DNA from: a virus
Lineage: Duplodnaviria > Caudoviricetes
Length of the DNA stretch: 31,336 nt
IMG/VR virus record: IMGVR_UViG_3300038797_000015
Location: 1 to 31,336 of that record
Strand: one strand, 5' to 3'
Shown: piece after piece, positions 1-31,336 of the stretch
How the letters are laid out: each line of letters starts with the position of its first letter
Position numbering within the stretch: the stretch's first letter is position 1
The notes under the pieces: model-generated
Databases searched by the model: none
Told to the model about the DNA's origin: nothing
What the model saw: only the letters and a program-made list of their open reading frames with translations
Position numbers and translations under genes: made by a program

Positions 1-119
1 GCTGCACCGGGCAGGGTGCCGACGTCCGCGGCGTGTAAACCCTGCGCACGAATCCGCGCCATGGCCCGTGGGCCGGCCTTGAGGGTGAGGGCGGGAAACT
101 TGATGTGGATGGCGGTCAT
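1..119 (-). CDS. 5' part of a host-like patatin-family phospholipase gene (runs off the window)
   Basis: Manual translation MTAIHIKFPALTLKAGPRAMARIRAQGLHAADVGTLPGAA, recalled as the N-terminus of Pseudomonas patatin-like proteins just before the Gly-rich motif; AGGGGA RBS upstream; absent from the ORF track. Confidence 0.65.
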   Translation of the reverse strand, partial: MTAIHIKFPALTLKAGPRAMARIRAQGLHAADVGTLPGA

Positions 120-128
120 ACCGGTCCC

Positions 129-326
129 CTGTTCGCTGTTGGACTTTCGCCCTTTCCACGTCATGCCATCCATCGCCAGCGCGGACCGGCGCAGTAGCGC
201 TTCCTGCGCAGGCACTTCCGCGGGGATGGTCACGCCGAACTTCACGGCATAGAGAGCCAAATCCTCAGCGGATGCATAGCTTTCGGCATCAGACTTCCCG
301 GTGCCGTCCTCAATGATCAGTGCCAT
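129..326 (-). pseudogene. Truncated phage head-completion/connector protein (DnaT-like annotated family), fused in frame to the downstream gene
   Basis: MALIIEDGTGKSDAESYASAEDLALYA...MDGMTWKGRKSNSEQ (66 aa); the expected continuation (L-x-WPR motif, recalled) is absent; position after the capsid genes. Confidence 0.7.
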
Positions 327-382
327 GTGTCAACTCGCTGTGTTTTTGGACATCAGGCGCCGGTAACCCGGAGCCCGAAGTG

Positions 383-958
383 TTACGCCTTGGGCAGATC
401 GGCAACTGCCTTTTCCAGCGATTCTACCGAAGCATTCGCCCGATACGTCACGTTGGCAGCGTCGAGTTGCGCTTTGAGGTTCGCGATCTTCTCGGCATTG
501 TCGACCGGTTCCGCTGCCACCTTGAGGCGTTCGACTTCAGCGCGGAGAGATTCGACCTCGCCCACCAAGTTGTCACGTTCACCCGTGAGGGTTTCGAACC
601 CTTCATGAATTGCTTTCAGCGCACCGAACAAGCGGATCGGCAGTTCGCCGGCGCCTGGGTGTTCCAGTTCAGTCAGACCTTCGGCGGCTTCGATCAGCAG
701 CACGATGCCATCGCGCTCAGCATTCAACTTGTCGATCAGCTCCTGCAGCGCACCGTGATCACCACAATCGGCGATCAGCAGCACCGGTGCCGATTCAACC
801 TGCCGCACCGTCACCTCCGGCACATCATCGGCCTCACCTTCGCGACTTTCAGTGATGTTCGCGTCGATGATTCGCAGGCCGTGTTCCTTTGCCAGCGCCT
901 TCACGTCTTCCCGGTACTGGTGAAACGGTCCGGGCAGATACCAGATTTTATTGCTCAT
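383..958 (-). CDS. Phage head-region protein with coiled coil and C-terminal HeH/LEM-like motif
   Basis: 191 aa ORF directly after the capsid gene; C-terminal LKAQLDAANVTYRANASVESLEKAV. Confidence 0.75.
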   Translation of the reverse strand: MSNKIWYLPGPFHQYREDVKALAKEHGLRIIDANITESREGEADDVPEVTVRQVESAPVLLIADCGDHGALQELIDKLNAERDGIVLLIEAAEGLTELEHPGAGELPIRLFGALKAIHEGFETLTGERDNLVGEVESLRAEVERLKVAAEPVDNAEKIANLKAQLDAANVTYRANASVESLEKAVADLPKA

Positions 959-1009
959 GATTGCATCTCCGCCAAGCCGGGCACACGTCCCGGCTTGGAC
1001 ATCACGGGG

Positions 1010-1978
1010 TTACTTGGAGGCGTCACCGATCAGAGCCACACCGGCGGTGTGCTTGATGCTGGTAGCGGTCTTGTCCCAGTTGGTACCGGTTGCCAGTTCG
1101 GCGTCGGTTGGAGACTTGCCGCCGGTGGTGGTGTCCCAGGTGTAGCCCTTCAGGCCCAGGCCGAAGGTGTAGTCGGTCTGGAGCGTGGTTTCGATACGCT
1201 CCTTGCCGTTGGTGGTCTGGACGTTGCTGATGATGTCGCGGCCGTCGTGAACCAGCGCAGCACCTTGCACCAAGGACAGGATGATTTCTTTGTTCGGGGT
1301 GCCGGCCTGCATCAGCGCCGGGGCATCCGTCACAACGGAGATCTTGCCGAGAATGTCCACCACGCGGACGTTGCCAGCTTGGAACAGCTGCTGCTGGTTC
1401 GCCAGGTTCTGGCCGACCAACTTGTGATAGCTGGTGCCCTGCATCACCTGGGTAACCAGGCTCTGGCTCGCGTCGCCGAACTTCGCATGAGCGTTGTTCA
1501 GGCCGGCGTAGGTGATGCCGGCGGTAGCCGACACGTCGTTGACAGCGGCGGCCTGGGCGGTAATCGCGGCAACCAGTGCGGCGATTGCAGTGTTCAGCTG
1601 GTCCTTGAGCAGGATCTCAGCGAACGCGCGGCTCGCAACTTCGACGCCCTGCGCGGTGGGGCGCTCCAGCCAGCTCATCTGCGATGGTTCGTAGCGGATC
1701 GGACCGAAGCCGCCGGCAACTTTCACAGAGGTGTTCTTCAGTTCGGTCAGGTCGGTAGCAGCCACAGTGGCGTTCGCACTGTAGCGATCCACACGGCGCT
1801 GGGCAGCCGCCAGGGTCTGGAAGAACGACTCTTGAAGAAAGTCGCCCGTGAAGCCGTCCGGAGACAACACGATTGCACCGCGGCTTGCGGCGTTGAAAGC
1901 GGCGAGATACTGATCCAGCGTCTCGAGAGTCGCCGGCATGATGTATTCGTTGAAAACCTGCATTTGCGACAGGGACAT
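1010..1978 (-). CDS. Major capsid protein
   Basis: 322 aa, follows the scaffold gene, AGGA RBS, GLGLKGYTWD...GGKSPT motif recalled from phage coat proteins. Confidence 0.88.
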   Translation of the reverse strand: MSLSQMQVFNEYIMPATLETLDQYLAAFNAASRGAIVLSPDGFTGDFLQESFFQTLAAAQRRVDRYSANATVAATDLTELKNTSVKVAGGFGPIRYEPSQMSWLERPTAQGVEVASRAFAEILLKDQLNTAIAALVAAITAQAAAVNDVSATAGITYAGLNNAHAKFGDASQSLVTQVMQGTSYHKLVGQNLANQQQLFQAGNVRVVDILGKISVVTDAPALMQAGTPNKEIILSLVQGAALVHDGRDIISNVQTTNGKERIETTLQTDYTFGLGLKGYTWDTTTGGKSPTDAELATGTNWDKTATSIKHTAGVALIGDASK

Positions 1979-1989
1979 GGATTATTTCC

Positions 1990-2697
1990 TTACGATTGAG
2001 GGAGATCTGGGAACCGGCTGGCGATCGCCGCCGTACGTTCCGTCTTGGTGCCGCCGATGTTTCCTTTCGGGGCCCCGCCCCCACCACCTGCACCGCCGGC
2101 CCCGCCGCCGGATGCCTTGCTACCCGCGATCAATGGCGCGAACGCCACGTCATTTGCGAATTCTGCTTGCAGCTCGTCCAGCGTTGCCGCCGAGAGCTTG
2201 CCCTGCGGATCGAGGACGACCACAACAGGCTTCCCGTCGCGCTGCTCGACGCCAAGGCGGCGCTCGATGTGCGGCAACAGGGCTTTGGCGCTGCCCGGGA
2301 TTGCCAGGGCAGACGCGATATCAGTAGCGGTGCGGCCGACAGTCAGATCCCGGATCTGTCCGCTCAGCGTTCCGCGCTCCTGCTCCAGCATGCCGTTCAG
2401 CTCAGCTTCGCGACGGTTGTATTTTTCAGTCCAGGATCGTTCGAGCTCTTCGACGTTGCCGGACTTGCGAGCGGCTTCTTCACGCTCCAGGCGTGCCGCT
2501 TCTTCGGCCTCGCGCGCCTTCTTCTCGGCCAGTTTCTTCTCGCCGAGCAGCTCATCAACCTTGGCCTTCAGGCCGGATACATCTTCTTGCTGCGGCAGAC
2601 CTTCAATGCCGAGTACGAACTTGCCGTCCTTCTCGGTGTAAAGAGCGCGCACGGCTTCATCTACCCCATCCAGGGTATCCAGTTGGAATTTCAGCAT
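1990..2697 (-). CDS. Capsid scaffolding protein
   Basis: Start MLKFQLD with GGAG RBS; charged coiled coil and Gly-rich C-terminus; directly upstream of the capsid gene. Confidence 0.8.
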   Translation of the reverse strand: MLKFQLDTLDGVDEAVRALYTEKDGKFVLGIEGLPQQEDVSGLKAKVDELLGEKKLAEKKAREAEEAARLEREEAARKSGNVEELERSWTEKYNRREAELNGMLEQERGTLSGQIRDLTVGRTATDIASALAIPGSAKALLPHIERRLGVEQRDGKPVVVVLDPQGKLSAATLDELQAEFANDVAFAPLIAGSKASGGGAGGAGGGGGAPKGNIGGTKTERTAAIASRFPDLPQS

Positions 2698-2742
2698 TGG
2701 TTGTCTCCCAGAGACGTAGGAGCAGGCCCTGCCTGCGGGCAT

Positions 2743-2769
2743 AAAAAACCCCGGCGGTGGCCAGGGTTT
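2743..2769 (-). terminator. Rho-independent terminator after the moron gene
   Basis: Minus strand AAACCCTGG-ccaccg-CCGGGGTTTTTT. Confidence 0.7.
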
Positions 2770-2817
2770 GATGTTTCTTCAATCTTAGAAATTGATGTGC
2801 TGACTAATTTGGTTGGC

Positions 2818-3102
2818 TTACGTATGTACGGTGGTAACGATGTTCACATGGTCGCCCCTACGTTTTATCCAAAGCAGGCGCTCTCCGTTAATCGTTACTG
2901 GCCTCCCAGGCATCCAATCGCCGGTAAATACCGAGCCAGTTCCAAAGACGATGTTTGCGATTTCCGCAAATAGCTCATCCGAGAGCTCATAAACGTTGTG
3001 CGTACATTGAGCATAATTTCTTTCTAACTGATGGTCTGTCTGCTTGTTAAGGCATTCATCCACACGCTCATTTAGCAGCGAAAACTCATACGGCGCAGCC
3101 AT
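2818..3102 (-). CDS. Moron-like hypothetical protein (94 aa)
   Basis: AAGGAG RBS, visibly AT-richer, own terminator, inserted between minor capsid and scaffold genes. Confidence 0.75.
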   Translation of the reverse strand: MAAPYEFSLLNERVDECLNKQTDHQLERNYAQCTHNVYELSDELFAEIANIVFGTGSVFTGDWMPGRPVTINGERLLWIKRRGDHVNIVTTVHT

Positions 3103-3162
3103 AAGCCAGACTCCTTGCTTCTATCACCCATACATTGGGCGGACACATCAGATCCTATCGCT

Positions 3163-4257
3163 CTATCGACCGGCCAATCCAGCCCGCACGAATGCCAGCG
3201 GTTCAAGAGCTTTCATCTGCACCAGGGTGAGCGGTGCAAAATTGCGATCGAGCTGCAGCTCAGCGAAACGCTCGACGCTCAGGCCGCCTTCACGGAACAA
3301 CTTCGCCCGAACCGGGCCAATAGCTTTGTCCTGAAACGCCGCCGGTTGTTGTTTGAGCCAGTCGTAATAGCTCAGGTCTGCCCTCACCTGCTGGGCACCT
3401 CGGTCACCGATGGATGCCCTGGTGGCGCCCTCGGCGAACAGCGCACTGAAGCGCGTCACCGCCACCACCGTCGAACGGCAGTTGACGTGGATCGGCGGCC
3501 GGGGCCCCTCCGTCAGCTTGAACCGGCGTTTGTCCAGCGTCCGGCACTGGCTGGTGGTCTTCGAATCCAGGGTGCTGACCCACTCCACCGATTGCACGAC
3601 ATCGGAGTTCTCTTTCAGCGTCTCCATGCGCGCCTGGGTGGCGACGTGCTGCACCGCCGTCCGTACGATGGCGCCGGCGTTGCGGTTCGTCGTCGCCAGG
3701 ATGCCGTCGTTGTACTGAAGCGCCTTGGTGCCGCGAATGTTTTTGATGATCTGGAAGTTCGTCTGACCTTCGAAGAAGCCCTGCCTGATCGCGCCTGTGA
3801 GGCGTTGCCGCTCTGTTGCAGTGAAGCCATCAATGAAGGTCTTGAGCAGCTTGCCGCCGTCAGCACCGCGCACGCTGAGCGGATTAGTGAGGATGGCTGC
3901 CCTGATTGCAGCAGCACCTGGCACCGCGGCGTCAAACGACACACCGACCGGCGCCGCCCGGGTCAGGCTGGTTGCCTCAAACTCGGCCTCATAGTTGGCG
4001 ATGTCCACCAGGTCGAGGCTCAGCTTCTCGCTGTACCGTTCGAAAATGCCCAGGAGCATGCTGTCGACTTCGCTCAGCAGCCGCTCCAAGCGGGCGACGG
4101 TGTAATCCGTCAGGTCAGCCCGGGTCAGCCGCTCGCGGATCGAGCGGTCGATCTCCTTGAGGAATGGCGCGAACTTCGCGACCTCCCCCGACTTCAACTG
4201 CTCGAGGAACACCGCGTGCCGAATCGTGGCATCAAGGATCGCTTGGTTTACCGCCAT
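3163..4257 (-). CDS. Minor capsid / head morphogenesis protein (SPP1 gp7 / Mu F family)
   Basis: WVSTLDSKTTSQC and PPIHVNCRS motifs; follows the portal gene. Confidence 0.88.
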   Translation of the reverse strand: MAVNQAILDATIRHAVFLEQLKSGEVAKFAPFLKEIDRSIRERLTRADLTDYTVARLERLLSEVDSMLLGIFERYSEKLSLDLVDIANYEAEFEATSLTRAAPVGVSFDAAVPGAAAIRAAILTNPLSVRGADGGKLLKTFIDGFTATERQRLTGAIRQGFFEGQTNFQIIKNIRGTKALQYNDGILATTNRNAGAIVRTAVQHVATQARMETLKENSDVVQSVEWVSTLDSKTTSQCRTLDKRRFKLTEGPRPPIHVNCRSTVVAVTRFSALFAEGATRASIGDRGAQQVRADLSYYDWLKQQPAAFQDKAIGPVRAKLFREGGLSVERFAELQLDRNFAPLTLVQMKALEPLAFVRAGLAGR

Positions 4258-5692
4258 CCTCGTCTACCTCGTCATCATCCAGATCAGGCCCAGGGTTTTC
4301 GGTCTCCAGCTCGTCGCGGATCTGGTCGTCTGTCTTTTCAGGGTCGATAACCCCACGGTCACGCAGGTACTGCCAGAAGTCTCCCGCCGGCAGCTTGCCG
4401 CCCTGCACCGCGTTGAACAGTGCTGCAAGGATCGTGGCGTCCAGGGTGATTTGACTGAAGTCCTGATTGAGCTTGTAGAGCGCTTCGCCCGGGGCATTCA
4501 CGAACTCAGCCATCCAGACCAGGCACTGGCTGTAGGCTTCGCTGACGTTGCTCACCACCAACGACAGGACGCTGTGCTCAGCGGCGCTGTCGTTGTCGGC
4601 TTGAGTCGCGGTCTTCACCGCGCTGCCCCGCTCGATCAACCGGGCGCCGAGAGAAACCATGTCCTCTTTCTTGGCATCCATGGCCTCTTTGACGAGCGTG
4701 TTCGGCTCAGGCTGAGCAAAGCCGCACGAACCGTTGGCCGGGAGCGTCAGCGGTGCCCGAGAGCCGACATAAATGCCGTTCTCTTCCAAGTGATCGCGCC
4801 AGGACTCATCAAGCCCGGAAATCCAAAACTGTGGCTGTCCGGAGAACCACACCGAATCCTCGTAGTCCGCACTGTTGCAGTAGTGGCCGATGTTGAGCAC
4901 GGCCATGTCGTACAGCGGCGAATCGTCGATGCTGGTGTCGTTGTTCTCGCTGCCCAGGAACTGGAACGGAATCAACTTCCACGGTTGCCCAAGGCCATTC
5001 AGTGGCGTGAAAGGCGGAATAATCATTGCCGTCTCACTGCTGCCCTCTTGCCAGACCTCCTGCGTGTAAACGCCGGCGTCGTCCAGGCGCAGCACTCGAT
5101 ACTGCACAACACGCTCACTGCCGAAGCCGTCATCGGTATCGATGTCCACCTCTTCGCGCAAGACAATCAGGCTCAGCAGGTGCTGACCACCGACCTTGCG
5201 AGTTTTCCAGTTCCTGATGGCCTCTGCTGGGTAGCTGGCAACGTTCGCCCTGGCGCGTCCGGCCTGCTCATCCGCCCTACTCACCGTGCCTGCTTCGACG
5301 GCTGCGTAATCCACCAGCAGCCCGTGGCGACCAACCTCAAGCAAATGCCCGATGACCGATTGCGACTGTTGATAGATGCTCACGCCCTGTCCGTCGATGT
5401 CCTTTGACACGTAGTCGAGAGCGCCGGGAACGGTCAGAGTTGGCCAAGTGCGAAACACTGCGCCAACCAGGCTGTGTTTTGTCCGGCCGGTGGCGTTGTA
5501 AAACACCGCGCGCTGCTTGTAAGCCTTGTACCGCTCCCGGTTCTCTTTGCTGGTGTCGTGCTCATTGGGCTTCGGGAGATAGACATCGCCACGAGCCTTT
5601 ATGGTTTCGGACCCTTTGCACACGTCGCGCACCAGCCGCCAACGGGACTGTGCCGCGTCGTACTCCGGGCGGGTGTATGTGACGTCTGCCAT
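4232..5692 (-). CDS. Portal protein (DUF4055 type)
   Basis: 486 aa directly after terL; YLPKP...RAVFYNATGRT motif. Confidence 0.87.
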   Translation of the reverse strand: MADVTYTRPEYDAAQSRWRLVRDVCKGSETIKARGDVYLPKPNEHDTSKENRERYKAYKQRAVFYNATGRTKHSLVGAVFRTWPTLTVPGALDYVSKDIDGQGVSIYQQSQSVIGHLLEVGRHGLLVDYAAVEAGTVSRADEQAGRARANVASYPAEAIRNWKTRKVGGQHLLSLIVLREEVDIDTDDGFGSERVVQYRVLRLDDAGVYTQEVWQEGSSETAMIIPPFTPLNGLGQPWKLIPFQFLGSENNDTSIDDSPLYDMAVLNIGHYCNSADYEDSVWFSGQPQFWISGLDESWRDHLEENGIYVGSRAPLTLPANGSCGFAQPEPNTLVKEAMDAKKEDMVSLGARLIERGSAVKTATQADNDSAAEHSVLSLVVSNVSEAYSQCLVWMAEFVNAPGEALYKLNQDFSQITLDATILAALFNAVQGGKLPAGDFWQYLRDRGVIDPEKTDDQIRDELETENPGPDLDDDEVDEDGGKPSDP

Positions 5693-7179
5693 TAGCGTGC
5701 GAATCCCATTTTGATTGATTTGACCGGCTTCCTGGCGCTCTTGGAGACTGCGAAGTACCGGAAGGCGTCTGCCGGGTGAGAGGACCAGTCATGCAAGGGC
5801 TTGTCCTTCCAGCACCCTCGCTTGTCGTCCCATTCCTTGCGGTAGCTCTCCAACGCGGTGATGCCTTCCTCGCACTTGGATTCGTCGAACGCGCATTTGG
5901 GGAGGATTTCCCGGGCCTGCTCGATGCCTTCGTCGATGCCCAGCTTCGGTACGACCTGGAACGTCATCGAATAGCGCTGGCCGTCGATCTCGTAGCCCTC
6001 GCGGGCGAGTTCGCGGCGGGTCTTGCCATCGCTGCCGAATTCCCGGTTGTCGATGTCGTGCGGCCCCCAGTGCTCGCCGTAGGTGTAGCCCCGATCCTTC
6101 AGCACCTTCATGTAGTGCCGCAGGCCTTCCCCGCTGTTCTGGTAGAAGTCGATGACGTGGTATTCGTCGCCAACGATCCGGACGAACCAGATCGCTGTGG
6201 AATCGCCGACGCCGATGTCCCAGAACGTGTGGACCGGTAGGTGGCTGTTGTCCGGCAGCTTCCCGATGCGCTGGGCCGCGTAGAGCTTGGTGAACTGCTT
6301 GGCGTAGTAGGCACCCTCTATCGTCTGCTGGAATGCTTCGGCAGGAATCGACGGGTACTCGCGCTTCATGTCGTCGCCGAGGGTCTTCTCCTTGGCGCTG
6401 TACCAGGCGCGCTGTCCTGGGTTGGTAACGATCCCGTGCTTGGCGCTCAAGTCGTCGAAGTACTTGGTCAGCCGGTCCGGAATCACCACACCGGCCGGTT
6501 CCAACCAGTACAGCGGGTTCCGCCACCAACTGAAAAAGAAGAACTTCCAGTCCAACAGGCCCAGGGGCACGCCGGCCAATTGCTGCTTCTCGGCAGACTG
6601 GCTGTAATCGAAGAAATACCCGGCCCGGCCCTCAGCCGTGGACTCGATGGTGACGAAGCACTCAGCGGCCACGGCTTCGAAAGCGCCCGTGACGATCTCC
6701 CGCGCCTTGTGTGGAAACTTGGCGCAGATCTTCCCGAACTCGGAAACGTGCAGGTATCGGAGCGTCCCGCCCCGGAACGAGGTCGAGACGTAGAGCGATC
6801 CGCCCTTGCTGAACACCAGTTCACCGGCCGCATCGTTGCGCGCCGGGTTGGCCGCTTTGATCTCTCTCGGCAGGTTGTCGTAGGCGTACTTGACCTTCTC
6901 CCGGAACAAGCGCTTGGCATCGTTCAAGGTGTGAGCGATCAGTGCGCACTTCGCTGCTTCGAACAGCGCAGCATCCAACTGGACGATGCAGACAAGCGTG
7001 GTGAAGCCCAACTGCCGGGCCTTGAGGATGATGTTGCGGGTGTGCATCCCCTGGAAGTAGTCGACCTGCTCCTGCGTCATGCGGAAGCGGACCTTCTTGC
7101 CCTGCTTGTCCGTGATGAAGTACAGGTTGTTCAGTCGCCAGAACCGGTCCCGGAGCAGCTTCATGTGCTCGGGCTTCAT
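5692..7179 (-). CDS. terL: Terminase large subunit
   Basis: Walker A LKARQLGFTT, Walker B LHVSE, ESTAEG coupling motif, nuclease WDIG...D and HDWSSHPADAFRY. Confidence 0.95.
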   Translation of the reverse strand: MKPEHMKLLRDRFWRLNNLYFITDKQGKKVRFRMTQEQVDYFQGMHTRNIILKARQLGFTTLVCIVQLDAALFEAAKCALIAHTLNDAKRLFREKVKYAYDNLPREIKAANPARNDAAGELVFSKGGSLYVSTSFRGGTLRYLHVSEFGKICAKFPHKAREIVTGAFEAVAAECFVTIESTAEGRAGYFFDYSQSAEKQQLAGVPLGLLDWKFFFFSWWRNPLYWLEPAGVVIPDRLTKYFDDLSAKHGIVTNPGQRAWYSAKEKTLGDDMKREYPSIPAEAFQQTIEGAYYAKQFTKLYAAQRIGKLPDNSHLPVHTFWDIGVGDSTAIWFVRIVGDEYHVIDFYQNSGEGLRHYMKVLKDRGYTYGEHWGPHDIDNREFGSDGKTRRELAREGYEIDGQRYSMTFQVVPKLGIDEGIEQAREILPKCAFDESKCEEGITALESYRKEWDDKRGCWKDKPLHDWSSHPADAFRYFAVSKSARKPVKSIKMGFAR

Positions 7180-7181
7180 GG

Positions 7182-7703
7182 TCAGGCGTCCTTCGATAGT
7201 TCGTCCATCAGGGCGGCCAAGGTGTCGACCGACTTGTCACCTTCTTCCGTGTCGATGTTGTAGGCCTGGCGCTCACCCTTGATTACCTTGAGTTGTGCGT
7301 CCACACCTGCGTTCAGTGCGCGAGAGAAGTCGCCGATGTTCTCTTCATCCACGTTCATCTCTGCAAGGGCCACCGAGAGTTTGTCGGCAATGGCGCGCCA
7401 GTTGGCCAGTCCCGCACGGTGAGCAAGCACTACAGCGGCCGCCTGGTCAGATGCCTCTTCGATTATCTCGGCGTCAGTAACCACGGGTGACTGGTTACCG
7501 GCAGTGGTTACCGCGCTGGTTACCTTCTGCTTGGTTGCCGTCCTGACTTGATCAGTGAGGTCACGGGTCCAGCCTTCCTTTTTGGCACGTTTCAGAATCG
7601 TCGCGTGGTTGACGCTGTGCTGCTCACCAATGGATCTCACCGAAAGCGACCCGGCCCGGTAGGCACGTTGGATCGCCTCCCAGTCGGGTTGCTTGGTTGT
7701 CAT
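7182..7703 (-). CDS. terS: Terminase small subunit
   Basis: PDWEAIQRAYRAG N-terminal HTH, KRAKKEGW; directly upstream of terL. Confidence 0.85.
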   Translation of the reverse strand: MTTKQPDWEAIQRAYRAGSLSVRSIGEQHSVNHATILKRAKKEGWTRDLTDQVRTATKQKVTSAVTTAGNQSPVVTDAEIIEEASDQAAAVVLAHRAGLANWRAIADKLSVALAEMNVDEENIGDFSRALNAGVDAQLKVIKGERQAYNIDTEEGDKSVDTLAALMDELSKDA

Positions 7704-7771
7704 AGATATCTCTGAGACTTGAAATGGCTGAGGGTTGTCGGTATTGGTGAGCACCTTTTAAGGAGAACCCC

Positions 7772-7963
7772 ATGTCTGACCGATATGTAGTAAAGAGCGC
7801 GATACCCATGGAAACCGGATCTGTTCGCGATGGTGTTCGCCAGTCCAGCGCAGTTGCGCGCGGCTTTCAGATATTCGATAACTTCGAAAATAAACGACTG
7901 CCCGATAGCTATATGAGCAGCTCGGAAGCTCAGGAGGAATGCGACCGAAGGAACGGAAGGTAG
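7772..7963 (+). CDS. Small antisense-oriented moron protein (63 aa)
   Basis: Strong AAGGAG RBS; fills the gap between late-operon genes in the opposite orientation. Confidence 0.7.
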   Translation: MSDRYVVKSAIPMETGSVRDGVRQSSAVARGFQIFDNFENKRLPDSYMSSSEAQEECDRRNGR

Positions 7964-7997
7964 TCTTATGATCGTGTCGCACTCACCTGCGGCACAC

Positions 7998-8303
7998 CTA
8001 TTCAAACCATCCGGTAGCCTCGGTACCGCACCCGCGGCAGAACACAGCGCCATTAAACTGCTTGCCGCGTCGCATAATGAAGAAGTCATCTGAGCCGCAG
8101 TTGCACTGGTAGCTCTCGTCACCATCGGACGGGCCGTAGGGCCACTTGTATATCCCACGATGCGAACTGCACGACGGACACTCAAGGTTGCGGCACCCTA
8201 CAGGCGCGACGGCTACCCATTCGTGCTTGCAGTGCGTGCAGATTGCTTCGCCAGCTGAGTGAGGTTCGTCCGGCCGCTTGAACTCCAGCACCTTGACGGT
8301 CAT
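7998..8303 (-). CDS. Cys-rich zinc-binding phage protein
   Basis: CxxC, CxxC, CxC and CxxC motifs; ATGA overlap with the upstream gene. Confidence 0.75.
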   Translation of the reverse strand: MTVKVLEFKRPDEPHSAGEAICTHCKHEWVAVAPVGCRNLECPSCSSHRGIYKWPYGPSDGDESYQCNCGSDDFFIMRRGKQFNGAVFCRGCGTEATGWFE

Positions 8304-8491
8304 TTACTCACCATGACGTGGGTTTGACCGTGGGCGTGGCCGTGCAGGACCGCGATCAACAACCCCTGAGGCAGGCCGGCAGCTTTGGCCGTGTCGATCG
8401 CCTTGGCGATGGCGCTATCCAGTTCGGTCACCGCCTGGTTAATCGCCGGGCTCAGTGGTAGCGCATGATGCAGGCGCGTTACAGTGCTCAT
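8300..8491 (-). CDS. Hypothetical phage protein (63 aa, MSTVTRL...)
   Basis: Translationally coupled at both ends (TGATG, ATGA). Confidence 0.7.
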   Translation of the reverse strand: MSTVTRLHHALPLSPAINQAVTELDSAIAKAIDTAKAAGLPQGLLIAVLHGHAHGQTHVMVSK

Positions 8492-8571
8492 CACCAACCC
8501 CCTACCATCTTGCTGCCGATACCCAGGCCAACAACGAACGCCAATACGATCCACATCTCGATTCGGTCCAT
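8491..8571 (-). CDS. Putative 26-aa single-TM peptide
   Basis: MDRIEMWIVLAFVVGLGIGSKMVGGW; GAGGA upstream; TGATG coupling to the next gene. Confidence 0.5.
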   Translation of the reverse strand: MDRIEMWIVLAFVVGLGIGSKMVGGW

Positions 8572-8631
8572 GGCGATGATCCTCGTCGCGTGTCGCGACA
8601 CGATTTGATGATTCTCGAAACGTGTCGCGAC

Positions 8632-8976
8632 CTACGGTTTTCTGCGCTCGATACCTTCCGGAGCCTTCGGGCACCCCATGCAGTGTTCACAGTTGAGCGT
8701 GCGGCAGAGCCACGCCTTGACCGGCTGCCACCAGATGACCATGAAGATGTGTCGAGCACCGGCAAGAGCCAGGGACGCGTGCAATGTGATCCCGGCAGAG
8801 CTCGGCCCGAAGAAGACACTCTGGTTGCGAGCCATTACGACGAAACCACTGATGGCGATCGTCGAATAGATCAGCTTGCCCAGAATGCCGTCCCTCACCT
8901 TCCCGCTCAGTACACACCAGGTCGCCCACACGGCAATCAAGCCACAGGCGATGGAGTTGATCAGTTCAAGATTCAT
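8632..8976 (-). CDS. Membrane protein, holin-associated
   Basis: About 3 hydrophobic segments; ATGA-coupled to the upstream membrane gene; lysis-slot position. Confidence 0.7.
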   Translation of the reverse strand: MNLELINSIACGLIAVWATWCVLSGKVRDGILGKLIYSTIAISGFVVMARNQSVFFGPSSAGITLHASLALAGARHIFMVIWWQPVKAWLCRTLNCEHCMGCPKAPEGIERRKP

Positions 8977-9311
8977 GGTGGATTGCCTCCCCCGAACCGC
9001 TGGCGGATAAGCGCCCAGAGGTCAGCGGCTTTGATGGCGCGGTTGATGGCTGCCAGCAGTGACCCGCCGAAGGTGCCCAGCAGGAAGCCAACGCCGGCGA
9101 CAACCTTCGGCTCAGTCACACCCAAGTAGGTGCTGACCATGCTCGTCAGGTACCACGAGCAGGCGACTCCGGTAATCAGAAAGATCGCCCAGGCGCGCCA
9201 GTCCGTTAAGTCGTCCTTGTGCCACCAACTCGCGATGACGGCGCCGACGAACCCTGCGATCAACAATCCAAACCTGTCGAGGTTGTCGAGCAGGCGCTGC
9301 AAATACTCCAT
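8973..9311 (-). CDS. Putative holin
   Basis: About 3 TM segments, GGAG RBS, first gene after the late promoter region. Confidence 0.7.
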   Translation of the reverse strand: MEYLQRLLDNLDRFGLLIAGFVGAVIASWWHKDDLTDWRAWAIFLITGVACSWYLTSMVSTYLGVTEPKVVAGVGFLLGTFGGSLLAAINRAIKAADLWALIRQRFGGGNPP

Positions 9312-9398
9312 GCGCTCGACTCCGTGGGGCATGACTGAAATAAGTCGGCGTCCGCTGCACTCCCAGCTTGGAGCAATGGGTGTGGGGAGCCGAAAGCG

Positions 9399-9425
9399 AA
9401 AAGCCCCCGATCAATGTCGAGGGCC
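9399..9425 (-). terminator. Rho-independent terminator before the holin
   Basis: GGCCCTCGA-cattga-TCGGGGGCTTTT on the minus strand. Confidence 0.6.
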
Positions 9426-9427
9426 TG

Positions 9428-9635
9428 AATAGGTGCGCGTGTCTTCCCACGCTGCCAGCCAAAGACCTTCCCAGCGTCGACGCCCTATTGCATCGATCTC
9501 GCTGTATTGGTCTCGCGCCACCCCGCAAGCGTGTGATGGAACAGGGTGCGCGGGCTGCCGGTGTTGATTCCGTACGTCGCACTATCCGGCTATCGACGTC
9601 CAGGCTGTCCCGAGGGCTGTCCTGGCTACAGGTAA
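9428..9635 (-). ncRNA. Candidate structured RNA in the late leader
   Basis: No credible ORF; several stems (CCAGG/CCTGG, GCCGG/CCGGC, CGCGCACCC/GGGTGGCGCG, GCGTG/CACGC) between two terminators. Confidence 0.4.
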
Positions 9636-9647
9636 AACCGAGGCAAT

Positions 9648-9675
9648 AAAAAACCCGGCGCGATGGCCGGGTTTT
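9648..9675 (-). terminator. tR'-like terminator
   Basis: AAAACCCGGC-catcgc-GCCGGGTTTTTT, about 45 nt after the predicted pR' start. Confidence 0.8.
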
Positions 9676-9724
9676 CTTGCATCAAAGAGTAAGTTGCCGA
9701 AGGCAAAACTCTAACAGTGGCGTT

Positions 9725-9753
9725 ACTATGCCACTAGCCGCACGGGAACGCAA
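9725..9753 (-). promoter_or_regulatory. pR'-like late promoter
   Basis: TTGCGT-17bp-CATAGT with TG extension, right after Q; second -10-like TAGAGT at 9708-9713 (possible pause element). Confidence 0.6.
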
Positions 9754-9760
9754 TAGGCCC

Positions 9761-10342
9761 TCAAGCGGCCTCGCGCATTTCGTAAATCACCGCTGCAACC
9801 GGGCTCAGTGCACGACGATCAAGATCCTCGCAGCACTCAAAGATCAGCTGAAGCACGCCACCCCAGTCACGCTCCCAGTTGCACGACTCGAGTCGAACGC
9901 CATGCACCTGCCACAGCCACGCCCGGAACTTCTCGGCGTTGGCCAGCGGGTCCTCGTTGGCAGACTGGCCGCCCTGGTGCATGTACCGGTAGCGACTCAT
10001 CACCCCCTTCACCACATACTCCAGCTTTTCGCGCTTCGCTGCCGTCATCCGTGGCGACCGATTCTGCACCAGCAGAAAGACTACCTCTTCCGCTGCCTCG
10101 CGAATGTCGTCGCTCTGCTCGGCGGCGTACATGAAATCACCGAAGACGCGGATCTGTGGGTGAAGCCGGGCGATTACCGACTGGATGTGTCCCGCCAAAG
10201 CGCCGTGCACGGCATGGCTCGCCGTTGGCCCGCGCTCGGTGTTCTGCACCACAACGCCCAACTGAACGACATCCGATGACTGGCCCGGAGCCGGGTTGTA
10301 TTTGCAATCGTGCCAAGCCTGGCGCGCTGAGTTGATCTTCAT
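9761..10342 (-). CDS. Late antiterminator Q-like protein
   Basis: Position after ninG and before the promoter/terminator/holin; 193 aa. Confidence 0.7.
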   Translation of the reverse strand: MKINSARQAWHDCKYNPAPGQSSDVVQLGVVVQNTERGPTASHAVHGALAGHIQSVIARLHPQIRVFGDFMYAAEQSDDIREAAEEVVFLLVQNRSPRMTAAKREKLEYVVKGVMSRYRYMHQGGQSANEDPLANAEKFRAWLWQVHGVRLESCNWERDWGGVLQLIFECCEDLDRRALSPVAAVIYEMREAA

Positions 10343-10950
10343 GCTGCTCTCCCCTTCAACTCTCTTGTCTTTGCCCGGTATTCGGCCTTGATGGCCTTGA
10401 TCTCTTCCACGGTGTACTTGCGGGGCTCATGCGGCCCTTCGATCCAGGCGACCTGGTCGGCGCCGATGCGAAGCACCAAACGAGCGCGGTACTCCACGGA
10501 ATTGCCAGAGAGGTTGCGATTGCACTTCACGCACTGGCGGTGGATGTTCAGCGGCTCGAAGCGCAGTTCCGGGCATGCACCGACCGAACGGTAGTGCCCG
10601 GCGTCCCACCGGCTGCCGGTGATCAGGTCCTGATCGTTCGGCAGTGAGTCGCAGCTGATGCACGGCAGGTGTGCGTCACGAAGGCGCACGAACTCGTTCA
10701 CCGCTGCCTGGGCTTCGCGCAGATGATCCGCCCTGCTCTTCAGCCTCTCCTTGCGGACCTTGATCTCCCGGCGCTCTACCTGGTCCAGCGACTTGCGCGC
10801 TCTCTCCTGGTGGCGTGGCGCGTCGATGAGTGCGCATGCCGGGCTGCATACCGCTTGGCCCAGGCGTTGCGGGACGAATGAGGCCCTGCACGATGCAACG
10901 CGGCATTTCTTCGACCGGGGCGGTTTTCTTTCCTTCAGTGCTACGCGCAT
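10339..10950 (-). CDS. ninG: NinG/Rap recombination endonuclease
   Basis: RLRD..LPCISC, WDAGHYRSVG, NIHRQCVKCN motifs. Confidence 0.9.
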   Translation of the reverse strand: MRVALKERKPPRSKKCRVASCRASFVPQRLGQAVCSPACALIDAPRHQERARKSLDQVERREIKVRKERLKSRADHLREAQAAVNEFVRLRDAHLPCISCDSLPNDQDLITGSRWDAGHYRSVGACPELRFEPLNIHRQCVKCNRNLSGNSVEYRARLVLRIGADQVAWIEGPHEPRKYTVEEIKAIKAEYRAKTRELKGRAA

Positions 10951-11219
10951 GGTTCGGCCTCCATGGCTTTCTGCTGCTCGGGCTCAAAGTCGCCGCGCAG
11001 TGGCATGAGGTTCTTTTCGTGCTTGATGGCGAGGCAATCCTTGAAACTGCACAGCCACCCACCCAATCCGGAAGCAGGCCTGAACTGATATGTTTTTCCC
11101 GAAGTGGGCGACACGACGACCTCGTCCGGCTGCACGAAGCGGATGATCTCGGCCGCTTCGCCCAAATGTCCTCCCGCAATCACCAGGGCCAGGTCGCCCG
11201 GCTTGAATTGATGGTTCAT
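10941..11219 (-). CDS. Hypothetical nin-region protein
   Basis: FKPGDLAL start, LMPLRGDF end; coupled ORF. Confidence 0.75.
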   Translation of the reverse strand: MNHQFKPGDLALVIAGGHLGEAAEIIRFVQPDEVVVSPTSGKTYQFRPASGLGGWLCSFKDCLAIKHEKNLMPLRGDFEPEQQKAMEAEPCA

Positions 11220-11686
11220 GCGGCCTCCTGGCTCAGAAGGTCATCGAAATACACACCCTGCGGAGCGAAGCGCGCGACGATGCGATCCGTGTAGGCGATG
11301 CCCTGGGAGCGGTTGAACAGGCTGGTCACCGGGAACCCGTCGGGGCCGAACAGCTTGCAGTCGCCCATCATGGACAGCTTCGTCTCGTACGGCAGGTGGC
11401 GCATGACGCGGTACCACTCAGCCTGAAACCCGGCATCTTCGTTCAGCAGGATCTGCACGCCGATGTGCAGCTTGCAGTACTGGCGGGCGTCGGCGGCGTC
11501 ACCGATCTGCGTCATCTCGGCGATGCGCTTGTACATCGCGAACCACAGGCGGTTCTGGTCGAGCGTGCGGTCCTTGCCAGGGCGCAGGCTCACCACAACG
11601 AAGTGCTTGTCCTCGAACATCTTGGACATGCGGGTGATGGCCTCGGTGAGCATGGAGCGACAGTTGACGCTGATCTTGTCGGTCAT
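11216..11686 (-). CDS. NinB/YbcN-like protein
   Basis: RTLDQNRLW motif, nin-region position. Confidence 0.7.
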   Translation of the reverse strand: MTDKISVNCRSMLTEAITRMSKMFEDKHFVVVSLRPGKDRTLDQNRLWFAMYKRIAEMTQIGDAADARQYCKLHIGVQILLNEDAGFQAEWYRVMRHLPYETKLSMMGDCKLFGPDGFPVTSLFNRSQGIAYTDRIVARFAPQGVYFDDLLSQEAA

Positions 11687-11778
11687 GGCATCACCGCCAT
11701 CGTGATCAACACGCAGAAAACGCCAATTGAGAAGCCCATACCCGCGAAGGCAATCTTGACTTGAGTCTTGATGCTCAT
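11683..11778 (-). CDS. Putative 31-aa single-TM peptide
   Basis: MSIKTQVKIAFAGMGFSIGVFCVLITMAVMP; coupled at both ends (TGATG, ATGA); AAGGAGG upstream. Confidence 0.6.
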   Translation of the reverse strand: MSIKTQVKIAFAGMGFSIGVFCVLITMAVMP

Positions 11779-12593
11779 CAGAAACCCTCCTTTCCGCGTT
11801 GCGATTCCCACTCGAACGGCTGAACGATCACCCCGCCCTCTCGCAGGCGATCTGCGCAGCGTTCGCCTATGGCACTGGCCAGCGCCTTCGCATCCAGGTT
11901 GGAAACGATGACGGTCGGTCTCAGTTCTTCGTAGCGGCCGTTGATGATCGAGAACAGGGTCGTCAGCTCGAAGTCGCTCGGCTTCTCCTTGCTCACGCCG
12001 ATCTCGTCCAGGATCAGCAGCGAGGGGCTGACAAGGCTCGACAGGATCTGGCTCTCGCTCTGGTCGCTGGTGTGGTCGTAGGTGGCGCGGATGGCCTGCA
12101 GCACAGCGCCGATGGTGCGATACACGGCCGTGGCACTGGACGTGGCCATGATCTCGTTGGCGATCGCGACAGACAGATGCGTCTTGCCGGTGCCGGGCTT
12201 GCCCAGCAGCAACAGGCAGCGGCCGGCGGCGGCAATCTGCTTGAACTCGGCGGCGTACCGGACGCAGGTTTTGAGCGCCTTCTGCTGCTCGGCGGTTTTG
12301 GCGATGTACCCGTCGAAGGTCTTCCCAGCGAAGCGTTTAGGGATCAGCGCGGCGCCCAGTTTCTCGGCCATGCGAATTCGAGCCTGGGCTGCCTCCTGAA
12401 TCATCTGGCGCTCGGCCTCTTCCTCGGCGCGGATTCGGCTGCACTCAGGGCAACCACTCTTGAGCTCCTTGCCCAGCAAGGCGAAGACCTTTTGCTCGTA
12501 CGAGCCGTGGGTCTCGCAGTCGGCAGGTTGAATGCGCGTACCAGGCGGCAGTTCTGGCGCCTGTTGGATTGGCTCAGAATGCATAGCTGCCAT
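11778..12593 (-). CDS. DnaC/IstB-like helicase loader ATPase
   Basis: Walker A GKPGTGKT, Walker B LLILDE, N-terminal Zn ligands; start may be 12584. Confidence 0.92.
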   Translation of the reverse strand: MAAMHSEPIQQAPELPPGTRIQPADCETHGSYEQKVFALLGKELKSGCPECSRIRAEEEAERQMIQEAAQARIRMAEKLGAALIPKRFAGKTFDGYIAKTAEQQKALKTCVRYAAEFKQIAAAGRCLLLLGKPGTGKTHLSVAIANEIMATSSATAVYRTIGAVLQAIRATYDHTSDQSESQILSSLVSPSLLILDEIGVSKEKPSDFELTTLFSIINGRYEELRPTVIVSNLDAKALASAIGERCADRLREGGVIVQPFEWESQRGKEGF

Positions 12594-13353
12594 CCTCCCG
12601 CAGGGTCAGGCCCGCGGTGTAATCGCGCTCGGCGAACCCGGTGTGCCGCGATTGCGGGAACGGGTGGACATTGCTCGCGACCTTCTCCGGAAAAATCCCG
12701 GTCCAACCGTTTGAGATCGACGTGGCCAGCACCTGGTCCGGTGCCGCATGGCCTTCCAGCGCCTTGGCCTGTTGCTCGCAGCTTTTGGCGGTCAGCGGCT
12801 TGCGGATTTCCTTGCGGTGCTGGCACCAGTCGGCCCAGGCCTTGTCGGAGACGTTGGCCGGTTTCGCGGTGAGCGGATCGAACTTCGCAGACTTGGCCGG
12901 TGCGCCAGCGCCCTGCTTTTGATCTTGCTCTTTCTTCTCTTCTCTTCTCTTCTCTTCTCTGGTCCGCAAACTGTCCGCATCCGAAGCGGACAAATTGCGG
13001 ACAGGTTTTTTACGCTCGTTGCGCTTGCGTTCCGAGTCGTTGGCGCGACGCTTGGCGCTGGCCCCGTTGTGCTCGTCAAAGCGAGGCATGACAAGGCTCC
13101 CGTCGTCATTCACGGACGCCCACTCAACGTCGATCATGGCCTGGATGAAGCCCGGCCAGCCCACGACAGCATCCATCGCGTCCACGGTGTAACCAACCAA
13201 AACACCGTCGCTTGAGTGCGTGTCGAAGATGCTCCAAGCGACATGCAGTCCGCCGATAATCCGCAATCTGTCCGCCTTCAATGCGGACACCATGCGGAAA
13301 ACTTTCGGATGTGTCTGGAGGTCGATTCGCATTTTGATCCAGTCTCCGGCCAT
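12574..13353 (-). CDS. Phage replication initiator (O-like)
   Basis: MAGDWIKM start, W..W..HRK..RKPLT C-terminal domain, internal iterons, upstream of the loader. Confidence 0.88.
   Translation of the reverse strand: MAGDWIKMRIDLQTHPKVFRMVSALKADRLRIIGGLHVAWSIFDTHSSDGVLVGYTVDAMDAVVGWPGFIQAMIDVEWASVNDDGSLVMPRFDEHNGASAKRRANDSERKRNERKKPVRNLSASDADSLRTREEKRREEKKEQDQKQGAGAPAKSAKFDPLTAKPANVSDKAWADWCQHRKEIRKPLTAKSCEQQAKALEGHAAPDQVLATSISNGWTGIFPEKVASNVHPFPQSRHTGFAERDYTAGLTLREDGSYAF
12933..13003. repeat. Candidate replication origin: four (T)GTCCGC(A) iterons plus (TCTTC)x5.6 tract
   Basis: GTCCGCA 12962, TGTCCGCA 12972, inverted GCGGACA 12986 and TGCGGACA 12996; lambdoid origins lie inside O. Confidence 0.65.
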
Positions 13354-13355
13354 GG

Positions 13356-14126
13356 TCAGAACTCCAGGCGCTTGATTTCTGAAAGAAGAGCCCGGCTATG
13401 ACGCTGGATGTAGATCTGGCTGAGCTTCTGCTTGCGGGATTCGAAGTCCATACCAACGTCGATCAGGGATGCATTGACGCGCTGGAGATGTTCAATACAG
13501 CGTATTTCACAGGGCGTGAGGTGGTCTCGAATAGAGTCGGTGGGGCTGATGCAGTGAGCGGCCCTGTACGCCTTTGAAGGCATTCCCAAGGCGATTCGAT
13601 TGATCAGGTCGAATTCATTGCTGAAGTGGTAATGTTTGATGTCTTTGCCGATTGATAGGCGACCGTGCTTGATTGCATCAGTAAGGGCTGGAGCCTCGAG
13701 GCGAGCACGCTCCCTAGCTTGCTTCCCCTCGACGAGTTGAATGTGCCCGATTACGACAGCGTCGAAGGTGCGAATCACCTGCAAATGAAACCTGGCACTT
13801 GCCCACATCGCGTAGGCATAAACCAGCTCCTTCATAACGAAGGTGCCACCATTTCGGCCCTCAATCGTAACTACCGGAATTCCGGTAGTTTCCAGTTCAC
13901 CCACAAGCTCTGCAGCTTGCTGTATCGCCAGCCAGTAACCTGGCGCATGACGCTTCTCTTTCCCAGCAGCCTTATGCAGATCGTTCAGGCAATAACGCCC
14001 TTCTAGATCCTGCTTTATTTTCACGCCCCCAAGGACAAGCGACATAGGTCGCGACACGTTTTGCGAATCATGAAAATGTGTCGCGGACTTTTTAAGGCCC
14101 TGTACATCAATGTTATAGGTATGCAT
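13356..14126 (-). CDS. KilA-N domain regulatory/antirepressor-like protein
   Basis: GRYCLNDLHKAAG, GRNGGTF, ELVYAYAMW motifs; GAGG RBS. Confidence 0.88.
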   Translation of the reverse strand: MHTYNIDVQGLKKSATHFHDSQNVSRPMSLVLGGVKIKQDLEGRYCLNDLHKAAGKEKRHAPGYWLAIQQAAELVGELETTGIPVVTIEGRNGGTFVMKELVYAYAMWASARFHLQVIRTFDAVVIGHIQLVEGKQARERARLEAPALTDAIKHGRLSIGKDIKHYHFSNEFDLINRIALGMPSKAYRAAHCISPTDSIRDHLTPCEIRCIEHLQRVNASLIDVGMDFESRKQKLSQIYIQRHSRALLSEIKRLEF

Positions 14127-14162
14127 AATCGACCTCACAGATGTGTTTTATATGTGCTGCAC

Positions 14163-14192
14163 AAAAAGCCGGGATTGCGCCCCGGCTTTTTT
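14163..14192. terminator. Bidirectional terminator (tR-like)
   Basis: AAAAAGCCGGG-attgcgc-CCCGGCTTTTTT. Confidence 0.8.
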
Positions 14193-14209
14193 GTGCCTGC
14201 GATTTGGCT

Positions 14210-14449
14210 TTATTCACTTTTCAGTCCCTCATCAGGCTTTGCTCTCGCTGGGTTGTAGGGTCGCCGGAATGGCTGAACTGTCCCCTGCATCGTCTTCGGC
14301 CTTGTCCGGGCAACGATGTGGCGCTCAATCAGTTCCTTGACGAGTTGCTGCGTGGTTATTCCCCGCTCGGCCGCCGCCTGTTCGAGGAATTGGATGTCGT
14401 CGACATCCGCGATCTGTCGCAAAGACAGGTCGCATGGGTTCTCAGGCAT
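14210..14449 (-). CDS. Small regulator, ribbon-helix-helix-like
   Basis: GGAGG RBS; LEQAAAERGITTQQLVKELI pattern; CII slot. Confidence 0.65.
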   Translation of the reverse strand: MPENPCDLSLRQIADVDDIQFLEQAAAERGITTQQLVKELIERHIVARTRPKTMQGTVQPFRRPYNPARAKPDEGLKSE

Positions 14450-14469
14450 AGAGCCTCCATTGCGGGCCT

Positions 14470-14658
14470 TCAGGCCATGTCTTGAACACGGGTAAGCTCT
14501 TCCCTCATCTGCTGAATTGCAGCCTTCAGGATTTCCCGGGCCAGGACCGCTTTCTGGGTGCCGTGGATCTTTGCCAGCGAGCGCAAGTAGTTGTCGTACT
14601 CATCGCTCAGGCGAACCTTTGTTTCGTTGTGGTTCAGGTGCTTCGGGTCTTCGTACAT
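14470..14658 (-). CDS. Small regulator, ribbon-helix-helix-like (CII position)
   Basis: TKVRLSD...QKAVLAREIL; AAGGA RBS; directly after cro. Confidence 0.7.
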   Translation of the reverse strand: MYEDPKHLNHNETKVRLSDEYDNYLRSLAKIHGTQKAVLAREILKAAIQQMREELTRVQDMA

Positions 14659-14716
14659 GCGTGGTTTTCCTTCGTCGCTAATGAACTGGATGAAAGTGGT
14701 TGCCAAGGCGGCATGA

Positions 14717-14893
14717 CTACGCGGCCTGAGTTTTCTGCTCAGCCTTCAATGCGCCCTGGGTGATTCGCTCGATTTGGTACTGGCGCAACTCAGGCACGAC
14801 GTCCCATTGGCGGACTGCCTCGTAGGTCACGCTGATTGCCTTTGCCAGCGCCGAAACGGAGCCGAAATGTTGGATCGCTTGTGTTTTGGTCAT
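14717..14893 (-). CDS. cro: Cro repressor (58 aa)
   Basis: Manual translation MTKTQAIQHFGSVSALAKAISVTYEAVRQW...; AAGGAGG RBS; divergent from cI; below the ORF-track cutoff. Confidence 0.9.
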   Translation of the reverse strand: MTKTQAIQHFGSVSALAKAISVTYEAVRQWDVVPELRQYQIERITQGALKAEQKTQAA

Positions 14894-14921
14894 GCCGACC
14901 TCCTTTGCCTTGGTTAATATT

Positions 14922-14969
14922 CAAGCATGCTTGTGTTTGCAAAGCAAGCATGCTTGACAAGCTTCCTTG
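14922..14969. promoter_or_regulatory. OR operators (3 sites)
   Basis: CAAGCATGCTTG at 14922 and 14945, CAAGCTTCCTTG at 14958. Confidence 0.88.
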
Positions 14970-14981
14970 TAGATTGCTCGT

Positions 14982-15833
14982 ATGAAAATTACTGATCGAA
15001 TTGCTGCCCTGGTTCTGGCTCGAAAGCCCGAGGTAGGCGCGCGCGGGTATAAGCGCGATATTGCGACAACCTGCGGCGTCAGCTATGAAGCTGTGCGCCA
15101 GTGGTTCGCCGGTGATACCGGGAATATCAAAAACGATAACCTTCGGGCGATCGCCGAGGGCTACGACACGACCGTGGACTGGCTGATCTCCGGGAAAGGT
15201 GAGCCGCCTCGCCGCTCAAGCCCTCAGAAATCGGTCGAGCAATCGAAGCAGTCGTCCGCCGACCTTGTTCAGCAGATGCTGGCCAAGCACGGCAAGAACC
15301 TTTCGGATGACGCGAAGCAGAAGATCGCCGAAGCAGTCGCTGACACGGAAAAAGAGGTCAAGTCGAGCAACGTCATTCCGGCTGACTTCTCAGGCTTGCG
15401 CGCCCGGGCGGATGAGGTGCTGATCCCGCAGTACGACGTGCGGGCCGCCATGGGTCATGGCCAGGTTCCGCCGGACTACAACGAGACCGTGCGCAACCTG
15501 ATCGTGCGTGAAGACGTGCTGCGAGAGAAAGGCGTGACCTTCACCTCACTCAATGCCCTGGCGGTGATCACCGGCTGGGGCCAGAGTATGGAAGGCACGA
15601 TCAACGACAAGGACCCTGTCATCGTTGATCGAGGCGTGAATGAGTTCGTCGGCGATGGAATCTACGTCATCACCTGGCACGGCCTGCTCTACATCAAGCG
15701 CCTGCAGATGGCGGATGAAGATCACTTCTGGCTGATTTCTGATAATGAGAAACACAAGGACCAGCAGGCACGGATCGACGACGTGACGATCCATGCCAAG
15801 GTTCTATTGATTTGGAATGCGAGGAAGGCCTAG
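14982..15833 (+). CDS. cI: CI repressor, HTH plus S24 autopeptidase
   Basis: HTH GVSYEAVRQW; catalytic GQSMEG and YIKRL; AMG cleavage-loop region. Confidence 0.95.
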   Translation: MKITDRIAALVLARKPEVGARGYKRDIATTCGVSYEAVRQWFAGDTGNIKNDNLRAIAEGYDTTVDWLISGKGEPPRRSSPQKSVEQSKQSSADLVQQMLAKHGKNLSDDAKQKIAEAVADTEKEVKSSNVIPADFSGLRARADEVLIPQYDVRAAMGHGQVPPDYNETVRNLIVREDVLREKGVTFTSLNALAVITGWGQSMEGTINDKDPVIVDRGVNEFVGDGIYVITWHGLLYIKRLQMADEDHFWLISDNEKHKDQQARIDDVTIHAKVLLIWNARKA

Positions 15834-15975
15834 GTTGTACCGGCTAACAGCCAAACCTCGCTGCGTTAACGCCTATGGCGCGCCCAGGTTGTCAGGCTTA
15901 GGACCTTTCTGCGCCTCTTCGCAAATCCTCGGCATGACCGCCGGGTAAAATTTCATGTATATCAAGGGATTAGAT

Positions 15976-16899
15976 ATGAAAAGTGGTCTGCCGGGCGCCG
16001 CCCCAAAACAGTTTGCGCTTGAGCTTGGCGTCGAAGTCCAGAGAGATGTAAACGGGATCGAAATGGGCGTCCTCGAGAACGGAATTCCGTTTCTCACGCA
16101 GCGTGGTTTGTCGCTGGTCACGGGAGCCCACCGAAGCCTAATTCAAGATATCAGCCAGGAGTGGGAAGATCATTTTGATGATGAGATTCTGACGAAGGAT
16201 CGGATTTCCTTTATCAAGCAGTATCTCTTTCAGCGAGGCTATACGGATCGCAAGCTTTATATCGAAACCATTCGGGATGGTAGTCCACACTACGCCTATC
16301 CTGACATCGTTTGCATGGCTATCCTGGAGTTCTATGCATTTGAGTCTAGGACTACCAACCAGGTAGCCCTCGACAGCTACAGAAACTTCGCGACCTACGG
16401 CCTGCAGAGATTCATCTACGACTCCCTAAATTACGCCCCCGGGGATAAGTGGCAGTTTCATCATGAGCGGGTCTCGATACTAAACAATGCCGCGCCGCTT
16501 GGGCATTTCATTGTATTTAATGAAATCACAGGTCTAATCGTTGATCTCATCACGGCCGACCTAACGGTTAACCATAAGACGATTCCGGATATCAGCGTTG
16601 GGCTGATGTGGGCGAAACACTGGAAGGAGTTCAATCTCGGCTCAATCTATGGCGAGAGAGTTCCATGCCAGCACAATTACCCTGCCAGATATCCCCAAGC
16701 TAAGAGCAATCCACAAGAAGCCAGCGCATACCCAAATGACGCGCTTGCTGAGTTTCGCCGATGGTTCAGATACGACTATCTGGTCACCAGGTTCCCGGAA
16801 TACATCCTGAAAAAGGCACCGACGCTCAAGGGTGGAAAAGACGAAGCACTGAAGATCGGGTCGATGTACGCGCCTCATAAGCCTAAAGGCATAAACTGA
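15976..16899 (+). CDS. bstA: BstA-family abortive infection protein (307 aa)
   Basis: MGVLENGIPFLTQRGL, PDISVG..WAKHW, HNYP..YPQAKSNPQ, ALAEFRRW motifs recalled from BstA; located just downstream of cI as in BTP1; AAGGGA RBS. Confidence 0.8.
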   Translation: MKSGLPGAAPKQFALELGVEVQRDVNGIEMGVLENGIPFLTQRGLSLVTGAHRSLIQDISQEWEDHFDDEILTKDRISFIKQYLFQRGYTDRKLYIETIRDGSPHYAYPDIVCMAILEFYAFESRTTNQVALDSYRNFATYGLQRFIYDSLNYAPGDKWQFHHERVSILNNAAPLGHFIVFNEITGLIVDLITADLTVNHKTIPDISVGLMWAKHWKEFNLGSIYGERVPCQHNYPARYPQAKSNPQEASAYPNDALAEFRRWFRYDYLVTRFPEYILKKAPTLKGGKDEALKIGSMYAPHKPKGIN

Positions 16900-16924
16900 C
16901 GGAGCGCTTCCCGCAGATGCCGAC

Positions 16925-16950
16925 AAGCCCGCCACCGAGCGGGCTTTTTT
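16925..16950 (+). terminator. Terminator between convergent bstA and DUF1654 genes
   Basis: AAGCCCGC-caccga-GCGGGCTTTTTT. Confidence 0.8.
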
Positions 16951-16957
16951 GTGCCCG

Positions 16958-17275
16958 TCAAAAAGGCGCCGGCGGCTCTGCCAGCTCCACATCCCCAGCT
17001 TCGACCGGCCGATCCTCATCGCTGGCCGCCTCCCACTCCAGGGTGATCGACTCGTCCTCGTCGTTGATGGTCATGTCGATACCGTCAGTGTCCGACAGGA
17101 TCGCCAGTAACTCATCCCACTCCTGCTGACCGTCCGTATCCAGGCGGTGAATCGTCACCTCGCGGTCAAGCTGGGCTTTCGGGTGGTTGATCATTGACGA
17201 GACGCGCAGCACCAGGCGCTCCATCCCCGTCATCGGCTTCGGCCCCGCTTCCTGTTTCTTCCCCTGCTTCGCCAT
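16958..17275 (-). CDS. DUF1654 family protein
   Basis: ERLVLRVSSMINHPKAQ...IHRLDTD...W motif; downstream of an SOS box. Confidence 0.8.
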   Translation of the reverse strand: MAKQGKKQEAGPKPMTGMERLVLRVSSMINHPKAQLDREVTIHRLDTDGQQEWDELLAILSDTDGIDMTINDEDESITLEWEAASDEDRPVEAGDVELAEPPAPF

Positions 17276-17298
17276 CAAAAATCCATCCTGTGAATTAG

Positions 17299-17314
17299 CT
17301 GTACATCCATACAG
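17299..17314. promoter_or_regulatory. LexA (SOS) box
   Basis: CTGTACATCCATACAG fits CTGT-N8-ACAG. Confidence 0.85.
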
Positions 17315-17329
17315 TACGAAAAATAAACA

Positions 17330-17384
17330 CAAGCGTACTTGCATTCAATACACAAGCATGCTTTTATAAATGCAAGCCGACTTG
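17330..17384. promoter_or_regulatory. OL operators (3 sites) / pL region
   Basis: CAAGCGTACTTG 17330, CAAGCATGCTTT 17353, CAAGCCGACTTG 17373, matching the OR consensus. Confidence 0.85.
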
Positions 17385-17403
17385 CAAACGAAACATAAGC
17401 AGA

Positions 17404-17465
17404 CGGCCAGGGCCTCAACAGGCCCGCCGCTCTTTAGCGACACCCCTTGCCGGATCAACACCGGC
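17404..17465 (+). promoter_or_regulatory. nutL-like site: boxA flanked by hairpins
   Basis: CGCTCTTTA boxA consensus at 17429 with GGGCCT/AGGCCC hairpin before and GCCGG-atcaaca-CCGGC after. Confidence 0.55.
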
Positions 17466-17704
17466 CCAGATTCACAGGCAGCGATGAACCGGCCTCAACG
17501 GTTCAGAGGGTTGGCAACTGACCCGGGCGTGCAGCGTAAAGCGCCAAGAACAGTTATCCAGCGGGAGAACAAGCCGAAAGGCCCGCGGCTGGAAGAACAA
17601 CACGATTCAAGCCAGTGACGGCCGCCAGTAGCGGGTCACGGCGCCACAGATTTACTGATGCCGCTTCGATGAGGCGGCATTGGAAATCAACGGATGGCAA
17701 CACG

Positions 17705-17893
17705 ATGACCGAGGCAGCAGCTACACAAACGAAATGCACCTACTGCGGTAAGCCAGCCGAAAAGGTGGTTCGCCGCAGCATTCACGATCGAACTCGCGAT
17801 CCATACACCAACCGTCAGGTGCTTCGCACTCGAGAGTTGCCGTTTTGCAGCGCAGAGCATGCAAGCAACTACAAAATGGGCTGCGAAGGCTGA
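17705..17893 (+). CDS. Small zinc-finger protein (62 aa)
   Basis: CTYC...FCS..H..Y motif; first ORF of the pL operon. Confidence 0.7.
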   Translation: MTEAAATQTKCTYCGKPAEKVVRRSIHDRTRDPYTNRQVLRTRELPFCSAEHASNYKMGCEG

Positions 17894-17957
17894 ACGGGCC
17901 TTTTCACTGATGCACCTGGTGACGGGTGCATTGGGAAAACAACCGGAGGGCAAGACG

Positions 17958-18254
17958 ATGGAAGTTGTATTTCTCGCAGACAGCGCTTCAGTCGAAGCGT
18001 GGAAGCTGGACAAGATCCGGGTAGTGGTTGAGGTGGAGCCGCAAGCGTTGCTCGAAGATCTTGATGTTGAAGACCGAATCAAAGGTCTCGACGAGCGCGA
18101 AGTAATCACCGCAATGGGGATTAACAAGACGCTCAACCTGCTCAACGAAAAAGAGCTGACCGACTGGATCAAGAGCAGCGATTGCGATCCGCTCGACCTT
18201 CTCAACGCAATCGGCGAAGAGTCAATCCACGAGTGGCTCAACTCGCAAGAGTGA
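17958..18254 (+). CDS. Acidic hypothetical phage protein (98 aa)
   Basis: GGAGG RBS; D/E-rich. Confidence 0.8.
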   Translation: MEVVFLADSASVEAWKLDKIRVVVEVEPQALLEDLDVEDRIKGLDEREVITAMGINKTLNLLNEKELTDWIKSSDCDPLDLLNAIGEESIHEWLNSQE

Positions 18255-18306
18255 CAACCAGCGCCACGACAGCCTGTCGTTAACTGCCCGATCCTCTCTA
18301 TGAGAG

Positions 18307-18472
18307 CGCATCGGAGGTGATCTTCAGTCCCGAAAGGGTCTAAGGGCGTCGAGCTGTAAGGTCAACCCTGCGAGCCGAAAGGCTGACAAATGCGGCGGGG
18401 TTCCGAGCCCTTAGATGGGAGTTCGTAGGAAAGGCAGACCTGGCCACGGCACTGAAGATTACCTCCGATGCG
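18307..18472 (+). ncRNA. Candidate structured RNA module 1
   Basis: 22-bp closing stem with one G-U, nested stems, two GAAA tetraloop hairpins. Confidence 0.6.
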
Positions 18473-18601
18473 GATGCACGCCCAGGCTGATGGGCAACGA
18501 CGCAGGCTCGCAAGTGGGGCGCCGACGGACTTCGGTTGATCGGCTCGGTTGAACCTGACACTTCACACCCAATCCGGAGATCAGCACCGGGCATCAGCAT
18601 C
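18473..18601 (+). ncRNA. Candidate structured RNA module 2 (kissing-loop cloverleaf)
   Basis: GATGC/GCATC closing stem, complementary loops GCTGA/TCAGC, cUUCGg tetraloop. Confidence 0.55.
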
Positions 18602-18624
18602 ACCCAACCCAACCGGAGATCACC

Positions 18625-18768
18625 ATGCTCCTACTGTTCCTGATCGGCGCAGCGCTCAGCCATGCGCGGCCAGAACCGCCATCTGATGACGGCCTGCCAA
18701 CCGGTCCCTTGCGCTTCCATCGTGAGCGCTGGCGTTCTCGACCGGGGCTTTCGGCGTTCTGGCGCTGA
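18625..18768 (+). CDS. 47-aa peptide with hydrophobic N-terminus
   Basis: GGAG RBS; MLLLFLIGAALSHARPEPP...; followed by a terminator. Confidence 0.55.
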   Translation: MLLLFLIGAALSHARPEPPSDDGLPTGPLRFHRERWRSRPGLSAFWR

Positions 18769-18803
18769 CGGTCCCGCCCAAAAACCTGACAACTACTGCA
18801 TCC

Positions 18804-18834
18804 GAAAGCCCGGACGTCCAACCGGGCTTTCTTT
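18804..18834 (+). terminator. tL-like terminator
   Basis: GAAAGCCCGG-N8-CCGGGCTTTCTTT. Confidence 0.75.
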
Positions 18835-18937
18835 ATCCCACCTCTATTACGTCAGCACTCCTCCCCCGCGCCCATCGGCAACCAGCGGGAGGCATGAGTG
18901 CTGACGAATACAGGTGAACCAACGAATGGAGAAAGTC

Positions 18938-19201
18938 ATGAATAAAGACAATGGCGGGCCAGCTTTCCCGGTCGCGGACTACGACCACATGATTTTTCAG
19001 CCGACGACAGTTGCCGAAACGAAGCGTGATTTGTCCGGCATGAGCCTGCGCGACTATTTCGCGGCCAAGGCGCTGGCGGCAATGATCCGCAATACCGTGC
19101 GCAGCGTCGGTCTTGGAGTCAGCTACCCAGATAACAACGCCAACTTTGCCCTCGCAGCTTACGCCGTGGCCGACGCCATGCTCGCAGCCCGTTCCGCCTA
19201 A
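18938..19201 (+). CDS. Conserved phage protein (GGPAFP...GMSLRDYFAAKA family)
   Basis: Recognisable motif ending AYAVADAMLAAR; GGAG RBS. Confidence 0.85.
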   Translation: MNKDNGGPAFPVADYDHMIFQPTTVAETKRDLSGMSLRDYFAAKALAAMIRNTVRSVGLGVSYPDNNANFALAAYAVADAMLAARSA

Positions 19202-19222
19202 CCCCAAACACTGGAGGTCGCC

Positions 19223-19420
19223 ATGAGCGATTGGATTCCGATTGATGGATTGCCAGAGCGCTCCATCGGTGCCCGCTACCGAATGATCCTCGACGGCACA
19301 CCTCAGGTCTGCCAAGAAATCGAAATGGAAGGTACCCGTAAGCGCTGGTTTGACGGCGAAGAGAACGGCGCCTTTCCCATCGATGACATCGAGTTGTTTA
19401 AGCCGATCCCAGCCGAGTAA
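19223..19420 (+). CDS. Hypothetical phage protein (DUF551-like start)
   Basis: GGAGG RBS; MSDWIP...LPE. Confidence 0.75.
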   Translation: MSDWIPIDGLPERSIGARYRMILDGTPQVCQEIEMEGTRKRWFDGEENGAFPIDDIELFKPIPAE

Positions 19421-19439
19421 CGCCACACTGGAGGCGACC

Positions 19440-19868
19440 ATGAACGCAGCATTGAATATCTGTCAGGTCATGCACGACGGGAAGTCGCCCCCACCGGTGA
19501 GCGAGAGTTCGCAGGAGCTGGTCCGGTCTGAATGGCTGTACAACGCCACTGAGCAACTGGTCCGCTACGGTCGAGACGTGAAGTTCCAGCGCCGCATGTG
19601 CTCGCCTCAGGGCGTGAAGGCCGAAGAGTTCGCCCTGGCGGTGGATGAGTACGCAAACAAGCGCCTCGCTGACTGTGAGGTGCACACCTCCGCCCTGGGC
19701 TGGCTGTTGATCACCACGGCCTACGGCAAGGGCGACAAGGTGGCCGTGAACGAGCTACTGGGTCACAGCGACCATCCATTCGGAAAGCTGGGCGAGATCG
19801 CGGAATCGCTTCTCGCACCGCTGGCAGATGACGCACTGATCGCCCAGGCAGAGGACGACGAGCTATGA
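19440..19868 (+). CDS. Hypothetical phage protein
   Basis: GGAGG RBS; ATGA-coupled to the next gene. Confidence 0.8.
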   Translation: MNAALNICQVMHDGKSPPPVSESSQELVRSEWLYNATEQLVRYGRDVKFQRRMCSPQGVKAEEFALAVDEYANKRLADCEVHTSALGWLLITTAYGKGDKVAVNELLGHSDHPFGKLGEIAESLLAPLADDALIAQAEDDEL

Positions 19869-20080
19869 GCAACCATGTCGCCCTGGCCCGTCTGGGCCTT
19901 GAAATCGCCAAGATCCGGCGGTCCTGCACTCCGGTGCCCGACCGCACCTTCGTCATGGGCATGATCGAAATGGCGGAGTTCGCCGAGATCATCGACGCCC
20001 CAACTGCCAACCGCTACCGCAATGCGCTGGATGCCAAGTTCGTCGAGCGCAATGCGGAGATCAGGAGTGCTGCAGCATGA
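19865..20080 (+). CDS. Hypothetical phage protein
   Basis: Coupled ORF, 71 aa. Confidence 0.75.
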   Translation: MSNHVALARLGLEIAKIRRSCTPVPDRTFVMGMIEMAEFAEIIDAPTANRYRNALDAKFVERNAEIRSAAA

Positions 20081-20277
20081 CCACGCCTATCGTGAAAACG
20101 CTGATCGACGAACAGGTCGAGCAGCTGGAAGGCATCCTCAAGCGCCCTCGCGACACTCTGGTATGCGAGCTTGAATCCCCGGTGAAAGGCGACTGGCCGC
20201 ACCATGCCCGCGACAACTCTGCATTCATGGAAGGCGACTGGGGTATTGATCTCCGGGGCCGGCTGGTGGAGCTGTGA
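20077..20277 (+). CDS. Hypothetical phage protein
   Basis: AGGAG RBS, coupled ORF, 66 aa. Confidence 0.7.
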   Translation: MTTPIVKTLIDEQVEQLEGILKRPRDTLVCELESPVKGDWPHHARDNSAFMEGDWGIDLRGRLVEL

Positions 20278-20390
20278 CACGCTACCAGCGCGCCAAGCGC
20301 ATCTCGTTCTGGCGCGGATCGGCCATCGCCCTGCTCTTCTTCTCTGCCTGGATTCTGGCAAGCGCCTACTCCGGCCACATCACTTCCTGA
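20274..20390 (+). CDS. Putative 38-aa single-TM peptide
   Basis: GTGA overlap; MTRYQRAKRISFWRGSAIALLFFSAWILASAYSGHITS. Confidence 0.6.
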   Translation: MTRYQRAKRISFWRGSAIALLFFSAWILASAYSGHITS

Positions 20391-20434
20391 CTTTCAATTT
20401 TCAAGCGCTGCGCATGTCGCGGCAAGGATTCCCC

Positions 20435-21625
20435 GTGTCCGCACAACAGCAAATCATCACCATCGACGACATCAGCGCCGACAACGCGCCGGCTATCTAC
20501 GTAGCCGGCGGCCTGAGCCAGTTCTTCGAGGCGGTAAAGGCAGAAGTCACCGGTGAGGTTCCTGACCTCAAGACTGCCAAGGGTCGCGCGCGCATTGCCA
20601 GCCTGGCAGCGACCGTCAGCAAGTCCAAGACGGCGGTCGAGAAGCCTGGCCGCGACTACCTGAAGCGCCTGAAGGAAATGCCGAAGGTCGTCGAGGCTGA
20701 GCTGCGCGAGTTCGTCACCAAGATGGACGCCCTGCGCGACGCCACCCGCCAGCCTCTGACCGAGTGGGAAGAGGCCGAGCAGGCCCGCAAAGACAAGCAC
20801 GTCGATGGCATCCAGCGGATCAAGGATCTCGCGCTGTTCGAGGTATCGCCGACGGCTGATCAGATAGCCCAGGTCATCGCTGATCTGGAACTGGTGGCCA
20901 TGGACGAAAGCTGGGAAGAGTTCCTGGCCGAAGCCGCCCAGGTGAAGGACCAGGCACTGGTCAAGCTGCGCGCCCTGCACGCCGAGCGTGCGCGGTACGA
21001 AGTCGAGCAGGCAGAGCTGGCCCGGCTGCGCGCTGAGGCAGAAGCACAGGCCCAGCGCGACCGCGATGCAGAGATTGCCCGTGCAGCAGCCGAAAAAGCT
21101 CGTATTGAGGCTGAGCAGCGGGCGCAGGCCGACCGCGATGCTGCCGTCAAACGAGAAGCCGAAGCCAAGGCCGCCGCAGACCGTCGAGAACTTGAGCTGA
21201 AGCTTGCCGCCGAGCAATCAGAGCGCGCTGCAGCACAGGCCGCCCGGGAGAAAATCGAGGCAGAACAGCGAGCCGCGCAACAGAAGATCGACGACGAGCG
21301 CCGCCACCAGGAAGCTCTGGCCCAGGCTGAAGGTGATCGCGTCGCAGCCGTGCAGCGTGCCGAGCAAGAGCGCATCGATTCGGAGCGGCGCCAAGCTGAA
21401 GCAGCTGAGCAAGCCAGGCTCGCAGAGATCGCTCGCGCCAATGCTGCTGCTGACGAGATCAACCGCCAGGCCGCCGCCCGGGAAGCAGACAAAGCCCACA
21501 AGGCCAGGATCAACCGGGCCGCGCTGGACGCCTTTGTCGCCGGCGGCATGACCGAGGAATGCGCCAAGCAAGCAATCACCCTCATCGCCCAGCGCAAGAT
21601 CCCAGCCATTGCCATCACCTACTGA
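20435..21625 (+). CDS. Long coiled-coil phage protein (TolA-like repeats)
   Basis: GTG start after AAGGA; PDLKTAKGRARIASLA motif; A/E/R-rich; upstream of the recombination genes. Confidence 0.85.
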   Translation: MSAQQQIITIDDISADNAPAIYVAGGLSQFFEAVKAEVTGEVPDLKTAKGRARIASLAATVSKSKTAVEKPGRDYLKRLKEMPKVVEAELREFVTKMDALRDATRQPLTEWEEAEQARKDKHVDGIQRIKDLALFEVSPTADQIAQVIADLELVAMDESWEEFLAEAAQVKDQALVKLRALHAERARYEVEQAELARLRAEAEAQAQRDRDAEIARAAAEKARIEAEQRAQADRDAAVKREAEAKAAADRRELELKLAAEQSERAAAQAAREKIEAEQRAAQQKIDDERRHQEALAQAEGDRVAAVQRAEQERIDSERRQAEAAEQARLAEIARANAAADEINRQAAAREADKAHKARINRAALDAFVAGGMTEECAKQAITLIAQRKIPAIAITY

Positions 21626-21632
21626 AGTCGTC

Positions 21633-22547
21633 ATGAACGAGATCATTCATATTCCGGCGCGCGAGGCGTCAGGCCTTACCGCTGCCGAGACTCATCGGTT
21701 TTCGGCGGTCGAGATTCGCCAGCGCGTGAACCTGGTGCAGGAAGTGATGCAGGGCATCATGAAGCGGGACACTCACTACGGGACGATTCCTGGCACGCCG
21801 AAGCCAACGCTCTACAAGCCCGGCGCCGAGGTGCTGTGCGTGACCTTCCGAGTCGCGCAGGAATACCGGATCGAAGACCTGTCTACCGCAAGCACCGCCC
21901 GTTATCGCGTCACCTGCGTAGGCCGCCACCAGACGACGGGCATCGCCCTCGGCGAGGGTGTTGGCGAGTGCTCTTCCGGTGAAGAGAAATACAAGTGGCG
22001 CGGCTCGATCTGCCTCGAGGAATTCGAAGCGACACCGGAGAACATGCGCCGCGTCAAATTCTCCAAGTACAAAGGCAATGTCGAGAAGAAGCCGCAGGTT
22101 CGCACTGAAGCTGCCGATTTGGCGAACACGGTGCTCAAGATGGCCTGCAAGCGCGCAATGATCGCCATGACGCTCAACGTCACCGCTGCATCCGACATCT
22201 TCACGCAGGACATTGAAGACCTTCCGGAAGAGCTTCGGCCGCAGGAAGCACATCAGCCCGGCAAACCAACCCCAGCACCGCACGACCCGACATTGGCGGC
22301 CCACTGGATAGCCCAGGCTGAAGCCGCCGCCACTCCCGAAGCGCTCACCGAAATCTGGAAGGCCGGTGTTTCGGCCATCAACGAAGTCAAGGACATGACC
22401 TCCTATGAGGCATTCAAGGTAGCGGTCGGCGCCCGTGGCGTGACCTTGAAAGAAGCAGCGGCAAAGCCCGAGCCCGAGCCTGCAAACGAAACAGCCGCCA
22501 CAAGCGCGACTGATGACGAAGTTGAATTCGAGGAGATCCCACAATGA
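21633..22547 (+). CDS. Putative single-strand annealing protein/recombinase
   Basis: KPTLYKPGAE and NTVLKMACKRA motifs, acidic tail, coupled to a YqaJ exonuclease; function inferred from synteny. Confidence 0.6.
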   Translation: MNEIIHIPAREASGLTAAETHRFSAVEIRQRVNLVQEVMQGIMKRDTHYGTIPGTPKPTLYKPGAEVLCVTFRVAQEYRIEDLSTASTARYRVTCVGRHQTTGIALGEGVGECSSGEEKYKWRGSICLEEFEATPENMRRVKFSKYKGNVEKKPQVRTEAADLANTVLKMACKRAMIAMTLNVTAASDIFTQDIEDLPEELRPQEAHQPGKPTPAPHDPTLAAHWIAQAEAAATPEALTEIWKAGVSAINEVKDMTSYEAFKVAVGARGVTLKEAAAKPEPEPANETAATSATDDEVEFEEIPQ

Positions 22548-23188
22548 TTATCGTCCATTGCTCTCAAGGATCGGATGCCTGGCACCAAGAGCGAGCCGGG
22601 GTTATCACCGCTAGCATGTTCAGCGACGCGCGGGCCCGTCTGAAATCAGGCCCCAACAAGGGAGAGCCGACCGCAAAGGCGCTGGACTACGCCTTTCGCC
22701 TGGCCGTCGAACGTATCAGTGGTGCCCCGCTGGACGGTGGCTTCGAGACCTGGCAGATGAAGCGAGGCCACGAGTTGGAGCCGGAAGCCCGCATGGAGCA
22801 CGAAATCCAGACCGGACTCATCGTCACCCAGGTGGGCCTGGTTAAAACCGATGACGGCGTGTTCGGCGCCAGTGCCGACGGCTTCATCGGCGAAGATGGC
22901 GGCTCCGAGTACAAATGCTTCCTTGCTCCCGAGAAGCTGCGCTCGTTCCATATCGACAATGATGCCAGCGACATCATGGATCAGGTCCAGGGCTGCATGT
23001 GGATCACCGGTCGCAAGTGGTGGCATATCGGGATGTACTGCCCGGACCTGAAGCCGGTCGGCCGCCAGCTCTGGTGGCAGGAATTCAAGCGCGACGAGGA
23101 CTACATCGAAAAGCTCGAGGAAGACCTCTGGCAGTTCAAGCTGCTGGTCGACAGTTACGAGGAGAAGCTGAGGAGCAAAGCAGCATGA
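22544..23188 (+). CDS. YqaJ/lambda-exonuclease family protein
   Basis: QGSDAW..R.G.ITAS, GHELEP.AR, GASADG, EYKC, QVQG. Confidence 0.92.
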   Translation: MIIVHCSQGSDAWHQERAGVITASMFSDARARLKSGPNKGEPTAKALDYAFRLAVERISGAPLDGGFETWQMKRGHELEPEARMEHEIQTGLIVTQVGLVKTDDGVFGASADGFIGEDGGSEYKCFLAPEKLRSFHIDNDASDIMDQVQGCMWITGRKWWHIGMYCPDLKPVGRQLWWQEFKRDEDYIEKLEEDLWQFKLLVDSYEEKLRSKAA

Positions 23189-23427
23189 TCAGCAACCACC
23201 TCAATCTCATCGAGCAGCAGCGGCAGAGCGCGGAATCACTCAACGACCGGATCGCTCAGTACCTGGCTGCCGGCGGGCAGATCGCTCAACTGAAAAGCCC
23301 ACCGCCCAATCCGCTGCCGCCGCCCCGCTCGCAGAAAATTGATCCCGAAACGGTGCTCAAGCGCAAACCCAGAGGCTTGAACTGGGCTGAGCGCCAGGCC
23401 CTGCGCAAAATGGCGGCTTCGCTATGA
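23185..23427 (+). CDS. Hypothetical phage protein
   Basis: ATGA coupled; YLAAGGQI motif. Confidence 0.75.
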   Translation: MISNHLNLIEQQRQSAESLNDRIAQYLAAGGQIAQLKSPPPNPLPPPRSQKIDPETVLKRKPRGLNWAERQALRKMAASL

Positions 23428-23888
23428 GCAAGGTACGCAAGCCCAACAACGGATTCGCCCGCGCCGAACGCAGCTGCCGGGCGCTGCTGAGTACCAACCA
23501 CGTCGCGGTGGTGAACATCGACCCAAGCGGTACCCAGATCATGGCGAACTGGAAAAGCTGTCGGCAGATCCGCAGCCTGGCGATCGCCAACACCCTGTTC
23601 GATTTTACCTACCGCTGGACGATCTACCTCAGCGCCATGTGTCGCGACGAGCGCGGCGTTGAGTACGTCAAGTCGGTGGAGATATCGCCCGAGGGCATCT
23701 ACAAGGTCGAGCGCCTGACGGATGCGATCGAGCATTACTACCTGGAGCTGCGAGACAGCTGCAACCCCAACCATTTGGTTGCGTCAGGCTGGATTGCGGT
23801 TCCAGCCGAGGTAACGCTCGAAGAAGCCCAGACCGCGAAGCTGTTCTACGCCGCCGGCGCCTGGCATCAGGTGAAGGTCGCAGCATGA
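23424..23888 (+). CDS. Hypothetical phage protein
   Basis: 154 aa coupled ORF. Confidence 0.8.
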   Translation: MSKVRKPNNGFARAERSCRALLSTNHVAVVNIDPSGTQIMANWKSCRQIRSLAIANTLFDFTYRWTIYLSAMCRDERGVEYVKSVEISPEGIYKVERLTDAIEHYYLELRDSCNPNHLVASGWIAVPAEVTLEEAQTAKLFYAAGAWHQVKVAA

Positions 23889-23969
23889 AGCGCCTCAGCA
23901 ACCAGGTGCGCCAGCGCCGACGACAGACATGGCTGGATATACCGGCCCACGGAATTGAAGAGGCAGGCC

Positions 23970-24305
23970 ATGGCCAAATCAGTACAGGAACGGTCGGCCA
24001 AGGCAGCGCAAAAGCGCTTGGCGGTAGCAGAGAAAGAGTTACGGCACAAGGTCAGGCCGGGTATCGAGCAGGCCATGGAACGGATTTGCGCCAGAGGCAA
24101 GACACCGATCATCAGCGAGGTTCTGCAGATCGCTATCATGAAGATGGACTTGATGGCCGACGACGAACTGGTGGCCTTCTTGAGCTATCCGCGCCACGAA
24201 ATCGTGATTAGCGAAAACGTGGCGCGGATGTTTCACAGTCAAAGCATGTACGAAATTCAAAGAAATTCAGGCGACGAGATAATTGAACCGAGCTCTAATG
24301 CTTGA
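23970..24305 (+). CDS. Hypothetical phage protein, possible DNA-binding
   Basis: GAGG RBS; MAKSVQERS; contains a copy of the dyad motif. Confidence 0.7.
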   Translation: MAKSVQERSAKAAQKRLAVAEKELRHKVRPGIEQAMERICARGKTPIISEVLQIAIMKMDLMADDELVAFLSYPRHEIVISENVARMFHSQSMYEIQRNSGDEIIEPSSNA

Positions 24306-24861
24306 AACCGGTGATAAATTCAGGAACCGAAATGCTCCAACCGAAGTTCACGGTGCAAATGAGCAAGATGCTCCATACAACCATAAGTGCAACCCCAAGC
24401 TGTATAGGAACTTTGCTCACTGAAAACTTTCTCAGAATGAGATACCTCATAACTACGCCGGTGCCACCGCTCTCTAGCCTTGTCTTGACTGCTTCGCGTA
24501 TATCCTCTTTCTTTTGCGAGAAAAGTCTTACAGGGTCTCTATCTGGCCGCTGCTCAAGTATGGCCAAGAGCCTTATTTCCGAATCTCGCAGTTCTGCCTC
24601 CCAGTGCTCCTGCCAGTACTTTGCGCCTGCTGCGATCTTAGTCTGATACCACGATACCAGCCCACCAGTAATACATGCCATAAATGACACAACTGGGAAC
24701 ATACCTGCCGACTGCACTAGCCCAGCGAATAAAACACCCTGAAAAATCATAAGGAAGTTGTTTCGATTGGTTAACTGACCAATTTCGAAGTTCCTAATTT
24801 CAATACAGCGCTCGTAAACACGCTTCGCTGCGTCAAGCTTTTCTTTTTCAGCTTCGGTCAT
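24295..24861 (-). CDS. Moron membrane protein, Rip/8xMP (RipA octameric membrane protein)-like
   Basis: IRNFEI...R, two TM helices, GAKYWQEHWE, FSVSK plus C-terminal TM; AT-richer, antisense to the operon, AGGGAG RBS. Confidence 0.65.
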   Translation of the reverse strand: MTEAEKEKLDAAKRVYERCIEIRNFEIGQLTNRNNFLMIFQGVLFAGLVQSAGMFPVVSFMACITGGLVSWYQTKIAAGAKYWQEHWEAELRDSEIRLLAILEQRPDRDPVRLFSQKKEDIREAVKTRLESGGTGVVMRYLILRKFSVSKVPIQLGVALMVVWSILLICTVNFGWSISVPEFITGFKH

Positions 24862-24968
24862 AGCCACTCCCTGATCGGCTTTGTTATTAGACAGTATCTG
24901 AATACCCCATACGAAACCAAATTGCCACCACCGGCCACCGGAGGGCGGCGCCTGACTGGAGATAATCC

Positions 24969-25370
24969 ATGACCCACAACTGCGCGTACGTACGGCAGCA
25001 CTATCAGGTGCCAGCGGAACTCGGCCGCAGCGTCATTGCCTACGGGAAGCCCGGCGTCATCATGGCTGATCGCGGCCATTACATCGGCGTGGTGCTGGAC
25101 GAAGACCCGAAGAAGCGAATCAGAAACTACCACCCTACGCACGAAATGCAGTACGGCGAGATGGCCGAAACGCTGCCGCTCAAAGAGTGGCTGGTCCTAC
25201 CGTTCAAGCATGAATGGGATGATCTCAGCTGGAGTCGAGAAGCCCGAGAGGACTTGGTAAGGGTTTGGGCAGCAACCCGAGGCCAGGCCAAGTACAAGGC
25301 CTATGAACGGCTTCAAGATTACTGCCACAGCATCAAGGCGATGCGGCATTTCAAAGTCCGACGCGCCTGA
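24969..25370 (+). CDS. Hypothetical phage protein
   Basis: GGAG RBS; YVRQHYQVPA..G...YHPT motif. Confidence 0.8.
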   Translation: MTHNCAYVRQHYQVPAELGRSVIAYGKPGVIMADRGHYIGVVLDEDPKKRIRNYHPTHEMQYGEMAETLPLKEWLVLPFKHEWDDLSWSREAREDLVRVWAATRGQAKYKAYERLQDYCHSIKAMRHFKVRRA

Positions 25371-25381
25371 CCCGCCCAAAC

Positions 25382-25882
25382 CTATTGCGCTGAAGGTTTG
25401 AGTTTCTTAATCCATTGGCTGATGAAGTTTTCTACGCATTTGCGCTGCGCCAACTCAATGAGCGCGCCCTCAAGCCATTCAGACTTAGGAAGAGCCTTTG
25501 AAATGTATTCGGTTCTGTCATGCTCCGACGACTCTTCAATGAGAAAAAATAGGTCTCTCTGCAGCTCGCTCCATGCAGACTGAACTTCTTTCAGATCGAG
25601 TTCGGTGAACAGCAGCTGGAGGCGAACTATATCCTGCGCCAGCTCGTATCGAGCTATTGGCCAGCTAGTATCGAGCGATTTCTTTTCATGCTGAGTCAAA
25701 CCGTGGAGTTGATACTCGCCATGTACCTCACTAAGGAGGAACCTAGTAATGAGATTCGCTCGTAACAACGCACCGCTGGTTTTCTCGTAGCGCTCCAACC
25801 AAAGTTTTTCTTGCTTTGTTTTAAAGACCGCGAAATATGCGCCAGCTGCGGCAACCAAAATAGTAAGTAAAAACGAAGACAT
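25382..25882 (-). CDS. Moron protein with N-terminal TM anchor
   Basis: GGAGG RBS; AT-richer; antisense to the operon. Confidence 0.75.
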   Translation of the reverse strand: MSSFLLTILVAAAGAYFAVFKTKQEKLWLERYEKTSGALLRANLITRFLLSEVHGEYQLHGLTQHEKKSLDTSWPIARYELAQDIVRLQLLFTELDLKEVQSAWSELQRDLFFLIEESSEHDRTEYISKALPKSEWLEGALIELAQRKCVENFISQWIKKLKPSAQ

Positions 25883-25982
25883 CACCCCTCCCTGATCCGG
25901 CCCCATGCCGGGCCGAACACAAATACCCCACTCCTACGAATCACGCCAGCCGGCGAGGCAGGCGTCTGCCTGGAGATTGCTA

Positions 25983-26291
25983 ATGAGCATTCCCGCGAAC
26001 GCTTTAAAAGAAGACGAGCTTTTCCACTACGCCTCCCTGGAGCCTGGCGCCGCAGCCGAGCTGGCTCGCAGGATCGCCGCCGGCGACATAGACCCGAACT
26101 CAGGTCTGGAAGATCTTCGCGAAGACATTCGCATGCTTGAAAGCCAGGCGGATGACGCGGAGGACGAAGCAAATCTGCTTCATACCTACATGTCGGAAGC
26201 CTGTGAATTCATCCGGCGCGCGATGAACCCAGAAGAAAAACAATTTTCAGTTAATGAGCTGCTTCAAAAAGCTCTCGACCGCCTGGAGTGA
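25983..26291 (+). CDS. Hypothetical phage protein
   Basis: GGAG RBS; acidic coiled coil. Confidence 0.75.
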   Translation: MSIPANALKEDELFHYASLEPGAAAELARRIAAGDIDPNSGLEDLREDIRMLESQADDAEDEANLLHTYMSEACEFIRRAMNPEEKQFSVNELLQKALDRLE

Positions 26292-26295
26292 TCCC

Positions 26296-26673
26296 ATGAG
26301 CACATTTGCTGTATTCGGAATGAGTGAAAACTGGGCTCGCGAAGAGGCCAAAGAGCATGCGCCAACCTTCAAGAATGAAAACGGGAGGCGGATCGATCTG
26401 ACCGTCTCAGAGTGGGAGGCGGAAGTGGAATCTCAGATCAAGAAAATCATGGCCGGCAAGAAATGCGTCCGCCTGTCTCCGATGTTCGATGCCCCCCAGT
26501 ACGCCCAGCAGTTCATGGAGATGGCTAGGGCAAGCATTGTTTGCCGCGACCTGAAGATCCGAACGAAGGCAGTGCTGGTCGACGCCAAGAGCAAGCCGAT
26601 CATAAATACCAAAACAGGCGCGCCAAAGGTCGGTTTCGCCGACTGGCATCCGTCTCCAGCTCACGCAGCCTGA
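26296..26673 (+). CDS. Hypothetical phage protein
   Basis: GGAG RBS; MSTFAVFGM...FDAPQYA. Confidence 0.8.
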   Translation: MSTFAVFGMSENWAREEAKEHAPTFKNENGRRIDLTVSEWEAEVESQIKKIMAGKKCVRLSPMFDAPQYAQQFMEMARASIVCRDLKIRTKAVLVDAKSKPIINTKTGAPKVGFADWHPSPAHAA

Positions 26674-26713
26674 TCATCATCCAGCGGCCGGTAATCGCCG
26701 GCGAGTATCCAAT

Positions 26714-27637
26714 ATGACAACAGCAATTGATTTGTTCGCCGGACTCGGCGGATGGAGTACCGGTGCGCGCGACGCGGGTGTAGATGTGCTTTGGGCGGCC
26801 AACCACTGGCCGGCCGCAGTCGAGTGGCACAGCGCCAACCACCCGGACGCAATTCACGTTTGCCAGGATCTGCACCAGGCGGACTGGTCGAAGGTGCCGA
26901 CCCACGACATCATGCTGGCGTCGCCGTGCTGCCAGGGGCATTCGAAGGCCCGCGGCAAAAAGTCGGGCAACAAGCAGCATGACGCATCCCGATCTACAGC
27001 CTGGGCGGTCGTGTCGGCCGCCGAGTTTCATCGACCGGATGTGGTGCTGGTCGAGAATGTCGAAGAGTTTACGGACTGGGAGCTGTACCCGGCCTGGTCG
27101 CACGCCATGAGCGCCTTGGGGTACATGATTGCGCCTCATGTCGTGGACTGTGCTGACCTTGGCGTGCCTCAGCACCGCGTGCGCCTGTTCCTGGTCTGCA
27201 CCCGCAGCAAATCGCCGCTGATGCTCGAGCTGCACCAGCGCCAGCACGTGTCGGCCGCCAGCTTCCTCGACTTCAACGCCGGTCGGTGGTCACCCATTGA
27301 GAAGCCGGGCCGGGCCCAGGCAACTCTCGACCGGGTACGCAACGGGCGTGAGCGCTTCGGCGATCAGTTCATCATGCCCTACTACGGCAAGGGCTCCGGC
27401 CTCACCGGGCGCGATGTCAACCGCCCGATCGGCACCATCACCACGCTCGACCGCTGGGCCCTGGTGCGCGGGGACGAGATGCGGATGCTCTCGGCCAACG
27501 AGGCGCTGGCGGCCATGTCTTTCCCCGCCGACACCAAGCGCCCGGAGAACCACCGGCTGACCATGCACATGGCCGGCAATGCCGTGCCACCTCTGGCCGG
27601 CCAACGAATCATCGAAGCGCTAAAAGCAGCCGCCTAA
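26714..27637 (+). CDS. Orphan C5 cytosine DNA methyltransferase
   Basis: DLFAGLGG (I), SPCCQG (IV), ENV (VI), QHRVR (VIII), GNAV (X). Confidence 0.95.
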   Translation: MTTAIDLFAGLGGWSTGARDAGVDVLWAANHWPAAVEWHSANHPDAIHVCQDLHQADWSKVPTHDIMLASPCCQGHSKARGKKSGNKQHDASRSTAWAVVSAAEFHRPDVVLVENVEEFTDWELYPAWSHAMSALGYMIAPHVVDCADLGVPQHRVRLFLVCTRSKSPLMLELHQRQHVSAASFLDFNAGRWSPIEKPGRAQATLDRVRNGRERFGDQFIMPYYGKGSGLTGRDVNRPIGTITTLDRWALVRGDEMRMLSANEALAAMSFPADTKRPENHRLTMHMAGNAVPPLAGQRIIEALKAAA

Positions 27638-27681
27638 CCCACCCTCCACCGCCCGGGCATGACCCGGCATAGGACGCCCCC

Positions 27682-28179
27682 GTGCCCACAGAAAACATCC
27701 GCACGGTAGTTACCGAATCCCTGATCGGGATGATCGCCGCTGTTACCTCAACGACGCCGCCGGCGAACGAGCCGATGCCGGCGTTCATTCAAGGGCCGAT
27801 TGACCGGGCCGTTGACCGGATCAGTGCGGCGGTTGCGCCTGGTGTGACGCTCAAGGCTGCCCGCGCCAAACGCGTGTACGTGGCCGGGCCGATGACCGGC
27901 CTGAAGGACTTCAACTACCCAGCCTTCAACGCTGCCGCCGACCAGCTGCGCGCCCTGGGCTACCAAGTGGAGAACCCAGCCGACCACGGCATCGTCCCCG
28001 GCGCCGAGTGGGCCGACTACATGGCCTACGACCTGACGCGTCTGGGACTGTGCGGCGTGATCGCCCTTCTGCCTGGATGGGAAAGATCAGAGGGCGCGAA
28101 GCTCGAAGTTCAAATCGGCCACCGCCTCGGCATGACGATCGTGAATGCCCATGATCTGGTAGCGACGGAGTCTCTTTAA
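27682..28179 (+). CDS. DUF4406 / nucleoside deoxyribosyltransferase-like protein
   Basis: YVAGPMTG..FNYPAF, NPA, LPGWERSEGAKLE. Confidence 0.85.
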   Translation: MPTENIRTVVTESLIGMIAAVTSTTPPANEPMPAFIQGPIDRAVDRISAAVAPGVTLKAARAKRVYVAGPMTGLKDFNYPAFNAAADQLRALGYQVENPADHGIVPGAEWADYMAYDLTRLGLCGVIALLPGWERSEGAKLEVQIGHRLGMTIVNAHDLVATESL

Positions 28180-28421
28180 TCTGGCGAGTTTGGCGAGTCT
28201 TGGGGCGGTCGCCCATCAAAGGCGGGCATGGGATCCGTTTGAATACCGGTGAGGATGGATGTCCAAACTTCATATGCTTGCCTGTGACGGGCCACAGCGT
28301 CTTCCCACGTCGGTCCAGAGACTTCGCGTGAAACGACGAGCATCATAAGGTGATTGGTTGCTGCATCAAGATCGAGCAGGAGGTGATGAGCCTTGAAGCG
28401 AAAATCATCAATCGAAGGCAT
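28176..28421 (-). CDS. Small accessory protein
   Basis: 81 aa ORF in an antisense cluster. Confidence 0.6.
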   Translation of the reverse strand: MPSIDDFRFKAHHLLLDLDAATNHLMMLVVSREVSGPTWEDAVARHRQAYEVWTSILTGIQTDPMPAFDGRPPQDSPNSPD

Positions 28422-28508
28422 GATGTCACACTTATTTGAGTGGTGAGGGATCGAGCGCCCGCCCACATGGCATCATTGTGACATTATCTCGAGTTCTTTG
28501 CCTTATGC

Positions 28509-28766
28509 TCAGACCGCCGGCTGCTGTGGCAATTGGCTGTCAATCCAACGCTCAGCGGCAGCGATCGCTTCCGCAAGTGCGCTTTGGTAGTCCGTCCACG
28601 GCCCAGGCAAGTCTGCGACTGTATTAGCGAGCCCCGGTACTTCGCTGTTTTCTAGAACATGAACTGCAAACGGTATCTTGTCATTGGGCTTTTGCCAGTC
28701 GAACTTTAGAAATAGCTGACACCCACGGTATTCGTGTGCAATTGGCGCGCCCTGGCTGTATGGCAT
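28509..28766 (-). CDS. Small accessory protein
   Basis: AGGAG RBS; 85 aa. Confidence 0.75.
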   Translation of the reverse strand: MPYSQGAPIAHEYRGCQLFLKFDWQKPNDKIPFAVHVLENSEVPGLANTVADLPGPWTDYQSALAEAIAAAERWIDSQLPQQPAV

Positions 28767-28858
28767 GATCCTCTCCTGTGGTCAGCCCTGATCCGAAATA
28801 AACCTTTCGCCCCGCTCAAGCGACCACCTCGTTACTTCTCCCCACTTAGGTCAGTCCG

Positions 28859-29158
28859 CTATCCCGAAGAAGCCGCTCGGCGAGTACTTGAACTTCCTGC
28901 GGCAGCCAGCTGACGAGCTCGACCGACACCCCAAGCCAGTGCTCTGGTCATCGATTCGCGTGGGTGTGAGTCATCAGCCTCTTCATACAGAGCCAAGCCA
29001 TCAGGACCATAAACCCCGATGAACATTTGTGTTTCGCCGTTGCGCGATAGCCTGACTTGCACGTCGATGTGAGTCCCATCATTGAGAGTTTCATCGTGTA
29101 TTCGGCTGTGGAGCTCGGGGTCTGCCCACTCCCAGAAGATATCGCCTCGAAGTCTCAT
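28859..29158 (-). CDS. Small accessory protein
   Basis: GGAGG RBS; MRLRGDIFWEWADP. Confidence 0.75.
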   Translation of the reverse strand: MRLRGDIFWEWADPELHSRIHDETLNDGTHIDVQVRLSRNGETQMFIGVYGPDGLALYEEADDSHPRESMTRALAWGVGRARQLAAAGSSSTRRAASSG

Positions 29159-29322
29159 AGGGCCCTCCCGCCCAATCCTGTGATGGTCAGTAGAGACCAA
29201 AATTAAACGCCCGCAAACGAAGTGCAACCGTGTCAAAACGGTTTCTGATAACTGGTCGCAACATCTATACGAAACCGAATTTTATGTACAACTTTCAGCC
29301 GCTATAGCGGCAAGGAATCCGC

Positions 29323-30045
29323 ATGTCTGAGATAAAGGAAAGGCCGATTTTGTTCTCGGCCCCGATGGTGCGCGCCATCCTGGAAGGCCGGAAGACGGTC
29401 ACGCGGCGGCCGGTGAAAGGGCTCAAGACCGATACCCCTGTAGTCGATGCCTTCGACGACTCGCCACTGATCGGCGCCTGCTGGGACATCGGCGGCCCAG
29501 TGATTCGCAGCCCATATGGACTGCCCGGCGACCGACTGTGGGTGCGAGAAGCTTGGCAAGCTGACGACCAGGTCAATTCGATAGCGCCGCGAGACCTGAG
29601 CCATGGCGAGCCGATCCGGTACCCGGCCGATTGGGGCTTCAGGCAGACCGGTTGCGCGATGATCAAGCCAGGGAAAATCCGGCCTTCAATCCACATGCCG
29701 CGCTGGGCCAGCCGCATCCTGCTGGAAATCACCGACGTGCGCGTCGAGCGGTTGCAGGACATCAGCGATGAGCAGGCGCTGGCCGAGGGATGCTTCTTCA
29801 CCGATTACGGCCGCAAGTGCGGACACGGCGGGAAGGGTTGGGCTGATGTCGGTTCATGCCCTGCGCCGGAAGCTTATCACCCTCAGCGAGACGGCTGGAT
29901 GTGGGACAAAACAACCAGTTCAAGCCAGTGCCTTGGCGCGGCGCGCTGGGCGTTCGCCAACCTATGGAACTCGGTGAACGGGCCCGATGCATGGGACGCC
30001 AACCCCTGGGTCTGGGTTATTGAGTTCAAGCAGGTGACACCATGA
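29323..30045 (+). CDS. Conserved phage protein, ASCH/PUA-like
   Basis: RPILFS..MVRAILEGRKT.TRR, GDRLWVRE, PSIHMPRWASRI, NPWVWVIEF. Confidence 0.85.
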   Translation: MSEIKERPILFSAPMVRAILEGRKTVTRRPVKGLKTDTPVVDAFDDSPLIGACWDIGGPVIRSPYGLPGDRLWVREAWQADDQVNSIAPRDLSHGEPIRYPADWGFRQTGCAMIKPGKIRPSIHMPRWASRILLEITDVRVERLQDISDEQALAEGCFFTDYGRKCGHGGKGWADVGSCPAPEAYHPQRDGWMWDKTTSSSQCLGAARWAFANLWNSVNGPDAWDANPWVWVIEFKQVTP

Positions 30046-30290
30046 ACGAAGAAATCGAATCGAGCGCCGAGCAGTTTATTCGGGCGACCGGGCGGTGCTA
30101 TGTCTCTGCCCTTCAGCGGAATTTCAGAATCGACTACTGGGCCGCCAGCGATCTCATGAAAGCTATGGAAAAGCGGCGCGTGGTCACGCCGATGGACTCG
30201 CAAGGTCGTCGGACAGTCATCGAAAAGGCGGTGACCCATGATCGCCCTCGCCTGGTTCGCCTACGTGTACTGCTACAGGGGGGAGCGGTG
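30042..30290 (+). CDS. FtsK-gamma-like winged-helix segment, open in frame into the next gene
   Basis: VSALQRNFRIDY..ASDLM..ME...VV.P.D..G.R.V resembles FtsK gamma; no stop before 30291. Confidence 0.55.
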
Positions 30291-31052
30291 ATGAATCGCA
30301 TTGTGTGTCAATTCAGCTGCGGAGCCGCGTCGGCGGTTGCTACCAAGCTGGCCCTGGCCGAATACAGCTCCACTCACGACGTGCAGATCGTCAATGCCTA
30401 CCTGGCTAATGAGCACCCGGACAACCGCCGGTTCGCCAGTGACTGCGAAGCGTGGTTCGGCCGCCCCGTAACCGTGCTGCGCGACGAGAAATACGGCGCC
30501 GACGCGCAAGAGGTATTCCGTCGCGAGCGGTACATGAAGAACCAATACGGCGCGCCATGCACCAAGCTCCTCAAGCGCAGGCTGCTCGACACATGGAAGC
30601 AGCCGGGAGACGTCATGGTGTTCGGCTTCACCGCTGAGGAGGCCGATCGTCTCGCGGACTTCCGTGAGCGCAACCCTGATCGGCCGGTTATTGCACCGCT
30701 GATTGATCGCGGCCTGGGCAAGGAAGATTGCAAGGCAATGATCGAGCGCGCCGGCATTGAGCTGCCACTGATGTACCGCATGGGCTACGACAACGCAAAC
30801 TGCATCGGCTGCGTGAAGGGTGGCGAGGGTTATTTCCGGGCTATTCGGGAAGACTTTCCGGAGCAATTTGAGGGGCTGTGCCTGATCCAAGACGACTTGG
30901 GCGAAGGCTCCTACCTGTTCCGCAACCGAACTACCAACGTGCGCTTTTCCCTGCGTGACCTCGGCGACGGCCCGGTGCGGCGGAACGAGAAGATCCCTGC
31001 CTGCTCGTTCTTTTGCGAGATGGCCGAAGCCGACATCGCCGACAACGCCTAA
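30291..31052 (+). CDS. PAPS-reductase-like (adenine nucleotide alpha-hydrolase fold) phage protein
   Basis: FSCGAASAV PP-loop-like motif, CT..LK, NANCIGCVKG, CSFFC; GGGAG RBS. Confidence 0.75.
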   Translation: MNRIVCQFSCGAASAVATKLALAEYSSTHDVQIVNAYLANEHPDNRRFASDCEAWFGRPVTVLRDEKYGADAQEVFRRERYMKNQYGAPCTKLLKRRLLDTWKQPGDVMVFGFTAEEADRLADFRERNPDRPVIAPLIDRGLGKEDCKAMIERAGIELPLMYRMGYDNANCIGCVKGGEGYFRAIREDFPEQFEGLCLIQDDLGEGSYLFRNRTTNVRFSLRDLGDGPVRRNEKIPACSFFCEMAEADIADNA

Positions 31053-31102
31053 CCCCTACCCCACACAAGAGCCTGCCGGTGTACGGCGGGCGAGGAATTC
31101 GT

Positions 31103-31336
31103 ATGGCCGATCAAAAACACCACCTGCGCGAAGCCGTCATCGAAGCGATTTCGGATATTGCTCAGCACCTGCCGCTCGACTGCCAGATGTTTGTCATCGC
31201 CTGCCGGCCGGGCAAGACCGACTTTGACCTGGTGCTTCCATCACCTGAGGCCAACCTGAATAACGCGCTCGACGCGCTACGCCGAAACGGCCTGAGCATC
31301 GACGGCGACAACGCCTACAAGCGTGACCTGCTGGAC
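31103..31336 (+). CDS. Hypothetical phage protein (partial)
   Basis: GAGGA RBS; open frame MADQKHHLREAV... to the window end. Confidence 0.7.
   Translation, partial: MADQKHHLREAVIEAISDIAQHLPLDCQMFVIACRPGKTDFDLVLPSPEANLNNALDALRRNGLSIDGDNAYKRDLLD

Follow-up and report, generated by a model that had tools for sequence, protein, structure and literature searches.

A structured phage RNA held in a long, probable processing stem that serves as a slot for many exchangeable cargoes

The window analyzed here, the whole 31,336-nucleotide stretch taken from virus record IMGVR_UViG_3300038797_000015 (59% complete, lambdoid layout), carries on its plus strand an uncatalogued structured phage RNA within a known kind of processing stem, and this RNA is part of a large exchangeable set. 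The 22-bp stem P1 is a carrier, a slot shared by many cargoes, one of which occupies it in the window. An earlier note, made from the letters alone, had rightly noticed a folded RNA in this stem and had overlooked the shared many-cargo slot.

The minus strand of the window contains replication genes and cro, and according to ORF annotation a plus-strand operon starts at about 17370 and extends to the recombination genes (Table 1). The plus-strand region 17370-17700 is a structured leader holding the boxA-like site; parts of this region recur in metagenome contigs. The cargo module is intergenic and follows a 98-codon frame that stops at 18254. Directly upstream of the stem lies a conserved leader, whose ACAACCAGCGCCA motif has at most one mismatch in 54 of 80 loci. 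In a BLAST search with the non-coding part of the window, Pseudomonas phages accounted for 25 of the 33 matched records. Several separate elements were observed in the window: (i) a second long conserved stem at 18850-18906 (plus strand, local z about -6), present also in L001 and L004, with the slot 5' arm running directly into its equivalent in L045; (ii) a Proteo-phage-1 RNA (RF03044, 78.7 bits) at 9553-9631 on the minus strand; (iii) a 38-nt palindromic operator-like sequence in two copies, 8592-8629 and 14048-14085; and (iv) a fusion of an FtsK-gamma domain with a PAPS-reductase-like domain at 30042-31052 on the plus strand.

Table 1. Positions of the cargo RNA, its carrier stem, and neighboring features in the window.
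Feature	Position	Strand	Remark
cro-like gene	14717-14893		Divergent from the cI-like repressor gene
cI-like repressor	14982-15833	+	PHROG 4, E 4e-42; Pfam S24; marks the lambdoid layout
BstA abortive-infection gene	15955-16899	+	Directly 3' of cI; PHROG 6287, E 6e-111
Operator-like repeat	17330-17363		From repeat search
boxA-like CGCTCTTTA	17428-17436	+	Near the putative early-left transcript start; seen in sequence
Conserved leader	18254-18306	+	ACAACCAGCGCCA motif; hairpins 18267-18279 and 18294-18306
P1, 5' arm of carrier stem	18307-18328	+	Predicted RNase III cut after 18314
P1a	18329-18338	+	3-bp hairpin, mostly GNRA loop; paired in 22/22 close homologs
Invariant 14-nt UCUAAGGGCGUCGA	18339-18352	+	Unpaired in the nested fold
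Core domain	18353-18450	+	P2-P6 and conserved linkers GACA-AUGCG, AAGG, GGCC
P2	18353-57/18446-50	+	Covarying
P3	18359-62/18438-41	+	Covarying
P4	18365-71/18395-401	+	Covarying
P5	18373-76/18381-84	+	Covarying; tip varies freely
P6	18402-04/18428-30	+	Covarying; variable tip
P1, 3' arm of carrier stem	18451-18472	+	Predicted RNase III cut after 18466
Adjacent second cargo	18473-18595	+	Bracketed by hairpin 18480-18495 (loop AGGCUGAU) and hairpin 18574-18590 (loop AGAUCAGCA); the two loops are complementary
Terminator-like hairpin	18804-18834	+	3' of a 47-aa ORF (18625-18768); read from sequence, no call in terminator scan

All the motifs quoted in the earlier note were found where it had placed them. 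As it had claimed, P1 contains 21 Watson-Crick pairs and a single G-U pair (G18319-U18460) that works on the plus strand only and is a mismatch on the minus strand. The plus-strand fold of the module has an energy of -90.8 kcal/mol (z -4.72), equalled by none of 200 shuffled sequences; z for the minus-strand fold is -4.35. The hairpin 18288-18314, proposed earlier as a competitor for the 5' arm, can form alone (-10.9 kcal/mol) but has a pair probability of 0.00 in context, where only its tip (18294-18306) forms, and it is thus predicted by the folding model not to be populated.

The slot was delineated by two pattern searches. The pattern for the first set was derived from the leader that immediately precedes the stem and yielded 119 IMG/VR loci; an ungapped stem test (at least 17 of 20 pairs) was applied to 119 testable loci, including the window and two named phages, with 114 passing and five failing. 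The pattern for the second set includes the 5' arm and hence fixes the arm sequence; here 118 of 120 loci have the stem and two fail the ungapped test. Three slot loci were left out as too short. The combined sets comprise 232 Pseudomonas phage loci with 214 distinct modules of 71-217 nt, arms included. By BLAST linkage, the interiors of these 232 loci fall into 64 unrelated classes held in the same stem, and the cargo of the window occupies only four loci. Among 111 locus pairs with at least 90% identity over the upstream 250 nt, 90 have cargoes of different classes, so cargoes are exchanged among close relatives.

One member of each interior class was scanned against Rfam, and only two interiors passed the gathering score; each was called as a tRNA whose anticodon arm is collapsed. 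Hairpins resembling a T arm were found in six of the 64 class representatives (0.09 in shuffled sequences). Abnormal or collapsed anticodon arms are seen in the tRNA-like cargoes L319:536-615, L122:409-479, and L098:175-242. The L037 and L012 classes combine a UCGAC motif with a 3' T-arm-like hairpin and are reminiscent of the tRNA-like domain of tmRNA, a likeness that is not significant by alignment. In the window, the stem is directly followed by a second cargo, an interior class between bracketing hairpins that resembles class 23. The same two-hairpin bracket lies inside the stem in 21 of the 214 modules; all six loop pairs are formed in 25 of 31 listed hairpin pairs, and one compensated loop variant occurs among the relatives. 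A resemblance to part of E. coli RydB (E 1.2) is seen in the bracket 3' hairpin, and the region 18473-18595 has weak BLAST matches in phage P1 and in Pseudomonas phages ZC03 and ZC08.

The fold of the cargo was established by comparison of homologs. Four pattern scans gave 21 distinct close homologs after removal of duplicates and of chance matches, the latter discarded before alignment and amounting to 1/8, 3/4, 0/9, and 10/28 loci in the respective scans. The alignment supports a seven-helix structure of 48 pairs, in which 97.8% of cells are paired and 25 pairs have changes on both sides; covariation among homologs, suggested earlier as a check on the folded RNA, is thus found. None of 500 shuffles reaches the same level, and slid controls are 34-40% paired. 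These counts are not probabilities, because the aligned sequences are related. Each of the helices P2-P6 is 100% paired with compensatory changes on both sides in the close-homolog alignment. The cargo has no conserved ORF: stops occur in all six frames of the window cargo, and lengths vary out of frame among the homologs.

The inner fold described in the earlier note was partly borne out. Its CCC-GAAA-GGG hairpin is paired in every close homolog and becomes GUC-GNAA-GAC in three distant ones; its AACCCTGC/GCGGGGTT helix covaries and is conserved as P4, and the AGCC-GAAA-GGCT hairpin covaries as well. These three inner helices stand, but P2 and P3 had been missed, and the TCTAAGGGC/GCCCTTAGA helix (18339/18407) is not supported: it belongs to the single-sequence minimum-energy fold and is perfect in only two of 22 homologs, with eight of nine pairs in ten and seven or fewer in the other ten. 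It is absent from a subfamily with a different P6 tip, and its 3' half instead takes part in the local hairpin closed by P6. Nearest-neighbor energies put the covarying fold 9 kcal/mol above the minimum-energy fold of the window, and it therefore requires tertiary contacts or a ligand. Given the more stable predicted fold, an alternative conformer may exist in the subfamily of the window.

A covariance model built from the close homologs was used to confirm distant relatives. Three were found with 49-56% identity: Stenotrophomonas phage Philippe (81.6 bits), L492 (90.7 bits), and L477 (45.8 bits), the last two being two of 11 new loci tested with the model. All three keep the helices by means of new pairs, together with UCUAAGGGCGUCGA and the AAGG and GGCC linkers, a pattern that fits an RNA recognized by its shape, and each has its own unrelated outer stem of 16-20 bp. 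The invariance of UCUAAGGGCGUCGA is partly built in, as most homologs were found by patterns derived from it. Philippe provides an independent case: it was found by BLAST, yet retains the 14-mer. Judged from its conservation in sequence, UCUAAGGGCGUCGA is likely a tertiary or ligand-binding core. The pairings GCGU/AUGC and GGUC/GGCC and the hairpin GUC-UAAG-GGC are ruled out, being broken in the distant homologs.

A compact multi-helix fold whose long unpaired stretches stay invariant at such identities while the P5 and P6 tips vary freely could also belong to a new small ribozyme or ligand-binding RNA, with the invariant linkers forming a multiply pseudoknotted core. The pairings UCU/AGG, GGC/GCC, and GUC/GAC are possible in such a core, and covariation cannot test them because all are invariant. 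We regard this explanation as unlikely. The earlier statement that the module matches no known family holds: the Rfam scan gave no match at E<=5 over the module, with twister, pistol, HDV-like, and hatchet ribozymes and riboswitches all absent at this threshold, and the same search was negative for the homologs L033, L136, L154, L162, L163, L169, L471, and L477. A hammerhead ribozyme has CUGANGA, GAAA, and NUH elements around a three-way junction; the CUGAAGA of the window sits inside P1 and is missing in L136, L154, L162, L169, and Philippe. Furthermore, a self-cleaving RNA would not need a long processing stem everywhere.

Several other identities were considered. The window cargo has no tRNA call and no cloverleaf, and five consecutive U residues occur in none of the 214 modules, which speaks against a tRNA-like RNA and an Hfq-dependent sRNA of the DicF or PreS type, respectively. 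A C4-type antisense RNA is not supported, given the lack of an Rfam match and a longest complement within its own phage of 10 nt in 31 kb. For a retron ncRNA (a1/a2 repeat), which has a reverse transcriptase gene beside it, no such gene was found among the 35 and 34 window ORFs and 29 neighbor ORFs scanned, a subset of the ORFs in a record that is 59% complete. Matches of 7-10 nt first hinted at mimicry of 16S rRNA, 23S rRNA, RNase P RNA, or tmRNA, but a mimic of host 16S, 23S, 5S, tmRNA, RNase P, or SRP RNA was rejected (z 1.4, no model match below E 2). Only two of 65 queries scored above all 40 shuffles in this comparison, and its excess of sense over antisense matches probably reflects base composition. 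A 23S-like mini-hairpin in the cargo is broken in the distant homologs. An RsmA-type sponge is unlikely, as there are two to four GGA per module, mostly paired in the minimum-energy fold. The literature contained no account of the cargo RNA or of swappable cargoes in such stems, in a search that covered subscription journals and supplementary RNA catalogs (e.g., PMC8040213) thinly.

Another explanation is an antisense RNA that would base-pair through its 14-mer to a conserved host RNA, perhaps at UUCGACG near the 5' end of tmRNA. The tmRNA of Pseudomonas sp. BR20 complements the 14-mer over 8 nt at position 16 and over 7 nt at position 146, TCGACG or longer is present at positions 15-18 in 20 of 25 extracted tmRNAs, and one homolog of the cargo lies inside a tmRNA gene. 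Yet the full 8-mer occurs in only three of the 25 tmRNAs, and a match of 6-8 nt is near chance for 14 nt compared with several kilobases of host RNA. The targets within the phage itself are at most 10 nt in the window, and the modules have no U-tract, unlike DicF and PreS. Such an antisense function is therefore quite unlikely.

The genomic contexts of the homologs bear on the release of the cargo. In L183 (the prophage of Pseudomonas sp. BR20) and L314, it lies in the operon behind cI, as in the window. Other contexts are more varied: L310 has its own promoter, one 65-codon ORF, and a terminator around the cargo; in L311 the cargo comes after a tRNA-like gene within the head cluster; in L312 it is part of a late Leu-Met-Asn tRNA operon flanked by ninG and the holin gene; and in L313, past a terminase gene, it is preceded by a TTGACA-type promoter and followed by a terminator-like hairpin, in a unit where no gene could be annotated. 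Promoters and terminators at L310-L313 were read by eye from the sequence. The conserved leader precedes the cargo in L183 and L310-L313 and is absent in L314. In Philippe, a lytic phage of the Schitoviridae, the cargo sits between tRNA-Met and tRNA-Asn, and in L477 a promoter-like site and an unusual tRNA-like gene precede it. In the complete 74-kb record L492, a permuted tmRNA gene (139.7 bits) has an intervening segment of 164 nt that is wholly taken up by the stem and cargo; this gene (388-865) specifies a phage-encoded two-piece tmRNA of the betaproteobacterial type with the tag ANDDAFAPQLRLAA. The intervening segment of a two-piece tmRNA is removed during maturation. The operons that hold the cargo include early and late ones, and its phages include both lytic and temperate types. 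Because it occurs in stand-alone units, tRNA arrays, and a tmRNA intervening segment, it is very probably released as a free trans-acting RNA.

Residence in processed spacers of unrelated phages, including the tmRNA intervening segment, could also be expected of a mobile selfish element, RNA or DNA, with excised spacers as its hiding place. This is extremely unlikely, given that each record searched has a single copy of the cargo, that the scanned window and neighbor ORFs include no reverse transcriptase or transposase, and that 63 other cargoes occupy the same slot. Searches for further loci gave little. A wider search with the model, covering 21 candidates per genome, recovered one of 151 genomes of the genus and one of 151 of the order, the seed genome each time; none was found in plasmids, and none of ten new loci from the 3'-end pattern was confirmed as cargo. 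Twenty public sequencing runs matched at most 48% of the query words, all as contigs, and one of these runs is on record as RNA. Among four runs compared, one guessed to be RNA has a contig spanning 18285-18459 with eight differences, which is no proof of transcription. Within a coding sequence of the BR20 prophage (L183:14917), 15 nt of the window 3' linker recur on the same strand, probably by chance.

Release by RNase III was assessed by scoring the stem, ungapped, with pair counts from 85 in vivo double-cut sites of E. coli RNase III (PMC6212723, Table S4). As a calibration, ungapped scoring gives the Qin dicB site -22.7, compared with the published -23.9 (PMC6212723). The best register of the window stem scores -19.8 and the next best -22.2; the former value compares with the -25.5 column of PMC6212723, and the best in vivo site among those listed there has -19.45. 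The predicted product is 18315-18466, 152 nt. The same register is best in 201 of the 214 stems, a uniformity for which the search pattern itself is partly responsible at 118 loci. Shuffled pairs score about as well as the pair sequence of the window stem (p 0.20), and the call of RNase III therefore rests on helix length and precedent. The helix is nearly perfect over about two turns, with 22 bp in the window and at least 16 bp in 208 of the 214 distinct slot stems. The earlier suggestion of a functional folded RNA excisable by RNase III draws support from the covariation, from the free-RNA contexts of the homologs, and, although it does not surpass shuffled pairs, from the pair-matrix score. 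In most cases the predicted product has CC at its end, like a CCA end. This likeness was set aside because several unrelated stems would lack the CC end and because a G-C pair at this place matches the preference of RNase III.

RNase III processing of the early transcripts of lambda and Qin is established. In the dicB operon of the Qin prophage of E. coli K-12, cuts are given at 1649182/1649251 and 1649454/1649584 in the supplement of PMC6212723, which credits them to Faubladier 1990. According to the same supplement, both arms of the dicF-dicB stem are cut in vivo at sites separated by 130 nt, and the median read count in the rnc mutant is 0. Qin resembles the window in having a lambdoid operon behind a repressor and an approximately 23-bp stem around a structured interior. 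The interior of the dicF-dicB stem opens with a hairpin like the 5' bracket of the Pseudomonas slot (one of 2000 shuffles is as good), and that of the upstream stem shares 13 nt with the window leader at 18271-18283. In contrast, the product described for Qin, DicF, is a 53-nt Hfq antisense RNA that ends in a terminator lying between the stems, the sources consulted assign no role to the excised interiors, the Qin arms are not significantly like those of the window, and the cargo model has no match in Qin.

The stem in the boxC region of the lambda N leader is likewise long, has a GU-rich 5' arm, and belongs to an early-left transcript. It is known for cis control of N. In lambdoid coliphages this stem is present at 114 of 117 loci (27 distinct) and holds seven interior classes of 78-231 nt. 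Hafnia phage yong1 has the Pseudomonas bracket hairpin in its N-leader stem (20/20 identical), and Hafnia phage Pocitis76 has a tRNA-like RNA there (47.2 bits), annotated as tRNA-Gly, whose acceptor stem continues the N-leader stem. The bracket hairpin is thus an interior module common to 23 of the 214 Pseudomonas modules, yong1, and Qin. The window stem differs from that of lambda in lying two ORFs downstream of the putative leader, with no N gene identified next to it. The resemblance of the arms is weak (p 0.03 for the 5' arm, 0.41 for the 3' arm), and shared ancestry with the lambda and Qin arms is therefore no more than a possibility.

PMC8708148 assigns the lambda stem a cis role in N expression, and the window stem might by analogy be a cis site for processing or translation control only, with the interior as neutral or structural filler. 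Established processing in lambda and Qin agrees with this, and interiors down to 71 nt, arms included, suffice. Nevertheless, the interior is under both structural and sequence selection, travels with changed stems, and occurs in terminator-ended units, which makes a purely cis role very unlikely.

The scenario that we favor is as follows. The cargo would lie on an early-left transcript from a putative early-left promoter; host RNase III would cut the carrier stem on both strands and free a stable RNA of about 150 nt, the covarying core of which, about 125 nt, likely folds compactly. This RNA, presumably recognized by its shape, would serve as a trans-acting decoy, binding a host anti-phage enzyme whose target is tRNA or the translation apparatus. 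For the cargo to be such a protein-binding decoy is a reasonable possibility, somewhat short of an even chance; if release as a free RNA is granted, the chance of a decoy role is about even. Two observations led to this choice: many alternative cargoes are exchanged fast, as if in an arms race, and those tRNA-like cargoes that lack a normal anticodon resemble decoys. The link of the slot to tRNA includes both the T-arm-like hairpins and the tRNA-like cargoes of L122, L098, and L319. Early-left operons are known to carry anti-defense genes, and phage tRNAs counter anticodon nucleases. Of the earlier guesses of a ribozyme, a protein decoy, or an anti-defense RNA, a decoy or anti-defense function appears to fit the context best, as far as the sequence can tell. 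Against a decoy, the window cargo neither folds as a tRNA nor significantly resembles any host RNA checked, which yields no candidate for the mimicked molecule. Against the tRNA link, 57 of the 64 cargo classes have no T-arm-like hairpin, and adjacency to tRNA genes may reflect common processing and not common function.

The evidence for a trans-acting neighbor of tRNA and tmRNA genes, in early and late operons of both lytic and temperate phages, would serve equally well for an RNA that enlists a host factor of translation or RNA processing, or tunes its activity, to promote phage growth without countering defense. A housekeeping aid of this kind would be expected to be fixed, yet the cargo occupies few slot loci and is swapped in near-identical phages, and we consider such a role unlikely. 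The decoy reading can be widened to the proposition that long phage RNase III stems, including the lambda N leader, are slots for swappable structured anti-defense RNAs, with the present cargo neutralizing tRNA- or tmRNA-directed defense in phages of Pseudomonas and Stenotrophomonas; at this breadth it is doubtful.

The cargo defines a small structured RNA family without an Rfam entry, its fold being set by covariation over temperate and lytic phages, and the slot provides a catalog of 64 Pseudomonas and seven coliphage cargo classes that can be screened singly. If the cargoes are decoys, they would constitute an RNA layer of counter-defense in phages that protein-centered screens have missed, and the segment excised from the lambda N leader would carry a separate function, open to testing in E. 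coli K-12. If the stems indeed hold an arsenal, they would be the RNA counterpart of anti-CRISPR gene islands, with this cargo as a founding family. If the cargo is catalytic or binds a ligand, it would represent a new ribozyme or aptamer class.

Comparison with known phage RNAs places the cargo among several kinds. PreS (LPR1) of lambda is an Hfq-dependent base-pairing sRNA that ends at the terminator tL2a, and the main text of its report (10.1101/2024.10.31.621285), supplements apart, contains neither "RNase III" nor "leader". [quoted passage not shown] The cargo differs from it in having no U tail and in its closed ends. Another kind is represented by ToxI mimics and Racr anti-CRISPR RNAs, phage RNA decoys that copy a recognizable host antitoxin or repeat. 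No host template was found for the cargo, unlike these decoys; the proposed action, a phage RNA occupying a host defense protein, would be the same. GOLLD and ROOL are phage ncRNAs associated with tRNA arrays. The cargo is much smaller than these, has a long processing stem at its ends, and lacks both an Rfam match and a cloverleaf; like GOLLD, ROOL, and phage tRNAs, it is non-coding, co-transcribed with tRNAs, and rich in conserved motifs of the tertiary type.

Follow-up and report, generated by a model that had tools for sequence, protein, structure and literature searches.

A conserved kissing-loop RNA scaffold with exchangeable inserts in phages and prophages, related in frame to STnc100

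STnc100 (RF02076) is the described RNA closest to the one reported here, and neither it nor the other named relatives, namely the element between dicF and dicB in the Qin prophage of K-12 and the T4 species 1 and 2 RNAs (rnaC and rnaD), has an established function. C4 RNAs, which are also phage-borne, are processed from a longer transcript, and the GOLLD and ROOL RNAs are several times larger. For PasD, structurally homologous to STnc100, the available parts of two accounts (10.64898/2026.05.13.724894, PMC8550237) report Hfq binding and RIL-seq targets, and for rnaC and rnaD the accessible text of PMC9697503 gives the function as not known. The literature passages available on the Qin element describe no function; they do record RNase III processing at Qin, in PMC6212723 as a paired cut in vivo at 1649454 and 1649584, and again in 10.1101/2023.04.14.536235. 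Here we describe a new STnc100-like phage RNA frame that combines a covarying 6-bp kissing helix with exchangeable inserts, and that offers a structural model and a candidate processing route for phage non-coding RNAs of this kind.

The window, that is, the whole 31,336-nucleotide stretch of DNA analysed, is a 31-kb record of a lambdoid, Pseudomonas-type phage. On its minus strand lie the portal, terminase, holin, NinG/NinB and replication genes, and on its plus strand, after the repressor and BstA genes, come small genes, an exonuclease and a methyltransferase. Given the annotated CI-like repressor (14982..15833, plus strand) and the replication, lysis and packaging genes on the opposite strand, we assign the RNA array to the early (pL-like) operon. 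The BstA abortive-infection gene (15955-16899) immediately follows the repressor, and two imperfect 36-nt repeats, 43 nt apart (17323-17401), are probably early promoter operators; no sigma-70 promoter match was obtained in 16800-19300. The module under study sits in a gene-free stretch of this operon (18255-18624), where Rfam returned nothing at gathering score or E 10 and ARAGORN returned no tRNA, and its non-coding neighbours in the window have matches in Pseudomonas phages (20 of 22 records). The non-coding stretch opens with a conserved leader element (18255..18294, plus strand), matched in Pseudomonas phages, with a perfect dyad at 18266-18280 that has compensated variants in loci L647 and L656 and may serve as an operator or a nut-like site; the 3' part of this element is found again in K-12 Qin, ahead of dicF and within the RNase III stem. 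The first reading frame past the module is a candidate 47-aa ORF with a GGAG site (18625..18768, plus strand), called from the sequence alone and without a match in Pfam. Further along, a 22-bp hairpin (18850-18906), common to phiAH14a and other Pseudomonas phages, precedes an ORF at 18914 and is a further candidate RNase III stem. The late leader forms a second non-coding cassette region of the window, with a Proteo-phage-1 RNA (RF03044, 78.7 bits) on the minus strand at 9553-9631 ahead of the holins; this RNA family also occurs just upstream of the module in loci L015 and L036.

The module, 135 nt on the plus strand (18467..18601) with ends set by homology, consists of a kissing-loop scaffold plus an insert, and the covariance model R1, built without the window, has its only match there (18469-18603, 49.6 bits, E 1.3e-11). 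In order along the plus strand it comprises the 5' strand of the closing stem P1 (18467..18476), as delimited by homologues; a 3-nt linker, CAC (18477..18479), which is AAT in 178 of 205 cores; hairpin P2 (18480..18495), which contributes loop bases 18486-18491 as the 5' side of the loop-loop helix; an exchangeable insert of 77 nt (18496..18572); hairpin P3 (18573..18591), with 5 bp and a 9-nt loop of which bases 18580-18585 form the 3' side of that helix; and the 3' strand of P1 (18592..18601), after which comes an A/C-rich tail that has no CCA where a tRNA would carry it. Every motif named in the initial annotation, which had read the region as a cloverleaf with kissing loops, is present: GCCCA (18480) and TGGGC (18491) with the loop GGCTGA (18485), CAGG (18503) and CCTG (18554), GCCGA (18521) and TCGGC (18540), CTTCGG (18530), and CCGG at 18574 and 18587 around the loop AGATCAGCA (18578). 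The pairing registers had to be revised in part. The 5-bp closing stem GATGC/GCATC gives way to the 10 bp indicated by homologues, 18467-18476 with 18592-18601, which include one G.A mismatch at 18596, a T in relatives; the last hairpin, CCGG/CCGG as proposed, has in homologues a stem of 5 bp (18573-77/18587-91); the loop complementarity GCTGA/TCAGC, upheld by compensatory changes in the family, can be extended to 6 bp (GCTGAT 18486-91 with ATCAGC 18580-85); and the GCCGA/TCGGC stem stands, whereas the UUCG said to cap it caps a short inner stem beyond a 2x2 internal loop. Nor does this second module start immediately after module 1, as had been stated: it overlaps the 3' arm of module 1 by 6 nt, and 18467-18472 double as the end of that arm and the beginning of P1.

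The family was collected in several ways. A seed search with the 16-nt first hairpin gave 81 IMG/VR loci in 73 distinct contexts, in most of which the first hairpin leads, across an unrelated stretch, to the second hairpin and then to a strand that can pair with the one preceding the first. Later scans either allowed any loop or required altered second loops (two scans aimed at loop variants), and a descriptor requiring the stems and blind to the loops gave 246 distinct matches; of these, 224 with 8-9 nt loops and the standard linker were kept, yielding 160 distinct cores, and the 22 left out for other loop lengths or linkers include several real variants with longer loops. A scaffold with a different first hairpin and last loop, one of the other cassette types of these arrays, is seen in loci L082, L112, L145 and L153. 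The constant parts are the closing stem, the 3-nt linker, the hairpin, the 5-bp hairpin and the 6-bp loop-loop pairing.

Over 59 distinct loop pairs, 313 of 354 base pairs of the loop helix are kept, against 281.6 +/- 3.7 after shuffling (0 of 10,000), in a test that ignores relatedness and keeps three apparent chance matches in. The compensated loop forms accompany different closing stems and inserts, and double changes occur at four of the six positions, in 8, 9 and 13 cores at three of them and in 2 at the fourth; the exceptions are loop pair 1, broken in 31 of 160 cores, and pair 2, broken in 8. The closing stem varies freely yet stays paired, with double changes at pairs 3-7 in 19-100 of the 160 cores. 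Of the 160 cores, 148 retain pair 7 of this stem, 117 pair 8 and 59 pair 10, counts that arise partly by construction, the descriptor having demanded 6 of 7 pairs; the inner two pairs of P1 and the CCGG of P3 were fixed by the search patterns. An alignment of 60 short members (A1) has 97.6% of 1380 cells paired, against 29-49% in slid controls, and double changes at 12 of 23 pairs (0 of 500 shuffles, which again take no account of relatedness). Furthermore, in a metagenome set picked on the first hairpin alone, the second hairpin and the closing stem are found in 77 of 102 sequences, with compensatory changes in P3, and the other 25, some of them with short flanks, fail the strict rule. RNAalifold, applied to seven close relatives, returns P1, P2 and P3. 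The non-coding, structured RNA with kissing loops that had been proposed is thus supported by compensatory changes across relatives, and on this comparative evidence we regard the structure as very probably real. At the variable pairs, G.U is far above A.C (46 against 2 at loop pair 6), and 26 of 223 loci contain a tRNA gene, in 26 of 26 cases on the member's strand, from which it follows that the folded molecule is the plus-strand RNA.

Taken singly, the sequence is no more stable than its shuffled versions (z -0.66), and the fold of lowest energy differs from the proposed one; forcing the scaffold costs 3.8 kcal/mol in the isolated module, pseudoknot energy excluded, and 11.6 kcal/mol with module 1 intact, and two random loops of this size give a 6-bp Watson-Crick match in 0.3% of trials. 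It is the comparative evidence, and not the single sequence, that lifts the loop pairing above chance. Non-conserved loop complementarity, or translation as a conserved protein, had been named beforehand as grounds for dropping the proposal; what we found is the complementarity given above and, for the region, no match in PHROG or Pfam. A fold due to chance, or a piece of a coding region such as the 90-codon minus-strand ORF 18340-18612, would agree with the poor z score and with two minus-strand frames that are open in 115 and 110 of the 224 members, but all three plus-strand frames carry a stop, and the insert lengths are uniform modulo 3 (66/76/82), which argues against a reading frame. In view of these points and of the covariation, seen in the loop-pair shuffle test, in alignment A1 and in the independent first-hairpin set, we consider this reading refuted and give it practically no credence.

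The inserts range from 21 to 171 nt and fall into 148 unrelated clusters among the 224 members, so that the search of phages and prophages confirmed the variable middle arm that had been predicted. The window's insert type has 8 members with 7 different upstream and 4 downstream neighbours, and the window's upstream neighbour is paired with another insert in locus L022; one insert with many neighbours and one neighbour with another insert indicate that the cassettes are shuffled, in line with the array of cassettes that had been suggested. Within the window's insert, the hairpin 18521-18544 shows compensatory changes and swaps its loop among UUCG, GAAA and AAGA, and the candidate CAGG/CCTG pairing is invariant in 7 of 7 aligned relatives and is not predicted by RNAalifold. 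A short pseudoknot in the insert is possible between 18511-18514 and 18568-18571; a GGG/CCC of the insert becomes GCG/CGC in loci L123, L646 and relatives. As a class, the inserts have a weak folding signal (median z -0.5, with 14 of 148 below -2), and weak folding together with lengths down to 21 nt fits a tolerated loop as well as it fits a cargo.

The letters of the frame are much more conserved than pairing needs, which suggests a partner or an activity of the frame itself. One may then imagine that the frame does the work, as a tRNA-like shape that serves some host protein as decoy or ligand, for instance a tRNA-cutting defence nuclease or a tRNA-processing or modifying enzyme, the insert being tolerated or secondary. 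The near-invariant loop and junction letters beyond pairing needs speak for it, as do a 7+5 bp stack like the acceptor and T arms of tRNA (a 7-bp acceptor-like stem in P1 adjoining the 5-bp arm P3), the position among tRNA genes in phages P1 and D3, and the weak folding signal of the inserts. We nevertheless hold this explanation to be unlikely, for the RNA has no T-loop, CCA stands at the tRNA position in 12 of 205 cores, and compensatory changes preserve the structure of the window's insert, which moves from frame to frame.

If, on the other hand, the module were a carrier for a base-pairing sRNA, the insert or the tail would present a seed against phage or host mRNAs, either Hfq-dependent, as with PasD, or C4-like. 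Variable inserts would then mean variable targets, and the Hfq binding and RIL-seq targets of PasD, as given in the available parts of those accounts, point the same way. Against the rest of the 31-kb record, which is a partial phage genome, the insert has chance-level matches of 9-11 nt only and no cis antisense target; a terminator-like U run follows in only 23 of 224 members; there is no C4 hit in the window or in the 29 loci scanned; and the chromosome of EPEC E2348/69, home strain of the Pas sRNAs (PasA-D), holds no member, R1 giving there only fragments with E 0.48 and 0.63. Such a carrier therefore appears improbable.

Members are found mainly in phages and prophages of gamma- and betaproteobacteria. 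Phage P1 has two, after tRNA-Asn and tRNA-Thr; the HK620 member lies in the late leader between qut and tQ, the D3 member between tRNA-Met and tRNA-Gly, and those of the lytic phages T765 and IME11 inside kilobase-long gene-free clusters. In P1, HK620 and D3 the family is unannotated or lies under spurious hypothetical proteins. RNase III-processed early leaders of lambdoid phages are known to act in cis, and the module might likewise be a cis-acting processing or leader element, which sets the stability or translation of downstream sequence after RNase III cleavage, or a put-like antiterminator. Its early and late leader positions (the window; HK620), its mutually exclusive pairing with the upstream stem, a ribosome site and an ATG no more than 60 nt away in 49 of 224 members, and the place of the Qin sister directly before dicB would all suit such a role; but 175 of 224 members have no such start within 60 nt, members occur between tRNA genes, twice in one region of phage P1 and inside the gene-free clusters of lytic phages, and the double cut removes the sister from the message. 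We rate a cis role as unlikely, slightly more so than a working frame.

A pattern scan of the genome collection gave 101 loci, mostly by chance, 17 of which have the family loops and closing stem; the 17 true loci include Pseudomonas, Morganella, Pantoea, Rouxiella, Comamonas, Achromobacter, Pseudoxanthomonas and a Magnetococcales bin. R1 matched 20 of 151 genomes in a Pseudomonas-centred genus sample, several of the matches being partial or weak, and 6 of 151 in a sample of the same phylum, the centre genome included in both counts. BLAST matches occur in 1043 of 5426 complete E. coli genomes, with partial matches counted. The K-12 and Sakai chromosomes show the last hairpin with one mismatch and nothing more. 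Full members are also seen in contigs labelled as a Verrucomicrobiota bin (L400) and a Geminicoccus bin (L326), either mis-binned phage contigs or a sign of a wider host range.

Other RNA elements accompany the family. Upstream of the module, at a distance of a few hundred bases, HK620 (L305, ~2190-2330), T765 (L637, 1265-1345) and IME11 (L639, 1255-1340), and also loci L189, L197, L243 and L352, have a tmRNA-like stretch that combines a resume context with a tag-like frame of 10 residues (e.g., ANDDVVLMAA, ANDEQFLAVA). ARAGORN finds no tmRNA in T765 or IME11, and the latter has a weak Rfam permuted-tmRNA score (33.1 bits, cut-off 47); the stretch may represent the coding part of a split phage tmRNA. 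Other cassette types in the same arrays (L084; L306, 2330-2395; L307, ~2570-2660; L637; L639) comprise true T-arm RNAs with large inserts inside long stems, STnc100-like units and a recurring GCCGG-AGACGTA-ACCGG hairpin.

How the module may be released is suggested by its upstream neighbour and by the Qin sister. Module 1 (18307..18472, plus strand) is a 26-bp stem (18307-18332/18447-18472) around a 114-nt structured core, and this stem, 92% complementary, has the length of about 20 bp or more expected of an RNase III helix. The overlap is a family trait: of 180 distinct upstream regions, 56 have a strong helix with a 3' arm that runs into P1, against 0 of 180 shuffled and 3 of 180 at a displaced position; the other 124 have no high-scoring overlapping helix, and P1 itself extends to 14-24 bp in 14 of 224 members. 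R1 weakly matches the Qin dicF-dicB element (17.1 bits, E 0.019), which Rfam scores as STnc100-like at 34.4 bits, below cut-off. The paired Qin cut bounds a 130-nt piece whose start lies 9 nt ahead of the linker and whose end lies 2 nt past the closing stem; by the positions in the accessible report, the cuts fall exactly at the ends of a 9-bp closing stem with a 2-nt overhang; another Qin 3' cut in that material, 1649251, has the same context as the stems preceding enteric members. Since the sister is cut at both stem ends in vivo, maturation by RNase III is likely for the module as well, and, with the register transferred from Qin, we infer that the module 1 stem is cut near the 18466/18467 junction. 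Read mapping with four raw RNA runs gave 0 reads in three and 7 partial reads in the fourth; locus L189 is present in six RNA-labelled assemblies and two doubtful ones. A core acting as a small self-cleaving or ligating ribozyme that cuts up the array would be another source of ends. Small ribozymes do have a compact, pseudoknotted core with a variable periphery, and the highly conserved core here is of that kind; still, no Rfam model of a known self-cleaving ribozyme matches and RNase III already explains the ends of the sister, so we judge a ribozyme very improbable.

The working model that we favour, to which we give about an even chance, is that a conserved scaffold, likely released by RNase III, persists as a compact, end-protected RNA and that the insert is its working part. 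Its stems, loop pairing, strand, exchange of inserts and neighbours and overlap with the upstream stem are established by comparison of relatives; the RNase III evidence belongs to the sister family, and its transfer to the phage kissing-loop family is by analogy. During early-operon transcription the module 1 stem would form first and hold the start of P1, being favoured by 11.6 kcal/mol. RNase III would then cut this stem, creating a 5' end at about G18467; the module's own 3' strand would displace the short duplex left over, and the 10-bp closing stem would form. P1 would stack on the 5-bp P3, and the loop-loop helix would lock an L-shaped, tRNA-like body whose 5' end is paired; the insert would be displayed at the place of the anticodon and variable arms of a tRNA. 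Where the closing stem reaches about 20 bp, a double cut could excise the unit directly. Weakest among these inferences is that the inserts are trans-acting domains, such as protein ligands or decoys in phage-host conflict, and not tolerated filler.

A bolder and more doubtful extension, which we put forward tentatively, would be a natural RNA display of proteobacterial phages, in which a standard kissing-loop chassis and an RNase III-triggered strand switch present well over 100 different domains, shuffled by recombination at the conserved ends, in arrays of trans-acting effectors. If true, these might include decoys against host defences, making the arrays an RNA counterpart of the hotspots of anti-defence proteins. 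More generally, the constant frame makes the question of function testable, as frame and cargo can be separated; if the inserts are effectors, their 148 types would be a new pool of phage-host conflict RNAs, and the frame could offer a natural substitute for engineered tRNA scaffolds.

With regard to known RNAs, no Rfam 15 family matches the module, and the closest is STnc100; the initial annotation's suggestion of an undescribed system therefore holds insofar as no Rfam family matches, but the frame is shared with STnc100. We found no description of the family in the literature, and a search with the motif letters returned unrelated eukaryotic papers; a survey of 10,006 candidates (PMC10690425), available in part, may hold a model. 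The accessible parts of PMC5737381, PMC11109978, PMC12197685 and PMC10690425 do not mention the family, those of PMC8201110 give no term matches, and the scaffold-and-insert design is absent from the available portions of the STnc100 and PasD accounts (10.64898/2026.05.13.724894, PMC12370729, PMC8550237). An identity as a tRNA was rejected, ARAGORN and Rfam detecting no T-loop or cloverleaf and CCA being as rare as noted above. The C4 and CI tRNA-like antisense RNAs (RF01695) are likewise phage-borne and multi-stemmed, and a C4/CI/IsrK-type RNA, our first idea, was dropped for want of Rfam support. GOLLD and ROOL, to which no Rfam match was obtained here, are structured RNAs frequently found close to tRNA genes and in prophages, with function unknown in the accessible text of PMC5737381.

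The T4 species 1 and 2 RNAs are small stable RNAs from a phage tRNA cluster, and rnaC resembles the module in a terminal 5-bp hairpin with large arms before it; it differs in its true T-loop, which has no partner in a first hairpin, and R1 does not hit the T4 region. The Qin dicF-dicB element has an STnc100-like frame, lies in a non-coding stretch of an early prophage operon and is preceded by the same short leader motif as in the window, but it has the sister loops and a long stem encloses it; the window's module instead overlaps the stem upstream. The STnc100 model gives no window hit at E 10, and its best score on a member is 29.4 bits (L062; cut-off 47). Nevertheless, STnc100 and the phage family have in common a closing stem ending in UG/CA, an AAU linker (the window having the CAC variant), a GC-rich hairpin, a variable middle, a 5-bp CCGG hairpin stacked on the closing stem, a GC kept in each loop, and an occurrence in prophage leaders and in the same arrays (phage P1, T765); 81 of 93 STnc100-type matches have this same frame. 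What sets the two apart is the second loop, which in the STnc100 type has 5 nt (AGGCA) and leaves only the GC/GC dinucleotides complementary, while the phage kissing-loop family has a 9-nt second loop and a covarying 6-bp helix and, unlike STnc100, is found far beyond the enterobacteria.
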